Assembly: GCA_902765595.1 (NCBI GenBank)
Contig: CACXAQ010000007.1
Coordinates: 6,373-70,372, forward strand
Direction: 5' to 3'
Origin: Oscillospiraceae bacterium
Lineage (GTDB): Bacteria > Bacillota > Clostridia > Oscillospirales > Oscillospiraceae
Length of the DNA stretch: 64,000 nt
The notes beneath the pieces are model-generated. The model was not told the origin of the DNA. It saw only the letters and a program-made list of their open reading frames with translations, and ran no database searches. Below are positions 1 to 64,000 of the stretch, piece after piece. A program made the translations under genes and the position numbers. How positions within the stretch are numbered: position 1 is the first letter of the stretch; each line of letters begins with the position of its first letter.

Positions 1-183
1 CCCGAAAAAACATAAAAAACTTAAAAAATAGACAAGAAAAATATTTCCTTACAGCCGGCTTTATGCTACAATGGCAAAAATAGAAACAACTTGCGGTTTA
101 ATTCACAATGAAAGAGCCCTCCCGGCTGCCGGTACCGCTGCCGCATCGGTGCGGAGCCGGAGCGGAGGGAGACAAAAAAGCCC

Positions 184-747
184 ATGACAAAGCAGCAGTT
201 GCGCCGTACGCTGTCCATCTTCCTCACCTTTCTGAAATTCGGCTGCTTCACCTTCGGCGGCGGATGGAGCATCGTGGCTCAGATCCAAAAAGAATACGTG
301 GAAAAGCAGCACTGGATCACGGACGAGGAGCTGCTGGACTTTACCTCTGTCGGGCGCTCGATCCCGGGCATCATGATCGGCAACGCCAGCGTCCTCTTCG
401 GCTACCAGGCGGCGGGCGTCCCCGGCGCGCTGGCGGCCCTTTTGGGGATCGTGATCCCGCCGGTCGTGATCATGCTGGGCGTGGTATACGTCTATGATCT
501 CGTAAAGGACAATCTCTATGTTGCCCGCGCGATGATCGGCGTGCGCGCGGCGGTCGTGCCGATCATCTTCAGCGCGATGCAAAAGCTGTTTCGCTCCGGC
601 ATCCGGGATGTTTTCTGTTTTCTGGTCGCGGCCGCGGGGCTTTGCCTTTGCCTGTTCGTGAAGATGAGCAACGTCCTGATCGTGCTCCTCGGAGCCGCTG
701 CGGGGCTTGCCTGGCAGGAAGTGAGGGCTCGCCGTGGTCTATCTTGA
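184..747 (+). CDS. chromate ion transporter (CHR) family protein, half-size
   Basis: 187-aa ORF. MTKQQLRRTLSIFLTFLKFGCFTFGGGWSIVAQIQKEY... has the FGGG motif and TM pattern of CHR/ChrA half proteins. ATG lies ~10 nt after GGAGGGAG. Confidence 0.8.
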   Translation: MTKQQLRRTLSIFLTFLKFGCFTFGGGWSIVAQIQKEYVEKQHWITDEELLDFTSVGRSIPGIMIGNASVLFGYQAAGVPGALAALLGIVIPPVVIMLGVVYVYDLVKDNLYVARAMIGVRAAVVPIIFSAMQKLFRSGIRDVFCFLVAAAGLCLCLFVKMSNVLIVLLGAAAGLAWQEVRARRGLS

Positions 748-1297
748 ACTGTTCCTCTCCTTCCTGATGATCGGCTTTACCAGCTTCGGCGGCATGTCCA
801 TGATCCCACTTATCAGCGACCAGATGCTCACCCACGGCTGGATGACCGCGGCGGAGGTGGCGGACATCGTGGCGATCGCCGAGATGACGCCGGGGCCCCT
901 GGGGATCAACTGCGCGACCTTTGCCGGCGCGCGCACGGCCGGTGTGGCGGGGGCGATCGTGGCCTCCTTCGGCGTGATGGTCCCGTCCCTCACGCTCGCC
1001 GTTCTGGCGGCGATGTTCCTGAAAAAATTCAAAGACAGCCGTGTGCTGAATGAGGCGATGTACGGCATCCGCCCGGTCGCCATCGGCATGATCGTCGCCG
1101 TCATGGTGCAGCAGAGCATGAACAACTATGCCGGGACGCTCTTCGGCTGCATCTCCTGGCCCGCCGTCGTGATCGGCCTTGTCTCGCTGTTCGTCCTGCT
1201 GCGCCTGAAGTGGAGCGTGCCGAAGACGATCCTGCTTGCCGCGGCGCTGGGGCTCGTGCTCTGCGGCGTCGAGACCGCCTTTCCTCTTCCCGTGTGA
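734..1297 (+). CDS. chromate ion transporter (CHR) family protein, second half-size subunit
   Basis: 187-aa ORF with a GTG start overlapping the upstream gene by 14 nt. ...IGFTSFGGMSMIPLI...MTPGPLGINCATFAG... Paired half-size CHR genes are the usual arrangement. Confidence 0.8.
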   Translation: MVYLELFLSFLMIGFTSFGGMSMIPLISDQMLTHGWMTAAEVADIVAIAEMTPGPLGINCATFAGARTAGVAGAIVASFGVMVPSLTLAVLAAMFLKKFKDSRVLNEAMYGIRPVAIGMIVAVMVQQSMNNYAGTLFGCISWPAVVIGLVSLFVLLRLKWSVPKTILLAAALGLVLCGVETAFPLPV

Positions 1298-1351
1298 AAA
1301 AGCTTTTACGCTTACGACAAAAAACATGATTCATAAAAGGAGGAGTGCCAA

Positions 1352-1654
1352 TTGGAGATCAAGAAACCGGCCATCGCCGGGACCCTGGAATCCAGTGACG
1401 CGCAGGTCGCGGTCGAGCCCGCCGACAGCGGGATCGAGCTGTACCTGGAGAGCAGCGTCATGAACCAGTACGGCCGCCAGATCAAGGCCACCGTGCTGGA
1501 AACGCTCGAACGGCTCGGCGTGGAAAACGCCCGGGTCACCGTGGTGGACAAGGGCGCGCTGGACTGCACCATCAAGGCCCGCGTGGAGTGTGCGGTCTTC
1601 CGCAGCTGTGACGCTTCCGCCGCCAACGTTCCCTGGGGAGGTGCCGTACGATGA
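1352..1654 (+). CDS. citD: citrate lyase acyl carrier protein (gamma subunit)
   Basis: 100-aa ORF with a TTG start ~8 nt after AAAGGAGG. MEIKKPAIAGTLESSDAQV...VVDKGALDCTIKARVE is CitD-like, including the prosthetic-group Ser region. It is followed by citE and citF. Confidence 0.9.
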   Translation: MEIKKPAIAGTLESSDAQVAVEPADSGIELYLESSVMNQYGRQIKATVLETLERLGVENARVTVVDKGALDCTIKARVECAVFRSCDASAANVPWGGAVR

Positions 1655-2565
1655 TCCCGAGACCGAAACCCGAACGCTTCCGCCTGCGCCGGACCATGAT
1701 GTTCATGAACGCGCAGAAGCCCGGCCTGATCAAGGACGCCTATATTTACGGCTGCGACAGCATCATGCTGGACCTGGAGGACGCCGTCGCCGAGAACCAG
1801 AAGGATGCGGCGCGCTTCTCCCTGTACCATGCGCTGAAGACCATCGACTACGGCGAGACCGAGGTCATCGTCCGCATCAACGGGCTGGACACCCCGCACT
1901 GGCAGGAGGATATCCGCGTGTGCGTGGCGGGCGGGGCCGACGGCATCCGCATCGCCAAGTGCGAAAGCGCGCAGGACGTGCTGACGGTGGAAAAGGCCGT
2001 CGAGGCCGCCGAGGAGGAATTCGGCGTCGAGAAGGGCCGCACGCTGCTGATGGCCGCGCTCGAAAGCCCGAAGGGCATCCTCAACGCCTATGAGATCTGC
2101 GCCGCCTCGCCGCGCATGTTCGGCGTAGCCATCTCCGGCGGCGACTTCCGCAAGTGCATGCAGACCACCCCGCAGCGCGACGGCGTGGACATGCTCGCCG
2201 CCCGCGGCCAGATGCTGATCGCGGCGCGCGCCGCCGGCGTCCAGTGCTTTGACACCGTGTTTACCAACCTCGACGATCAGGAGGGCTTCGAGGCCGAGGT
2301 GCTGCAGAACAAGGCCATGGGCTTTGACGGCAAGAGCCTCATCAACCCCAAGCAGATCCGCTTCGTCCACCAGGTCTTCGCTCCGACCGAAAAGGAGATC
2401 CGCCAGGCGGAGAAGATCGTGCGCGCCTACCGCGAGCAGAGCGCCGCGGGCGTCGGCGTCTTCACCGTGGACGGCAAGATGATCGACATCGCCTTTATCC
2501 CCGGCGCCGAGAGGACCTTGAAGCTGGCCCGCGCCTGCGGGCTCTGGGAGGGAGATCTGGTATGA
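1651..2565 (+). CDS. citE: citrate lyase beta subunit (citryl-CoA lyase)
   Basis: 304 aa with an ATGA overlap with citD. HpcH/HpaI aldolase-citrate lyase beta pattern (RLRRTMMF..., MLDLEDAV, GFDGKSLINPKQI). Confidence 0.9.
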   Translation: MIPRPKPERFRLRRTMMFMNAQKPGLIKDAYIYGCDSIMLDLEDAVAENQKDAARFSLYHALKTIDYGETEVIVRINGLDTPHWQEDIRVCVAGGADGIRIAKCESAQDVLTVEKAVEAAEEEFGVEKGRTLLMAALESPKGILNAYEICAASPRMFGVAISGGDFRKCMQTTPQRDGVDMLAARGQMLIAARAAGVQCFDTVFTNLDDQEGFEAEVLQNKAMGFDGKSLINPKQIRFVHQVFAPTEKEIRQAEKIVRAYREQSAAGVGVFTVDGKMIDIAFIPGAERTLKLARACGLWEGDLV

Positions 2566-4127
2566 AAAACGCAGTAGGCAGAGACATCCCCGACTTCCTG
2601 CTCCGGGACGGCAGAGAGGTCTATCAGGGCAAAAACTATATGGACGGCAAGTACCTCCAGAAGGCGTCCCCCCGCACGCGCCGCTATGAAAAGCCGCAGG
2701 AGAGCAAAATCGTCGAAAGCCTGGCCGAGGCGATGCGCCAGTGCGGCGCAAAGAGCGGCATGACCTTCTCCTTCCACCACCACCTGCGCGACGGCGACTA
2801 TGTGGTGAACATGGTCATGAAGGCCGCCATCGAGGAGCTGGGGCTGGAGGAGCTGACCATTGCGGCCTCGTCTCTCGGCAACGCCCACGACCCGATCGCC
2901 GATTACATCGAGCAGGGCAAGGTCGTCGGCATCCAGACCAGCGGCATCCGCGGCCGCATGGGCGAGGTGGTCTCCGCCGGCAAGCTGAAGACGCCCGCCA
3001 TCATCCGCAGCCACGGCGGCCGTCCCCGCGCCATTGAACGCGGCGAGGTACATATCGACATCGCCTTTATCGCCGCGCCCACCAGCGACTGCGTGGGCAA
3101 CTGCCGCGGCATCGGCGGCAAGTCCAACTGCGGCTCGATGGGCTACGCCATGACCGACGCGAAATACGCCGACCACGTTGTGGTCGTCACCGACTGCCTG
3201 GTGGATTTCCCGAACATGCCCGCCTCTGTCGAGGCCATCGACGTGGACGCGGTCGTCGTGGTCGATTCCATCGGCAACCCGAAGAAGATCGCCTCCGCCG
3301 CCGCCCGCATCAGCCAAAACCCGCGCGACCTGATGATGGCCGAGGACGTGGCGAAGGTCATCGCCGCAACGCCGTATTTCAAGGAGGGCTTCTCCTTCCA
3401 GACCGGCGTGGGCGGCCCCTCGCTCGCAGCCAACCTTTTCCTGGAAAAGTACATGGACGAGCGAAACATCAAAATGGGCTGGGCCATCGGCGGCATCTGC
3501 GGCCCGATGGTGGAGCTGCTGAAGAAGGGCAAGGTCGGCAAGGTCATCGACGTGCAGGACTTTGACCTCGACGCGGTCAACTCCATCAACCAGACCCCCA
3601 ACCACTTTGAGATGTCCGCCTCCCAGTATGCCAACCCCGCCAACAAGGGCGCCTTTGTCAACAAGCTGGACTTCGTGGTGCTCGCCGCGCTGGAGATCGA
3701 CACCGGCTTCAACGTCAACGTCCTCACCGGCTCGGACGGCGTGCTGCGCGGCGCGCCCGGCGGCCACCCGGACACTGCGGCCGGCGCCAAGTGCTGCATC
3801 ATCGTCACCCCGCTGATCCGCGGCCGCATGGCCACCGTGTGCGAGCATGTGGTCACCGTCACCACGCCGGGCGACTGCGTCGACGTGCTGGTCACGGACT
3901 ACGGCATCGCGGTCAACCCCCTGCGCCCGGATTTGATCCGCTGCCTTGACGAGGCCGGCATCAAACACGTGCCCATCGAAGAGCTGAAGGAAAAGGCCTA
4001 TTCCCTGGTCGGCCGCCCGGACGATCTGCAGTGGGAGGACAAGGTCGTCGCCGTGCTGGAAGCCCGCGACGGCACGATCCTGGACGTGGTCCGCAAGATC
4101 AAGCCCTACACGCTGGAAGAGGACTGA
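2562..4127 (+). CDS. citF: citrate lyase alpha subunit (citrate CoA-transferase)
   Basis: 521 aa with a 4-nt overlap with citE. Typical CitF length and segments (SFHHHLRDGD, GIQTSGIRG, SHGGRPRAIE). Position is after citD and citE. Confidence 0.92.
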   Translation: MKNAVGRDIPDFLLRDGREVYQGKNYMDGKYLQKASPRTRRYEKPQESKIVESLAEAMRQCGAKSGMTFSFHHHLRDGDYVVNMVMKAAIEELGLEELTIAASSLGNAHDPIADYIEQGKVVGIQTSGIRGRMGEVVSAGKLKTPAIIRSHGGRPRAIERGEVHIDIAFIAAPTSDCVGNCRGIGGKSNCGSMGYAMTDAKYADHVVVVTDCLVDFPNMPASVEAIDVDAVVVVDSIGNPKKIASAAARISQNPRDLMMAEDVAKVIAATPYFKEGFSFQTGVGGPSLAANLFLEKYMDERNIKMGWAIGGICGPMVELLKKGKVGKVIDVQDFDLDAVNSINQTPNHFEMSASQYANPANKGAFVNKLDFVVLAALEIDTGFNVNVLTGSDGVLRGAPGGHPDTAAGAKCCIIVTPLIRGRMATVCEHVVTVTTPGDCVDVLVTDYGIAVNPLRPDLIRCLDEAGIKHVPIEELKEKAYSLVGRPDDLQWEDKVVAVLEARDGTILDVVRKIKPYTLEED

Positions 4128-4220
4128 GTTCCTGTTTCATAGAGAGACCCGCCCCCGCGTTTTCCCCCGCTTCCGTACACACCCGCGACCCCCATATTTA
4201 TTTGAAAGCGAGGAATCCCC

Positions 4221-5633
4221 ATGAGTGAAACCCTTGTCGGCATCCTTGGTCTGCTGACCATCGTTGCCATCGTCATCACCCTGTTCAAGAGCAAGACCCA
4301 GCCCGCCATCGCCTTCATCGTCTGGCCAACGGTCCTGGCCCTGATCCTGATCATCGGCGGCCGCATCACCGGCGAGAACTTCTCCGCCATGATCAAAGCC
4401 GGCTTCTCCAGCACCGGCCCCACCGCAGCCCTGTTCGTGTTCTCGGTGCTCTACTTCGGCATCATGACCGACGCGGGCATGTTCGACGTCATCATCAACA
4501 AGCTCATGAAGCTGGTGGGCGACAGCGTCATCGGCGTGTGCGTCATGACCGCCGTCATCGCGCTGATCGGCCACCTGGACGGCGGCGGCGCCTCAACCTT
4601 CTGCATCGTCGTCCCCGCCATGCTGCCCGTCTTCAAGCGCATGCACATGCGCAAGACCTCGCTGCTGCGCATCGCGGTGCTGGCCATGGGCGTGCTGAAC
4701 CTGATGCCCTGGGCCGGCCCCACCATGCGCGCCGCCTCCGTCCTGGGCATTGAAGCCGGCAGCCTCTGGCAGACCATCCTGCCCATCCAGATCTTTGGTA
4801 TCGTGCTGGCCCTGGCCCACGCCGTGTTCACCGGCTTCCAGGAGAAGAAGCGGGGCGCCGGCCTCACCGGCAAGCTGGCCGAGATCGAGGGCAACGTGGA
4901 GCTGGAAGAGATCGCCGAGCAGGCCCAGAACGATCTGGCCCGGCCCAAGCTCTTCCTCTTCAACGTCATCCTCACCATCGGCGTCATTTTCCTGCTGATC
5001 TGGGGCGACAGCTTCGACCTGCCCACCTATTTCCCGTTCATGGTCGGCTGCGCGATCGCGCTGTTCGTCAACTACGGCTTCACCGCCAAGATGCACAAGA
5101 AGATCATCAACCTCCACGCCGGTCCCGCTCTGATGATGTGCTCCACGCTGATGGGCGCCGCGGTGCTGATGGGCGTGCTGACCTCCAGCATCGGCGCCGA
5201 CGGCAAGGTCATTTCCGCCAAGGTGATGGAGCTGCCCGAGGACGCCATTCCGTCCGTGGTGCGCTGCCTCGCCGGTCTGGTCTCCGGCGTTCTGCCCGCC
5301 TTCCTGGGTCAGAACCTGCCGCTGGTCATCGGCTTCCTGTCCGTGCCGCTGGCGCTGGCCTTCGACACCGACAGCTACTTCTACGGCCTGATGCCCGTCA
5401 TCATCGGCATTGGTCAGGCCTTCGGCGTGGAGGCGCTGCCCATCGCCGTGGCCATGGTCGTCTGCCGCAACTGCGCCACCTTCATCAGCCCCATGGTGCC
5501 TGCCACCCTGCTGGGCACCGGTCTTGCGGACGTGGATATCAAGGACCACATCAAGAACAGCTTCTTCTATGTGTGGATCTTCTCCATCCTCTGCATGCTC
5601 TTTGCCGTCATCGTCGGCATCATGCCCATCTGA
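4221..5633 (+). CDS. CitMHS-family citrate (metal-citrate) transporter
   Basis: 470 aa polytopic membrane protein. Length and N-terminus resemble citrate-divalent cation symporters. It is embedded in the cit operon. Confidence 0.8.
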   Translation: MSETLVGILGLLTIVAIVITLFKSKTQPAIAFIVWPTVLALILIIGGRITGENFSAMIKAGFSSTGPTAALFVFSVLYFGIMTDAGMFDVIINKLMKLVGDSVIGVCVMTAVIALIGHLDGGGASTFCIVVPAMLPVFKRMHMRKTSLLRIAVLAMGVLNLMPWAGPTMRAASVLGIEAGSLWQTILPIQIFGIVLALAHAVFTGFQEKKRGAGLTGKLAEIEGNVELEEIAEQAQNDLARPKLFLFNVILTIGVIFLLIWGDSFDLPTYFPFMVGCAIALFVNYGFTAKMHKKIINLHAGPALMMCSTLMGAAVLMGVLTSSIGADGKVISAKVMELPEDAIPSVVRCLAGLVSGVLPAFLGQNLPLVIGFLSVPLALAFDTDSYFYGLMPVIIGIGQAFGVEALPIAVAMVVCRNCATFISPMVPATLLGTGLADVDIKDHIKNSFFYVWIFSILCMLFAVIVGIMPI

Positions 5634-5652
5634 CAACAAGCGAACGGAATCC

Positions 5653-5687
5653 GATCCCCCTGGTTTTTCGATCAGGGGGATCCTTTT
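5653..5687 (+). terminator. hairpin plus short T-run inside the cit cluster (after the transporter gene)
   Basis: GATCCCCCTG-10 nt-CAGGGGGATC followed by CTTTT. Possible partial terminator or processing site between the transporter and citC. Confidence 0.5.
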
Positions 5688-5704
5688 AAAAACGAGGGAA
5701 AAAC

Positions 5705-6742
5705 ATGGCTTCACTTGGTACGATCTTTCCCCGGGACGCCCGCACGCAGGCGCAAATGGACGCGCTTCTGCGCGCCGAGGGTATCCGAAGGGATAAAAAC
5801 CTGGACTACAGCTGCGGCGTCTTTGACGAGGACGGCGCGCTCATCGCCGCGGGCAGCAGCTTTAAGAATACGCTGCGCTGTCTCGCCGTCTCGTCCGAAC
5901 ACCGGGGCGAGGGGCTGATGAACCAGGTGGTAAGCCATCTGCTGGAGCGGCAGACGGAACAGGGAAACAGCCACGTTTTCCTGTATACCAAGGCGAAAAA
6001 CGACCGCATTTTCCGCGACCTGGGCTTTTATGAGATCGCCCGGGTCGAGGGCGAGCTGGTGTTCATGGAAAACCGGCGCGACGGCTTTGCCCGCTATCTG
6101 AAAGGACTGGCGGCCACGCGGCGCGAGGGGAAGTGCGCCGCCATCGTCATGAACGCCAATCCCTTCACGCGCGGCCACCGCCATCTTGTCGAGCGCGCCG
6201 CCGCGGAAAACGACGCGCTGCACCTCTTCCTGCTCAGCGAGGAGGCGGGTCCCATCCCCTTCGCCGTCCGCAAACGTCTTGTCCGGGAGGGCGTCGCGGA
6301 TCTTCCAAATGTGATCCTGCACGACTCCGGGCCGTATATCATCTCCTCGGCCACCTTCCCCAGCTATTTTCTGCGGGACGAGGACGCGGCGATCCTGGCG
6401 CATGCGAAGCTGGATCTGTGCGTGTTCGGCAAAATCGCAGCGGCCATCGGCGTCACGGCGCGCTATGCCGGCGAGGAGAAAAGCAGCCATGTGACGGCGC
6501 TGTATAACGAAACCATGGCCGCGGAGCTGCCGCGGCAGGGGCTGGAATTCCGGCAGATCCCGCGCCTCGCGCTCGACGGCGAGACCGTCAGCGCCAGCGC
6601 GGTGCGCCAGGCCATCCACGACGGCGAGCTTGAAAAGGCGGCCTTCATGCTGCCGGAGAGCAGTCTGCGATATTTTACGAGCGCGGAGGCGTCGGGCGTG
6701 ATCGCGGCCATCCGCGCCATGGACGAGGCAAAGCACTATTGA
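5705..6742 (+). CDS. citC: [citrate (pro-3S)-lyase] ligase
   Basis: 345 aa. N-terminal acetyltransferase-like part plus a cytidylyltransferase-like core (AAIVMNANPFTRGHRHLVERAA), typical of CitC. Confidence 0.9.
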   Translation: MASLGTIFPRDARTQAQMDALLRAEGIRRDKNLDYSCGVFDEDGALIAAGSSFKNTLRCLAVSSEHRGEGLMNQVVSHLLERQTEQGNSHVFLYTKAKNDRIFRDLGFYEIARVEGELVFMENRRDGFARYLKGLAATRREGKCAAIVMNANPFTRGHRHLVERAAAENDALHLFLLSEEAGPIPFAVRKRLVREGVADLPNVILHDSGPYIISSATFPSYFLRDEDAAILAHAKLDLCVFGKIAAAIGVTARYAGEEKSSHVTALYNETMAAELPRQGLEFRQIPRLALDGETVSASAVRQAIHDGELEKAAFMLPESSLRYFTSAEASGVIAAIRAMDEAKHY

Positions 6743-8094
6743 TGAGAGAAGTCACACTTCCCGAGATGCTCGAAGCCCGCGACAGGCGGGCCGAGGCGCA
6801 GCGCCGGCTCCTTGCCGAGCGGGGGCTGCCCCTTATTTCCTTTACGATGAACATTCCCGGCCCGGTGAAGAACAGCCCCCTTTACCGCCGCGGCTTCGAC
6901 GAGGGGCTGCGGCAGCTGGAACGGGCGCTGGACGCGGCCGGGATCGCACGCCTGTCCCCCGAAACGCTGCACGCCGTAACGGGAAATGAATATCTTTGCG
7001 CGGTCGATGCGCCGGCCGAAGCAGTCAAGGCGATCTGCACACGCATCGAGGAGGAGGACCCGATGGGCCGTCTCTTTGACATGGACGTGATCGCGCCGGG
7101 CGGGAGCAAGCTCGCGCGCAAAGAAGAGCGCCGCTGTCTCGTCTGCGGCGCGGCGGGGCGCGGCTGCGCCTCGCGGCGGCTGCACAGTCTTGAAGAACTC
7201 TCGGCCGCGGTGACGAGGCTGCTGACAGAAGGCCTGCTTGCCGCCGACGCCGCGCGCGTCGACAGCCTTGCCACCGCCGCGCTGCTCGACGAGGTGGCGA
7301 CGACGCCCAAGCCCGGTCTGGTCGACCGTGACAACAACGGCGCCCACCGGGACATGACCCGCGAGACCTTTGAGAACAGCGCCGCGGCGCTGCGCGGCTA
7401 TTGGCGCAGCTGCTTTCTGACGGGCGCCGAAACGGCCGAACTCCCGGCCGCCGAGGCCTTTGTCCGGCTGCGCCCGCTGGGCATGGAGGCGGAGAAAAAA
7501 ATGCTCGCCGCCACCGGCGGGGTCAATACCCACAAGGGGGCGATCTTCACGCTCGGCACGGTGTGCGGCGCGCTCGGCCGCCTTTGGCGGGCGGACGGGC
7601 CCTGCACCGACCCGGAAAGGATCGCCGCCGCCTGCGCCGCGCTCAGCGGCGGGGCTGTAGCTGACGACTTTGCCGCGCTCAAAAGGCGCGGGCAAGCCCG
7701 GACGGCGGGGGAGAAGCTGTATCTCTCCACCGGGCTGCGCGGCATCCGCGGCGAAGTCGCGGCGGGGCTGCCCGCCGTGCTGCAGACCGCTCTGCCGGTG
7801 CTGGAGGAATGCCTTTTTGAGGGCATGAGCCGCAACGACGCCGGCGTCGTCGCACTGCTGCATCTAATCGCCCGCGGCGAGGATACCAATATGATCAAGC
7901 GCGGCGGCGAAGCGCTTGCGGCCGACACGGCCCGGACAGTGCGCGAAGCGCTCTGCGAAAACAGCCGTCCCTCCATGGAAACGGTCCGCGCGTGGGATGC
8001 GTATTTTATCGAAAACCGCCTCTCTCCCGGCGGCTGCGCCGATCTGCTGGCGGTAAGCTTCTTTTTACACGACTGGACGAGGGAACAGACATGA
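6739..8094 (+). CDS. citXG: bifunctional CitX/CitG (apo-citrate lyase phosphoribosyl-dephospho-CoA transferase / triphosphoribosyl-dephospho-CoA synthase)
   Basis: 451 aa. The N-terminal part is CitX-like (LPEMLEARDRRAEAQ...ISFTMNIPGPVK). The C-terminal part is CitG-like (TTPKPGLVDRDNNGAHRDM). Start overlaps the citC stop. Confidence 0.88.
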   Translation: MMREVTLPEMLEARDRRAEAQRRLLAERGLPLISFTMNIPGPVKNSPLYRRGFDEGLRQLERALDAAGIARLSPETLHAVTGNEYLCAVDAPAEAVKAICTRIEEEDPMGRLFDMDVIAPGGSKLARKEERRCLVCGAAGRGCASRRLHSLEELSAAVTRLLTEGLLAADAARVDSLATAALLDEVATTPKPGLVDRDNNGAHRDMTRETFENSAAALRGYWRSCFLTGAETAELPAAEAFVRLRPLGMEAEKKMLAATGGVNTHKGAIFTLGTVCGALGRLWRADGPCTDPERIAAACAALSGGAVADDFAALKRRGQARTAGEKLYLSTGLRGIRGEVAAGLPAVLQTALPVLEECLFEGMSRNDAGVVALLHLIARGEDTNMIKRGGEALAADTARTVREALCENSRPSMETVRAWDAYFIENRLSPGGCADLLAVSFFLHDWTREQT

Positions 8095-8930
8095 ACAAAA
8101 AACTGATCTTTCTGGATATCGACGGTACGCTGACCGCGCCGGGCAGCAACGAGCCGCCCGCAAGCGCGCTCGCGGCGATCCGCGCGGCGCAGGCGGAGGG
8201 ACACCGGGTATTCCTCTGCACGGGGCGGAATTATGACATGCTGAAGCCCCTTCTCAAATTCGGCTTCGACGGCGCCGTCGCGAGCGGCGGCGGCTATGTG
8301 TTCACGGACGGACAGGTGCTCTATGACTGCCCGATGACCGAGGAGCAGAAGGAGCGCGCGCTGCGCCTCTTTGCCGAGTGCGGCGTCCTGCGCACGATCG
8401 AGGCCAGGGACGCGAGCTACTGTGACGAGGGGATGGGCGAGTTTCTCCAGCGCTCCTCCGGCGGCAACAGCGAGCTGCTGCGCTGGCGCGAGGCGCTGGA
8501 AAAGGATCTGGGCATCCGCCCGATGCGCGAGTATGACGGCCGCCCCATCTACAAGGTGGTTTTCATGTGCGCCGCGGCCGACCAGCTTGCCCCCGCGATC
8601 CGGGAGCTGGAGGGAGAGTTTTATTTCCTCGTGCAGGACATGGCCGGGGCCAACTGTCTCAACGGCGAGCTCATCAACCGCAAGTTCGACAAGGGCACCG
8701 GCATCCGCCGCGTGTGCGAGGCGCTCGGCGTCCCGCTTGAAGACACGATCGGCTTCGGCGACAGCATGAACGATCTGGAAATGATCCAGACCGTCGCCGT
8801 CGGCGTCTGCATGGCAAATGGCAGCCCCACGCTGAAAAAGCACTGCACGATGGTCTGTCCCGCCGTGGAGGAGGACGGACTGGCAACCGCTTTCCGGGAA
8901 CTGGGCTTGGTAAAAAGCGACAAAAACTGA
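8091..8930 (+). CDS. Cof-type HAD-IIB family hydrolase
   Basis: Internal ATG at 8091 (ATGA overlap with the citXG stop) gives MNKKLIFLDIDGTLT... and a C-terminal GDSMNDLEM motif. The longer ORF from 7992 overlaps citXG and was not used. Confidence 0.8.
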   Translation: MNKKLIFLDIDGTLTAPGSNEPPASALAAIRAAQAEGHRVFLCTGRNYDMLKPLLKFGFDGAVASGGGYVFTDGQVLYDCPMTEEQKERALRLFAECGVLRTIEARDASYCDEGMGEFLQRSSGGNSELLRWREALEKDLGIRPMREYDGRPIYKVVFMCAAADQLAPAIRELEGEFYFLVQDMAGANCLNGELINRKFDKGTGIRRVCEALGVPLEDTIGFGDSMNDLEMIQTVAVGVCMANGSPTLKKHCTMVCPAVEEDGLATAFRELGLVKSDKN

Positions 8931-8966
8931 AAGAGATTTTTGTGCTTTCGGCGCCCCGCAACCCAA

Positions 8967-8995
8967 TTGAGCAATCCCCGGGATTCTGATATAAT
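8967..8995 (+). promoter_or_regulatory. sigma-A-type promoter candidate for the PTS operon
   Basis: TTGAGC, 17-nt spacer, TATAAT, located 60 nt upstream of the EIIBCA start. Confidence 0.6.
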
Positions 8996-9055
8996 ACAAA
9001 GGAAATGCGGCCGCCCCGAATCTGACGGCCGCTTCTTAGAAAAGGAGAATGTACT

Positions 9056-10900
9056 ATGGCGCTCGACTACCGCAAATGCGCTGAAGAGATCTTTTCCCAT
9101 CTCGGCGGAAAGGACAACATCATCAGCGCGGCACACTGTGCCACCCGTCTGCGTCTTGTGATCGCGGACAACAGCAAGATCGACACCAAGGCGCTGGAGG
9201 AAGTGGAGGGCGTTAAGGGCCTGTTCGATTCCAACGGCCAGCTGCAGCTGATCATCGGCACCGGCACCGTCAACAAGGTCTATGACGAGTTCCTGGCCGT
9301 CACCGGACTGACCGCGGCCTCCAAGGCCGACGTCAAGGCCGCCGCCGCATCCCGCATGCCGCTGTGGAAGAAGATCCTCAAGACCCCTGGCGACGTGTTC
9401 GTGCCCATCCTGCCGGCCATCGTGGCGTCCGGTCTGATGATGGGTCTGGTCGAGGCCATCCCGAAGTTCTGGCCCGCCTTTGGCGCGTCCGACTGGTATT
9501 CGTTCCTTGACCTCGTGGCGAACACCGCCTTCGCCCTGCTGCCCGTGCTGGTGGCGATCTCCGCCGCCCGCGTCTTCGGCGGCAACGTCTTCCTCGGCGC
9601 GGTCATCGGTCTTATGATGGTGCACCCCGCGCTGATCAACGCCTGGACTGTCGGCAACTATGCCGCCGGCGAGATCCCGACCTGGCATCTGTTCTTCTTC
9701 AACGTCCAGCAGGTCGGCTATCAGGGCCACGTCATCCCGGTCATACTGGCAGTCCTTCTCATGTCAACGATCGAGAAGTGGCTGCATAAGAAAGTCCCCG
9801 AGATGATCGACCTCTTCGTCACCCCGCTGTGCACGGTGCTTGTCACCGCGTTCGTCACCTTCACCATCATCGGACCGATCTTCTCCATCCTGGAGAACTG
9901 GGTGCTGGCCGGCGCCAAGTGGCTGGCAAGCTCGCTGTTAGGCTCGCTTGTCATGGGCGCGATCTACCCCTGGACGGTCGTCATGGGTCTGCACCACATG
10001 TACAACGTCATCGAGGCCGGCATGATCGCCCAGACGGGGCTGAACACCTGGATGCCCATCGCCTCCGCCGCGAACTTCGCCCAGTTCGGCGCCTGCCTTG
10101 CCGTGGCGCTGAAGGTCCATAACCAGAAGACCAAGTCCGTGGCGCTGCCCTCCTCGCTCTCCGCCTCGCTCGGCATTACCGAGCCGGCCATCTTCGGTAT
10201 CAACTTCCGCTTTATGAAGCCCTTCCTCTGCGGCATGGCCGGCGGCGCAGTCGGCGCGCTTTTCGGCGCGCTGTTCGGGCTGGGCGCGCCCGTCTACGGC
10301 GTGACCGGCATCCCCGCCATCCCCGCCGTCAACAACGTTCCGCTCTATCTCGTCGAGCTGCTGATCGCCTCCGGCATCGCCTTTGCGCTGACCTGGATCA
10401 TCTGGAAGGAAGACAAGCCCGAGGAGAAGAAGGCCGCCGCTCCCGCGGAGGAGCCGACCGCCGAGCCGTTGCCCTCCGTGGTGCGCTGCACCGCGGGCGA
10501 GCTGCTGCAGCCCTGCAAGGGCAAGGTCATCGCCCGTGAGGAGATCCCCGACGACACCTTTGCCATGGGCATCCTGGGCGACGGTATCGGCGTCGTACCG
10601 GAAGACGGTGTCGTCCTCGCTCCCTTTGACGGCACGGTTACCTCCGTGTTCGATACCAAACACGCCATCACGCTGGAAAAGAACGGCATGGAAGTGCTGA
10701 TCCACATCGGCGTCAACACGGTCAACATGCAGGGCGAGGGCTTTACCGCCTTCGTCGAAGAGGGCGCCGAGGTCAAGGCCGGACAGAGACTTCTGGGCTT
10801 CGACCGCGACGCGATCGCCAAGGCCGGCTATAACGACACCGTCGTCATGCTGCTGACCAACTCCGACGATCTCGAGGGCGTCGAGTGCGGACTGAAGTGA
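9056..10900 (+). CDS. PTS glucose-class sugar transporter, fused EIIB-EIIC-EIIA
   Basis: 614 aa. N-terminal EIIB with the active-site Cys in AAHCATRLRL, a central polytopic EIIC, and a C-terminal EIIA(Glc)-like domain (VLIHIGVNTVNMQGEGF). Sugar specificity cannot be determined from the sequence. Confidence 0.85.
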   Translation: MALDYRKCAEEIFSHLGGKDNIISAAHCATRLRLVIADNSKIDTKALEEVEGVKGLFDSNGQLQLIIGTGTVNKVYDEFLAVTGLTAASKADVKAAAASRMPLWKKILKTPGDVFVPILPAIVASGLMMGLVEAIPKFWPAFGASDWYSFLDLVANTAFALLPVLVAISAARVFGGNVFLGAVIGLMMVHPALINAWTVGNYAAGEIPTWHLFFFNVQQVGYQGHVIPVILAVLLMSTIEKWLHKKVPEMIDLFVTPLCTVLVTAFVTFTIIGPIFSILENWVLAGAKWLASSLLGSLVMGAIYPWTVVMGLHHMYNVIEAGMIAQTGLNTWMPIASAANFAQFGACLAVALKVHNQKTKSVALPSSLSASLGITEPAIFGINFRFMKPFLCGMAGGAVGALFGALFGLGAPVYGVTGIPAIPAVNNVPLYLVELLIASGIAFALTWIIWKEDKPEEKKAAAPAEEPTAEPLPSVVRCTAGELLQPCKGKVIAREEIPDDTFAMGILGDGIGVVPEDGVVLAPFDGTVTSVFDTKHAITLEKNGMEVLIHIGVNTVNMQGEGFTAFVEEGAEVKAGQRLLGFDRDAIAKAGYNDTVVMLLTNSDDLEGVECGLK

Positions 10901-10935
10901 TCCACAACACCACTATATAAACGGAGGAAATAACC

Positions 10936-11196
10936 ATGAAGACTTTTGAGTACACCATCACCGATCCCGTGGGTATCCACGCCCGCCCCGCCGGCCTGCT
11001 GGTCAAGGAGATCAAGAACTTCGCCGGCTCCGCCGTCACCATCACCAAGGGTGAGAAGTCTGTCAACGCGCTCAAGCTGATGGCCCTGATGCAGATGGGC
11101 ATCAAGTGCGGCGACACCGTCAAGGTCGCCGTCGAGGGCGGAGACGAGGAAACCGTCGCTGCCGCGATCGAGGCTTTCTTCAAGGCCAATCTGTAA
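10936..11196 (+). CDS. ptsH: phosphocarrier protein HPr
   Basis: 86 aa. MKTFEYTITDPVGIHARPAGLLVKE carries the catalytic His-15 context, and a Ser-46 region is present. Confidence 0.92.
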   Translation: MKTFEYTITDPVGIHARPAGLLVKEIKNFAGSAVTITKGEKSVNALKLMALMQMGIKCGDTVKVAVEGGDEETVAAAIEAFFKANL

Positions 11197-11209
11197 GAGG
11201 ACACGGGAT

Positions 11210-11241
11210 AATACGGCTGCCGTTTCAGACAGCCGTATTTT
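11210..11241 (+). terminator. hairpin between ptsH and ptsI (partial terminator candidate)
   Basis: AATACGGCTG-10 nt-CAGCCGTATT followed by TTC. Confidence 0.45.
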
Positions 11242-11265
11242 CATAGGTAGGAAGGAGTATTTTGT

Positions 11266-12945
11266 ATGATCACCATCCAGGGAAAAGGCGTTTCCACCGG
11301 CGTTGCGGCCGGTCCGCTGTATTTCTACCAGAGAGCGTCGGCATCGCTGCGCCGCTATGAGGTCGACGACCGCGAGGCGGAATTCGCCCGCTTCAAGGAG
11401 GCCCAGGCCAAGGCGATCGAGCAGCTGGGCGTCCTGGCCGAGAAGGCCCGCGCCGAGGCCGGCGACGAGGCCGCCATGCTCTTTGAGACCCATCAGATGA
11501 TGTGCGAGGACATGGACTATGAAGAGGCGATCGAGGGCTTTATCAAGGAGTCCGGACTGAACGCCGAGGCCGCCGTCACCGACGCCGGCGCCATCCAGGC
11601 CGAGGCCTTTGCCGCCATGGACGACGATTATTTCAAGGCCCGCGCCGCCGATGTGAAGGACATCTCCGGCCGCATCGTGGGCATCCTCTCCGGCGTGGTG
11701 CAGGGCGGCATCGACTCCCCCGTGCCCGTGATCCTCGCCTCCGACGATCTCGCGCCGAGCGAGACGGTGCAGCTTGACAAGTCCAAGATCCTGGGCTTCG
11801 TCACCTCCGGCGGCTCGGGCTCGAGCCACACGGCGATCCTGGCGCGCACGATGGGCATCCCCGCCATCATCGGTGTGGGCGAGCAGCTCAAGAGCGAGTA
11901 TGCCGGCCGCGACGTCATCGTCGACGGCGGCACCGGCAGCGTGGTCGTCGACGCCGACGAGGACACCCGCGCCCGCCTGATGACCAAGCGCGCTGAGATC
12001 CTCAAGCGTCAGGAGCTTTTAAACCAGCTCAAGGGCCAGCCCAACGTGACGAAGGATGGCCAGGAGATCCGCGTTTACTGCAACATCGGCAACCCCGAGG
12101 ACGTGCACGCGGTGCTGGAAAACGACGGCGGAGGGATCGGCCTCTTCCGCAGCGAGTTCCTCTATCTCAACTGCGACGATTACCCCACCGAGGAATATCA
12201 GTTCGAGGCCTATAAGCGCGTGCTCTCCGACATGGGCGGTAAGGAGGTCGTCATCCGCACGCTCGACATCGGCGCGGACAAGATGATCGAATATTTCAAG
12301 CTCCCCCACGAGGAGAACCCGGCGCTCGGCAACCGCGCGCTGCGCATCTGCCTCAACCGTCCCGAGATCTTCCGCACCCAGCTGCGCGCGCTCTACCGCG
12401 CCTCCGCTTACGGCCGCCTTTCCATCATGTTCCCGATGGTCGCCTCCGTGTGGGAGGTCCGCGAGGCCAAGAAGATGTGCGAGCAGGTGAAGAAAGAGCT
12501 GACGGCCGAGGGCATCCCGTTCTCGGACGAGGTGGACGTGGGCATCATGATCGAGACCCCCGCCGCCGCCATGATCAGCGACCGGCTTGCCAAGGAGGTC
12601 GACTTCTTCTCGATCGGCACCAACGACCTGACCCAGTACACCCTGGCCTGCGACCGGCAGAACAACGATCTCGGCCGCTTCTTCGACGCCCACCATCCGG
12701 CGGTGCTGCGCCTCATTAAGATGGCTTGCGACAACGCCCACAAGGAGGGCATCTGGTGCGGCATCTGCGGCGAGCTCGGCGCGGATCTGGAGCTGACGGA
12801 GCTCTTCCTCTCCATCGGGCTCGACGAGCTGTCCGTCTCCCCGCGCGCGGTGCTGCCGCTGCGCCAGAAGGTGCGCGAGACCCAGGTGCGCACGGTGCGC
12901 GAAAAGAATCTGGCCGATCTCGCCGGCAGCGAAAGCCGGATCTGA
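11266..12945 (+). CDS. ptsI: phosphoenolpyruvate-protein phosphotransferase (PTS Enzyme I)
   Basis: 559 aa. GGSGSSHTAILARTMGIPAI (catalytic His) and a C-terminal PEP-utilising domain (FFSIGTNDLTQY). Confidence 0.95.
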   Translation: MITIQGKGVSTGVAAGPLYFYQRASASLRRYEVDDREAEFARFKEAQAKAIEQLGVLAEKARAEAGDEAAMLFETHQMMCEDMDYEEAIEGFIKESGLNAEAAVTDAGAIQAEAFAAMDDDYFKARAADVKDISGRIVGILSGVVQGGIDSPVPVILASDDLAPSETVQLDKSKILGFVTSGGSGSSHTAILARTMGIPAIIGVGEQLKSEYAGRDVIVDGGTGSVVVDADEDTRARLMTKRAEILKRQELLNQLKGQPNVTKDGQEIRVYCNIGNPEDVHAVLENDGGGIGLFRSEFLYLNCDDYPTEEYQFEAYKRVLSDMGGKEVVIRTLDIGADKMIEYFKLPHEENPALGNRALRICLNRPEIFRTQLRALYRASAYGRLSIMFPMVASVWEVREAKKMCEQVKKELTAEGIPFSDEVDVGIMIETPAAAMISDRLAKEVDFFSIGTNDLTQYTLACDRQNNDLGRFFDAHHPAVLRLIKMACDNAHKEGIWCGICGELGADLELTELFLSIGLDELSVSPRAVLPLRQKVRETQVRTVREKNLADLAGSESRI

Positions 12946-13007
12946 TCGCCAAACACCGAAAATGACAGGAGCCGCCCGATCCCGGGCGGCTCCGCTGACA
13001 AAGAGCT

Positions 13008-13478
13008 ATGAATATCTGCGTTTTTTCGGATTCCCACGGCTGCGCCGCGCACATGATCACGGCGATCGAGCGGGAGAAGCCTGCGCTGTGCTTCTTCCTC
13101 GGTGACGGCGAGCGCGATCTCGCCGCGGTGCAGGCGCGCTTTCCCGCCCTGCCGTTCTACGCGGTGAGAGGAAACTGCGACCCGCGCTCGACGCTCAGCG
13201 CCTCGCTGACGGCCACGGTGGGCGGCGTGTGCGTCTTTGCCACGCACGGGCATTTATACAACGTGAAATACGAGCCGGCGCTGGATTCCCTTTCCGCCGC
13301 GGCGGAAGTGAGCGGCGCAAGTCTCGCGCTCTTCGGCCACACGCACCATGCCGCGCTGGAGGAGCGCGGCGGCATCACCTTCCTCAACCCCGGCTCGATC
13401 GGCCGCACGGCGCACCCGGCGTATGCCGTTTTGACTCTGGACGGGGCGCGCTTCCGGGCGGAGCTGAAGACCGTTTAG
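13008..13478 (+). CDS. YfcE/MJ0936-family metallophosphoesterase
   Basis: 156 aa. MNICVFSDSHG...GDGERD...VRGNCD...THGH...FGHTHH motif series. Confidence 0.82.
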   Translation: MNICVFSDSHGCAAHMITAIEREKPALCFFLGDGERDLAAVQARFPALPFYAVRGNCDPRSTLSASLTATVGGVCVFATHGHLYNVKYEPALDSLSAAAEVSGASLALFGHTHHAALEERGGITFLNPGSIGRTAHPAYAVLTLDGARFRAELKTV

Positions 13479-13531
13479 CCGCTTCCGGCCGAAAACAGAA
13501 AAGCTGCGGTGAGACCGCGGCATGACGCCAT

Positions 13532-13580
13532 GAGGGACCGTTGCAAAATGAGAGTTTTGCAGCGGTCCCTCTTTCTGTTC
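13532..13580 (+). terminator. intrinsic terminator after the phosphoesterase gene
   Basis: 17-bp stem (GAGGGACCGTTGCAAAA / TTTTGCAGCGGTCCCTC, one G-U) followed by TTTCTGTT. Confidence 0.7.
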
Positions 13581-13703
13581 TAAAGAGTAAAAGAAACCGA
13601 GGATCTGCGGAAAAGAAGCCACAAATCTCTCGGTTATTGCACAGCAAAGCCAGCCCCAGCCCATAGACTGGCGCCAAATGTGGAAAAGGGATTCAATTAT
13701 TCA

Positions 13704-14058
13704 TCACGCAGCTGAAATCTCGGACAGATGCGTTCGCAATCGACCTTTGTCACGTTTCATCCAGAGCTTTTTCAGGTCAAAAGCAAGTGCCAGAAAGAAC
13801 AGCTCTGTGCGGATGTTCTTTCTTCCCCGCGTGAGAAAACGGCGGAACCCGAAGTCATTCTTAAGCAGGCCAAAGGCGCCCTCTACTTGGATCGACCGAC
13901 ATTGACGAAGATAGATACCGTAGTCTGAGGTGATGTTTTTATGCGATGCCTTCCGCAATTCCTGGAGTGTCTTGTTCACCCGCAGTTCCTTGGGCTGTTC
14001 AGCCTTCTTTGCCTGACAGCACTTCTCTCGGACCGGACAGCCGGAACAGCTTTCGCAG
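13704..14058 (-). pseudogene. IS1182-family transposase, C-terminal fragment (5'-truncated)
   Basis: Minus-strand translation gives ...YRCESCSGCPVREKCCQAKKAEQPKELRVNKTLQELRKASHKNITSDYGIYLRQCRSIQVEGAFGLLKNDFGFRRFLTRGRKN... It has no N-terminal part and abuts the integrase fragment. Confidence 0.7.
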
Positions 14059-14076
14059 CGGTATTCGCTTGATTTC

Positions 14077-14286
14077 CAAGTTACGCCTCATCAGCTCCGG
14101 CACACTTACATTACGAATTTGATTACCGCATCGGTGGATCCCAAGACAGTCCAATATCTCGCTGGGCATGAGAAGAGCAAAATGACTATGGACATCTATG
14201 CGAAAGTCAAATATAATAGGCCCGAACAGCTAATGGTTGCTGTTAATAGTGCATTTGGGCCTGTAGAATGCGAGTTGACCTCCTAA
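14077..14286 (+). pseudogene. tyrosine recombinase/integrase, C-terminal fragment
   Basis: Translation gives VTPHQLRHTYITNLITASVDPKTVQYLAGHEKSKMTMDIYAKV..., i.e. box II HxLRHT, a GH motif and the catalytic Tyr. Only ~70 codons remain and there is no start. Confidence 0.7.
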
Positions 14287-14299
14287 CAGGCTGGGGTGC

Positions 14300-14352
14300 C
14301 GGGTCAACTGAGAACGCCGCGAAAAACAGGGGTCAGGGTACGGGTCAACTGA
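14300..14352 (+). repeat. 12-nt direct repeat CGGGTCAACTGA x2 (possible recombinase arm/att-related sites)
   Basis: Exact copies at 14300-14311 and 14341-14352, immediately 3' of the integrase fragment. Confidence 0.4.
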
Positions 14353-14411
14353 CAAACCGCTCATTGAAAGACCAGTGCTTTCAATGATCTGCGCTCAAGC
14401 GAGTTTGTGAA

Positions 14412-14891
14412 GTGCGGTCTCAAACAAACCGGAAGACCTATGACAACGAGGCCTGGGTCCTGCAGGCGATGGAAGCCCAGGGCTTTGTCAGGAACGCCGA
14501 AGGGATCCTGGAAGCCCCCGCCGACGGCGGACTCCGCATGGAGATCCCCACGGCGCTGATCCCCAAATGCCCGGACGACGGGTCGGACGTGACCTTGAAC
14601 CTCCGGGCCGACGACTCCTTTGTGGAGGACGAGGGCTGGCACAGGGCCAGCGCGGCCTACGCGGATTTTCTCCGCCGCCACAAGGGGCTCCGGGTCCTGT
14701 TCCTGGAGATCGGCGTGGGCGGGAACACCCCGGTCATCATCAAGTACCCCTTCTGGAAAATGACCGGCGATAACCCCAGGGCCCTCTATGCCTGCCTGAA
14801 CCACCGGCAGGCGCTGTGCCCCAGGCAGATCGAACAGCAGTCGCTCTGCATCAGCGGGGACTGCGGCGAAGTGATCCGGCAGCTTTTGTGA
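14412..14891 (+). pseudogene. SIR2-family NAD-dependent deacylase-like gene, 5'-truncated
   Basis: 159-aa ORF (GTG). ...IPKCPDDGSDVTLNLRADDSFVEDEGWHRASAAYADFLRRHKGLRVLFLEIGVGGNTPVIIKYPFW... resembles the C-terminal half of ~290-aa clostridial Sir2-family proteins. The N-terminal NAD-binding half is absent. Confidence 0.55.
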
Positions 14892-14960
14892 TCCGCGGCG
14901 TCCCGCCGCAGGCCCGTCCCGCCCGGGACGGGGGAGAATCTATCGAATGAGGTGAAAGCA

Positions 14961-15767
14961 ATGATTTGTCCCTATTGTCGTTCCGAGGTCCGCGACGGCA
15001 GCAAGTTCTGCACCGAGTGCGGCGCGACCCTGAATCCCGCCGCCGTGCGGCAGGAGACCGGCCGGCTTGCCGCCAATACCGGGCTGATGCTGGGTGCCGC
15101 CGCCCGGGAGGCCAGACTCCGGCAGACGGTGACCGAGGATCAGCTCATCGGCGACCGGGCCTATAACGGCATCCTCCTGGGGGTGCTGCTCTGGGGCCTG
15201 CTGGTGAACGTGCTGCTGTGCGCCTTTGTGGGCGACGTGTACCGCTATGTCAATCCCATCGCTTTTCTGATCGGCTATGGGGTCTGCGCCATCGTCGGGA
15301 TCCTGATCGCCGGCCGGTCCCGCAAGCCCCTGGTGAGCTTCCTGGGCTACAATCTGGTGGTGCTGCCCTTCGGCCTGGTGATCTCCACCCTGGTGGCGGC
15401 CTACGGCGGCGTCGGCTCCCAGGTGGTGACGGACGCCTTCCTCTACACCCTGCTGATCGCCCTGGGCATGACCGGCGCGGCCCTGGCCTTTCCCAATCTC
15501 TTTGCCAGGCTGGGCGGCGCGCTGCTGGGCGTGCTGATCGGGCTGCTGGTCTGCGAGATCGTGCTGCTGATCCTGGGCCGCTATCAGACGGTGACGGACT
15601 GGATCGCCGCGGGGCTGTTCAGCCTGTATATCGGCTTTGACGTCTACCGCTCCCAGCAATTCGCCAAGACCGTGGACAACGCGGTGGACTGCGCGCTGGA
15701 CATCTATCTGGACCTGGCAAACCTCTTCGTCCGCCTGCTCTCGATCATGAGCAAAAAACGGGACTGA
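14961..15767 (+). CDS. Bax inhibitor-1/YccA-family membrane protein with an N-terminal zinc-ribbon
   Basis: ATG 14961 lies 7 nt after GAGGTG. MICPYCRSEVRDGSKFCTECG is followed by 6-7 TM segments and the C-terminal family motif ALDIYLDLANLFVRLLSIM. Confidence 0.75.
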   Translation: MICPYCRSEVRDGSKFCTECGATLNPAAVRQETGRLAANTGLMLGAAAREARLRQTVTEDQLIGDRAYNGILLGVLLWGLLVNVLLCAFVGDVYRYVNPIAFLIGYGVCAIVGILIAGRSRKPLVSFLGYNLVVLPFGLVISTLVAAYGGVGSQVVTDAFLYTLLIALGMTGAALAFPNLFARLGGALLGVLIGLLVCEIVLLILGRYQTVTDWIAAGLFSLYIGFDVYRSQQFAKTVDNAVDCALDIYLDLANLFVRLLSIMSKKRD

Positions 15768-15860
15768 GATCTTTATCCGAACAAAAAACAGACGCCTCTC
15801 CAGCGGTACTTCGAAAAGAAGGTGCCTTGAGCCGGCAATTGCCGACTCAAACGGATATGA

Positions 15861-15894
15861 AAACGGCGTGACCGAAATGGTCACGCCGTTTTTG
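15861..15894 (+). terminator. intrinsic terminator
   Basis: AAACGGCGTGACC-gaaat-GGTCACGCCGTTT followed by TT. Confidence 0.8.
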
Positions 15895-15920
15895 TCTCTT
15901 GGGTTTTGTGGGGCAAAATC

Positions 15921-16015
15921 GATGCTCATTGCAATGAGTATATGGCAAAACAGCCAAGCTGTTTTCCTGCGCGGCGAAAAGACTTTTCGCTTTTCGCCAT
16001 CATATCGTCATTATT
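15921..16015 (+). repeat. ~95-bp intergenic repeat, copy 1 (GATGCTCATTGCAATGAGTATATGGCAAAACAGC...)
   Basis: Matches the reverse complement of 26246-26352 along its length, apart from a few substitutions and a ~13-bp indel. Confidence 0.8.
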
Positions 16016-16048
16016 GAATCGGTTGGCTGAAGCATGATCCGTTGTCTC

Positions 16049-16744
16049 TTACCTCACGATGCTCATATAGGTGTTATACAGTTCGCCGATAACGTTCCGT
16101 ATCCGGATATAGGTGTCTCTGATCTCTCTGTTATCCGACAGGTAAAGATAATCCTCGGATCTGATCAGATCCATCAGGATCTTCTTGCTTTCGTATTCTT
16201 TTACCGGATCGGAAGCCGTTTTGGTTTCCAGCTTTTTCAGATAAGCGCGTAAGAATTCCAGGTATCGTCCATCCAGCTCTCTTTCCCTGCAGAGATCCTT
16301 GAGACGTTTATGATAAGAATAAATGTCCCGGGCGATAAACCTGCTCCAGTATTGCGGCTGTTCTTTCGCATATCCGTGGCCAAAGGGTGTGCTGACATCA
16401 TTGCCCGATACCAGTATCCTGCGCCTGTAACAGTCCCTCAGTTTCCGAAATATTTCCCCGTTCGTTCCGGTGAAAGAGGAAAAGTCTTCATGAAGCATGC
16501 TCTCCACGATGGCTGTGTTCGTCTCCGTGTCACTGATATCTGTTTCCGAGACCCAATACGGATAGGAGCCATCCATGCTGCCGAGCAAAACAAGCTTTTC
16601 GCCGTCAGGCAGGTACGCGAACTCAAGGACTCTTTTCCTGCTCAAATCCTGTCGATATCCCGGCTTGACCAGCCCATAACGGGGAGCCAGATTGAGATAG
16701 CTGAGATCCTTTTCATCTATATCCTTTTTTCTGAACAGTTTCAT
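16049..16744 (-). CDS. hypothetical protein (low-GC orphan)
   Basis: 231-aa ORF with no signal peptide or TM and no motif I recognise. G+C is visibly lower (high-40s % in sampled lines) than the flanks. Confidence 0.6.
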   Translation of the reverse strand: MKLFRKKDIDEKDLSYLNLAPRYGLVKPGYRQDLSRKRVLEFAYLPDGEKLVLLGSMDGSYPYWVSETDISDTETNTAIVESMLHEDFSSFTGTNGEIFRKLRDCYRRRILVSGNDVSTPFGHGYAKEQPQYWSRFIARDIYSYHKRLKDLCRERELDGRYLEFLRAYLKKLETKTASDPVKEYESKKILMDLIRSEDYLYLSDNREIRDTYIRIRNVIGELYNTYMSIVR

Positions 16745-16858
16745 GTGTTTGCCTCCGACAGATCCCGATTCTTCCCGATCATTGTACCATTGCTGACTGG
16801 CTCGGTCAATTCCATCGCGTTCAAACGGAAAGGAGGCACTTCCTTACGAAGTGCCTCC

Positions 16859-17023
16859 TCAAGCTGTCGACAAAGTGTCGACAGCTTGAGGAGCAAAACG
16901 GGGAACTTCCGAAAAAGTTCCCCGTTTTGCATAGATTGAACGTGAAGAGGGGATTCCCATCCCCTCTTCACAATCACCCCATGCGTGTCGGAGCCTTACT
17001 GCACGGGTTTGTCTACAGTCTGA
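16859..17023. mobile_element. MITE-like hairpin-rich element, copy A (165 bp), flanked by a 27-bp duplicated terminator hairpin
   Basis: Same sequence as 46866-47011. Imperfect TIRs TCAAGCTGTCGACAAA / TTTGTCTACAGTCTGA. Three long perfect hairpins. Flanking direct repeats GGAGGCACTTCCTTACGAAGTGCCTCC at 16832-16858 and 17024-17050. Confidence 0.7.
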
Positions 17024-17072
17024 GGAGGCACTTCCTTACGAAGTGCCTCCTGCGTCTTTTGCTGTCGAGAAA

Positions 17073-17834
17073 TCAGAAGATGGGGGACTGGAAGAACTCT
17101 CTGGTGCCCAGGTCCAGGATCAGCCGGGCGCTGCCGTACCTGGTGCCGGTCACGTCATATTTGCCCCAGAGGTCGGTGCGGGAGTAGGAGGCGTTGTGGG
17201 CGGTGATGGGCCGGCCGTAATAGTGGCCGTCCTCCCGGTTCAGACCGAAGATCGCCGTGATGGGGTTGGTGAAGAGGCGGCCGGACAGGTAGGGCACCAC
17301 GTCGGACACGTCGCCCAGACGGCGGACGACGCCCTCGCGGGAGCCGACGGAGAGCAGCGGGGAGCCGAAGGTTACGGTGTTGAGCACGTTGTAGCGGGAC
17401 TTGATGGTGGAATCCGCCGCCACCTGCTGGGCTACCATGCCGCCCAGGCTGTGGCCGGCCAGGATGATATTGGCGCCCCGGGGGACGTTCTGCTGGATCA
17501 CGCGGACCACGTTCCAGTAGTAGGCGTTGTCAAGGTCGAAGCCGGAGAACAGGTCGGTCAGGACCTCGGTGGACTGGTTGAGGACCAGCTCCGTGCCGGA
17601 CAGCGTGACAAGGTATACGGTCTTGCTGGAGAAGCCCTGCTTCAGGGTGCCCTTGGTGATGCTGATGGGGCCCTTTGCCCCGCCGTTGTAGCCGTCGCGC
17701 ACCAGCGTGTAGATCTCGGCCGCGTTGGTGTAGGTGCGGGTGGAATCGGCAAAGGCGATGAGGCCGCCCGGCAGCGCGGTGAACACCATCACCAGCGTGA
17801 GGAGCAGAGCGATAAAGCCCAGGCGTTTTTTCAT
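17073..17834 (-). CDS. secreted class-3 lipase / alpha-beta hydrolase
   Basis: 253 aa. Signal peptide MKKRLGFIALLLTLVMVFTALPGGLIAFA and the nucleophile elbow GHSLGG. Confidence 0.8.
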   Translation of the reverse strand: MKKRLGFIALLLTLVMVFTALPGGLIAFADSTRTYTNAAEIYTLVRDGYNGGAKGPISITKGTLKQGFSSKTVYLVTLSGTELVLNQSTEVLTDLFSGFDLDNAYYWNVVRVIQQNVPRGANIILAGHSLGGMVAQQVAADSTIKSRYNVLNTVTFGSPLLSVGSREGVVRRLGDVSDVVPYLSGRLFTNPITAIFGLNREDGHYYGRPITAHNASYSRTDLWGKYDVTGTRYGSARLILDLGTREFFQSPIF

Positions 17835-18079
17835 GGTGTCTAATCCTCCCTATCATATTTTCCGTGATCGCATCGAGCGCTGCCGCGCCGTCCGGAGAAG
17901 ACACGACAGTTCGAGCTTCGTGTATAGTCACTATAGCATAGATCCCGCGGGATGAAAAGGGGGGAGAATGGCAGATTTTCAATTTTATTCCGCCGCTGCA
18001 TGGACTTTCAATGGAAATATACGGATAACCGAAACAAAAGGGGATCAATCGAAGAGCGCTGCCCGAGCAGCGCCCTCGC

Positions 18080-19351
18080 TCAGCCCCGGACCGGGGCTTT
18101 TTTCTGCAGTTTGTAGAGTTCTTCCGTGGCGAGGCGGGCCTTGGCCACGGGGGTCTTGTCCTTGGGGAAGCAGTAGTATTGGGTCTCCCGGTCGCCGATG
18201 CAGATGATGTCGCCCAGCTCGTACCAGTAGTAGTCGGCGTAGAGGCTGTAGCTCTGGTTGGCGGGCCGCCGGAAGCAGAGCTTCCCCTCGCAGCCGGTGA
18301 GGGTGAAGCCGCTCAGATCCTGCCGCAGCCGCCCCTCGCCCACCAGATAGATGGCCTTGAAGTCCACCAGCATGCCGATCTCCACCGGGGTATCCAGCAG
18401 GTAGGTCCCCGCCTCCAGCTCCCGGCGCACCTCCGAGCGCTCCCAGGCGTACCAGTCCGGGATGTGGGGGAATTCCGTCTCCCCCGCGAGGGCCCGCATC
18501 TGCCCCAGCTCGTCCAGCTCGTATTCCTTGCCGCAGGCATGGCAGGTGAGGCGGGTGCCCTTGCCCTCGGTCTCGCCCTCGGCGAGGCAGTGGGGGCACT
18601 TGTAGAGGATGCGCTCCAGGCCGTCCGCCCGGAAGGACTCGCGGATCTCCACGCCCTGATCCCGCTGCCAGGCGAAGTTGTCGAAGGAGAACATCCCGTC
18701 CAGCAGCGCGTCCAGCTCGCCCACGGTCTTTTCCCGGATCTCCTCCCGGGTCAGCAGGCCCCGGACTGTGGCGCTGACGGTCACGTCCCGCTTCTGCAGG
18801 CAGTTGTACAGCGGGTCCCGGGAAAAGGCGCCCTCGGTGAGGATGCCCACCACCGGCGCGTCCAGCCGCTTGAGCATGAGCCCCAGCCGCCGGGGCAGGG
18901 GAGTGGCCGTGCCGTCAAAGCTGTAGCTGGCCTCCGGGTAGAGCAGCACGCTGCAGCCCTTTTCGTGCAGGGCGCAGCGCATGTCCGACAGGAGCTGCAG
19001 ATCCGTGACGAACTTGTTGGTGGGGATGCAGCCGATGCGCCGCATGAGCCCCGCCTTGCCCACAAAGCCGTCGGAGGTGCAGACGATGCAAGTGGGCTTG
19101 GGGTAAAAGATGCGGGAGACGATCTCCAGGTCGATAAAGCTGGAGTGATTCATCAAAATCAGATAGGGCCCCTCGCCCAGCTCCTCCATCCGCTCGGTTT
19201 TGTAGGAGAAGCGGGTCTGCTTCAGATCCCCGGCGCCCAGGGTCCGGATCAGCCAGCGGAAAAAGAGCGGCGGTCTTTCCGGCTCCCGGTGAGCGGGCCT
19301 TGGCAGAGCCAGGACTTCCTCATAGCTGAGGCGCTTGGTCTTGATCTTCAT
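18080..19351 (-). CDS. lysophospholipid (1-acyl-sn-glycerol-3-phosphate) acyltransferase family protein
   Basis: 423 aa. The HxxxxD acyltransferase motif (NHSSFID) and a C-terminal CxxC...CxxC zinc-ribbon-like segment. Confidence 0.8.
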   Translation of the reverse strand: MKIKTKRLSYEEVLALPRPAHREPERPPLFFRWLIRTLGAGDLKQTRFSYKTERMEELGEGPYLILMNHSSFIDLEIVSRIFYPKPTCIVCTSDGFVGKAGLMRRIGCIPTNKFVTDLQLLSDMRCALHEKGCSVLLYPEASYSFDGTATPLPRRLGLMLKRLDAPVVGILTEGAFSRDPLYNCLQKRDVTVSATVRGLLTREEIREKTVGELDALLDGMFSFDNFAWQRDQGVEIRESFRADGLERILYKCPHCLAEGETEGKGTRLTCHACGKEYELDELGQMRALAGETEFPHIPDWYAWERSEVRRELEAGTYLLDTPVEIGMLVDFKAIYLVGEGRLRQDLSGFTLTGCEGKLCFRRPANQSYSLYADYYWYELGDIICIGDRETQYYCFPKDKTPVAKARLATEELYKLQKKAPVRG

Positions 19352-19510
19352 AGGCGCGGCCTCCCGACGTTTTTTCCCATTTTACAATAGAACCGGGAGA
19401 ATGACAATTCCGAATTCGCGGCCCGGGGAAAAACAGGGCAGATTCTCGATTGCAAAGGCGGAAAAAATGCGGTAAAATATCCCCACATCCGAAAAAGGAG
19501 GCCTTTGGGT

Positions 19511-20464
19511 ATGACAGACGTGCTGGGCAACATCTTTTATCTGGACTGGGAACTGCGGCTCATGGAGTGGCTGCAGGCCCACATCGGCAGCAGCGGCTTC
19601 GGCTTCTGGCTGCTGTCCAATCTCTCCGCCTTCGGCGAACAGCTGCTGCTGGTGGTCATCATGGGCTTCCTCTACTGGGGCCTGAACAAGGAATTCGGCA
19701 AATACGTGGGCGTGAACGTGCTGGTGGCCAACGTCTGGAACCCCATGATCAAGAACATCTTCCTGCGGCTGCGGCCCTATTTCGTCAGTGACCGGATCCA
19801 GCTTCTGCGGAAGATCGATGGGGACGCGGACATCATGGACGTGGCGGCCCAGGGCTATTCCTTCCCCAGCGGCCATTCCTCCAGCGCCGTGGCGGTCTAC
19901 GGCTCCCTGGCTGCCCATGAGAAGAAGAAAAAGCTCCTCTGGGTCCTGGCCATCGTGCTGCCCATCCTGGTGGGCGTCTCCCGGGTGATCGTGGGCGCCC
20001 ATTTCCCCACGGACGTGCTGGTGGGCTGGGCCCTGGGCATCCTGGTGGTGGCGCTGATCCCCTGGCTGCGCCGCACCATCCGCAGCCGCTGGGTCTTCTA
20101 CGCGGTGCTGCTGCTGACGGCCGTCCCCGGCTTCTTCTACTGCACCAGCTCCGACTACTATACCTCCTTCGGCATGCTGGTGGGCTTTGTGCTGGCCGAG
20201 CCCTTTGAGGAGCGGTTCGTCAAGTTCGAGAACACCCGCAATCTCTTCCGCTGCGTCCTGCGCACCCTGGGCGGCGGCCTGATCTACTTCGGGCTGAACA
20301 CCCTGCTGAAGCTGCCCTTCCCCAAGGAGCTGCTGGAAGCGGGGGACCTGACCGCCCACCTGATCCGCGCCGCCCGCTACGCGGTGGTGATCTTCGTGGA
20401 CATCGGCGTGTACCCCATGCTCTTCAAGCTCACCGGCAAGCTCTGGGAGAAAAAGAGCGCGTAA
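19511..20464 (+). CDS. PAP2-family phosphatase
   Basis: ATG 19511 lies 9 nt after GGAGG. PAP2 motifs PSGHSS and SRVIVGAHFPTDV. Multi-TM. Confidence 0.85.
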   Translation: MTDVLGNIFYLDWELRLMEWLQAHIGSSGFGFWLLSNLSAFGEQLLLVVIMGFLYWGLNKEFGKYVGVNVLVANVWNPMIKNIFLRLRPYFVSDRIQLLRKIDGDADIMDVAAQGYSFPSGHSSSAVAVYGSLAAHEKKKKLLWVLAIVLPILVGVSRVIVGAHFPTDVLVGWALGILVVALIPWLRRTIRSRWVFYAVLLLTAVPGFFYCTSSDYYTSFGMLVGFVLAEPFEERFVKFENTRNLFRCVLRTLGGGLIYFGLNTLLKLPFPKELLEAGDLTAHLIRAARYAVVIFVDIGVYPMLFKLTGKLWEKKSA

Positions 20465-20482
20465 AGAATAGAAGAATAAAAA

Positions 20483-20514
20483 ACTCCCGCTCTCAAAAGA
20501 GAGCGGGAGTTTTG
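20483..20514. terminator. bidirectional intrinsic terminator (PAP2 / galU convergent pair)
   Basis: ACTCCCGCTCTC-aaaa-GAGAGCGGGAGT flanked by an A-run and a T-run. Confidence 0.85.
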
Positions 20515-20524
20515 CTGTTTCGGT

Positions 20525-21400
20525 TCAGCGGAGCTGATCGGCCTTGTCCAGGATGAACTGGCGCAGCCAGGGGCCGGCCTCCTGATTCTGCAGGGCGAAG
20601 TCGATGATGGACTCCAGATAGCCCTTCAGATTGCCGGTGTCGTAGCGGCGGCCCTCAAAGTCCACCGCGCACATGGGCTCGTGGCGCACCAGCTCCTTCA
20701 TGCCGTCGGTGAGCTGGATCTCGTTGTTGCGGCCGGGGGCCGTGTGCTCCAGGATGTCGAAGATCCCGGGGGTCAGCACGTAGCGGCCCAGGATGGCGTA
20801 CTGGGAGAGCTTTTCTTCCAGGGTGGGCTTCTCGTTCATGTCGCTGATGCGATAGACCCGGTCCGAGAGCTTTTCCTCCAGCTTCACGGAGGAATACTTC
20901 ACGATCAGCTCGTCCGGCACCTCCCGCACGGCGATGGCGCTGCAGGAATTGGCCTCGGCAGCCTCCACAAGCTGCTTCAGCACCGGCTTTTTCGAGAGCA
21001 TGATGTCGTCGCCCAGCAGGACCCCGAAGGGCTCGTCGCCCACAAAGCTCTTGGCCCGCCAGATGGCGTGGCCCAGACCCTTGGTCTCCTTCTGCCGGAG
21101 GAAGAACACGTCCGCCATGTCGGCAACGGCGCGGACCGTGCGGGCCTCGTCCCGCTTGCCGTCGTGGAGAAGACGTTCCTCCAGGTCGGGGGCGTAGTCG
21201 AAATAGTCCTCGATGGGGGATTTGCCCCGGTTGGTGATGATGAGGATCTGCTCCACGCCGGCGGCCACGGCCTCCTCCACGATGTACTGGATCACGGGCT
21301 TGTCCACCAGGGGCAGCATCTCCTTGGGGATCGACTTGGTGTTGGGCAGCAGACGGGTCCCCAGACCCGCCGCAGGGATGATGGCTTTCCGAACCCTCAT
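20525..21400 (-). CDS. galU: UTP--glucose-1-phosphate uridylyltransferase
   Basis: 291 aa. KAIIPAAGLGTRLLPNTKSIPKEMLPLVDKPVIQYIVEEA. Confidence 0.92.
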   Translation of the reverse strand: MRVRKAIIPAAGLGTRLLPNTKSIPKEMLPLVDKPVIQYIVEEAVAAGVEQILIITNRGKSPIEDYFDYAPDLEERLLHDGKRDEARTVRAVADMADVFFLRQKETKGLGHAIWRAKSFVGDEPFGVLLGDDIMLSKKPVLKQLVEAAEANSCSAIAVREVPDELIVKYSSVKLEEKLSDRVYRISDMNEKPTLEEKLSQYAILGRYVLTPGIFDILEHTAPGRNNEIQLTDGMKELVRHEPMCAVDFEGRRYDTGNLKGYLESIIDFALQNQEAGPWLRQFILDKADQLR

Positions 21401-21434
21401 GACAGATCTCCTTTCACCCCCGGACGGGGGCTCA

Positions 21435-21977
21435 TTATTGGTTGACGCGGGTGATAAACTCGCGGATGACCTTGATTTTCGGAAGCTGACGCAGCAGGGT
21501 ATAGCCGATCAGAACCAGCACGGCCGCCTCGCCAAGGCCAACGGTCAGGGCGTTGAAGCCGTAGGAGGCCATGGGGTTGTCGGGAAACTGCTGGAGCTGA
21601 TAGCCCCAGGTGAGCACGGCGCCCACGATGACTGCGTTGAAGAGCACCGGCATCAGGCAGCCCAGCAGGCGATTCTTGACGGTGCTGCCCTTTTTGCCGA
21701 ACCAGGCGGTCAGCAGACCGGCCAGGAGCGTGGCCAGGGACCCGAAGATGATGTCCAGGACGCTGCCGGTGTAGAGATTGGCCAGGATGCAGCCGAGAAA
21801 GACGCCCCATACGGTGCAGGGCATCAGGAAGGGCAGCGCGGTGAGCGCCTCGCTGACGCGGAACTGGATGGGCCCGTAGCTGATGGGCGCCAGGACGATG
21901 GTGAGGGCCGCGTAGGCGGCGGCGACGATGGCGATGACGGCCATCTTGAGGAGATTGCGGCGGTTTTGCTCTTTCAT
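21435..21977 (-). CDS. queT: queuosine-precursor transporter QueT
   Basis: 180 aa, 5-6 TM. ...ISYGPIQFRVSEALTALPF... is QueT/ECF-S-like. It is adjacent to queH. Confidence 0.78.
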   Translation of the reverse strand: MKEQNRRNLLKMAVIAIVAAAYAALTIVLAPISYGPIQFRVSEALTALPFLMPCTVWGVFLGCILANLYTGSVLDIIFGSLATLLAGLLTAWFGKKGSTVKNRLLGCLMPVLFNAVIVGAVLTWGYQLQQFPDNPMASYGFNALTVGLGEAAVLVLIGYTLLRQLPKIKVIREFITRVNQ

Positions 21978-22133
21978 GTTGGGGATTTACCTCCATTTTT
22001 TATTTTCGGCGTCATGGAGGCAAACCGGGCAGGAAACAGGCCGGGGCATCCCCGGCGTCCATTTTTTGCTTCGGCCTCCCATCGGCCTTCGCTGGGTGTG
22101 GAAACCAGCGAATATACGATTTTTATGGGATCC
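21978..22133 (-). promoter_or_regulatory. structured queT leader; candidate preQ1-class riboswitch (unverified)
   Basis: 156-nt queH-queT spacer. The hairpin CCUCCAU-17 nt-AUGGAGG (21990-22020) sequesters the queT SD. Additional hairpins are GCCGGGG-au-CCCCGGC and CGCUGG-9 nt-CCAGCG. Confidence 0.3.
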
Positions 22134-22781
22134 TCAGACAGGATCCGGGGCGTTTTCGCCCTTTTCCTCCCGCTTGTGGAGGGAGTATTCACAGCCGCAG
22201 TAGAGCTGCTGATAGATGCCGTGCTCGTTTGCCAGATCCCGGGAGCGCATCTCCCGGCCATGCTTCTTGAAATCCGAGGGCAGCCACGGGACCCCCGCCG
22301 CCCGGCCGATCTCCTCGCCCAGGGCGTTGATGCGCACGGCGTCCTTGTGCCGGGACAGGGTCAGGGTGGTGCAGAAGTAGTCGTAGCCGTAGTGCCTGGC
22401 GAGCCTTGCCGTCTCCAGAAGGCGCAGGCGGAAGCACTCGGTGCACCGGGCGCCCCCCTCCGGCTCGTCCTCCAGACCCTTGACGCGCCGGTCGTAGTCC
22501 TCGTGCTTCCAGGGCTCGGCCAGCACGTTCACCCTGTCCGCCAGGCCCATCCGCTCGATCATCTGCACCAGGGCCTGAAAGCGCCGGTCAAACTCCGCCT
22601 GGGGGTAGAGGTTGGGATTATACCACAGCACCGTCACGTCAAAATATTGGGTCAGATACTCCAGCACCGCGCCGGAGCAGACGCCGCAGCAGGCGTGCAG
22701 CAGCACCCGGGGCTCTTTTTTGCCCCGTTTCTGGATGATACGGTCCAGTTCCTTCTGATAGTTCCGATTCATAAGCCTCAA
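22134..22781 (-). CDS. queH: epoxyqueuosine reductase QueH (DUF208)
   Basis: 215 aa. LLHACCGVCSGAVLEYL...VLWYNPNLYP matches the QueH Cys motif pattern. Confidence 0.85.
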   Translation of the reverse strand: MRLMNRNYQKELDRIIQKRGKKEPRVLLHACCGVCSGAVLEYLTQYFDVTVLWYNPNLYPQAEFDRRFQALVQMIERMGLADRVNVLAEPWKHEDYDRRVKGLEDEPEGGARCTECFRLRLLETARLARHYGYDYFCTTLTLSRHKDAVRINALGEEIGRAAGVPWLPSDFKKHGREMRSRDLANEHGIYQQLYCGCEYSLHKREEKGENAPDPV

Positions 22782-22833
22782 TATAGCACACCCGGCAGAA
22801 AAAAGCTACCAATAGTTGAACAAAATCAAAGGA

Positions 22834-22862
22834 TTGACGGTTTTGCAGGTCTGTATTATTAT
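22834..22862 (+). promoter_or_regulatory. sigma-A-type promoter candidate (dCMP deaminase gene)
   Basis: TTGACG, 17-nt spacer, TATTAT. Confidence 0.5.
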
Positions 22863-22899
22863 GATAAACGAGAAATCTTGACGAATTCGGGAGGCCGCC

Positions 22900-23382
22900 A
22901 TGGATAACCGCACCAGCAAGCAGAACTACTACCTGGACATTGCCGACTCCGTTCTGGAGCGCTCCACCTGCCTGAGAAGAAAGTATGGGGCCATCATCGT
23001 GCGCAACGACGAGATCATTTCCACCGGCTATAACGGCGCCCCCCGGGGCCGCCGCAACTGCTCCGACCTGGGCTACTGCATGCGGGAGAACCTGCACATC
23101 CCCTCCGGGGAGCGCTACGAGCTCTGCCGCAGCGTCCATGCCGAGGCCAACGCCATCATCTCCGCCCCCCGGCGGGACATGATCGGCGCCACCATCTATC
23201 TGGTGGGGCGGGACGCCAAGACCGGGGAGCTGCTCACCGACGCCATGAGCTGCTCCATGTGCAAGCGCCAGATCATCAACGCCGGCATCGACCGGGTGGT
23301 GATCCGCCAGAGCGCCACGGAGTATCGCACCATCCCCGTCTCCGACTGGGTGGAGAACGACGACAGCATTTTTATGCTGTAA
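22900..23382 (+). CDS. comEB: deoxycytidylate (dCMP) deaminase / ComEB family
   Basis: 160 aa. Zinc-binding HAEANAI and PCSMCKRQIINAGI motifs. Confidence 0.88.
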   Translation: MDNRTSKQNYYLDIADSVLERSTCLRRKYGAIIVRNDEIISTGYNGAPRGRRNCSDLGYCMRENLHIPSGERYELCRSVHAEANAIISAPRRDMIGATIYLVGRDAKTGELLTDAMSCSMCKRQIINAGIDRVVIRQSATEYRTIPVSDWVENDDSIFML

Positions 23383-23524
23383 AGGCGGCCTGCAAGTCCT
23401 TCTCTCCTGGGAGGAAGGGGGCGCGAAGGCCACCCGCCTGTTCCGTATCGCCGGGACAAAGACGGCTTTAGATCGCCTCTGTGGGAGCGCGCACGACCCG
23501 GACGCCGCGAAAGGAGGATCTTTC

Positions 23525-24124
23525 ATGGAGAATGAAAAACACGGCTATGCCGTTGCCGCCTTCGTCTTTTTGCTGCTCTACGGCGGCATTTTCAGCCTGC
23601 TGGTCCTTTTGTTTGGCTGGTACGATTCCTTTGGCATGGGCGAAGTGCTCGCCTTGGGTTACCTGCTGCTGCCGGCGGTGTCAGGCCTCTTTCTGATGCT
23701 GCGCAAACCCCGGATCGCCGCGGTGCTGATGACTCTGGTTCTGGTTTTAACGCTGGTGCAGGAAATCCCGGAGATCCTCCGGTATCTGGAGCCCAACGGG
23801 TATCTGGCCACCTTTGACGAGGCTACCGGCTACACGGAGTATATTCCCCGTCAATTTGCAGTGCTGCCGATCTTGAGCATCTTGGCGGCGCTGTCCTTTG
23901 CCGGGGCGCTGTACCTGCGGGGCCGGCCTGCCCTGGTGCTGGCTGTTCTGGCTGCCGTCGCGGAGCTGGTATACATGGTGCTGCAGATCATGTCCATGGC
24001 CTATGTGACCGGCCATCCGACGCCTTTGAACGTCATGTTCTCCTTCAACTACGCCATGGGCGCGATCTTTGCGGGGCTCTATCTTTTCTCCCTGGGGGGA
24101 AATAATAAGACAACGGGCGGCTGA
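23525..24124 (+). CDS. hypothetical membrane protein
   Basis: 199-aa ORF after AAAGGAGG. About 6 hydrophobic segments and no recognisable motif. Confidence 0.6.
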   Translation: MENEKHGYAVAAFVFLLLYGGIFSLLVLLFGWYDSFGMGEVLALGYLLLPAVSGLFLMLRKPRIAAVLMTLVLVLTLVQEIPEILRYLEPNGYLATFDEATGYTEYIPRQFAVLPILSILAALSFAGALYLRGRPALVLAVLAAVAELVYMVLQIMSMAYVTGHPTPLNVMFSFNYAMGAIFAGLYLFSLGGNNKTTGG

Positions 24125-24137
24125 TAGCCGCCCCTAC
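24115..24137. repeat. REP-like unit GGGCGGCTGATAGCCGCCCCTAC (GTAGGGGCGG family)
   Basis: Same hairpin unit as at 32368-32390 and 63308-63330. It overlaps the stop codon of the upstream gene. Confidence 0.75.
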
Positions 24138-24142
24138 AACGA

Positions 24143-24173
24143 AAAGAGGATGCGGTCAACGCATCCTCTTTTT
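24143..24173. terminator. bidirectional intrinsic terminator
   Basis: AAAGAGGATGCG-gtcaa-CGCATCCTCTTT followed by TT, between convergent genes. Confidence 0.8.
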
Positions 24174-24732
24174 ATACCATCTTCAGCTTGTCGTTGAGCT
24201 TTTGATAGATCCTCTTCACGAACCAGGGCTCGGTGGAGGCCGCCAGGGCATCCTCCAGAGAAAACCAGCTGACGCCCTTGTTCTCGTCCTCGCAGACGTG
24301 CAGGGGCGACCTGTCGTCCGCCTCCAGCAGGTAGGTCACGTTCAGGTGCAGGTGGCTGGAGACGTATTCGCCCCGCTTCTCGTGGCCGTCCACGGTCAGG
24401 ACCTCCAAAGAATAGATGTCCTCCGCCACCGGGCGGACGGATCGGACCCCCGTCTCCTCGGTGACCTCCCGCAGGGCCACCGCCAGCAGATCGGTCTCCC
24501 CGTCGGCGTGGCCCCCGGTCCAGGACCAGGAGTCGTAGATCTTATGATAGACCATCAGCACCTTGTCCCGCGTCGGGTTCACCACCCAGGCGGAGGCGGT
24601 CATGTGGGCGATCCGGTTGGTGCGCAGGAAGGCGTCGTCATGCTGCGCCAGATAGCGGAGGATCTCCGCCTGATCCCGCTGCTCCTGTTCGTTGAAGGGC
24701 ACATAGCGGGCGATGTCGTCCATGATCTTCAT
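24172..24732 (-). CDS. NUDIX hydrolase
   Basis: 186 aa. Nudix box GGHADGETDLLAVALREVTEETG. Confidence 0.87.
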   Translation of the reverse strand: MKIMDDIARYVPFNEQEQRDQAEILRYLAQHDDAFLRTNRIAHMTASAWVVNPTRDKVLMVYHKIYDSWSWTGGHADGETDLLAVALREVTEETGVRSVRPVAEDIYSLEVLTVDGHEKRGEYVSSHLHLNVTYLLEADDRSPLHVCEDENKGVSWFSLEDALAASTEPWFVKRIYQKLNDKLKMV

Positions 24733-25550
24733 TTGGCCACCTCGTATACGTCTTCCCGGAGATGCAGGAAGGTGGGCAGCTGCCGCCGCACCTCCTCCAC
24801 CCGACCCAGATCCAGCTCCGCGTACAGGATCTGCTCTGTCTCATCGGCGGAGGCGATGAGAGTCCCCCAGGGGTCGATCACGGCGGAGTGGCCCCAGCAT
24901 TCGTAGGAAAAGCCCTGGTAGCGGGCGGCGGAGCAGGCCGCCACAAACAGCTCGTTGTCCACCGCCCGGGCCCGAAGGGTCATCTCCCAGTGGACGGGGC
25001 CGGTGGTCATGTTGAACTGGGCGGGCACGAAGATCACCCGGGCGCCGCGCTTTGCCATGGCCCGGAACAGCTCGGGAAAGCGCATGTCAAAGCAGATCGC
25101 CGCGCCCATTTTGCCCCAGGGGGTGTCGAACACGGTGATCTCCTCCCCGGGGCTAAAGGTGTCGGACTCCCGAAAGCGCATGCCCGGCGCGTCGATGTCG
25201 AACAGGTGCACCTTCCGGTGGCGGGCCACCTGCCGCCCCTCGCTGTCGAAAACGAAGCAGGTGTTATAAAGCTTCCCGTCCTCCCCTTCGGGGACGGAGC
25301 CGCCCACCAGCCAGATCCGGTTCTCTCTCGCCCAGGCGGAGAGGGCCGACACGGTCCCCTCATGGCCCAGGGCGGTGAATTCCCGGAAATAACGGCCCGA
25401 GTAGGGGCAGTTGAACATCTCCGGCAGCACGGCGATCTGCGCGCCCTGCCCGGCGGCCTCCCGGATCATGCGGGAGGCTTTTTCCATGGTCTCCGCCCGG
25501 TCCAGCTCCGTGCGGAGCTGGCAGACGGCCAGCTTCAGCTTTTCCCTCAT
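24729..25550 (-). CDS. carbon-nitrogen hydrolase (nitrilase/omega-amidase) family protein
   Basis: 273 aa. The E-K-C triad context (LPEMFN..., HRKVHLFD, AAICFDMRFPE). Confidence 0.88.
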   Translation of the reverse strand: MREKLKLAVCQLRTELDRAETMEKASRMIREAAGQGAQIAVLPEMFNCPYSGRYFREFTALGHEGTVSALSAWARENRIWLVGGSVPEGEDGKLYNTCFVFDSEGRQVARHRKVHLFDIDAPGMRFRESDTFSPGEEITVFDTPWGKMGAAICFDMRFPELFRAMAKRGARVIFVPAQFNMTTGPVHWEMTLRARAVDNELFVAACSAARYQGFSYECWGHSAVIDPWGTLIASADETEQILYAELDLGRVEEVRRQLPTFLHLREDVYEVAK

Positions 25551-26167
25551 AGGCTTTCCAGATACCCCTCCACGTCAAAATCCAGGATTTTTTCGTCCTT
25601 TTTCAGATACAGCGGGTGATGGGGGTGGCCCTTGGCGGAGCACTTGCCCGCCCGGACCCAGCGGGCGCCGTAGCACTGGCCGATCCTTACCATGTCCCGC
25701 AGGCAGTCGGGCAGATAGGCCCGCTTTTCGATGATGGTCCCCCAGGCGGCCCAGACGGCGGGCCTGTGCCCCTTTGCCGCGGCGCCCGAGAGGATGTAGG
25801 CGAAGGCCCGCATGTTCTCCCGGTGGAGCCGCTCGTTGAGCTCCCGGTCCATGTCGTCGGGCCGGGTGGCCCGCTGGGCGTAGACATTGAACATGATCCA
25901 GCTGTCAAAGCCGTTGCCCGCGGCGATGCGGGAGACGGATTTCAGGGTGTTGTCCAGATCCTCCGGGGCGGCGGTGGAGGGGTTGATGCCGATGCAGATC
26001 AGGGGGTTCTCCCCCCGGGTGCCCAGGATGTAACGGTATTCGGTGTAAAAGTCCGGCACGTAGAGCCATTTGGCGGCGTCGTAATCGCCGGACTTGCCGG
26101 AGAGGGCCAGGGCCTCTTCAAAGTCCAGCAGCTCCACGGTCTGACTGGCGCCGGCGGGGATATGCAT
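25547..26167 (-). CDS. DUF1643 domain protein
   Basis: 206 aa. ...LICIGINPSTAAPEDLDNTLKSV...NVYAQRATRPDDM... resembles DUF1643. It has a 4-nt overlap with the downstream gene. Confidence 0.65.
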   Translation of the reverse strand: MHIPAGASQTVELLDFEEALALSGKSGDYDAAKWLYVPDFYTEYRYILGTRGENPLICIGINPSTAAPEDLDNTLKSVSRIAAGNGFDSWIMFNVYAQRATRPDDMDRELNERLHRENMRAFAYILSGAAAKGHRPAVWAAWGTIIEKRAYLPDCLRDMVRIGQCYGARWVRAGKCSAKGHPHHPLYLKKDEKILDFDVEGYLESL

Positions 26168-26245
26168 GGGATCACGCCCTTTTCATTATAATACTCCAAA
26201 ATAATAGTATGGCAGGGGAGGGGCTTGCCCCTCCCGTGAATATTT

Positions 26246-26352
26246 ATAATGATTATAGGATGACGAAAAGCCAAAAAGCTTTTCGCCGCGCCGCTTTGCG
26301 GCGCAGCAAAACAGCCTTGCTGTTTTGCCATATACTCATTGCAATGAGCATC
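26246..26352 (-). repeat. ~95-105-bp intergenic repeat, copy 2 (inverted relative to 15921-16015), followed by further hairpin units to ~26440
   Basis: The reverse complement reads GATGCTCATTGCAATGAGTATATGGCAAAACAGCAAGGCTGTTTTGCTGCGC...GGCGAAAAGC... Confidence 0.8.
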
Positions 26353-26445
26353 GGGCGAATGATTCTATGAATCATTCGCTGCCAAACCTGTCGTTTGGCA
26401 GCGAAATCAATCGGATCTCCGATTGATTTCGCCATCCGATGGTCA

Positions 26446-27375
26446 TTATAAATTTCCCAGTATGTAGACCAGCAGGGGGATGGTAAACAGGGAGAGGGCG
26501 GTGCTCTGGAGCGTGCCCTCGGCGGTATAGACCGGGTCCCGGTCGTACTGGTTGGCCATCACGGTGATGACCACGGCGCTGGGACTGCCGGCCACCACCA
26601 TCATGGTCATCCGCAGCACCGGATCCTGGGTCAGCAGACCGATGACGAACCAGGTGATCAGCGGGATCAGCAGCAGGCGCACCGCGCTTGCCGCATAGAG
26701 CCTGACGTTGCGGAAAGCATCCAGCAGGCTCACGCTGCCAAGGCTCGCGCCGATCACCAGCATGGACATGGGCGTGGTGGCCCCGGCCAGGGTGGAGATC
26801 AGGCCCTTGACGGCAGCGGGCACAGGCGGCTTCAGCAGGAAGAGGACCAGCGCGGCCAGAGCCGCCAGCAGCGGGATGCTGAAAATATCCCGGAGACGGA
26901 GACGGCTGTTTTCCCGCCCGCGCTGAAGAAGCCAGACGCCGTAGGTGAACAGCAGCACGTTGAAGGGCAGGCAGGAGAGGGAGACATAGAATACCGCGCG
27001 GCTCCCGGGAAAGAGGGCGTCCACGATGGGCAGGGCCACGAACATGCTGTTGCCCATGGCCATCAGCAGCTCAAAGAGAGATTTGTGCTCCCGGTCCCCC
27101 GGCATGAGCCGGGCCACCAGCCAGGCCACCAGGTAGCCCAGCAGCTGCATCACCCAGAGCACCAGGAACACCCTGCCCAATTCCGCCCAGCCCAGCTCCA
27201 CACCCGTACCCAGGGTGGAATTGAGGATGCTGGCAGTGAGAAAGACGTTCATGGTCAGGGAGCTGATGACCTTGATGGAGCCGCGGTCCATCGTGCCCCG
27301 GCGGGCCATCACATAGCCGATGACCATGATCACCAGGAACACAAGCATCTTGTTGAGAAGAGCAGTAAAATCCAT
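26446..27375 (-). CDS. AEC (auxin efflux carrier) family transporter
   Basis: 309 aa with 10 TM. Typical AEC N-terminus (MDFTALLNKMLVFLVIMVIGYVMARRG). Confidence 0.85.
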   Translation of the reverse strand: MDFTALLNKMLVFLVIMVIGYVMARRGTMDRGSIKVISSLTMNVFLTASILNSTLGTGVELGWAELGRVFLVLWVMQLLGYLVAWLVARLMPGDREHKSLFELLMAMGNSMFVALPIVDALFPGSRAVFYVSLSCLPFNVLLFTYGVWLLQRGRENSRLRLRDIFSIPLLAALAALVLFLLKPPVPAAVKGLISTLAGATTPMSMLVIGASLGSVSLLDAFRNVRLYAASAVRLLLIPLITWFVIGLLTQDPVLRMTMMVVAGSPSAVVITVMANQYDRDPVYTAEGTLQSTALSLFTIPLLVYILGNL

Positions 27376-27385
27376 GTCAAAAACC

Positions 27386-28804
27386 TCAGATCCGCAGGAT
27401 GAGCTTTGCGATAAAGATATAGATCAGCAGCGACACCGCGTCGGTCAGGGTGGAGATCAGCGGGTTTGCCATGACCGCCGGGTCCAGGCCGATCTTCTCC
27501 GCCCCGATGGGGAGGAGGCTGCCCACCAGCTTTGCGAACATGACGATGAACACGATGGAGAGGCTGACGGTGGCGGCCACGGCCACGGTGACGTTGGGGT
27601 TGGAGAGCAGCAGCCCGTCTACCAGCAGCATTTTGCCGAAGTTGACCACGGCCAGGGAGGCGCCGCAGAGGATGGCCACCCGCCACTCCTTCCACAGCAC
27701 CCGCAGGGCGTCCCGGGGCTCGATGTCGCCCAGGGAGAGGGAGCGGATCACGGCGGTGGCGGACTGGGCGCCGGAGTTGCCGCCGGTGCCCATCAGCATG
27801 GGGATAAAGGGCACCAGGCCCGCCACGGCGGCCAGGCGGCTTTCAAAGGCCGTCAGGATCATGCTGGTAAAGGTGGCCGAGAGCATCAGGAACATGAGCC
27901 AGGGGATGCGGTTTTTCCAGATCTCCAGAGGCGCGGTGCGGGAATAGGGCTTGTCGGAGGGGGTCATACCGGCCATCTTTTCGATGTCCTCGGTGGCCTC
28001 CTGTTCCATGACGTCGATGACGTCGTCAACGGTGACGATGCCCACCAGGCGCCCTTCCTTGTCTACCACGGGCATGGCCATCAAGTCGTAGTCGGAGAAC
28101 TTTTCCGACACGCTCTCCTGGTCCTCGGTGGTGGTGGCGAAGACCACGTTCCGGTCCATCAGCTCCTCGATGACGGTGTCGTCGTCGTGGAGCAGCAGGT
28201 CCTTCACCGTGACGATGCCTTCCAGCTCCCGGTGGGCGTTGGTGACAAAGCAGACGTAGATGGTCTCCTTGTCCTCGCCGATCCGGCGGATGCGGGCGAT
28301 GGACTCCTTGACGCTCATGTATTTTTTCAGGTCCACGAACTCCGCGGTCATGATGCTGCCGGCAGAGTCCTCGGGATAGTGCAGGTACTGGTTGATCAGC
28401 TGCCGGGTCTGGGGGGTGGCGGTACGCATGACGCGCTTGACCACGTTGGCGGGCAGTTCCTCCATCATATCCACCGCGTCGTCCACGTACAGCTCTTCCA
28501 CAATGCCGGACAGCTCCGTGTCGGTGATGGAGTTGATGATGCGCTCCTGCTCCGGAGCCTCCAGATTGGCGAAGACCTCGGCGGCGGTCTCCTTGGAGAG
28601 GAGCCGGAACACCGCGAGCATCCTGGCGTCCTCGATCTCGGAGAGGAATTCCGCCACGTCGAACTCGTTCATTTCCTCCAGACGCTGCTGCAGGCCCTTC
28701 CGGTCCTTCTTCTCCAGCAGCTCCGTCAGCTCGTCGTAGCGCTTTTCCTGGATCGCCTCATAATCCATGGCTTCCAGGATCTCGTTTTCCTCCAAGCCGC
28801 TCAC
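27386..28804 (-). CDS. mgtE: magnesium transporter MgtE
   Basis: 472 aa. An N-domain, tandem CBS domains and a C-terminal TM domain (GNSGAQSATAVIRSL). The start is uncertain: GTG 28804 overlaps the GGAGG, and TTG 28795 is better spaced. Confidence 0.9.
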   Translation of the reverse strand: MSGLEENEILEAMDYEAIQEKRYDELTELLEKKDRKGLQQRLEEMNEFDVAEFLSEIEDARMLAVFRLLSKETAAEVFANLEAPEQERIINSITDTELSGIVEELYVDDAVDMMEELPANVVKRVMRTATPQTRQLINQYLHYPEDSAGSIMTAEFVDLKKYMSVKESIARIRRIGEDKETIYVCFVTNAHRELEGIVTVKDLLLHDDDTVIEELMDRNVVFATTTEDQESVSEKFSDYDLMAMPVVDKEGRLVGIVTVDDVIDVMEQEATEDIEKMAGMTPSDKPYSRTAPLEIWKNRIPWLMFLMLSATFTSMILTAFESRLAAVAGLVPFIPMLMGTGGNSGAQSATAVIRSLSLGDIEPRDALRVLWKEWRVAILCGASLAVVNFGKMLLVDGLLLSNPNVTVAVAATVSLSIVFIVMFAKLVGSLLPIGAEKIGLDPAVMANPLISTLTDAVSLLIYIFIAKLILRI

Positions 28805-29044
28805 CTCCAGCGTACAATTTGAAACATCTCATTTTATCATGGGCGGCGGGGGATTACAAGCAAAATCGCCGGCAGTCCGCCTCAGTCCGCCGATCTTTCC
28901 TGTGCCGGGGCATATCTTGGGGCGAAACATTTCCGTCCATTTCTCCCGGCAAAGTTGATGGATTCAACAGCGCCGTTTGACGCCCTTCTCGAAATTACAT
29001 AACTATAATGATCTTACCTTATGTAAACTACGGAGGGCGAGAAC

Positions 29045-31363
29045 ATGGCATTGGAAGGACAGAAGAAGCTGGCGGCGCTGCCGGGGGCGTATCGGGAGAA
29101 GCGGCAGACGCTGGCGGCGCGCTGGGGGATCTATTTTCTGCTGGGCTTTACCATGGCCTGCGCGCGGGTGCTGGGGACCGGCGGGCCCTTCGGCATCGCG
29201 CTGGTGGCCTGCGCCGGCCCGGGGATGACGGGAGTCTGCGCCCTGCTGGGGGCCTCGCTGGGCTATCTTGTCAGCGGGGGACTGGAATGGGGGATCCGCT
29301 TCATCGCGGGCACCGTGCTGGTCTACACGGTGAGCTACCTCTTCCATGAGCTCCCGGTCTATCGGCAGCCGCTCTTCATGCCGGGGGCTGCGGCAGCGGT
29401 GGCGGCGCTGACAGGCTTTTTGGGGAGCTTTGCCTACGGCGTGTCGGGGCGGCCCCTCTGGGCGGAGCTGCTGCTGGAATCGGCCCTGGCCTTTGGGGGC
29501 GCCTATTTTTTCCGCGAGGCTCTGTCCGGTGGACGGCGGAACACCGAAACAGAGGAGCTGCGCCACGGAGTGGCCTGGATGGTCCTGTCCGCCTGCGTTT
29601 TGATGACCCTTTCCCGGCTGGTGTTTCTCGATACCGTCTCCGTGGGCCGCCTCCTGGCCCTGCTGCTGGTGATGACCACCGCCATGAAGGGCGGGATCCT
29701 CACCGGCGCCGCAGTAGGGACGGTGCTGGGGCTGGCCGTGGACATGGCGAGTCCCGGGGCGCCCTTCTACACCATGGCCTATGCCTTTTGCGGGCTGCTG
29801 TCCGGGGTCTTCGGCAAGCACGGGCGCCTGCTCTTTGTGCTCTCCTTCCTGCTGGCGGACGCGCTGGCGGTGGTCAGCGCCTGGAACACGGAGGCCTATG
29901 TGAGCGCGCTGATCGAATGCTTCTGCGCGTCGGTGCTCTTCATGCTGCTGCCGGGGAGCCTGCTCAACCAGATCGGGCTGCTGCTCCAGGTCAACGAGCG
30001 GGGCAGCGGCGAGTCCGGCCTCCGCCGCTACGCGGCCGGGCGGGTGCGCCAGCTCAGCGAGGCCTACGGCGAGCTGATCCAGGTGGTGCAGGAGGGCCTG
30101 ACGGAGCCCTACAACGATGAAAATATCGCCCGGGTCTTCGACCGGGCCGCGGACGCGGTATGCGTGACCTGCAGGCACAAAAACCGCTGCTGGAACGCGG
30201 AATACATGGACACCCTCTCCGCCATGAACGACGCCACCCGGGCCATGACGGAAAACGGCAGCCTCCGGGAGGAGGACCTGCCCCAACACTTCCGGGAGCG
30301 CTGCGAGGGGCTTACTGCCTTCGTCACGGCGGTAAACGGCGAGCTGCGGGGGCTCAACTACCGGCGGCAGCTCCGCAGCCGATTGCAGGAGATGGGGAAC
30401 GTGGCCTGGGGGCAGTATTCGGACATGGCCCAGGTCCTGGGGCGGGTCTCCTCGGAGCTGGGCAGCATCAACGGGGCCGACCCCCTGGCGGAGCGCCGCC
30501 TGATCCGCTACCTCAGGGGCATGGACATCGACGCGGAGACCGCCGTGTACCGGGACGGCCGGGGCCGGCTCCGGGTGGTGATCGAGAGCGGGCGCCTGAG
30601 CCCCCTGACCCGGCAGGAGGACTGGCTGGAAAAGCTCTCCTCCGTGGTGGGCCTGCGCCTGTGCCAGCCGGAGGAGGCCCCGGAGGGGAGCTCCCGGCTC
30701 ACTCTGCTGGAGGCGGAGCCCCTGGCGGTGTCGGTGGGCATCGCGGCGCTGAAAAAGAAGGGGGAAAAGGTCAGCGGCGACCGGGGCAGCTACTTCAAGA
30801 CCGACGCGGGGGTACTCTGCGTCATCCTGGCCGACGGCATGGGCACCGGAGACGAGGCGGCCCGGGACAGCGCCCGGGTGGTCAGCATCCTGGAGAAATT
30901 CCTGCGCTCCGGGGCGGATCCGGCGGTGGCCATGAAGATCCTCAACTCTGTCATGCTGCTGCAGGGCGGGGAGAGCTGGGGCTTTGCCACGGTGGACCTG
31001 ATGTGCGTGGACCTTTTCAGCGGGGAGACCTGCTTTTACAAGTACGGCGCTGCCCCTTCCTATGTGAAAAGCGGAAAAAACGTCCGCCGCATCCAGGGGG
31101 AGACCCTGGCGGCGGGACTGGAGCTGGGGGAGGGGGCGGCCCCGGACGTCGTGCGCATGCGTCTGCGCCCCGGCTCCACGGCGGTGATCGCCTCCGACGG
31201 AGTGATCGCCGACACGGATGACGACTGGATCAAATCGCTTCTGGGCGGAGAGTACACGGACATGAAGAGCCTGGCCCGCGGCGTGCTGCGGGAAGCGGAG
31301 AAGCTCTACGGCGCCGGAGACGATATGACCGTCGTGACATTGCGGGTGGAGGAGAGAGCATGA
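29045..31363 (+). CDS. spoIIE: stage II sporulation protein E (PP2C phosphatase)
   Basis: 772 aa. About 10 N-terminal TM segments, a central domain and a C-terminal PP2C (VILADGMGTGDEAARDS...IASDGV). Confidence 0.88.
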   Translation: MALEGQKKLAALPGAYREKRQTLAARWGIYFLLGFTMACARVLGTGGPFGIALVACAGPGMTGVCALLGASLGYLVSGGLEWGIRFIAGTVLVYTVSYLFHELPVYRQPLFMPGAAAAVAALTGFLGSFAYGVSGRPLWAELLLESALAFGGAYFFREALSGGRRNTETEELRHGVAWMVLSACVLMTLSRLVFLDTVSVGRLLALLLVMTTAMKGGILTGAAVGTVLGLAVDMASPGAPFYTMAYAFCGLLSGVFGKHGRLLFVLSFLLADALAVVSAWNTEAYVSALIECFCASVLFMLLPGSLLNQIGLLLQVNERGSGESGLRRYAAGRVRQLSEAYGELIQVVQEGLTEPYNDENIARVFDRAADAVCVTCRHKNRCWNAEYMDTLSAMNDATRAMTENGSLREEDLPQHFRERCEGLTAFVTAVNGELRGLNYRRQLRSRLQEMGNVAWGQYSDMAQVLGRVSSELGSINGADPLAERRLIRYLRGMDIDAETAVYRDGRGRLRVVIESGRLSPLTRQEDWLEKLSSVVGLRLCQPEEAPEGSSRLTLLEAEPLAVSVGIAALKKKGEKVSGDRGSYFKTDAGVLCVILADGMGTGDEAARDSARVVSILEKFLRSGADPAVAMKILNSVMLLQGGESWGFATVDLMCVDLFSGETCFYKYGAAPSYVKSGKNVRRIQGETLAAGLELGEGAAPDVVRMRLRPGSTAVIASDGVIADTDDDWIKSLLGGEYTDMKSLARGVLREAEKLYGAGDDMTVVTLRVEERA

Positions 31364-31704
31364 TCCACAGGCTGCGCGCGGGACTGGCGGGGCTCTTATC
31401 CCGCTTCCGCCGGCGGCCCCGGCGGGAGCGGCTGCCGGAGGTCCGGGGGACGGCGCGGAATGTGATCGTGGTCAAGTCTCGGGACCCGCGCTTTCAGGAG
31501 ATCCTGTACGTCCTGCGGGACGACTATTATTCCGATCCGGACTGTGACCGGGCGGAGCTGCTGCGGCAGGCCAGGGAGGCCGCCCGGGCGGAGACGGGGA
31601 GCGTTCTGCCGCCCGGGCCGCGCCTCCCGCTGTGGCCGGCTGGGCTGCTGCTGGCCGGCGCGGTCCTGATCCTGATCCTCACGGGGGTGATCATGCTTCC
31701 ATAA
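31360..31704 (+). CDS. hypothetical small membrane-anchored protein
   Basis: 114 aa. ATGA overlap with the spoIIE stop. A basic N-terminus and a single C-terminal TM. Confidence 0.5.
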   Translation: MIHRLRAGLAGLLSRFRRRPRRERLPEVRGTARNVIVVKSRDPRFQEILYVLRDDYYSDPDCDRAELLRQAREAARAETGSVLPPGPRLPLWPAGLLLAGAVLILILTGVIMLP

Positions 31705-31779
31705 AAAACGAAAACGGAATAGGGAATCGATAGCAGGGAGCCGCGCGCTCCAAAGGAGGGCGTCTTTTACGCCAAACGG

Positions 31780-31815
31780 AAAACCCCCGCTGCAAAACTG
31801 CAGCGGGGGTTTTTC
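31780..31815. terminator. bidirectional intrinsic terminator
   Basis: AAACCCCCGCTGCA-aaac-TGCAGCGGGGGTTTTT. Confidence 0.88.
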
Positions 31816-31833
31816 GGAAATCGAAGAAATCGA

Positions 31834-32034
31834 TTACTTGATGCCGTACTTCTTGTTGAACTTATCCACGCGGCCGCTGGTGTCGACCAGCTTCTGCTTG
31901 CCGGTGTAGAAGGGATGGCACTTGGAGCAGATCTCAACGGTGATGTTCTGCTTGGTGGAACCGGTCTCGATCACGGCGCCGCAGGCGCAGCGAATGGTGG
32001 TCGGCTGATAGTTGGGATGGATTCCTGCCTTCAT
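31834..32034 (-). CDS. rpmE: 50S ribosomal protein L31 (Zn-binding type)
   Basis: 66 aa. [66 protein letters not shown]. The in-frame upstream extension to 32280 was rejected. Confidence 0.93.
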
Positions 32035-32264
32035 GGTGGTACGCTCCTCATCTAAGGCTGCCATGATTGTGTCTGGAGGCAAACGCCGCTTCATCCGCCT
32101 TCGGCATCTCCCGGATGATCTGTGCCCTGATCTCGTCACTTTTTCTTGAGATACACAAAAAGTATCCCTGCGAAAAAGTGCCATCATCAGAACCCAGATC
32201 CTCTCGAGATCTGCTCTCGCCGAATGAACCGTTGTTTGCCAAACAGGCATAGTTACATGGCGCA
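32035..32264 (-). promoter_or_regulatory. long structured 5' leader of rpmE (candidate r-protein autoregulatory leader)
   Basis: ~230 nt lie between the predicted promoter and the start. Nested hairpins (CAGAUCUCGAGAGGAUCUG, GAUACUUUUUGUGUAUC) and a long-range GGCAAAC...GUUUGCC pairing. Confidence 0.35.
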
Positions 32265-32270
32265 ACGAGG

Positions 32271-32299
32271 ATTGTAGCACAGCAAACCGGGAAATGCAA
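32271..32299 (-). promoter_or_regulatory. sigma-A-type promoter candidate for rpmE
   Basis: On the minus strand: TTGCAT, 17-nt spacer, TACAAT with an upstream TG. Confidence 0.55.
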
Positions 32300-32367
32300 G
32301 GATTATTTTTGTGATTTTAGGCTGTTCGAGGGGGTTTCCAACGACGAACAGCCCCAGCTCTTCGTGC

Positions 32368-32489
32368 GGGCGACTGATAGCCGCCCCTATGGCGCAAAGG
32401 CAGGTTCACCCGTAGGGGCGCTTCATGAAGCGTCCGCGAAGCAAGTCGGATTACCGACTACGGGCCGTTCATGAACGGCCCCTACGAGG
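32368..32489. repeat. cluster of REP-like hairpin units (GTAGGGGCG family)
   Basis: GGGCGACTGATAGCCGCCCCTAT, CGTAGGGGCGCTTCATGAAGCGTCCGCG and CGGGCCGTTCATGAACGGCCCCTACGAGG, in a non-coding gap. Confidence 0.75.
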
Positions 32490-32555
32490 AAGACGGACAG
32501 TTCCCATAGCGTCGACCAGGGGACGGCGTCCCCCCCGCCTTCTAAAAACGAAATA

Positions 32556-35500
32556 CTAAACACGCACCGGCACCGTCTCGCCGATCGAAAGGAAATACAG
32601 CAGGCACTCCCGGACGGGCTTTTGGCAGATGCGCCTGAGGGCTCCGGCGTAGGCCCGCAGCTGCCCGGCGTAGACCAGCGCCCGCTTTTCTGCCTCCGCC
32701 CGGTTCTTCACCCGGTCGGTCTTGTAGTCGATGACGGTGAGGCTGCCGTCGGCTTCCTCCAGATAGCAGTCCACCACGCCCTGGAGCAGCAGCTCCTCGC
32801 CGCTTCCCACGGGAAAATAGTCCTCGGCGGGGCAGAGCAGGGAGAACTTGAACTCCCGCCGCAGCTTCGGCGCGGAGAGCATCCGCTTTCCCAGGGGGGA
32901 TGCGAAGAGCCCCACGATGGCCCGGGCGTCCACGGCCTCGGCCTCCCGTTCGGAGAGGAAGCCCTGCTCCCGCAGCCGCCGGATCTCGCCCAGGACCGCG
33001 TCAACGCTCCCGGTTTCGGCAAAGTCCATGACCTGCAGCACCAGGTGGGTGGCGGTGCCCTTTTCCGCCCCGGTGAGGGGCTTTTCCGCCCGGGCAAAGT
33101 CCGGCAGACGGAAGGGCCTGTGCTTCCGGGGACTGAGATCCTGCGCCTCCGGGTCGGATTCGGTCCGGCCCTTCAGTTCGGTGGCCGTGACCTTGGAGGG
33201 CAGCGCCTCCGCCTCCCGGTGGGGATAGACGAAGGAGAGCCGACGCTCCAGCTCCCGGAGGGCCTCCGGGTCCGGCCGGACGTCTGCCGCGGCAGCCGTC
33301 TCCTGCTCGGCCTCTCCCGGCTCCCGGAGCTGCAGGGTCAGGTGCTGTTCTTCATCCGCAAGGATGGCCGCCGTGAGCCACAGGGCCGGGCTTTGGGCCC
33401 GGGCCAGCAGGGCGGGGGCCATGGGAGTGGCGGCAAGGCCCCGGGCTTTCTCCAGCAGGGCCTCCGGATCCCGGACGGCGGCGGTGAGGAAGAGCCGCTC
33501 CCGGGCACGGGTCATGGCCACATACAAAAGCCGCAGCTCCTCCGAGAGCATCTCCCGGTCCAGCCGCAGGGCCACGGCGTTCCGGGCCAGGCCCGGATAC
33601 TCCACCCGGCGCTCCAGATCCGTCACCTTGGGGCCCAGGCCCAGCTCCGGGTGCACCAGCACCGTGCCCCGGGCGTCCTGCCTGTTGAAGCTGTGGGCAA
33701 GGTCCGAGAGGAACACCACGGGAAATTCCAGGCCCTTGGATTTGTGTACCGACAGGATGTGCACCGCCGAGCCGCTTTCCGCGCCCAGGGAGGGCTCCTG
33801 CCCCTTTTCGGCCATGCGCCGCAGCCAGAGCACAAAGCGGTGCAGGCCCCGGTAGCCGGTGGCCTCAAAGCGCTCGGAGAGCTCCACCAGCTCCAGGAGC
33901 CGGGCCCGGCGCTGATCCCCGTCCCGCATGGCGGAGCACACCGCCAGCAGATCCAGCTCCTCCAGCAGCTGTTCCACCAGCTCGGAGGCCCTCAGATCCG
34001 GCGCCTGCCGGCGCAGTCTCTCCAGAAGCGTCAGGAAGTCCTGACCCTGCTGATGGGATTGCGACCAGGTCCGCAGCGCGGTATAGAAGTCGCCGTTCGG
34101 ATCCGCCGCCCGGATGGCGGAGAGGGTGTTGGCGTCAAAGCCCAGGGCGGGGGAGCGGAGTACCGCGATCAGGGGGATGTCCTGATGGGGGTTATCCAGG
34201 ATGGCCAGCATGGACAGCACCGCCGACACCTCCGCCGCCCGGAAGAAGCCGCCCCCCTGGCCGAAGCCCACAGGGATGCCGCGTCTCGTCAGCTCCCGCC
34301 GGTAGACGGGGCCAACGGCGTTGGCGCTGCGCAGCAGGATGGCGATGTCGCCGTAATCCAGGGGCCGTTCGCCTCCGCCGTCTTGCACGGTCATGCCGGA
34401 GGCCATCAGCGCCCGGATCTTCTCCGCCACCAGGGCGGCCTCCAGGGCCTGCTTGTCCGGCGTCTCCTCGTCGCCGCCCTTTTCCGCCCGCAGCAGCGTC
34501 AGCTCCGGCACGGGGACGCTGCCCGTGTAGCCCTCCGCGCCGAAGCGCAGGGCCGCGGCCTCGTCATAGTCGATGTCGCCCAGGGCCCGGGACATGCAGC
34601 GGGAGAACACGGCGTTGGCCCCGTCCAAAATCTCCCGGCGGGAGCGGAAATTCTCTCGCAGCAGGATGCGCCGGGGCTGACCGGGGAGGGCCTGGCCCGC
34701 ATCGGCGTAGCTTTCATATTTTTCGGTGAAGATGGTGGGGTCCGCCAGCCGGAAGCGATAGATGGACTGCTTCACGTCGCCCACCAGGAAGAGGTTGCTC
34801 CCCTCCTGGGACAGGGCCCGGAAAATGTCGTCCTGGACCCGGCTCACGTCCTGATACTCGTCCACCAGGATCTCCGCGTAGCGGTCGCGCACCCGGCGGG
34901 CCAGCTCTGTGGGCGCGCCGTCCTCCCCCAGGAGGAGGCGGGCGCTCATATGCTCCAGATCCGCGTAATCCACCAGGTTTGCCCGGCGCTTGGCCGCGGC
35001 AAAGGCCCGGTCAAAGTCCTGCACCAGCAGGAGCAGCGCCTTCATGGCGGGGGCGGTGAGGGCCAGATCCCGCAGCAGCGTCTCCGAGGGCTGGGCAAAG
35101 ACCTGCCCCAGCTTTTCCATAGCCTGCTTGCAGGCGGTTCGGCGGGCCTTGAGTCCCTCGCTCAGGACCGGATCGGGAGACTTGCGCAGCGTGCCCTGGC
35201 GGAAGGGGATGGGGAAGCAGCCGCGGGCCTTTTCCCAGCCCAGCCGCAGGCAGCGGCAGAGCTCCCGGAGGCTGTCCGCCGTCTCCGCATACCCCGCGAG
35301 CCAGGCCTTGGCAATGGCGGGCTCGCTTCGGACAAGGGCCAGCATCCGGTCGAATTCCGCGGCCCAGTAGTCGGCGGTCTCGGCGGCGTTTTGCAGCAGC
35401 TCCCGGCCCCACACCGTCTCTCCCGCGTCCGCCGCCGGGGCCTCCAGCTGACGGATCTGCGCCTCGGCCCAGAGGTCGGGCCGGGCGTGGCACTGCATCT

Positions 35501-36050
35501 TGTCGTAGAGCTCCAGCACCAGCTCGCCCAGCCGACCGTCGTCCCGGCCGGCGCCCACGGTGTCCGCCAGCAGGAGGAAGCCCGGGTGGGCCTCCGGCTT
35601 GTCGTAGCAGGCGTCCAGCACCCGCTCCAGGGCGGCGGCCTTCATGCTTTGGCCCCGCTGCTCGTCCAGGATGGCAAAGTCCGGCGCCACGCCCGCCAGG
35701 TGGGCGTTTTCCCGCAGGAAGGCGGCGCAGAAGCTGTGGATGGTGCCGATCTGCGCCTTCCGCACCAGGGCGCTCTGCCGCCGGAGGCGGCGGTTGGAGG
35801 GGTCCGCGGCCAGGGCTTCCGCCAGAGCCTCGGTGATCCGGCTGCGAAGCTCGCCGGCGGCGGCCCGGGTAAAGGTGATGATGAGAAAGCGGTCCAGATC
35901 CACCGGGGATTCCCCGTCGCAGATGCGGGCCATCAGCCGCTCGGTGAGGACCCGGGTCTTGCCGCTGCCCGCGCCCGCCGAGACCAGCACGGCGCTCCCG
36001 CGGGCCTGGATGGCGGCGCGCTGGGCGTCGGTAGGATGAAATTCACGCAT
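32556..36050 (-). CDS. addA: ATP-dependent helicase/nuclease subunit A
   Basis: 1164 aa. UvrD-type helicase (AGAGSGKTRVLTERL) plus a C-terminal PD-(D/E)XK nuclease. Confidence 0.93.
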   Translation of the reverse strand: MREFHPTDAQRAAIQARGSAVLVSAGAGSGKTRVLTERLMARICDGESPVDLDRFLIITFTRAAAGELRSRITEALAEALAADPSNRRLRRQSALVRKAQIGTIHSFCAAFLRENAHLAGVAPDFAILDEQRGQSMKAAALERVLDACYDKPEAHPGFLLLADTVGAGRDDGRLGELVLELYDKMQCHARPDLWAEAQIRQLEAPAADAGETVWGRELLQNAAETADYWAAEFDRMLALVRSEPAIAKAWLAGYAETADSLRELCRCLRLGWEKARGCFPIPFRQGTLRKSPDPVLSEGLKARRTACKQAMEKLGQVFAQPSETLLRDLALTAPAMKALLLLVQDFDRAFAAAKRRANLVDYADLEHMSARLLLGEDGAPTELARRVRDRYAEILVDEYQDVSRVQDDIFRALSQEGSNLFLVGDVKQSIYRFRLADPTIFTEKYESYADAGQALPGQPRRILLRENFRSRREILDGANAVFSRCMSRALGDIDYDEAAALRFGAEGYTGSVPVPELTLLRAEKGGDEETPDKQALEAALVAEKIRALMASGMTVQDGGGERPLDYGDIAILLRSANAVGPVYRRELTRRGIPVGFGQGGGFFRAAEVSAVLSMLAILDNPHQDIPLIAVLRSPALGFDANTLSAIRAADPNGDFYTALRTWSQSHQQGQDFLTLLERLRRQAPDLRASELVEQLLEELDLLAVCSAMRDGDQRRARLLELVELSERFEATGYRGLHRFVLWLRRMAEKGQEPSLGAESGSAVHILSVHKSKGLEFPVVFLSDLAHSFNRQDARGTVLVHPELGLGPKVTDLERRVEYPGLARNAVALRLDREMLSEELRLLYVAMTRARERLFLTAAVRDPEALLEKARGLAATPMAPALLARAQSPALWLTAAILADEEQHLTLQLREPGEAEQETAAAADVRPDPEALRELERRLSFVYPHREAEALPSKVTATELKGRTESDPEAQDLSPRKHRPFRLPDFARAEKPLTGAEKGTATHLVLQVMDFAETGSVDAVLGEIRRLREQGFLSEREAEAVDARAIVGLFASPLGKRMLSAPKLRREFKFSLLCPAEDYFPVGSGEELLLQGVVDCYLEEADGSLTVIDYKTDRVKNRAEAEKRALVYAGQLRAYAGALRRICQKPVRECLLYFLSIGETVPVRV

Positions 36051-39000
36051 GCTCCGATCCCTCCCCGTCCAGCAGAGTGAAGACCTTGAAGTCGCTGAGC
36101 TTGGGCAGATAGCGGCAGCTCTCGCCGCCCTCGCCGTCGCTGAAATAACAGGCGTCCAGATAGTCGCAGTTGAGGCAGGCGGTCTCCTGCTGGCTGCGGT
36201 AATAGGGGTCGGCGGCGATGCTGCCCCGGTGGAGCTCCCCGGCCATCTGGGTCAGGGTCCGCCGCAGGTGGCGGGAGAGCTGGCCCATCCGCTCCAGAGA
36301 GGCCAGAGAGTCCGCGCTGTCCTTGCGCTTGGAAAACTTCACGGGGATGTAACGCTTGTCCTCGCCCTTTTCCCAGGCCTCCAGCAGGGCGGGGTCGTCC
36401 AGGACCAGACCGCTGCGGCGCAGGGCGTCACTCCGCTTTTTGGCGATCTCCTCGTCCCCCGCGCCGGCGTCCACCGGCAGCATCAGGTTCCGGGCGGGCA
36501 GGTACATGACCCCCGCGGGGACGATCTCGCGCCCGTAGCGGCGCTCGCCGTTTTCCTCCAGGGCGAACAGATACAGCAGCATCTGCAGCCCCATGCCGTA
36601 CCACACGTCCGACAGGGAGAAGGCCTTTTTGCCGGTCTTATAGTCCACGACCCGCAGGTAGAGCTTGTCCTCGTGGACCCAGCCGTCGATCCGGTCGGCA
36701 ACGCCGGTGAGGGTCAGGGCGCCCTCGCCCTCGCCCAGCTCCAGGGGCCGGATGTCCCGGGCCTTGGAAAAGTCCAGCTCGAAGTCCAGCGGCTCGAAGC
36801 CGGAGCGGCGCAGCTCCTGCACCGTGTCCAGCACGATCTGCTCTCCGTCGGCGCAGAGGCGCCGGAACAGGTGGATGAAGCGGCCGGATTTCTCCTGCAT
36901 ATCGTCCAGCTCCTCGTGGACGTAGCGCTCCGTCCAGGCCCGGGTCAGGGCCCGGATCCGCTCGTCGTCCACGGCCTGGAAGCCGCCCAGCTCCCGGACC
37001 TGCCGCACGGTGTTTTCCAGCACATAGTGCAGGAAGGTGCCGATCTCCGGGGGCTGGAAGCCCGCGGGCTCGTAGGGCTTGGCCCTCAGGCCGTACTGGC
37101 AGAAGTAGGAGAACTTGCAGGAGGAGAATTTGTCGATGCGGGAGGCGCTCAGATAGAGCTTCGGCCCGTAGAGAGCCTCCACCGCCGCGGGGGAGAGGGT
37201 CCCCCGGGTGCCGGCCGCGGCCCGCTCCAGCTTCCCGAAGCGGTCGGGGGCCTCCCGGCGGAAGTATTCCGCCGCGGCCGCCGCCGCGGGGCGGCCAGCC
37301 TGCAGGGCGTGGGCCGCCAGGGTCAGCGCGGGGCCGGGGGCGCTGAGCCGGCTCTCGTCCAGGCTCAGCCGCTTTGGCTCTATGCCGAAAAGGGCCTTGG
37401 CCCGCTCGAACACATAGGCCGGGCGCAGGGCCTCCCCCTCATGGTCGCAGAGGGGATAGCTCAGATAAAGCCCCTCCGAGGGCAGGGTCAGGCAGTTGTA
37501 GAGCAGGGAAAACTCCCGCCACAGCTCGCCCTCGCCGCCGCCCAGGTCGATCTCCAGCTCCAAAAGCCGCTCCCGCTCCTCGTCGGAGAAGACGCCGGGG
37601 GCCTCCTTCGTCATGGGGAGGCGGCCCTCGTGGCAGCCCAGCACCAGCAGGTGCCGGAGGCTGCGGCGGCGCATCCGGTCAAAATCGCCGGCGGAGACCC
37701 GGTCCAGGGACACGGGGATCAGGCCGATGTCGTATTGGGAGAGCATGCGGGTAAAGAGCCGGCCGAAGGACACGGCGTCCATCTGCATGTCGCCGAGAAG
37801 CGCCGCGCTCTGCTCCAGGGCCGAGACGATCAGCTCCCAGAGCTGGCCCGTCTCCCGTGCCAGAGCCTCCCGCCCGTCCGCCTCCAGCTGGGCGGCGCGG
37901 GCCTCCAGCTGCTCCGGCAGCTTCAGATCGATCAGCAGGCTCGAGAGGGCCGCGGCCTGGCCCTTGGCGGTGTCCGCCAGGCGGCTGCTGCGGGCAAAGC
38001 GCTGCAGGGGCTCCGCCGCGCGCCGCCGCAGGGCGTTGATGCGGGCGAGACGGGCCGTGCTCTCCTCGGTCACCTGGGCGCCGTAGCCGTCCGGGTGCTG
38101 CCGCCAGTCCCCATCCCGGTCCCAGGCGCCGCCCCGGAGCTGCCACTTATAAATGTAGTCGGAGAGCAGGTCGCACTCCTCCGGGTCCAGGCCCGTGAGC
38201 CCGGTGCCCAGATAACTGATCACATCGTCCACATCCCAGCCGGCGCCGGTGATGTCGTAAGCCAGGGAGATGAGGGCGGGCAGGGGCTTTTGCAGCAGCT
38301 CCGAGCGCCGCGCCACGAAGAGGGGGATCCCGTAGTGCCGGAACACGTTTTCCAGGGTGGCCCGGTAGTCCTCAAAGCCCCGCACGGCCACGGCGATGTC
38401 CCGCCAGCGGCAGCCGTCCTCCCGCACCAGCTCCAGGACCCTTGCCGCCGCGGCCTCGCACTCGGCGGAGATGCTCTCGGCGTAACCCAGGCGGAGGCAG
38501 GCGCTCTCGCCCGCATAGCGCTCGCCGCCGTAGCGGAACATCTCATCGGCAAAAAAGCGCAGAGCGGGGGCCTTGCCGCCCTCCTGCCGCAGCTGATCCA
38601 CCCGGACCTCCTGCCCCAGCTCCTTGGCCTGGGCGGCAAGGCGGCGGAAGGCGGCGCGGCTCAGGGCGAAGATCTCCTCCTCCCCATAGGGGCCGTCCAT
38701 GGTCAGACAGACCGTGAGGGATACGCCCCTGCGCAGCAGCGCCGCGAGCACCGCGTGCTCCTGATACGTAAAATCCAGAAAGCCGTCCACATATACGGCG
38801 TTTTCGGGGCCCAGGGCCCCCTCCTCGATCTGCCGGGCCAGCAGGCTCAGCCGGTCGGAGGGGTCGGCGTGGCCGTTTGAAACCACGGCGTCGTAGGCCT
38901 CCAGGATCAGGGCCATGTCCTGCAGCTTCAGCCCCAGGCCGCCGCCGCAGCGCTCGGCCGCCGCCACGAGCTGTTCGGGCGTCACGCAGGAGGTCTTCAG

Positions 39001-39378
39001 CTCGTCCACGGCGGAGAGCAGCAGGGTCTGCAGCTCCGCCTTCTGGCGAGCCCCGCCGTAGACCTGCAGCCGGGGACCGGCGGCGTCCAGGGCCAGGGCC
39101 ATGCACAAAAGCCGCCCGCCCTTGTCCAGCAGGGGCGCGGCCAGGCCGCCCTTTTCCTGGGCGACTCTGCGGGCAAGCCCCGTGAAGCTCAGCACCTCCG
39201 CCGTCAGGGAGAGGCTGTCTCCGCAGATCCGGCAGAGCTCCCGCTCCGCCTCGTGACTGTATTGCTCGGGCACCAGCAGGATCCGCCCCCGCCGACGTGC
39301 TTCCACCGCCCGGCGCAGTTCCTCGTAGATCGCCGCCGTTTTGCCGGTACCGGCCTTTCCGATGATGAAACGGAGCAT
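36043..39378 (-). CDS. addB: ATP-dependent helicase/nuclease subunit B
   Basis: 1111 aa. Walker A GKAGTGKT, and a C-terminal nuclease with Fe-S Cys residues (CLNCDYLDAC). It overlaps addA by 8 nt. Confidence 0.92.
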   Translation of the reverse strand: MLRFIIGKAGTGKTAAIYEELRRAVEARRRGRILLVPEQYSHEAERELCRICGDSLSLTAEVLSFTGLARRVAQEKGGLAAPLLDKGGRLLCMALALDAAGPRLQVYGGARQKAELQTLLLSAVDELKTSCVTPEQLVAAAERCGGGLGLKLQDMALILEAYDAVVSNGHADPSDRLSLLARQIEEGALGPENAVYVDGFLDFTYQEHAVLAALLRRGVSLTVCLTMDGPYGEEEIFALSRAAFRRLAAQAKELGQEVRVDQLRQEGGKAPALRFFADEMFRYGGERYAGESACLRLGYAESISAECEAAAARVLELVREDGCRWRDIAVAVRGFEDYRATLENVFRHYGIPLFVARRSELLQKPLPALISLAYDITGAGWDVDDVISYLGTGLTGLDPEECDLLSDYIYKWQLRGGAWDRDGDWRQHPDGYGAQVTEESTARLARINALRRRAAEPLQRFARSSRLADTAKGQAAALSSLLIDLKLPEQLEARAAQLEADGREALARETGQLWELIVSALEQSAALLGDMQMDAVSFGRLFTRMLSQYDIGLIPVSLDRVSAGDFDRMRRRSLRHLLVLGCHEGRLPMTKEAPGVFSDEERERLLELEIDLGGGEGELWREFSLLYNCLTLPSEGLYLSYPLCDHEGEALRPAYVFERAKALFGIEPKRLSLDESRLSAPGPALTLAAHALQAGRPAAAAAAEYFRREAPDRFGKLERAAAGTRGTLSPAAVEALYGPKLYLSASRIDKFSSCKFSYFCQYGLRAKPYEPAGFQPPEIGTFLHYVLENTVRQVRELGGFQAVDDERIRALTRAWTERYVHEELDDMQEKSGRFIHLFRRLCADGEQIVLDTVQELRRSGFEPLDFELDFSKARDIRPLELGEGEGALTLTGVADRIDGWVHEDKLYLRVVDYKTGKKAFSLSDVWYGMGLQMLLYLFALEENGERRYGREIVPAGVMYLPARNLMLPVDAGAGDEEIAKKRSDALRRSGLVLDDPALLEAWEKGEDKRYIPVKFSKRKDSADSLASLERMGQLSRHLRRTLTQMAGELHRGSIAADPYYRSQQETACLNCDYLDACYFSDGEGGESCRYLPKLSDFKVFTLLDGEGSEHA

Positions 39379-39485
39379 CCGCGCCCTCCTTTCGCGTCAA
39401 AATGACGCAGACTTTTTTCCTATTTTACCAAATTCCCCATGTGCTTGCAAGCGGAGGAAAAATCCGCGCGAAACGGGAAATCCTC

Positions 39486-39514
39486 TTGATAACGGGAGTG
39501 AGATGTGCTATTGT
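39486..39514 (+). promoter_or_regulatory. sigma-A-type promoter candidate (aminotransferase gene)
   Basis: TTGATA, 17-nt spacer, TATTGT with an upstream TG. Confidence 0.45.
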
Positions 39515-39552
39515 CTTCTTTGGCAGAGTTCACAAGTAAGGAGGATGCTTTG

Positions 39553-40749
39553 ATGAAGTTTTCGTCTAAAATAGAAAAATGCAGTCTGTCCCCCATGCGC
39601 AAGTTCGCCGCCATCGCCGAGCGGGCCGATGAGCGGGGACTGAACATTTTCCGCCTGAACATCGGGCAGCCGGATCTGCCCACGCCCCACACCTTCTTCG
39701 ACCGGCTCCAGAGCTTCCACCAGCCGGTGCTGAGCTATTCGCCCTCCAACGGCCTGCCTGAATACCTGGACGCGGTCTGCCACTATTACCACGGCCTGGG
39801 CGTGGACCTGAGCAGGGGAGACCTGCTGGGCACCACCGGCGGCAGCGAGGCGCTGCAGATGGCTCTGTCCGCCATTCTGGACGAGGGGGACGAGATCGTC
39901 ATCCCCGAGCCCTTCTACCCCAACTATGCCACCATGACCAACCTGACCGGCGCCCGGGTGCATCCCCTGACCACCTCGCCCGAGGAGGGCTACCGCTACG
40001 CCGTCCGGGAGCGGGTGGAGGCCTGCATCAACGAGCATACCCGCGCCATCATGATCACCAACCCCGGCAACCCCACCGGCTGCGTGCTCAGCCGGGAGGA
40101 GCTGAAGCTGATGCTGGACATCGCCAAAGAGCATGAGCTCTTCATCATCTGCGACGAGGTGTACCGGGAATTTGTCTATAACGGCGAGCGGCTCATGAGC
40201 GCCCTGCAGTTTGAGGGCTACGAGGAGAACGTCATCGTCATCGACTCGGTGTCCAAGCGCTTTTCCGCCTGCGGCGCCCGCGTGGGCGCGCTGATCTCCC
40301 GCAACCGGGAATTCTTGAGCCACTGCCTGAAGTGGAGCCAGATGCGTCTCTCCAGCCCCACTGTGGACCAGCTCGCCGCCGCTTCCCTCTATTCCTTCAC
40401 CAAGGCCTATTTCGACGAGATGCGCGAGGAATACCGCGCCCGCCGGGACACCATGATCCGCGGCCTGCGGAGGATCCGGGGCGTCATCTGCGACGAGCCC
40501 CAGGGCGCCTTCTACGTGATGGCGGCCCTGCCCGTGGACGACGCGGAGAAGTTCCAGGAATGGCTGCTGACGGAGTTTGACGACCACGGCGACACCCTGA
40601 TGTTCGCCGCCGGCGGCCCCTTCTACGCCACCCCCGGCAAGGGCATAAACGAAGTGCGCATGGCCTATGTGCTGGAAAAAGAGAAGCTGGAGCGGGCCAT
40701 GGAGGTGCTGGCCATCGCCATCGAGCAGTACAACAGCCGGGAGAAATGA
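39553..40749 (+). CDS. pyridoxal-phosphate-dependent class I/II aminotransferase (aspartate aminotransferase-like)
   Basis: ATG 39553 lies 8 nt after AAGGAGG. PLP-Lys context SVSKRFSACGARVG. Confidence 0.9.
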   Translation: MKFSSKIEKCSLSPMRKFAAIAERADERGLNIFRLNIGQPDLPTPHTFFDRLQSFHQPVLSYSPSNGLPEYLDAVCHYYHGLGVDLSRGDLLGTTGGSEALQMALSAILDEGDEIVIPEPFYPNYATMTNLTGARVHPLTTSPEEGYRYAVRERVEACINEHTRAIMITNPGNPTGCVLSREELKLMLDIAKEHELFIICDEVYREFVYNGERLMSALQFEGYEENVIVIDSVSKRFSACGARVGALISRNREFLSHCLKWSQMRLSSPTVDQLAAASLYSFTKAYFDEMREEYRARRDTMIRGLRRIRGVICDEPQGAFYVMAALPVDDAEKFQEWLLTEFDDHGDTLMFAAGGPFYATPGKGINEVRMAYVLEKEKLERAMEVLAIAIEQYNSREK

Positions 40750-40816
40750 TCTCTTGTGACCGGCGTTCCCAGGTATCACAAGATATGGGGATGTGCCGCA
40801 GCAACGCAAATTTTAG

Positions 40817-40846
40817 TTGACAGACCCGGCTTTCTTCGAGTATAAT
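40817..40846 (+). promoter_or_regulatory. strong sigma-A-type promoter candidate upstream of rpmH
   Basis: TTGACA, 18-nt spacer, TATAAT. Confidence 0.6.
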
Positions 40847-40847
40847 G

Positions 40848-40885
40848 ACCACTCGACGGCATGACCGTCGAGTGGTTTTCTCTTT
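40848..40885 (+). terminator. 12-bp hairpin plus T-rich tail immediately after the rpmH promoter
   Basis: ACCACTCGACGG-catga-CCGTCGAGTGGT followed by TTTCTCTTT. It could terminate the aminotransferase transcript or form a 5' stem on the rpmH mRNA. Confidence 0.5.
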
Positions 40886-40982
40886 GTCAACTACTTCACG
40901 CCGGACCCCGGCGCGATGTTGAGTAGGCCCGCCTTCCCGAGAGAGGCGCGGGTCCAAAAAAATCCGGAAAGGAGTGCAAGAA

Positions 40983-41117
40983 ATGCTTCGTACCTACCAG
41001 CCCAAGAAGCTCCAGCGCAAGAAAGAGCACGGTTTTCGCAAGAGAATGAAGACCGCCAACGGCCGCAAGGTCCTCGCCCGCCGCAGAGCCAAGGGCAGAG
41101 CCAAGCTCAGCTACTGA
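40983..41117 (+). CDS. rpmH: 50S ribosomal protein L34
   Basis: 44 aa, too short for the ORF track. [56 protein letters not shown] lies upstream. Confidence 0.93.
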
Positions 41118-41217
41118 TCCCAGACCACACCCGTGAGCAGGGTCCGGAAAAACGACGGAATATGAGCATTTTCAGGGCGGAGCGATCCGCCCTTAAGGCG
41201 CGTCGGGAGATTTATCC

Positions 41218-41568
41218 TTGAAAAGCAGATGCACGTTAAAAAAGAACAGCGACTTCCGGCGGCTCTACGCCAAGGGGAAGAGCGCGGCGACCCCCTATCT
41301 GGTGGTCTACTGCCGCAGGAACCGGACCGGGGAGAACCGGCTGGGCTATACGGTGTCCACCCGTCTGGGCCACGCCGTTGTCCGCAACCGGGTCCGCCGC
41401 CGCCTGCGGGAGATCGTGCGGCTCAACGCCCCCCGGCTCCAGACCGGCTGGGACATCGTCATCGTTGCCCGCGGCCGCGCCGTCGAGGCCCCCTACCGGA
41501 AGCTGGACGCCGCCTTCCTGGGCGCCTGTGAAAAGCTGGGGCTCGTGAAGAAGGAGGCAGAGGCGTGA
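41218..41568 (+). CDS. rnpA: ribonuclease P protein component
   Basis: 116 aa with a TTG start. ...[15 protein letters not shown]...VVYCRRN...[24 protein letters not shown]. Position is after rpmH. Confidence 0.9.
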
Positions 41569-41783
41569 AAAAGCTGCTGCTTGCCGCCATCCGCTTTTAT
41601 CAGAAGCAAATTTCCCCGGGGCGTCCGCCCTGCTGCCGTTTTCGGCCCACCTGCTCGCAGTACGCGCTTCAGGCCATTGAAAAATACGGCGCCCTCAAGG
41701 GCGGCTGGCTGGCCCTGAAACGCATCAGCTGCTGCCATCCCTTTTATAAAGGGAAGCGCGGCATTTACGACCCCGTACCATAA
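41565..41783 (+). CDS. yidD: membrane protein insertion efficiency factor YidD
   Basis: 72 aa. [38 protein letters not shown]. Confidence 0.92.
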
Positions 41784-41800
41784 GAGAAGGAGTTCATGTT

Positions 41801-43123
41801 ATGTCCTTTTGGCAAATCATTACCTGGCCCTTCGCAAAGCTGATGGTCATGTTCTACAACCTGACCGGGAACTACGGCCTGTCCATCATCCTGTTCGGCC
41901 TGATGGTGAACCTGGTCGTCCTCCCCTTCATGGCGAGGAGCAAAAAGAGCATGATGCGCTCTACCCGCCTGCAGCCCAAGATCCAGGAGCTGCAGCGTCG
42001 GCACGAAGGCAACCAGCAGAAGCTGAACGCGGAGCTGCAGAAGCTGTACCAGGAAGAGGGCGTGAATCCCATGTCCGGCTGCCTCTGGTCCCTGCTGCCG
42101 CTGTTCCTGCTGATCCCCCTGTACAGCATCATCCGTCAGCCCATCACCCGTATGATGATGGCCCCTACCACGGTGGTGGACGAGCTGAGCACCTATTTTG
42201 CCAGCGATCTGGAAGGCCTGGGCACCCGTGCAGCGGCCTATAAAGAGATCCTGCTGACAAACCTTGCCCACAACAACTGGGACACGGTGCAGGCCGCCCT
42301 GGGCGACAAGCTCAACGGCCTGATGAACGTGGACCTGGGCTTTTTGGGCATGAACCTGGGTGAACAGCCCAACTGGCGCACCATCTTTTCCGGTCCCTGG
42401 ACCTGGGCCGCTATCGGCCTGTTCCTGATCCCCTTCGTGTCCGCGGGCCTGTCCTGGCTGTCCATGAAGGTGGCCAACGCCACCAATCCCCAGATGGCCA
42501 CTGCCGACGGCTCCGCCCAGAGCATGACCAAGAGCATGAATCTGATGATGCCCCTCATGAGCGTGTGGATCTGCTTCTCCATGCCCGCCGCCATGGGCAT
42601 CTACTGGATCGTCAACAGCATCTTCGGCATGATCCGCGACTATATCCTCACCAAGCACTACAAGAAGAAGCTGGATGAAGAGGACGCCGAGCGTCTGGCC
42701 GCCCGCAGCGAGCGGGAGAGAGAGCTGGAGCTCAAGCGCATCGAGACCGAGCGGCTGAAGGCCGAGGGCAAGACCGAGGTCAACCAGAACACCAGCAAGA
42801 AGAAGCTCCAGGCCAGCGAAAAGCAGAAGGCCGAGGAGCGCAAGGCCGCCATCGTCCGCGATGAGCGGGCCGCGCGCCGGGAGCGTCTGGGCGTGAAGGA
42901 GACGGAGAAGCCCGCCTCCCAGGTGGGCAACCGCCGCTACGCCCGGGGCCGCGCCTATGTGCCCGACCGTTACGAGAACCCCGAGGCCGCGGAAGAGGCC
43001 ACCCTGGCCGCCGCCATGGAGTCGGAAGGCGCAGCCGCCATCGACGAGACCGTGGAGGAGACCGTCCCCGCGGCTGACGTGGCCGTGAAGGAAACTGCTC
43101 CCGTGGCCAACGAGCAGGAATAA
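41801..43123 (+). CDS. yidC: YidC/Oxa1-family membrane insertase with a long charged C-terminal extension
   Basis: 440 aa. A conserved 60-kDa-IMP core (to ~aa 270) followed by a ~170-aa Lys/Glu/Arg-rich tail. Confidence 0.9.
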   Translation: MSFWQIITWPFAKLMVMFYNLTGNYGLSIILFGLMVNLVVLPFMARSKKSMMRSTRLQPKIQELQRRHEGNQQKLNAELQKLYQEEGVNPMSGCLWSLLPLFLLIPLYSIIRQPITRMMMAPTTVVDELSTYFASDLEGLGTRAAAYKEILLTNLAHNNWDTVQAALGDKLNGLMNVDLGFLGMNLGEQPNWRTIFSGPWTWAAIGLFLIPFVSAGLSWLSMKVANATNPQMATADGSAQSMTKSMNLMMPLMSVWICFSMPAAMGIYWIVNSIFGMIRDYILTKHYKKKLDEEDAERLAARSERERELELKRIETERLKAEGKTEVNQNTSKKKLQASEKQKAEERKAAIVRDERAARRERLGVKETEKPASQVGNRRYARGRAYVPDRYENPEAAEEATLAAAMESEGAAAIDETVEETVPAADVAVKETAPVANEQE

Positions 43124-43138
43124 GGAGTTTACTGACAA

Positions 43139-43975
43139 ATGGAAAAATATTTGGAGAAGACCGGCCGCACCACCGATGACGCCATCGCGGCAGCTCTGGC
43201 GGAGCTGCACCTGGAGCGGGAAGAGGTGACGGTCGAGGTCCTGCAGCTGCCCAAGTCCGGCTTCCTGGGCATCGGCGCCTCTCCGGCGGTGATCCGCGTG
43301 AGCTACCAGGTGGAGGACGAGCCCGTCCCCGCCCCGGCGGTCGAGAAGCCCGCCGGGACCGAGAAGCCCGTGAAGGCGGAGAAGCCCGCCAGGACCGAGA
43401 AGCCCGTGAAGGCCGAAAAGCCCGCCAAGGCCGAAAATCCCGTGAAGACCGAGATGCCCGCCCCCGTGGCGGACGAGGAAGCGGAGTTCGCCGAAGTCCG
43501 CGCCTTCCTGGGCGGCCTGCTGGAGCACATGGGCGTGGACGCCCAGATCGACATTCGCCGCCGGGAGAACGGCGGCATCGGCGTGAACCTGTCCGGTGAC
43601 AGCATGGGCGCCATCATCGGCCGCCGGGGCGAGACCCTGGACGCCATCCAGCACCTGACCAACTACGCCGTCAACAAGGGCAACGACAAGCACATGCACA
43701 TCAGCGTGGACGCCGAGGGCTACCGCAGCAAGCGGGAGGAATCCCTGGCCCACTCCGCCGAGAAGATGGCCGAGAAGGTGCTCAAGTATAAGCGCAGCAT
43801 GGCCTTCGAGCCCATGAACAGCTACGAGCGCCATGTGATCCACACCGCCCTGCAGAATTATGAGGGCGTCACCACCAGCTCCACCGGCGTGGAGCCCAAC
43901 CGCCGCGTGGTGGTCTCCTACGTCAAGCCCGAGGCCCCCAAGTCCAACAAGCCTCAGAGCCGCGAGTGGGCCTGA
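43139..43975 (+). CDS. jag: Jag/KhpB (EloR) RNA-binding protein (Jag_N-KH-R3H)
   Basis: 278 aa. An N-terminal Jag domain, an EKP(V/A)KA repeat linker, then KH and R3H domains (...ERHVIHTALQ...). Confidence 0.88.
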   Translation: MEKYLEKTGRTTDDAIAAALAELHLEREEVTVEVLQLPKSGFLGIGASPAVIRVSYQVEDEPVPAPAVEKPAGTEKPVKAEKPARTEKPVKAEKPAKAENPVKTEMPAPVADEEAEFAEVRAFLGGLLEHMGVDAQIDIRRRENGGIGVNLSGDSMGAIIGRRGETLDAIQHLTNYAVNKGNDKHMHISVDAEGYRSKREESLAHSAEKMAEKVLKYKRSMAFEPMNSYERHVIHTALQNYEGVTTSSTGVEPNRRVVVSYVKPEAPKSNKPQSREWA

Positions 43976-44014
43976 GATCCGTCATCAACTTTATGTGCAC
44001 AGCACATCGGAGGA

Positions 44015-44248
44015 ATGAACATGATTTTTGAGAAAGTACAGGCCGCCCTGGCCAGCCAGTTCGAGATGGATCCCGAGACCATCACCCTGGACACCAACCT
44101 GATCGACGACATCGGCGCCGACTCCCTGGACGTGGTGGAGCTGATCATGTCCCTGGAGGACGAGTTCGGCATTGCCATTTCCGATGAGGACGCCGCCCAG
44201 CTCTACACGGTCCGCCGGATCGTGGAGTATCTGGAAAAGCTCCAGTAA
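44015..44248 (+). CDS. acyl carrier protein
   Basis: 77 aa. The phosphopantetheine site is in IGADSLDVVELIMSLEDEFG. Confidence 0.85.
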   Translation: MNMIFEKVQAALASQFEMDPETITLDTNLIDDIGADSLDVVELIMSLEDEFGIAISDEDAAQLYTVRRIVEYLEKLQ

Positions 44249-44264
44249 GAGAAAACGAAAAGCA

Positions 44265-44296
44265 AAACGCCTCCCCCCCGACCGGGGGAGGCGTTT
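44265..44296 (+). terminator. intrinsic terminator after the ACP gene
   Basis: AAACGCCTCCCCC-ccgacc-GGGGGAGGCGTTT. Confidence 0.65.
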
Positions 44297-44339
44297 GCAT
44301 ATCCGCAGGACTTGCTTGTCCGCAGGACGGCGGGGGAAC

Positions 44340-44353
44340 TTAAGAATTCTTAA
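44340..44353. promoter_or_regulatory. perfect 14-bp AT-rich palindrome TTAAGAATTCTTAA upstream of the surface-protein promoter
   Basis: It ends 13 bp upstream of the -35 element. Candidate operator or activator site. Confidence 0.35.
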
Positions 44354-44365
44354 CTCTTTCCGGGA

Positions 44366-44394
44366 TGGACAGAACGGAGCCGGGCTGGTATAAT
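44366..44394 (+). promoter_or_regulatory. sigma-A-type promoter candidate (surface protein gene)
   Basis: TGGACA, 17-nt spacer, TATAAT with an extended -10 TG. Confidence 0.55.
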
Positions 44395-44463
44395 ACTTTT
44401 TGAATATGGGGGCGTGTGCCCCAAGCAAATCAAATGCGTTTTTTCTGAAAAGGAGGAACGGGT

Positions 44464-46827
44464 ATGAAGAGTATTTCGAGAAAGCTGTTCGGCCTGCTGC
44501 TGGTCCTGGTGATGATCGCCGGCATGATCCCGGCGGCTGCGGCGGAGGAGCCCTATGAGCTCTGGATCGGCGGGGTACAGGTCACCGGGGAGACGACCAG
44601 CGGCGAAGGATGGAGCTTTGATGCCGCAAGCAAGACTCTGACCCTGACCGACGCGGACATTACCACCGCCAACAGTACCGACAATCATGAGGGAGGCGCG
44701 ATCTATGCCGATGGCAAGCTGATCGTGGTGCTCTCCGGAAAGAACAAGCTGTGCAGCGGAGTGCTTGTAAAAAACGGTGAACTCGAGATCAAGGGCAGCG
44801 GCAGCCTGGACATTGATTCTCCGGACACGAATGGCATCTATGTGATGGATGACAGCATGTCCGTTTCGGGCGGCTGCACGGTGAAGGCCAAGGGGATCGG
44901 CAACGGCATTTATGTCGACGGCGACCTTACTGTCACCGGCAGCACCCTGACGGCTTCGACGGACTACGTCGGGCTTTGCGCTGCAAACATCACGATCAAA
45001 GACAGCACTGTGACCGCCACGTCCACGGCCAGGGGCAGTGACGGTATCTATACGTCAGGAAAAATCGAGATCACGGGTACCAGCAAAGTGACTTCCGAAG
45101 GAAATGAACTGGCAATTTACGGTGGCGAAGGGATCAACGTTGGCGAAGGCCTTGTTATCACGGAGCCCGAGGGCGGCCAGATCGATAATAGCACGGTCAA
45201 GCTCAACGGCGCCGTCGCGAAAAAGGTCGTGATAGAGCCGGAGCCGACCTATAGCGTCACGGTTACCGTGGAGCCCGAGGGGGCCGGTACGGCTGCCGCC
45301 GAACCGACTTCCGGCAAGAAGGGCGACCAGATCACGCTGAAGGCTGCGGCCAACGAGGGCTATACCTTCCAGGAGTGGCAGGTGATCTCCGGCGGCGTCA
45401 CCGTGGCGGAGGACAAGTTCACGCTGGGCAAGGAGGACGTGAAGCTCAAGGCCGTGTTCAAGGCTGTCACCTACACCGTACACTTTGACCCCAATGGCGG
45501 CGAGGGGACCATGGAAGACGCCACCGTGAACTACGGCGAGCAGCTGACTCTGCCGGAGTGCGGCTTCACCGCGCCGGAGGGCCAGGAATTCGACCAGTGG
45601 GATGCGGGCAAGCCGGGAGACGCCATCGATGTGACCGGGGACATGACCGTCACGGCCCAGTGGAAGGACGCGGAGCCCCCTGCTCCCGAGACCTATACCG
45701 TGAAGTTTGACCCCAACGGCGGCGAGGGCACCATGGAAGACGCCACCGTCACCGCGGGCGAACAGTACACCCTGCCGGAATGCGGCTTCACCGCGCCGGA
45801 GGGCAAGGAATTCGACCAGTGGGACGCGGGCAAGCCCGGGGACAAGATCGACGTGACCGGGGACATGACCATCAAGGCCCAATGGAAGGACGCGGAGCCG
45901 CCCGCCCCCCAGACCTTCACCGTGCGCTTTGAGTCCAACGGCGGCAGCGCCGTGGAAGAACAGACCGTGAACGAGAACGAGACGGCGCAGAAGCCCGCCA
46001 ACCCCAGTAAAACGGGCTATGCTTTCGCCGGCTGGTACAGCGACAAGGCGCTGACCAAGGCCTATGACTTTGCTTCTCCCGTTACCGCCGACCTCACCCT
46101 CTACGCCAAGTGGAACCCCATCGCCTTTACGGTGAAGTTTGAATCAAACGGCGGCAGCAGAGTTTCGGACCAGCTGGTGCAGAGCGGGAAGACCGCCGCG
46201 GAGCCCAAGGATCCCACCCGGGACGGCTTTGAGTTCGCCGGCTGGTACAGCGACAAGGCGCTGACCAAGGCCTTTGACTTCAAAACGCCCATTACCGCCA
46301 ACATCACCCTCTACGCCAAGTGGGAAGAGGGTGTGAAGTACACGGTGGACGCCATCAGCAACGCCACTGTGACCAAGGGAAAAACCGCGAGCCTGACGAT
46401 CACCGTCAAGCGTTCGCCGGACGATGAGGAGTGCTTCGAGCACTTCAGCGCCGTGGAGGTGGACGGCAAGGAGCTGGTCAAGGCTACGGATTACTCCGCC
46501 AAGGCCGGCAGTACCGTGATCACCTTCAAGAACGCCTACCTGAACAAGCTCACCTCCGGCACCCACACCGTCACCATCCTCTTTGACGACGGCAAGGTCT
46601 CTGCCAGGATCGTGGTCAAGGCCGGCACCGGCGGCGGCGGATCCCGCGCGGCCAGGACCGGCGACGAGAGCACCCCGGGCCTCTGGATCGCGCTGCTGGC
46701 CGGCTCCGCCGTGGTGCTGGCCGGGATCGTGGCTTTCCTGGTGCTTCGGATGAAGAAAGGGAAGGCCCAGCCCCGGGAGATCCCCGCCAAGGAGCAGCCC
46801 CGGAACGATTCTGAACCGAAAGCTTAA
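44464..46827 (+). CDS. large cell-surface protein with Listeria-Bacteroides (InlB B-repeat/Flg_new) repeats and a C-terminal membrane anchor
   Basis: 787 aa. A signal peptide, then repeated modules such as ...FDPNGGEGTMEDATV...LPECGFTAPEG.EFDQWD... and ...ESNGGS.V..Q.V....A..P..P.(K/R).G(Y/F).FAGWYSDKALTKA.DF. The C-terminal TM is followed by RMKKGK. Confidence 0.82.
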   Translation: MKSISRKLFGLLLVLVMIAGMIPAAAAEEPYELWIGGVQVTGETTSGEGWSFDAASKTLTLTDADITTANSTDNHEGGAIYADGKLIVVLSGKNKLCSGVLVKNGELEIKGSGSLDIDSPDTNGIYVMDDSMSVSGGCTVKAKGIGNGIYVDGDLTVTGSTLTASTDYVGLCAANITIKDSTVTATSTARGSDGIYTSGKIEITGTSKVTSEGNELAIYGGEGINVGEGLVITEPEGGQIDNSTVKLNGAVAKKVVIEPEPTYSVTVTVEPEGAGTAAAEPTSGKKGDQITLKAAANEGYTFQEWQVISGGVTVAEDKFTLGKEDVKLKAVFKAVTYTVHFDPNGGEGTMEDATVNYGEQLTLPECGFTAPEGQEFDQWDAGKPGDAIDVTGDMTVTAQWKDAEPPAPETYTVKFDPNGGEGTMEDATVTAGEQYTLPECGFTAPEGKEFDQWDAGKPGDKIDVTGDMTIKAQWKDAEPPAPQTFTVRFESNGGSAVEEQTVNENETAQKPANPSKTGYAFAGWYSDKALTKAYDFASPVTADLTLYAKWNPIAFTVKFESNGGSRVSDQLVQSGKTAAEPKDPTRDGFEFAGWYSDKALTKAFDFKTPITANITLYAKWEEGVKYTVDAISNATVTKGKTASLTITVKRSPDDEECFEHFSAVEVDGKELVKATDYSAKAGSTVITFKNAYLNKLTSGTHTVTILFDDGKVSARIVVKAGTGGGGSRAARTGDESTPGLWIALLAGSAVVLAGIVAFLVLRMKKGKAQPREIPAKEQPRNDSEPKA
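45469..45912 (+). repeat. tandem 222-bp (74-codon) duplication inside the surface-protein gene
   Basis: Units 45469-45690 and 45691-45912 align codon-for-codon with high nucleotide identity (roughly 85-90% by eye). Confidence 0.8.
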
Positions 46828-46865
46828 GTGAAAAAGGACCTCCCCGGCAAGCGCCGGGGAGGTCC

Positions 46866-47011
46866 TCAAGCTGTCGACAAAGTGTCGACAGCTTGAGGCG
46901 CAAAACGGGGAACTTCCGAAAAAGTTCCCCGTTTTGCATAGATTGAACGTGAAGAGGGGACTAACCCCATGCATGTCGGAGCCTTACTGCACGGGTTTGT
47001 CTACAGTCTGA
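46866..47011. mobile_element. MITE-like hairpin-rich element, copy B (146 bp), flanked by a 30-bp duplicated terminator hairpin
   Basis: Same ends and hairpins 1-2 as copy A, with a ~19-bp deletion removing hairpin 3. Flanking direct repeats GGACCTCCCCGGCAAGCGCCGGGGAGGTCC at 46836-46865 and 47012-47041. Confidence 0.7.
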
Positions 47012-47081
47012 GGACCTCCCCGGCAAGCGCCGGGGAGGTCCTTTGCCGTTCCGGGAAGCTTTTGGAAAGCGTATCTTCTCA

Positions 47082-47110
47082 TTGACAAATATTGGTGCGT
47101 CCGATACAAT
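47082..47110 (+). promoter_or_regulatory. sigma-A-type promoter candidate (Gate-domain protein gene)
   Basis: TTGACA, 17-nt spacer, TACAAT. Confidence 0.6.
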
Positions 47111-47258
47111 ATCGGCGGATGCTCCGGGCGAAAAGGTTCCGGGGCTCCGTCAGCCATAGCATTCTTCCGGCACTCCCGTCTGTCGAAACAGGGGAGTGCC
47201 TCTATCCCCGCCCGGGCGGCAGAGAGGCCGGCCGGGCCATGAACCGGAGGATCCTGCC
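47111..47258 (+). promoter_or_regulatory. ~150-nt GC-rich structured leader (unclassified; riboswitch or attenuator candidate)
   Basis: The hairpin GGCACUCCC-13 nt-GGGGAGUGCC is followed by UCUAUCC. Further pairings are GCUCCGGG.../...CCGGGGC and CCCGCCCGGGCGG. I recognise no match to a known riboswitch consensus. Confidence 0.3.
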
Positions 47259-48440
47259 ATGAATGAGCTGAAGCAACAGGCGCCCCAGCGCTATAAAAAA
47301 GAGTTGGGGCTCGAGACCTTTCTGTTCCCCGTGTTTTTCTTTGGCGTTTTCGCGCTGCTCTCCTGGAAAATGGGCCTGGCCAACGCCCTCAACACCATGA
47401 TGAACACCGCCTACGCGCTGCTGATGGAGACGGTGCTGTATCTCACGGCCATCTGCGTCATCATGGGGGCCATCTCCGCGCTGCTGTCGGAGTTTGGCTT
47501 TGTCTCCCTGGCAAACCGGGTGCTCCAGCCGTTGATGAAGCCGGTCTACGGTCTCCCCGGCGCCGCGTCTCTGGGCGTGGTCACCACCTTCCTGTCGGAT
47601 AACCCGGCCATCCTGACCCTGGCGGAGGATCAGAATTTTCGCCATTTCTTCAAGAAGTATCAATTCCCGGCCCTCACCAACCTGGGCACCGCCTTCGGCA
47701 TGGGGCTGATCGTGTGCACCTTCATGTACGGCAGCGCCACCGCCATGGGCCAGCCTTTGGGCATGGCCGTGCTGGTGGGCCTGCTGGGCGCTGTGGTGGG
47801 CAGCGTTGTCAGCACCCGGCTGATGCTGATCTTCACCAAAAAGCTCTACGGGCCCGATGAGCCTATGACCACCCAGGGCGTCAACTCCGACACGCCCCGG
47901 AATATGCGGCCCATCCGCTCCGGCAGCATCGGCAACCGCGTCATGGGCGCCATCCTGGAGGGCGGCCACAGCGGCGTGAAAATGGGCGTGAGCATCGTGC
48001 CCGGCGTGCTGGTGATCTGCACGCTGGTGATGATGCTGACCAAGGGCATGCCCGCGGGCGGCTACACCGGCGCCGCCTACGAGGGCATCGAGCTGCTGCC
48101 CTGGCTGGCCAACAAGATCGACTTTATCCTCCAGCCCCTCTTCGGCTTCTCCTCGCCCGAGGCCATCGGCGTGCCCGTCACCGCCCTGGGCGCTGCGGGC
48201 GCCTCTCTGAGCATGGTGACGGAGCTGATCCGCCAGCATCTGATCGGGCCCAACGACATCGCCGTTTTTACCGCCATGTGCATGTGCTGGAGCGGCTATC
48301 TCAGCACCCACACCTCCATGATGGACAGCCTCAACTGCAAGGAGCTGATCGGCAAGGCCATCCTCTGCCACACCATCGGCGGCCTCTGCGCGGGCATCGC
48401 CGCTCACTGGATCTTCGTGCTGCTGTCCACGGTGTTCTGA
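47259..48440 (+). CDS. membrane protein with nucleoside-recognition (Gate) domains
   Basis: ATG 47259 gives MNELKQQAPQRYKKE... (393 aa). The protein is polytopic, and segments such as LQPLMKPVYGLPGAASLGVVTTFLSDNPAIL resemble Gate/YjiH-SpmA-type proteins. The upstream extension to 47196 was not used. Confidence 0.65.
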   Translation: MNELKQQAPQRYKKELGLETFLFPVFFFGVFALLSWKMGLANALNTMMNTAYALLMETVLYLTAICVIMGAISALLSEFGFVSLANRVLQPLMKPVYGLPGAASLGVVTTFLSDNPAILTLAEDQNFRHFFKKYQFPALTNLGTAFGMGLIVCTFMYGSATAMGQPLGMAVLVGLLGAVVGSVVSTRLMLIFTKKLYGPDEPMTTQGVNSDTPRNMRPIRSGSIGNRVMGAILEGGHSGVKMGVSIVPGVLVICTLVMMLTKGMPAGGYTGAAYEGIELLPWLANKIDFILQPLFGFSSPEAIGVPVTALGAAGASLSMVTELIRQHLIGPNDIAVFTAMCMCWSGYLSTHTSMMDSLNCKELIGKAILCHTIGGLCAGIAAHWIFVLLSTVF

Positions 48441-48515
48441 CTGCCCTAAAAAATCCAAGCTTCAGATTTTCACTTGTGATTCCGCGATGCTGCATCGGGA
48501 AAGGGAGATGCGTCA

Positions 48516-49298
48516 ATGACAAGGATACAAAAGCGCCGGGTCGCGCTGCTGCTTGTTTTCCTGATGATCCTGGCCATGCCGGTCAGCGCGGAGGCCTCCG
48601 GCCGCGGCGTGTACTACCGTCCCTCCCTCACCTTCATCACCCGGAATGCGCCGGAGGATCTGCTGCTGCACATGGAGCTGAACCGGGGCGGCGAGACCGT
48701 CTCGGTGTATCTCTACCGGGAGGACCGGCTCTGGGAGAGCTATTTCCGCTTCTATCATCAGACGGCGCACAACCTGCCCGACTGGCACGGCAGCAGGGCC
48801 GAGTTCCGGGATGCGGTGCTGGTGGCGGAGACCGGCGGCCGGGAGACCCGGATCCCCCTGCCGGAGGAGATGCAGAAAAAGCTGACGATGAACGACTTTT
48901 TCATGCTGGATCTGTCGGATGGCTCCCTGCGCTTCGGCCTGCCCATGGGCCGCGCGGTCTTGCTGTTTTTCCTCCGCCTTGTGCTCACGCTCACAGCCGC
49001 GCTGCTGGTGCTGCGCTTCTTCCAGTATCGCTGGAGGCGGAGCTGGGCCGTGGCGGGGATCGCCCATCTCATCAGCCAGGGCGCGCTGAGCCTCTTCGTG
49101 GCCAACTGGGTCAACTACAACCCCAAAATGATCGCCGTCCACTTTATGGTGATGCTGGCCGTGCTCATCGTCCAGATCCCCGTGTTCTGGTGGCTGCTGG
49201 ATGAAAACGGCAGCGAAACGGGCGTTCGATACGCCTTCTGGTCCAACCTGGCCACCGGCGTGCTCAACTCCGTCTTCCTCATCCATTTCCCGCTGTAA
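48516..49298 (+). CDS. hypothetical exported/membrane protein
   Basis: 260 aa. A signal peptide (…AMPVSAEASG), a ~120-aa extracytoplasmic part and 4 C-terminal TM segments. No recognisable motif. Confidence 0.55.
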   Translation: MTRIQKRRVALLLVFLMILAMPVSAEASGRGVYYRPSLTFITRNAPEDLLLHMELNRGGETVSVYLYREDRLWESYFRFYHQTAHNLPDWHGSRAEFRDAVLVAETGGRETRIPLPEEMQKKLTMNDFFMLDLSDGSLRFGLPMGRAVLLFFLRLVLTLTAALLVLRFFQYRWRRSWAVAGIAHLISQGALSLFVANWVNYNPKMIAVHFMVMLAVLIVQIPVFWWLLDENGSETGVRYAFWSNLATGVLNSVFLIHFPL

Positions 49299-49334
49299 TA
49301 ACAGAACAAAAAAAGCGCTGCAAAAAGCGGCGTC

Positions 49335-49379
49335 ATTGCCGCGACCGGTTCGCAAACTGGTCGCGGCAATCCGTTTTTT
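49335..49379 (+). terminator. intrinsic terminator
   Basis: ATTGCCGCGACC-12 nt-GGTCGCGGCAAT followed by CCGTTTTTT. Confidence 0.8.
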
Positions 49380-49474
49380 CTCACAAGAAGAGACGGATTC
49401 CCACACCAGTGACATCGGTCACGGGTTCGGAATGACGGGTTTGTGCTTTTTGCAGCGCGCCTTTTTCGTGCGGT

Positions 49475-50392
49475 TCATTCCGCTTCGGAGAAGCGGTATT
49501 CCGCCCAGCGGTGGAAATGCTCTCCCGCCCGGAGCAGGATGCTGGGGAAGTCCAGGCGGTTAGGGCTGTCCGGGAAGAACTCCGGCTCCAGGGCGAGACC
49601 GGCGTTGGGGCCGAAGGGCGCCGGCAGGAATTCCCCGGCGTAGACCTGCAGGGCGGGGAAGTCGGTATACAGATCCATGGCGACGCCCCCTGCGCGCAGG
49701 GTGCAGGCGTGCTCGCCGCTCAGGACGAAGGCGTGGTCGTAGTTCCGCCCAAGGGGGCGAAGCTGACGGAAGTCAAAGTCTCCCGCCGTCTCCGGCAGCC
49801 GCCCCGTGGGGATCAGGCCCTCTCCCGGCTCCACGTAGCGGTCGGCCCCCAGCCACAGCTCATCCTCCAGCACGCTCCGGCGGCCGGAGAGATCGAAGTA
49901 CATGTGGTTGGTGGGGGCGTAGACGGTGTCGGCGTCGCTCTCACCCTCAAAGTCCAGCCGCAGGGTCCCGCCGGTGAGGCGGTAGGTGACCGCGGCGGTC
50001 AGACCGCCGGGAAAACCATTGTCCCCGTCGGGGGAGAAGAGGGTGAAGCGCAGGGCCTCGTCGTCCAGGATCTGCGCCGTCCAGCGCCGCTTGTCGTAGG
50101 AATCCGGCCCGCCGTGGAGCTGATTGGGCCCCTCGTTGGGGACGAGGGTCACCCGCTCCCCGTTCAGGGGAAAGGCGGCGCCGCCGATGCGGTTGCCCAC
50201 GCGCCCCACGGTTGCGCCCAGGTAAGCCGTCCCCGCCAGATAGTCCTCCGGCCGGGCATAGCCCAGGATGCGCTCCTTTCCGCGGTAGCGCAGGCTCACC
50301 GCCGTGGCCCCCAAGTCGGTGACAGCCAGGCTCAATTCCTCGGTGGAAAGGGTAAAAAGGGTGTATTCTCCAAAGCTCTCTTGACGGATCAT
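49475..50392 (-). CDS. aldose 1-epimerase (galactose mutarotase) family protein
   Basis: 305 aa. ...GATVGRVGNRIGGAAF...NQLHGG...PTNHMYF... is typical of aldose epimerases. Confidence 0.87.
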   Translation of the reverse strand: MIRQESFGEYTLFTLSTEELSLAVTDLGATAVSLRYRGKERILGYARPEDYLAGTAYLGATVGRVGNRIGGAAFPLNGERVTLVPNEGPNQLHGGPDSYDKRRWTAQILDDEALRFTLFSPDGDNGFPGGLTAAVTYRLTGGTLRLDFEGESDADTVYAPTNHMYFDLSGRRSVLEDELWLGADRYVEPGEGLIPTGRLPETAGDFDFRQLRPLGRNYDHAFVLSGEHACTLRAGGVAMDLYTDFPALQVYAGEFLPAPFGPNAGLALEPEFFPDSPNRLDFPSILLRAGEHFHRWAEYRFSEAE

Positions 50393-50476
50393 GGGTCTGT
50401 CTCCTTTTCGTTGTTTTATACAATTTTGCTTATTATACCATAAGTAATTCTTCTTGACAATTCACAAATAACCGCC

Positions 50477-50505
50477 TTGCACACGCCAAACAACTGTGCT
50501 ATACT
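50477..50505 (+). promoter_or_regulatory. sigma-A-type promoter candidate for gdhA
   Basis: TTGCAC, 17-nt spacer, TATACT with an extended -10 TG. Confidence 0.55.
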
Positions 50506-50547
50506 CTTGGCGGAACGCCCCCAGACAGGGCGAACAGCAAAAAATAA

Positions 50548-51918
<1,371 letters not shown>

Positions 51919-51945
51919 TCCGTCCCCAAACAGCATAAAAGCTCG

Positions 51946-51978
51946 GCTCCGGCGGTCTTCCGACCGCCGGAGCTTTTT
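51946..51978 (+). terminator. intrinsic terminator of gdhA
   Basis: GCTCCGGCGGTC-ttcc-GACCGCCGGAGC followed by TTTTT. Confidence 0.88.
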
Positions 51979-52171
51979 GCACGAAACAGTCCCCGAAATG
52001 TTCGCGCCCGCAGGCGCGAACGGTTTTTCAATCGTCTTTTGCGGGGGCGTGTACCTCGCAAAAGACACTTCTCAGCCCGCAAACGTGCAAATCGGCCTTC
52101 TCGCGCGGCCGATTTGTGCGCTGCCGCGGGCTGCAATCCCCATCCGCCCAAAGGGCATGCCCTTTGGGCGT

Positions 52172-52200
52172 AAAAAAACTCCCCCGGTTGCCCGGGGGAG
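52172..52200 (-). terminator. intrinsic terminator ending the candidate ncRNA
   Basis: On the minus strand: CUCCCCCGG-gcaa-CCGGGGGAG followed by UUUUUUU. Confidence 0.85.
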
Positions 52201-52410
52201 CCCTCCGCGTGTGCCGTGCCGGCTCAGTTGTAACCTGCACATAAGAGCAGGTGGGTCGCCTAAGTTCTGTTTCACTGCTTCCAACGTCCGGCCGAAGCCG
52301 GGAGGCCTGCAATCCGCAGATTCAAATCGGCATCCCTTATAAGAGATGTGGGTTTCATGAGCCGCAAGTCCATCAGGACAACACGCACACCGCAGAAGAT
52401 CTTCTTCTGC
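52201..52410 (-). ncRNA. ~200-nt structured RNA candidate, 6S RNA-like (identity unverified)
   Basis: A non-coding gap with its own promoter (TTCTGA-17-TAGAAT at 52443-52415) and a canonical terminator. The 5' segment CUUCUGCGGUGUGCGUG pairs with the 3' segment CACGGCACACGCGGAGG (~19 bp closing stem). It has large internal loops, an apical CCGGC-UUCG-GCCGG, and a 3'-bubble hairpin ACCUGC-8 nt-GCAGGU followed by UACAAC. Confidence 0.4.
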
Positions 52411-52467
52411 TTGCATTCTACGCGCCGTGCGCTGTTTTCAGAACCGCCGGCCGGCGGCGCGGGAGAA

Positions 52468-52764
52468 TTATTTGTCCTCTTCCTCCTCGTCCTCGTCGTC
52501 AAAGAGCAGGACCATGAAGTGCTCGTACACGTCCTGGAGCTGATCCTCGTCGTCGATGGACTCAAAGAGCTCGTCTCCGTTTTCGTCCTCCACGGAACGC
52601 AGGATCACGATGCCGTAGTCCGGGTCGTCATCCTTCATGTCGGCGGGCAGGAAGGCCACATAGGTCTCACCGTTGTAGGTCATCTCGTCCAGGACCTCCA
52701 GCTCGAACTCCTGGCCGTCATCGTCCACGATGGTGATAAAATCGCTGCCGAATTCTTCGCTCAT
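52468..52764 (-). CDS. DUF1292 domain protein
   Basis: 98 aa. MSEEFGSDFITIVDDDGQEFELEVLDEMTYNGETYVAFLPAD... with an acidic tail. ATG lies 9 nt after AGGAGG. The 258-aa ORF extension was rejected. Confidence 0.85.
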   Translation of the reverse strand: MSEEFGSDFITIVDDDGQEFELEVLDEMTYNGETYVAFLPADMKDDDPDYGIVILRSVEDENGDELFESIDDEDQLQDVYEHFMVLLFDDEDEEEEDK

Positions 52765-52829
52765 ATTCTTCATCCTCCTGTAAAGGCTTGATTTATTGTA
52801 CCCTATGCGGCGGGAGAAATCAACCTCTT

Positions 52830-53171
52830 TTATGAGCCCAGATCTTCCAGCAGCTGCAGCAGCTCCTGCCGGCTGGCCACGGGGAGACCCGCCTCGATCA
52901 TGGCCCGGTCCGCCCGGCGAAGGCCCTCCAGCTCGATCCGGGTGACCTCCACCGGGTCCCGGGCGCGTCTGCCCGGGTATACCGCCACATAGGCGCCGTC
53001 CCGCCGGAGGAAAAAGGCGGCGCTGTCCGCGTTGCGGGCAAAACGGGAATAGATTTCCGCGGGGAACTGCCGGTCCGCAGGCTGACGGAGGCTGCGGACG
53101 GCCTCCGCTCCGGTGAACATCGCCGCCCCGATCAGGCAGAGCAGCAGCGCGATTTTCATTTTCAGGCGCAT
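52830..53171 (-). CDS. hypothetical small exported protein
   Basis: 113 aa counted from MRLKMKIALLLCLIGAAMFTGAEA (signal peptide). No recognisable motif. Confidence 0.5.
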   Translation of the reverse strand: MRLKMKIALLLCLIGAAMFTGAEAVRSLRQPADRQFPAEIYSRFARNADSAAFFLRRDGAYVAVYPGRRARDPVEVTRIELEGLRRADRAMIEAGLPVASRQELLQLLEDLGS

Positions 53172-53422
53172 GATTTGGCCTCCTTTCGGCCCACAGGGAT
53201 ATTCTTTCTCGTAATTGGGAAAATATACAAATTGCAGAGACCAAGGCAAAATCTTAATTTCTGTGAAAATTCACATTTTCTACACCCCACATTGACAAGC
53301 TGTGGTATAATGACACGTAATGTAAAATATCCAGGGTATACCCTTTTCATCTTTGTTTTGAACATGCCCGTTTTCGCCGTCGGCGAAACAGGCTTTACCG
53401 GGAAGGAGGTGTTTCTGTTTCG

Positions 53423-55666
53423 ATGAAGAAGGATCCGGAGAATGAAGGAAAGAAGAAGGTCAATCCGGGGCGCGTGGCCCTGAAGGCCATGGGCTTTACC
53501 GCAGACGCCACCACATCGGTGGTAAGCTCCGTATGGAAGATCGTGGGCTCGGTGCTGCTGGTGCTGCTGGTATCCGGGCTGCTCTTCGCCTGCATTTTCG
53601 CCTACTATGTCAAAAACAGCCTGACGCCCAATATGGACATTTCCCTGGAGGATTTCCAGCTCAGCGAATCCAGCACCATCTGGGTCCAGAACCAAAACGG
53701 GGACTGGGAAGAGCTGGTGAACCTGGTGGGGCGGTACAAGCGGATCTGGGTGGATTATGAGAACATCCCGCCCTATATGGAAAAGGCCCTGGTGGCCATC
53801 GAGGATAAGCGCTTCTACGAGCACAACGGCGTGGACTGGTTCCGTACCTCCACCGCGTTTGTCAAGATGTTCGCCCAGATGGAGACCGGCTACGGCGGCT
53901 CCACCATTACCCAGCAGCTCATCAAGAACCTGACCGGCAACGACCAGATCACCATCCAGCGAAAACTGACGGAGATCTTCGGCGCCCTGGAGCTGGAGAA
54001 GAAGTACGACAAGAAAGAGATCATGGAATGGTATCTCAACGCCGTCTACTTCGGAGAGGGCTGCTACGGCGTGCAGGCCGCCGCCCACACCTACTTCGGC
54101 AAGGACGTGTCGGAGCTGAGCCTGGCGGAGTGCGCCGCCATCGTGGGCATCACCAACAAGCCCACCTACTATGACCCCTTCTACAACGAGCAGAACAATA
54201 AAGAGCGGCAGGAGACCATCCTGCGGGAGATGTACGAGCAGGAATACATCGACTACGACACCTACAAGGCCGCCGTGGCCGAGGAGCTGGTCTTCTCCCA
54301 CACCCCTGACGAGCAGAGGACCCAGACGATTTACAGCTACTACGAGGAAGTGGTCATCAACGACGTGATCCACGACCTGATGGAGGCCAAGGGCATCGGC
54401 CGGGAGGCGGCCACCACGCTGCTGTATAACGGCGGCTATCAGATCTACTGCTGCGAGGACCCCCGAATCCAGGAGATCGTGGACTCGATCTACACCGACC
54501 TGGACCAGATCCCCCGCCCCAGCAACCGGACCAACCAGCAGTTCCAGAGCGCCATCGTCATTATGGATCCCTATGACGGGCGCATCATGGCCCTGTGCGG
54601 CGGCGTAGGGGAGAAGACCCAGAACTTCCCGCTGAACCGGGCGGTCCCGGAGTCGGTCAATGGCTTTGACTACGGCGGCGCACAGCGTTCGCCCGGCTCC
54701 TCCTTCAAGCCCATCGCCTCCTACGGCCCGGCGGTGGACCTGGGGCTCATCACCCCCAGCACCATCGTGGACGATTCCGCCGACATCCGCCTGCGGGGCA
54801 CCAGCTGGTATCCCCATAACGACAGCTACCAGAACTACGGCGTCATCACCATCGAGCAGGGCATGATGTGGTCGCTGAACACCGTAGCGGCCCAGATCGT
54901 GGACATTCTTCCCGGCGGGCCCCAGACCTCCTACGACTATCTGACCCAGCGGCTCGGCGTCACCAGCCTGGTGCCGGACGACATCAGCTATTCCCCCATG
55001 GCATTGGGACAGCTCACCTACGGCATCTCCGTGCGGGAGATGTGCCAGGCCTACTGTGCCTTCGTCAACGACGGTACCTTCACCTACAGCCGCACCTATT
55101 CCATGGTCACCGACAGCCGGGGCAATGTGGTGCTGGACAATTCTCCCCGGACCATCCAGGCCTTCCAGCCCAATTCCGCCCACGTGATGACCTATATGCT
55201 CAAAAAGAACGTGGAGGAGGGCATCGCCAGCGAGGCCAGACTCTACAGCGTCCCCGTGGGCGGCAAGACCGGCACCTCCGGCGACATGAAGGACCGCTGG
55301 TTTGCCGGCGTCACGCCCTATTATGTGGCGGTGGTCTGGACCGGCTACGATACCCCCGAGACCATCAGCATCGGCGGCAATCCCGCGGCCAGACTCTGGC
55401 GCAGCGTCATGAGCCGGGTGCTGGACGGCTACGCCTGGAAGGATTTCCCCTGGCCCTACCTGGGCGGCAACACCGGCGTCTTCGGCGTGGACGAGGAGGA
55501 AGAGGACCCGGGCGACGCCATCATCATCGACGACGATGACGGCGGCATCACCGTGGAGCCGGGCGATACCGGCGGCGACTACGGCGGCGATACCGGCGGT
55601 GACTACGGCGGCGGCGACGGCGGCGACGACGGCGGCGATGACGACGCGGTGGTCGTGTTCGGCTGA
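53423..55666 (+). CDS. class A penicillin-binding protein (PBP1A: glycosyltransferase + transpeptidase)
   Basis: 747 aa. GT51 motifs (EDKRFYEHNGVD, GGSTITQQL), transpeptidase motifs SSFKP...SYQN...KTGT, and an acidic GD-rich C-terminal tail. Confidence 0.92.
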   Translation: MKKDPENEGKKKVNPGRVALKAMGFTADATTSVVSSVWKIVGSVLLVLLVSGLLFACIFAYYVKNSLTPNMDISLEDFQLSESSTIWVQNQNGDWEELVNLVGRYKRIWVDYENIPPYMEKALVAIEDKRFYEHNGVDWFRTSTAFVKMFAQMETGYGGSTITQQLIKNLTGNDQITIQRKLTEIFGALELEKKYDKKEIMEWYLNAVYFGEGCYGVQAAAHTYFGKDVSELSLAECAAIVGITNKPTYYDPFYNEQNNKERQETILREMYEQEYIDYDTYKAAVAEELVFSHTPDEQRTQTIYSYYEEVVINDVIHDLMEAKGIGREAATTLLYNGGYQIYCCEDPRIQEIVDSIYTDLDQIPRPSNRTNQQFQSAIVIMDPYDGRIMALCGGVGEKTQNFPLNRAVPESVNGFDYGGAQRSPGSSFKPIASYGPAVDLGLITPSTIVDDSADIRLRGTSWYPHNDSYQNYGVITIEQGMMWSLNTVAAQIVDILPGGPQTSYDYLTQRLGVTSLVPDDISYSPMALGQLTYGISVREMCQAYCAFVNDGTFTYSRTYSMVTDSRGNVVLDNSPRTIQAFQPNSAHVMTYMLKKNVEEGIASEARLYSVPVGGKTGTSGDMKDRWFAGVTPYYVAVVWTGYDTPETISIGGNPAARLWRSVMSRVLDGYAWKDFPWPYLGGNTGVFGVDEEEEDPGDAIIIDDDDGGITVEPGDTGGDYGGDTGGDYGGGDGGDDGGDDDAVVVFG

Positions 55667-55814
55667 GAAGCTTGGACGGGATCGGGAGGCGGCTTTCCGC
55701 TTCCCGACCCCGGATGACAGGCAATTCCTTCCAAATATCGGGCCGTTTTACAAAGATTTAACGAAAAAAGCGGCTCCGATCCCCCACTTTGGCTGGATTT
55801 TCCAGGTTTTCGCG

Positions 55815-55843
55815 TTGACAAAACAAGCTCATTATGTTACATT
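55815..55843 (+). promoter_or_regulatory. sigma-A-type promoter candidate (small ORF / P60 hydrolase unit)
   Basis: TTGACA, 17-nt spacer, TACATT with an extended -10 TG. Confidence 0.55.
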
Positions 55844-56152
55844 TTGATTACATTACTGGAGGTGCTATTCTTGGCAAAAGCATTGGAGTATAAGGGACAT
55901 CCCCTCCAAAGGAAGGACAACATCATTTATTACGGCAGCTTCGCGGATAAGTATATTATCCAGATGCAGATCCTGGACACCAAGAAGGTGAAGGATCTGG
56001 ACGTTGCCACCAAGGTCTCTGTCCAGCTGCAGCTTACCGATCCGTCCATCAAGACCCGGGACAAGATCGTGAAAAAGAGCGAGAAGGACAGCCTTTATGC
56101 TGCCATCGATGTTGCCGCCGTGTGGCTTGACCGCGCACTGGCCTCTCGATAA
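55844..56152 (+). CDS. hypothetical small protein
   Basis: 102-aa ORF. The more likely start is TTG 55871, 8 nt after GGAGG. G+C is lower than the flanks and I recognise no motif. Confidence 0.45.
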   Translation: MITLLEVLFLAKALEYKGHPLQRKDNIIYYGSFADKYIIQMQILDTKKVKDLDVATKVSVQLQLTDPSIKTRDKIVKKSEKDSLYAAIDVAAVWLDRALASR

Positions 56153-56254
56153 GGAAACGCCGGACCCCGGCGCCATCGAGCTTCCAAACAGCCTCCTCGG
56201 GAGCCGGACGGGCTGACCGCCCTCCTCCCGGATAAAGAAAGAAGGAACTGTTTC

Positions 56255-58087
56255 ATGAGCAAGAAGTTCTTGCGGACTCTCATAGCCGTTCTGCTGATCT
56301 GCTGCATGCTTCCCATCCCCATGGCCTTCGCGGAAAGCGCGACGGTCACCGGCAGCGATGTGAACATGCGCTCCGGCCCCGGCACCAACTTCCCCGTGAT
56401 AGACTGCCTGCCCAAAGGCGCGGCCGTCACCGTGACGGACCGCTCCAACCCCAACTGGTATGCCATCACCTATCAGGGCGTGAACGGCTACATGTCCTCC
56501 CGCTATCTGCAGATCGGCGAGGAGAGCAGCCCCGCGCAGCCCACTCCCCAGCCCAATACCGGGAACCTGCCCGCCACCGGCACCAACGGCCATATCAACG
56601 CCGACGGCGTGCGCTTCCGTTCCGGCCCCAGCTCTTCCTACAGCATCCTGAACACCTACGACAAGGGCAAGGAGCTGATCATTACTGATGAGGCCAGCGG
56701 CTGGGTCGCCTGCGTCATCGACGGGCGGGCGGGCTATGTGTACGGCCTGTACGTCACCAAGGACAGCGGGACCTCTCCCGTTGTGATCGATCAGCCCCAG
56801 CCGGAGCCGACCCCCGCCGGCGACGATGAGGAGCCTGTGGTCGTGGAGGTCCCCGAGGATCCCACGCCCACCGCGGCCCCCACGCCTGCGCCTACCCCGG
56901 CCCCCACGGCGGAGCCGACCCCGACGCCCGCGGCCGGCAAGGCCGGCTATGTGAACGGCGACTATGTGCGCTTCCGCTCCGGCCCCGGCTCCAACTACAG
57001 CATCCTGGGCACCTATAACAAGGGCAAGGAGCTGACCATCACCGGCGAGAGCATGGGCTGGGTCGCCTGTATCATCGACGGCCAGGCCGGCTACATGTAC
57101 GGGCAGTACGTCAAGGTGAAGGAGACGACGCCCGCGCCTGATCCCACCCCGACCCCGGCGCCCACGCCTGACCCGACTCCGAGCCCCACGCCCGCGCCCA
57201 CGCCGACCCCGGCGCCCACCGCCGGCAAGGCCGGCTACGTGAACGGCGACTACGTGCGCTTCCGCTCCGGCCCCGGCTCCAACTACGGGATCCTGGGCAC
57301 CTATAACAAGGGCAAGGAGCTGACCATCACCGGCGAGAGCGGCGGCTGGATCGCCTGCATCATCGACGGGCAGTCCGGCTACATGTACGGACAGTACGTC
57401 AAGGAGAAGGAGACGACGCCTGCGTCCGATCCCACGCCCACGCCCACACCGACCCCCACTCCTGCACCCTCCAACGAGCAGAAGGGCTACATCACCGGCA
57501 ACAACGTGCGTTTCCGCTCCGGCCCGTCCGCGCAGTCTGAGATCCTGGGCGAGTTCTTCTACGGCAACGTGGTGACCATCACCGGTGAAGTCAACGGCTG
57601 GACGGCCGTGATCTACAACGGCAGAAGCGGCTATGTGTACAGCCAGTACGTGGCCAAGGGCGACAACGGGACCAAGCCCAGCGATCCTCCCTCCCCCCAG
57701 CCCGGCGGCAATGTCACCGGCCAGCAGATCGTGGACTACGCGATGAAGTTCCTGGGCTACAACTACGTCTGGGGCGGCGCTTCGCCCGACACCGGCTTTG
57801 ACTGCTCCGGCCTGGTGTACTATGTCTATGGGCAGTTCGGCTATACCATGAACCGTGTGGCCGCGGACCAGGCCCGCAACGGCGTCCACGTGGACGCGGC
57901 GAATATGCAGCCCGGCGACGTGCTCTGCTTCTACTCCAGTGAAAGCTACATCGGCCATGTGGGTATCTACATCGGCAACAACCGGTTCATCCACGCGGCC
58001 AACTCCCGCTCCGGCGTCATCATCACGGAGCTGTCCGGCTACTACTCCGCCCGCGGCATCGAGGTCCGCCGCATCGTGGGGAACTGA
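56255..58087 (+). CDS. secreted peptidoglycan endopeptidase: 5 x SH3b domains + C-terminal NlpC/P60
   Basis: 610 aa. A signal peptide, five SH3_3-like modules (...V(R/N)(F/M)RSGP...) separated by Pro/Thr linkers, and a C-terminal DCSGLV...GHVGIY...H catalytic set. Confidence 0.9.
   Translation: MSKKFLRTLIAVLLICCMLPIPMAFAESATVTGSDVNMRSGPGTNFPVIDCLPKGAAVTVTDRSNPNWYAITYQGVNGYMSSRYLQIGEESSPAQPTPQPNTGNLPATGTNGHINADGVRFRSGPSSSYSILNTYDKGKELIITDEASGWVACVIDGRAGYVYGLYVTKDSGTSPVVIDQPQPEPTPAGDDEEPVVVEVPEDPTPTAAPTPAPTPAPTAEPTPTPAAGKAGYVNGDYVRFRSGPGSNYSILGTYNKGKELTITGESMGWVACIIDGQAGYMYGQYVKVKETTPAPDPTPTPAPTPDPTPSPTPAPTPTPAPTAGKAGYVNGDYVRFRSGPGSNYGILGTYNKGKELTITGESGGWIACIIDGQSGYMYGQYVKEKETTPASDPTPTPTPTPTPAPSNEQKGYITGNNVRFRSGPSAQSEILGEFFYGNVVTITGEVNGWTAVIYNGRSGYVYSQYVAKGDNGTKPSDPPSPQPGGNVTGQQIVDYAMKFLGYNYVWGGASPDTGFDCSGLVYYVYGQFGYTMNRVAADQARNGVHVDAANMQPGDVLCFYSSESYIGHVGIYIGNNRFIHAANSRSGVIITELSGYYSARGIEVRRIVGN
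56936..57511 (+). repeat. tandem 288-bp (96-codon) duplication of an SH3b module plus PT-linker
   Basis: Units 56936-57223 and 57224-57511 are nearly identical at the nucleotide level (>90% by eye). Confidence 0.85.
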
Positions 58088-58111
58088 AGCCTGGACGAAA
58101 CGAACAAAAAA

Positions 58112-58143
58112 AGAACTCTCCCGTGCGGGAGAGTTCTTTTTTT
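58112..58143. terminator. bidirectional intrinsic terminator
   Basis: AGAACTCTCCCG-tgc-GGGAGAGTTCT flanked by A7 and T8. Confidence 0.88.
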
Positions 58144-58156
58144 GCTGTCCGGGCGC

Positions 58157-58585
58157 TCAGCCATAGGCCAGCAGATTCCCCAGGGGGACGGTGAAGCCCA
58201 GCGCCCGGTACATCCCAAGGTCGCAGTCCGCGCAGCCCACCGTCAGGGAGCTGACGCCGCTCGCCCGATGCGCGAACCGGATCAGCTCCCGGGCGATGCC
58301 CCGGCGGCGGTATTCGGGGCGGATATAAAAGTCCTCCAGCACGCCGCAGGGCCGGTAATCAAAGGTGGAAAAGCCCTTCGTCACCGAGCAGCAGCCCACC
58401 GGCACGTTCCCGTCCCAGGCGCCGTAGAACAGGATCTGTCCGGCCTCCATGGCCCGGGCCAGGCGCTCCTTATCCTCGGCCTGAGGCTCGTCTTCCCCGA
58501 TCTCGGCCTTGTACCGCAGCTGCAGCTCCCACAGGGCGTCGATTTGGGAAGCCTCCATCGATCGGATTACAACAGGCGTGTTCAT
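58157..58585 (-). CDS. GNAT-family N-acetyltransferase
   Basis: 142 aa. Acetyl-CoA motif A YIRPEYRRRGIARELI. Confidence 0.85.
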   Translation of the reverse strand: MNTPVVIRSMEASQIDALWELQLRYKAEIGEDEPQAEDKERLARAMEAGQILFYGAWDGNVPVGCCSVTKGFSTFDYRPCGVLEDFYIRPEYRRRGIARELIRFAHRASGVSSLTVGCADCDLGMYRALGFTVPLGNLLAYG

Positions 58586-59553
58586 TCCGTTTTCCTTCCT
58601 TCGTCACATTTTCCGCAGCGGCTGCAGCCGTTGCAGGTCTGCCGCATGCCGCAGGTCCGGCATCGTTCGCCGAACCAGGGCGTATACAGCTCCTCCCGGG
58701 GGATGGGCATGCCCCAGGTGTCCGTGAGCTTAAAGACCATGGGCTTCCCCTGATAGCTCAGGCCGGATTGATAGGCCTGCTGGCTCTGGACGCCGCTGCC
58801 CTCCACCCGGTAGGTCCGGCCGTCCTTCACAAAGCGGCGGCCCGTGCCGCAGAAGGTAAAGGTCACGTCGTATGCCGCGCATTCGTCCCGCAGCGCCTTG
58901 ACCCACTCGTAGTGACAGGGGCGCGCGCCGCCGTAGTTTTCCCCGTCGCAGAGCACTTGCTCGATTTGCCCCGCGGGCAGGTATTCCCGGATGCTGACCG
59001 GGCCGATGAAGGGCGCGCACATGATGCCCTTGTGCTTGAAGGGCAGCTCCAGCAGCAAGGGGATGCGCTCATCCGCCCGGCGCTGGTTTTCGCAGGTGAC
59101 GTTGAACATCACGTTCTCCCAGCCCTCGCCCCAGTCCGGAGGCAGGTGCTCCGCCACCCGCTGGGGGCGCTTGGTCAGCAGGAAGAACTTCACGTCCGGC
59201 CGCTGCCGCATGATCTCCCAGGCCTCGTCCCGCCATGGGTCCGCCTCGGCCAGAAAGAAGTCGCTAGTCATGCAGACGCGGAGCATCTCGCCGCTTTTTA
59301 CCTTATACCGGCCGCTGCGGTCCCTGGAGAGGGGATAGCGGAAGCCGGCCTTGGTGCGGTAGATCTCCCCGCCGTTTTGGCCCCGCAGGGCGTCCAGGTA
59401 GTACATATAACAGTTCTGGCAGCCTTCGCTGCACTTTTTGCAGCCGTGCCAGGGATTCCAGATATCGTGCAGGGGGCTCACCTCGTTTTGTTGGAATCTT
59501 TCGGGCTTATTTCGTGAAGGAGTAGGTGCGGATATGCTGGCGGAGGTCCGCAC
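58582..59553 (-). CDS. DUF5131 (phage Gp37/Gp68) family protein with an extra C-terminal Cys cluster
   Basis: 323-aa ORF. IWNPWHGCKKCSEGCQNCY is the family N-terminal motif and contains CX3CX2C. The C-terminal tail is CRTCGMRQTCNGCSRCGKC. The start is uncertain (GTG 59553 overlaps the upstream gene by 47 nt; GTG 59481 is the alternative). Confidence 0.72.
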   Translation of the reverse strand: MRTSASISAPTPSRNKPERFQQNEVSPLHDIWNPWHGCKKCSEGCQNCYMYYLDALRGQNGGEIYRTKAGFRYPLSRDRSGRYKVKSGEMLRVCMTSDFFLAEADPWRDEAWEIMRQRPDVKFFLLTKRPQRVAEHLPPDWGEGWENVMFNVTCENQRRADERIPLLLELPFKHKGIMCAPFIGPVSIREYLPAGQIEQVLCDGENYGGARPCHYEWVKALRDECAAYDVTFTFCGTGRRFVKDGRTYRVEGSGVQSQQAYQSGLSYQGKPMVFKLTDTWGMPIPREELYTPWFGERCRTCGMRQTCNGCSRCGKCDEGRKTE

Positions 59554-60043
59554 CGTCCGCCAGATACCGCAGCAGGATCTGGGCGCAGGCGCGGCTGTCG
59601 CTGGCGGCCCGGTGGTGGTCCAGGGGGATCCCGTAGTATTCGCACAGCACGTTCAGCTTGTGGCTGACCTGGGGGAGGACGCGCCTGCCCATCTGCACGG
59701 TGCAGACATAGCGGGTATAGCGCCGCCACTCGATCCCGTAGTCCCGGAGACAGCGCTTCAGAACCCCCAGGTCGAACACCGCGTTGTGGGCCACCAGGAG
59801 CCCCGACTCCAGCAGCGGCGCGATCCGGGGCCAGAGCTCCGGAAAGCTGGGGGCGTCCTGTACGCTCTCCGCACTGATTCCGGTGAGCAGGGTGTTGAAG
59901 GATTCAAAAGGCTGCTCCGGGTCCACCAGCGAATAGAACTCCTCCGTGATGACGCCGTCCTCCACCACCGTGATGCCGATGGCGCTCATGCGGCTGTTCA
60001 TGCGGTTTGGCGTCTCCACGTCGAATGCCACAAATCTTGCCAT
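59507..60043 (-). CDS. DEDDh 3'-5' exonuclease (DnaQ/Pol III epsilon-like)
   Basis: 178 aa counted from MARFVAFDVETPN... ExoI FDVET, ExoII AHNAVFD and ExoIII HHRAASD motifs. The upstream ORF extension was not used. Confidence 0.85.
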   Translation of the reverse strand: MARFVAFDVETPNRMNSRMSAIGITVVEDGVITEEFYSLVDPEQPFESFNTLLTGISAESVQDAPSFPELWPRIAPLLESGLLVAHNAVFDLGVLKRCLRDYGIEWRRYTRYVCTVQMGRRVLPQVSHKLNVLCEYYGIPLDHHRAASDSRACAQILLRYLADGADLRQHIRTYSFTK

Positions 60044-60142
60044 GTTTCGTCCCTTTCCGCGCCTCATTGCCCCGCCGGGAGCTTCCGGCTGCCCGCGGAC
60101 CCAAGGCGATCCCGCCCGCGGGAGCGGGGCATAACGAATCAG

Positions 60143-60158
60143 TACTGTATCCACAGTA
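60143..60158. promoter_or_regulatory. palindrome TACTGTATCCACAGTA overlapping the putative -10 of the exonuclease operon
   Basis: 6-bp arms TACTGT/ACAGTA separated by 4 bp, ~100 nt upstream of the exonuclease start. On the minus strand it overlaps TATACT. Confidence 0.3.
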
Positions 60159-60273
60159 TATCAAAATCACAGGCGGTTTTCCACCCTGTAATACGGTATA
60201 GCAAACATCCTTTAACGTCAAAGGGCGCGGCTATCATGCCGCGCCCCTGCTGCTGCCATCCAATCAATATGTA

Positions 60274-60444
60274 TTATTGATTTGCGCTTGCCAAATAGGC
60301 CGCGTAGCCGACAAAGCAGCCCTCTTCCGGCAGCACAAGAACCCCGTCCTGACAGCCGCGCTTTTGCACCAGCAGGCATCTCCAGACCTCGCCCTTTTCG
60401 CACAGGTCTGCGCTGTCTTCGATGAACTGTCGATCGGCCAACAT
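60274..60444 (-). CDS. possible small protein or gene remnant
   Basis: 56 aa counted from MLADRQFIEDSADLCEKGEVWRCLLVQKRGCQDGVLVLPEEGCFVGYAAYLASANQ. The reading frame stays open upstream without a start codon, so it may be a 5'-truncated remnant. Confidence 0.25.
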   Translation of the reverse strand: MLADRQFIEDSADLCEKGEVWRCLLVQKRGCQDGVLVLPEEGCFVGYAAYLASANQ

Positions 60445-60577
60445 ATCCGTGATAAAATTTTCATAGTCGATGGCGCTCCACACAAAAGAGTTGAAAAAGC
60501 TGTTGTTTTCAAACCTTTCTTGATATATACTGGAAATATTAATTGAACGTATATGAAATTTGCTTACGGAGGATAAT

Positions 60578-60955
60578 ATGAAACTCACGAAAAGCGAACT
60601 GGAGATCATGAATGTGCTGTGGAAGGCGGAGCGTCCGCTCTCCCGCGGCGACATTTTGAGTCTCTCGGAGGATAAGACCTGGAAGGACAATTCCATCCAC
60701 ATCCTGCTGAACGGTATGCTGAAGAAGAATGCGATCCAGGAAGCCGGCTTTGCCAGAAGCGGGAAGGTTTGGGGGCGCCTGTATGCGCCTGCGGTCACTA
60801 TCCAGGAGTACTATGCCGAAAACCTGTTTGCACAGGCCAGCACAAAGGAGTTCCCGCTCCTGTTCTCCGCTATGATCAACAGTGAAGGGGTGACACCTGA
60901 ACTGATCGACGAGCTGGAAGAAATCCTTCAAAAACGCAAGCAGGAATTGAGTTGA
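60578..60955 (+). CDS. BlaI/MecI/CopY-family transcriptional repressor
   Basis: ATG 60578 lies 5 nt after GGAGG. Winged-helix N-terminus MKLTKSELEIMNVLWKAERPLSRGDIL. Confidence 0.88.
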   Translation: MKLTKSELEIMNVLWKAERPLSRGDILSLSEDKTWKDNSIHILLNGMLKKNAIQEAGFARSGKVWGRLYAPAVTIQEYYAENLFAQASTKEFPLLFSAMINSEGVTPELIDELEEILQKRKQELS

Positions 60956-60961
60956 TGGGAT

Positions 60962-62095
60962 ATGGGCGTTTCGGCCTATTCAATAATAGTCTCGGTATTA
61001 TTTTTCAATTTATCTCTGGTCGTTGTGAATCTTCTTCGACACAGCGGTGCCATCCGAGCAAAGAACGCCCCTTCGGTCCTTCTGCTTTTGACGCTTCTGG
61101 GCCTCATCCGCCTTTTTACTCCGCTCGACTGGGGAAAGGCGCACATCATCCGGTCCTATAGACTGCTGCCGACTCTTCGGCGCACGCTGAATACTCCTGT
61201 CTTGGGGCCATTGAGCTTGGGAAGCATTTTGGCGATCGTATGGGCAGCCGGAACGCTTGTCTTCCTCCTTCGGGATCTGGTCAGGCAGCGGCGCTTTGTC
61301 CGGTCTGAAAAAGACCTCCCGTTGAGCGAAAACGAGCAGATCTCCCGCATTGCCGCGGAGTTTGGCGGAGGCTTTGCGCTGAAGATATCACCGGAGATCG
61401 AGATCCCCTATGTAACCGGGCTGTTCAAGCCCGTGATTTACGTCCCGGATATTCAACTGGGTGACGAGGATTGGCGGAATATCTTTCGGCACGAGACCCA
61501 GCACATCCGCTCCCACGACGAGTGGAAGAAGCTGCTGTTCCGCGGGATCCGGGCGCTCTTCTGGTGGAACCCGCTGTTAAAGCTGTCTGAGAAGGATATC
61601 AGCCTGTTGATCGAGCTGCAGTGCGATGCCAGGGTAGCGGGAAACGGGAGTCCAGACGAGCAGGAAGCTTATCTGCACACCATGCTGGAGCTGTTAAAAC
61701 GGCAGACAGAGGTCGCCGTCCCCATTGGTGCAAGCGGGATCGTAGGAAAACAAGACGAAATGAAGATCCGCTTCGAGGCCTTGCTGGCTCGCGAGCCCCG
61801 GCATGGCAAACTGACGCGTACCGCATTGTCGGTGTTGATGCTGGCGGTGTTTGCCGCTTCGTACTTTGTGATCATTCAGCCGGCATCCTTTCCAAGTGAA
61901 GAGGAGATCCTTGCAAACCCCGAAGGTGTACCAGCCTACGACATCACGAACCAATGGGATGAATCCAAAAACGATTTTATTCTCTACGATGATGGAGAAT
62001 ACAAGCTTTACATAAACGGAGAGTATGCTTTCTCTGTAACGAAAGATCAGCTTTCAGAGGCACCAGTCAGTGAAATTCCAATTATAGGAGGATAA
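60962..62095 (+). CDS. BlaR1/MecR1-like M56 peptidase signal transducer lacking a penicillin-binding sensor domain
   Basis: 377 aa. TM segments, the zinc-protease motif HETQHIRSHDEW, a late TM, then a ~80-aa extracytoplasmic C-terminus with no SxxK motif. Confidence 0.82.
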   Translation: MGVSAYSIIVSVLFFNLSLVVVNLLRHSGAIRAKNAPSVLLLLTLLGLIRLFTPLDWGKAHIIRSYRLLPTLRRTLNTPVLGPLSLGSILAIVWAAGTLVFLLRDLVRQRRFVRSEKDLPLSENEQISRIAAEFGGGFALKISPEIEIPYVTGLFKPVIYVPDIQLGDEDWRNIFRHETQHIRSHDEWKKLLFRGIRALFWWNPLLKLSEKDISLLIELQCDARVAGNGSPDEQEAYLHTMLELLKRQTEVAVPIGASGIVGKQDEMKIRFEALLAREPRHGKLTRTALSVLMLAVFAASYFVIIQPASFPSEEEILANPEGVPAYDITNQWDESKNDFILYDDGEYKLYINGEYAFSVTKDQLSEAPVSEIPIIGG

Positions 62096-62099
62096 ATTA

Positions 62100-62342
62100 A
62101 TGAAACGCATCATCAGCTTCCTCCTGGCGCTCGTCCTTTGTCTCAGCCTCTCTGTACCCGCGTTTGCCGAACTCACCGATACGCCAGTCGAGCCCGGCTC
62201 GGGGCTTGAAGAACAAAACCGTGTAGAAGAAACAAAATGGTATTTTCGTGTTCTCGACGGTTATATCGTCCAGAAGCGCCTGTGGTCGATCACCTATGGC
62301 TATTGGCTAACAGATTGGATCACGATTGGATACATTGAATGA
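62100..62342 (+). CDS. small secreted protein
   Basis: 80 aa. Starts 5 nt after the blaR1-like stop. Signal peptide MKRIISFLLALVLCLSLSVPAFA, and a Trp/Tyr-rich mature part. Confidence 0.55.
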   Translation: MKRIISFLLALVLCLSLSVPAFAELTDTPVEPGSGLEEQNRVEETKWYFRVLDGYIVQKRLWSITYGYWLTDWITIGYIE

Positions 62343-62353
62343 CGGTTCAAGCA

Positions 62354-62387
62354 AAAGAGGGGCTCGCAAAAGCGAGTCCCTCTTTTT
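62354..62387 (+). terminator. intrinsic terminator
   Basis: AAAGAGGGGCTCGC-aaaa-GCGAGTCCCTCTTT followed by TT. Confidence 0.8.
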
Positions 62388-62660
62388 GAGCGCCCATTGA
62401 ATAACACCGGTAGGCTTCATTCGTTTTTGATAATGTGTTTCACCGTGAAACAAAAATGTTTAATTAATATTATTACTAATATATTGAATTGCAGTGCTTG
62501 TTGTGTTATTGTTTTGTTAAGTAGACATAAATGGAGAGAAAATAACGGAAGAAGCATTCAACGAAGCGAAAAAGCTGGGGAAATTGTATCACCCTAGACG
62601 ACTACGTTCGCGACAAGTCTTCTTTGGAAACTGAAGAGAGCGCACAACGTCTTTATTAGC

Positions 62661-63149
62661 TTGGGGAGTTGTTTTGTGATTTATTGCAAAGAATGTCCCG
62701 CGTGCAGCGAAAGGGGAAAACGGGGATTATTGAAACCCTTGTATCCGCCATTCCAGCCTCACCCAATTGTTAAGCTGGCGGCCATACACTGCACGAACTG
62801 CGGCAGATATTACATAGCAGACAAAAGGATCCACAGCATCCGCGTGGTGGCCTTCCTGGGCGAGTATTTTCTCCTTTTTGCTGTAGCATTCATCTCGGTC
62901 GTTTTTCCTGCAATTGACTTTCTCACCATGGGATTTGCCTGGACCATTACGAGTTGGATCTTTATGATTCTTGCAGTATTTCTAGACTTTGAGGTGTGTA
63001 TCCGCTTCAAATGGAAGGAAGCTTCAGAGTTGGACGCCAAGGTCCAAGAAAACCGGGGAATCAATACATGGGGCCCCGTGGTTTTTGTGATTGTGGTATC
63101 AAATGTTATTCCGCTTATCATAAGCGCATTTTTAGATCTGCTTTTCTAA
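62661..63149 (+). CDS. hypothetical membrane protein with N-terminal CxxC...CxxC zinc-ribbon-like motif
   Basis: 162-aa ORF (TTG start; GTG 62676 is better spaced from GGGGAG). CKECPACS...CTNCGRYY is followed by 4 TM segments. The DNA is low in G+C. Confidence 0.5.
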   Translation: MGSCFVIYCKECPACSERGKRGLLKPLYPPFQPHPIVKLAAIHCTNCGRYYIADKRIHSIRVVAFLGEYFLLFAVAFISVVFPAIDFLTMGFAWTITSWIFMILAVFLDFEVCIRFKWKEASELDAKVQENRGINTWGPVVFVIVVSNVIPLIISAFLDLLF

Positions 63150-63260
63150 AATGGACAGATTAACTATGGGACGGTAGGGCAGGAGACGGTCAATGCGAAA
63201 AAAGAAGGGATACACCCCCGAAAAAGGCCGCAAAAACCACGCCCTGAGAGCGCTCATCCC

Positions 63261-63330
63261 CTCGTAGGGGCGAGCCTTGCGCTCGCCCGCGGCTCCATTG
63301 CCTCCTCGTAGGGGCGGCTATCAGCCGCCC
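63261..63330. repeat. two REP-like units (CTCGTAGGGGCG... family)
   Basis: CTCGTAGGGGCGAGCCTTGCGCTCGCCCG and CTCGTAGGGGCGGCTATCAGCCGCCC. Confidence 0.75.
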
Positions 63331-63469
63331 GAAGACAAGGGGCTGTTCTCTTGCCCTGCAGCAGCGCCACCACATACGTCTACGACGCGCTCAACAGCCT
63401 CCGATCCGGGCGATTTTTCGCCCGGATCGGGTCCCAATTACCCGGTCAAAAGCGCCCTCAAAAAGTGCC

Positions 63470-64000
63470 CATTTTCGGCCACTTGGCGACTGCGCTGCCC
63501 AAGAGTTGGGATTGTATTACCTGCACAGCCGCTACTACGATCCAGAGGTTTGTCGGTTCATCAACGCGGACAAGTTCGCTTCCACCGGCCAGGGCATTAT
63601 TGGGCACAATATGTATGCGTATTGCGGGAATAATCCGGCGAATGGAATAGATTTGTGTGGATGTTGGGTAATTGGAATATTTGGAGCATCTTACAACTGC
63701 GGTGCTGGCGTTGGGGGCAGTACAGGAACGATTGTGCTTATCGACGGTGATGGCAACAGTGCAGTTATCTATACTGGCTTCTACGGTGGCTCGACGCCCA
63801 ACATAGGAGTGTCGGTTGATGCTTTCCTTTGGTCGGGCGCGGATAATATCTTTGAGTACCTTATGGCGGAATCTATAACATTTGGTGGCTCAGCTTCAAT
63901 TGTCTCTCTTGACGGACACATCGGGATTGATTCAAATGGCAATCAGTTTGGAGGGTTTAATCTTTCTTTTGGCCTGAGTGCACTACCAGCAGATTTGAAA
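63470..64000 (+). CDS. RHS repeat-associated core C-terminal end plus variable C-terminal (toxin-like) region; 5'-degraded and 3'-partial (runs off the window)
   Basis: Open frame absent from the ORF track because it has no stop in the window. ...ELGLYYLHSRYYDPEVCRFINADKFASTGQGIIGHNMYAYCGNNPANGIDLCG is followed by a Gly-rich region (CWVIGIFGASYNCGAGVGGSTG...). An upstream YVYDALNSL repeat sits in another frame, so the gene is frameshifted or degraded. Confidence 0.6.

Follow-up and report, generated by a model that had tools for sequence, protein, structure and literature searches.

The locus: two intergenic sites with one hairpin-rich element

The window (the whole 64,000-nucleotide stretch analysed here, from contig CACXAQ010000007.1 of an Oscillospiraceae bacterium) carries two copies of one hairpin-rich non-coding element of ~163 bp, at sites that we refer to as A and B (Table 1) and that were both read and aligned. 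Site A lies between two minus-strand genes, while site B follows the 3' end of a plus-strand surface-protein gene. Copies A and B differ by three substitutions and by a single internal deletion of 19 bp in copy B and are otherwise the same, in agreement with the initial annotation, which had regarded them as copies of one element. The same annotation had assigned the duplicated hairpin at site A to a lipase gene as its terminator; the stop codon does lie 21 nt from the hairpin, but the match to the Lipase_3 model is a weak one.

Table 1. Coordinates of the element copies, their duplicated flanks and neighbouring features in the window
Feature	Position	Strand	Description
IS1182-family remnant	13704-14058	minus	DDE_Tnp_1_6
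Second gene flanking site A	16049-16744	minus	231 aa; start faces element A
Left TSD, site A	16831-16859	.	29 bp, AGGAGGCACTTCCTTACGAAGTGCCTCCT; followed on the minus strand by TTTCCGTTTG, the T-tract of the original terminator
MITE copy A	16860-17022	+	163 bp, 5'-CAAGCTGTCGACAAAG...GTTTGTCTACAGTCTG-3'; non-coding; missing in sister strain L122
Hairpin 1	16860-16888	+	Left terminal repeat CAAGCTGTCGAC and, immediately adjoining, the same repeat inverted; loop AAAGT
Hairpin 2	16893-16930	+	GCAAAACGGGGAACTT-ccgaaa-AAGTTCCCCGTTTTGC; A-run before and T-run after, bidirectional-terminator-like
Hairpin 3	16942-16971	+	GTGAAGAGGGGA-ttccca-TCCCCTCTTCAC; GC-rich; half deleted in copy B
Right terminal inverted repeat	17008-17022	+	TTTGTCTACAGTCTG (reverse complement CAGACTGTAGACAAA); identical to IS1182-family IS ends
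Right TSD, site A	17023-17051	.	29 bp; 21 nt downstream of the hydrolase stop codon (gene in the next row)
Hydrolase gene	17073-17834	minus	Alpha/beta hydrolase / Lipase_3 models, weak match; stop codon faces element A
Surface-protein gene	44464-46827	plus	Listeria-Bacteroides-repeat surface protein; stop faces site B
Left TSD, site B	46835-46866	.	32 bp, AGGACCTCCCCGGCAAGCGCCGGGGAGGTCCT; 7 nt downstream of the surface-protein stop codon (gene in the row above)
MITE copy B	46867-47010	+	144 bp; same element minus the strain-specific 19 bp in hairpin 3
Right TSD, site B	47011-47042	.	32 bp; followed by TTGCCGTT

The terminal inverted repeats, CAAGCTGTCGACAAA and CAGACTGTAGACAAA, are identical at 12 of 15 positions, and the motif is conserved across the 80 complete copies described below. 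Within the window, the 16-nt end motif (up to three mismatches allowed) has eight matches against 0.41 expected, a number that none of 100 shuffles attained, and folding of the two regions relative to shuffled sequence gave z = -14.7 and -12.8. The earlier classification of the element as a MITE is borne out by its terminal repeats, its inability to code for protein, its many scattered copies and the existence of an empty site, which makes the insertion polymorphic.

Its limits, previously drawn as 165 bp between 27-bp repeats, need a shift of 1 nt on each side, although the perfect hairpin repeats themselves hold: as redefined here, the element runs 5'-CAAGCTG...CAGTCTG-3' over 163 bp, between duplications of 29 bp (A) and 32 bp (B). 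Comparison with other copies that have clean junctions shows that what had been taken as the last A of the element agrees with the base just before the left repeat in 55 of 55 cases, and the supposed first T with the base just after the right repeat in 53 of 55; the agreement extends to all eight cases with something other than T or A in that place. Since the two outer bases covary with the flank, they belong to the target duplication and not to the element. In 50 of these 55 copies the duplication begins with A and ends with T, the usual form of the target being A-[hairpin]-T.

An alignment of 42 full-length copies revealed compensatory double changes at 13 of the 31 predicted pairs, located in hairpins 2 and 3; at column pair 43-67 of hairpin 2, for example, the subfamilies carry UA (23 copies), CG (10), GC (3) or AU (1). 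Pairing maintained in this way is compatible with either a functional constraint on structure or a neutral self-correction of palindromes. Hairpin 1 has an inverted loop in 4 of the 80 copies, and in one copy (L046:121) its outer arm consists of right-end type sequence, while hairpin 3 is a recurrent point of insertion or truncation in other copies. As a side observation, the start of the duplication recurs in some copies within the few bases behind hairpin 1 (6 nt in L043); the pattern is inconsistent between copies, and quasi-palindrome correction is a possible cause.

Empty and occupied sites in sister strains

Both copies in the window are flanked by perfect direct repeats that form locus-specific GC-rich stem-loops, GGAGGCACTTCCTTACGAAGTGCCTCC at site A and GGACCTCCCCGGCAAGCGCCGGGGAGGTCC at site B. 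Among the many public contigs that encode the hydrolase protein, L121, L123 and L124 have the site A spacer as it is in the window, that is, filled. In L122, alignment shows a spacer that is shorter by 192 bp, the length of the element plus one hairpin, with a single GGAGGCACTTCGTAAGGAAGTGCCTCC hairpin and no element. This is the state that the initial annotation had predicted for an empty site in a sister strain, and it means that the duplication arose on insertion.

At site B every relative that could be retrieved is filled. The copy in L126 is full-length, which identifies the 19-bp deletion as specific to the window strain, and in L128 a deletion of 28 bp covers one arm of the duplicated hairpin together with one arm of hairpin 1. 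Deletions of this kind at site B indicate that copies decay by palindrome-associated deletion, with losses of 20-55 bp among the copies.

Copies across rumen MAGs

A scan of a genome collection with the left-end hairpin gave at least 119 matches in at least 118 loci, and the hosts among the matches listed are all rumen MAGs of Oscillospiraceae, Ruminococcaceae or Clostridia. Left and right ends could be joined into 82 pairings; after removal of two spurious joins of adjacent elements (L031-, L069-), 80 complete copies remained, most of them 161-163 bp long by the corrected boundaries, alongside many shorter deletion derivatives.

Enough flanking sequence was present to evaluate 79 of the pairings. 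A direct repeat of 14-41 bp (median 27 bp) as aligned, or 16-43 bp once the two corrected bases are counted, abuts both ends in 61 of them, and each of the 61 repeats is a different perfect or near-perfect hairpin. The proposal that the duplication spans an entire stem-loop peculiar to each locus, instead of a short target duplication of fixed length, is thus upheld by copies well beyond the window. Of the 18 copies without matching flanks, about five have partial duplications and the rest mostly have unlike hairpins on their two sides or adjoin other elements; alternative modes of insertion, such as an IS1272-like deletion of the hairpin, may lie behind some of the 18. Target hairpins are also used repeatedly or supplied by the element itself: L031 holds tandem elements with a hairpin in common, the duplicated hairpin having been re-used as a target, and L073 and L097 hold insertions nested in hairpin 2 of another copy.

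In reconstructed empty sites, the boundaries of the duplication are exactly symmetric about the dyad of the hairpin in 46 of the 61 copies, and the duplication varies in length with the palindrome that it copies. The initial annotation had placed the cuts at the two bases of the stem. Its symmetry stands, but a strict position at the stem base does not, as the palindrome often reaches 1-12 bp further out than the duplication does, for the most part through A:T pairs.

The targets behave like intrinsic terminators, as the initial annotation had suggested for site A. With reading frames in this high-GC DNA called by GC3, a procedure that reproduced the known genes of the window, 50 of 60 sites have one or more gene 3' ends directed at the target, as do 38 of the 41 sites where both flanks could be evaluated. 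Stop codon and duplication are separated by a median of 23 nt. The orientation of the element shows no clear preference (15 versus 11).

Terminal repeats in common with an IS1182 lineage

The MITE's own right-end 15-mer, CAGACTGTAGACAAA, served as seed for a search that located insertion sequences (ISs) in contigs of gut Firmicutes phages and metagenomes; the evidence therefore resides in the nature of the hits and not in their having the 15-mer. The 15-mer is present at at least 120 loci in viral contigs, many of which represent the two inverted ends of elements of ~1.6 kb. The open reading frame of one such element (L193, positions 654-2144, 496 aa) scores 453 bits (cut-off 270; E = 1e-135) with the NCBIfam equivalog model NF033551, "IS1182 family transposase", and carries the Pfam domains DUF772, DDE_Tnp_1_6 and DDE_Tnp_1; homologues of this transposase are very abundant in public assemblies, in clusters of hundreds to thousands. 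The right end of the MITE agrees with the terminal repeats of these ISs at 15 of 15 positions, and the left-end variant CTGTCGACAAAG also occurs among IS terminal repeats (L146, L214). MITE and ISs have the same end architecture, in which the terminal repeat is followed by a GC-rich hairpin and a T-run.

The ISs also insert next to hairpins. A hairpin in the flank directly abuts 36 of 41 distinct IS ends that have a subterminal hairpin, and at eight full-length ISs a hairpin has been duplicated, perfectly or nearly so, over 16-27 bp; the example in L251 (27 bp, AGGGAATGTTGTTTTGCAACATTCCCT) follows a Cpn60 gene on a 275-kb contig. The flanks do not match in 10 of 18 evaluable full-length ISs. 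Chimeric assembly explains at least some of these, given that L262, L265 and L266 have left or right flanks in common, pair by pair, and alternative modes of insertion may lie behind others. Smaller relatives include a derivative of 47 bp that consists of the two ends back to back (L248) and a low-GC MITE of ~160 bp with a hairpin duplication of 26 bp (L134). The initial annotation's lead towards the IS1182 family therefore holds at family level, since ISs with the same 15-bp repeat generate hairpin duplications.

No full-length IS with these ends was found in the window, at the MAG loci listed (at least 118) or in the window's species. The search for a partner at the MAG loci covered pairs of ends as well as any hairpin direct repeats up to 4 kb apart, and gave, besides two false leads, only MITEs and one rearranged copy of 519 bp (L012); L089 and L017, considered as autonomous partners, proved to be ordinary genes. 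BLASTN of the MITE against plasmid and phage collections returned nothing relevant, and its interior has no detectable homology to any of the IS ends examined. The IS1182-family remnant in the window is not the partner either. It belongs to a different lineage of the family, of which L119 and L120 are intact members; both terminate in a GGGaCCGtTGCAAAAT hairpin and lack significant similarity to the MITE, as the initial annotation had already noted of the remnant's visible end. In L056 and L058 an end of this remnant lineage (L119 type) replaces the hairpin that adjoins a MITE, and the lineage may behave like IS1272. A further candidate for the interior of an autonomous element was GTATTATTAAGTCG, which is joined to hairpin 3 in L027, L057 and L109; L129 and L130 represent one locus, at which the MITE of L130 is a normal one, so that GTATTATTAAGTCG must be an independent element that has inserted into the MITE. 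A search of this inserted sequence against Rfam found no family. On comparison of the terminal sequences, the MITE is best placed as a putative non-autonomous derivative of this IS1182 lineage.

Proposed mechanism and alternative explanations

We consider it about 80% probable that the element is a MITE of the IS1182 family which duplicates whole hairpins by symmetric strand transfer at terminator palindromes. According to this model, an IS1182-type DDE transposase acting in trans would bind the ~15-bp terminal repeats (CAAGCTGTCGACAAA / CAGACTGTAGACAAA), and both 3' ends of the element would be joined to a GC-rich palindrome flanked by A- and T-runs, in other words an intrinsic terminator. 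The two strand transfers, one per strand, would take place at mirror positions about the dyad, 16-43 bp apart; given that DDE transposases join 3' ends to opposite strands, a symmetric stagger of this size would mean that each arm is attacked on its 5' side. The two single-stranded gaps would then be filled by repair, which would leave the whole stem-loop on both sides of the element.

In almost all DDE transposons the duplication is short and has one fixed length, which the transpososome imposes through its geometry on B-form DNA. As a fixed protein assembly cannot bridge B-form distances as variable as those seen here, the target was most likely captured in a form that brings the attacked phosphates close together, and an extruded cruciform or a hairpin on single-stranded DNA fits best. 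Cuts that lie a few A:T pairs inside the maximal palindrome fit a breathing or branch-migrating junction, and they leave room for a sequence preference of the form R|A...T|Y. Both neighbouring genes keep a complete hairpin after the event, so that insertion should be near-neutral.

A more specific version of the model, which we put forward tentatively and at somewhat below even odds, holds that the enzyme is a structure-specific DDE transposase that captures cruciforms or hairpins at the fork, with the two strand transfers symmetric about the dyad and their spacing of 16-43 bp set by the stem, and that the MITE has evolved conserved terminator-like hairpins of its own. If so, neighbouring genes would stay correctly terminated, and the MITE would be a self-insulating mobile element that makes new targets for itself.

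Several other explanations have to be weighed against symmetric transfer by an IS1182-type enzyme. The most serious of them, though still improbable, is that the element has been kept for a function, as a conserved RNA structure or regulatory unit such as a 3'-UTR sRNA or a portable terminator or insulator, and that its mobility is incidental. The compensatory changes in hairpins 2 and 3 (13 of 31 pairs), the A-run/T-run form of hairpin 2, which is that of a bidirectional terminator, and the constant position of the element downstream of genes all speak for such a role. Palindromes can, however, remain perfect without selection through intrastrand templated repair, and a location downstream of genes follows from the choice of target. 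The deletions of 20-55 bp by which copies decay and the presence/absence polymorphism between strains also argue against it, as does a search of the element against Rfam 15 that gave no family at the gathering threshold, the best of the sub-threshold hairpin matches reaching 28 bits where 83 bits were required. Less probable still is mobilisation by an IS30-family (IS1630-like) transposase in place of an IS1182-family enzyme. IS30 is the sole family with a formally described duplication of whole inverted repeats, and for IS1630 and its relatives the relevant papers (PMC2853133, PMC3317919, PMC7648426) report duplicated inverted repeats, terminator-like and 16-26 bp long, which is the same outcome. 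Against this stand a right terminal repeat identical over 15 nt to that of bona fide IS1182-family elements, themselves hairpin-duplicating, and the finding that no IS30-type gene or end adjoins any copy in an undirected view of the adjoining sequence.

Two further possibilities strike us as very remote. The doubled hairpins might be pre-existing tandem terminators, or later local duplications, with the element merely lying between them; tandem terminators do occur in bacteria, and some copies have non-identical or partial flanking hairpins. Such an origin is contradicted by an orthologous empty site that has exactly one hairpin and differs from the filled state by 192 bp, and 61 independent loci at which a different hairpin each time is duplicated exactly at the element boundaries argue against it, as do full-length ISs that show the same pattern. 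The data likewise contradict a single-strand element of IS200/IS605 type, mobilised by an HUH transposase that recognises hairpins at the replication fork. The hairpin-rich sequence, its adjoining hairpins and the plausibility of the lagging-strand template as a place for hairpin formation would suit it. Elements of IS200/IS605 type, however, are not known to carry terminal inverted repeats or to duplicate their target, and have subterminal hairpins only. The present element possesses both terminal repeats and long duplications, with ends that match those of ISs encoding a DDE transposase.

Relation to known elements

Duplication of a whole hairpin is already known, from IS1630 (1999), and the MITE is an abundant new example of it rather than a new principle. 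IS1630 of Mycoplasma fermentans was reportedly described by Calcutt, Lavrrar & Wise in 1999 (J Bacteriol 181:7597), with duplicated repeats said to derive from rho-independent terminators. According to later accounts, inverted repeats of 19-26 bp are duplicated whole by this IS30-family element (PMC2853133; PMC3317919; PMC7648426), and the likeness to the MITE extends to relatives such as ISMhom-1. IS1630 is an autonomous element of 1.4 kb in a low-GC mollicute, with an IS30-type transposase and terminal repeats of 27 bp, in contrast to the MITE, which is 163 bp long and non-coding, has IS1182-type ends, produces a wider range of duplications (16-43 bp) and is present in more than 100 copies.

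Within the IS1182 family, ISfinder gives direct repeats of 0-60 bp. Palindromic targets together with long and variable direct repeats are found likewise in the MITE (14-41 bp as aligned) and its IS relatives. That some members of the family target palindromes was stated without detailed data by Siguier et al. 2015, as that work is quoted elsewhere (PMC4923244, PMC5678879). IS1272/TnSha1 of staphylococci belongs to the same transposase family and, like the MITE and its IS relatives, targets hairpins, mostly terminators and with no consensus in primary sequence (PMC4923244, PMC5678879). It deletes or replaces the hairpin without any duplication, whereas the MITE and its IS relatives duplicate it; one pathway of the cruciform model for IS1272, in which the ends attack the 5' feet and the stem-loop is duplicated (PMC5678879 Fig. 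13, pathway b), predicts exactly the latter outcome.

Like the MITE, SPRITE, BOX and RUP of pneumococcus and the Correia elements of Neisseria are short, non-coding, hairpin-rich and intergenic. Elements of this type have short fixed duplications or none, and we know of none reported to duplicate an entire host terminator. SPRITE is terminator-like (PMC10383233). In the part of the literature that was covered, we found no MITE with whole-hairpin duplication and no dyad symmetry rule.

Hairpin-length duplications of any size imply that the structure of the DNA defines the target. The prior basis for such a view consisted of nine copies of IS1630, a few mycoplasma relatives and a remark on the IS1182 family. 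The insertions added here by the MITE and its IS relatives number more than 60, independent of one another, and come with an empty site, a symmetry rule and a family of candidate enzymes; on so large and clean a set, structure-specific target capture becomes directly testable. For annotation, doubled terminators around a 160-bp hairpin cluster in gut and rumen Clostridia should be read as insertion scars and not as regulatory RNAs. The MITE and IS elements also break MAG assemblies.

Insertions within hairpin 3 of the MITE

Hairpin 3, one of the internal stem-loops of the main MITE (the ~163-bp non-coding element with IS1182-type ends), is itself interrupted by other sequences. In at least four different MITE copies it is broken by a second element, starting GTATTATTAAGTCGTAGTTAATATAGCTCG..., whose junction is identical in all four, directly after CCCCCCTT of the hairpin. 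At one of these four loci, the MITE of a related strain (L130:4840) is intact and without this insertion. The GTATTATTAAGTCGTAGTTAATATAGCTCG element looks like a site-specific element with the MITE as its target; only ~160 nt of it are readable, and an Rfam search with this portion gave no match.

In two loci (L030 and L117) the same foreign sequence cuts the MITE off within hairpin 3, ~100 nt into the element. Read on its reverse strand, this sequence seems to code for the putative C-terminal part of a protein resembling large serine recombinases (...IEKIIVHEA...), a hint that a larger integrative element has inserted in the MITE. In two further loci (L009 and L074), hairpin 3 holds ends or footprints (CTGTCAAGAGAAA) of an element similar to the second MITE, found at L088.

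Variation of terminal repeats and hairpin loops

The 5-nt loop of hairpin 1, which is formed by the left terminal repeat and its own inverted copy, is inverted (ACTTT, not AAAGT) in 4 of the 80 complete copies among the matches listed. In the duplicated terminator hairpins flanking the element, a loop inversion (ATC versus GAT) is the sole difference between the two copies at L011, and compensatory changes in both arms separate the members of several other pairs (L013, L036). Together, the inverted loops and paired arm changes are indicative of template switching within a strand or of palindrome correction. In one MITE copy (L046:121-150) the outer arm of hairpin 1 is TCAGACTGTAGAC, a sequence of the right-end type, so that the terminal repeats are perfect and hairpin 1 is imperfect, an arrangement that may be ancestral.

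Related elements

The second MITE has ends related to those of the main MITE and an unrelated interior. Low-GC Firmicutes phage contigs hold a further MITE and also 45-48-bp 'mini' elements, composed of nothing but two CAGACTGTAGACAAA ends placed back to back. The range of the element family extends well beyond rumen Oscillospiraceae.

The IS1182 remnant and other features of the window

At L056 (~2020) and L058 (~5670), the end of an insertion sequence of the type of the window's IS1182-family remnant lies directly against a MITE end, in the place expected for the duplicated hairpin. This suggests a hairpin-replacing insertion, and in this respect a likeness to the staphylococcal IS1272, which deletes or replaces its target hairpin. 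Adjoining the remnant, a short plus-strand fragment (14120-14260, ...ILGHEKSKMTMDIYAKVKYNRPEQL) reads like a tyrosine recombinase/integrase C-terminus, so that the region looks like a junkyard of decayed mobile elements.

Coordinates of the elements, junctions and repeats (~, approximate)
Feature	Location	Strand	Details
GTATTATTAAGTCGTAGTTAATATAGCTCG element junctions	L027:~7290; L057:~1370; L109:~1490		MITE hairpin 3
GTATTATTAAGTCGTAGTTAATATAGCTCG element junction	L129:~130	reverse	MITE hairpin 3
Hairpin 1 loop observation	L009, L012, L033, L065, L084		loci given
Second MITE	L088:2878-3156		209 bp; ends CAGACTGTCAAGAAAA / CAGCTTGTCAAAAAAG; 35-bp hairpin duplication
Low-GC MITE	L134:~640-800	reverse	~160 bp; 26-bp hairpin duplication
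Mini elements	L248:4099-4145; L164, L188, L245, L246		two CAGACTGTAGACAAA ends
IS1182-family remnant	window 13533-14058	minus	C-terminal ~130 aa left
Terminal hairpin of remnant, GAGGGACCGCTGCAAAACTCTCATTTTGCAACGGTCCCTC	window 13533-13572	reverse	two inverted copies of remnant's end
Tandem repeat	window 45469-46323		210-222-nt units; Flg_new repeats in surface-protein gene 44464-46827
Tandem repeat	window 56345-57540		~250-360-nt units; Pro/Thr-rich linkers; within coding region
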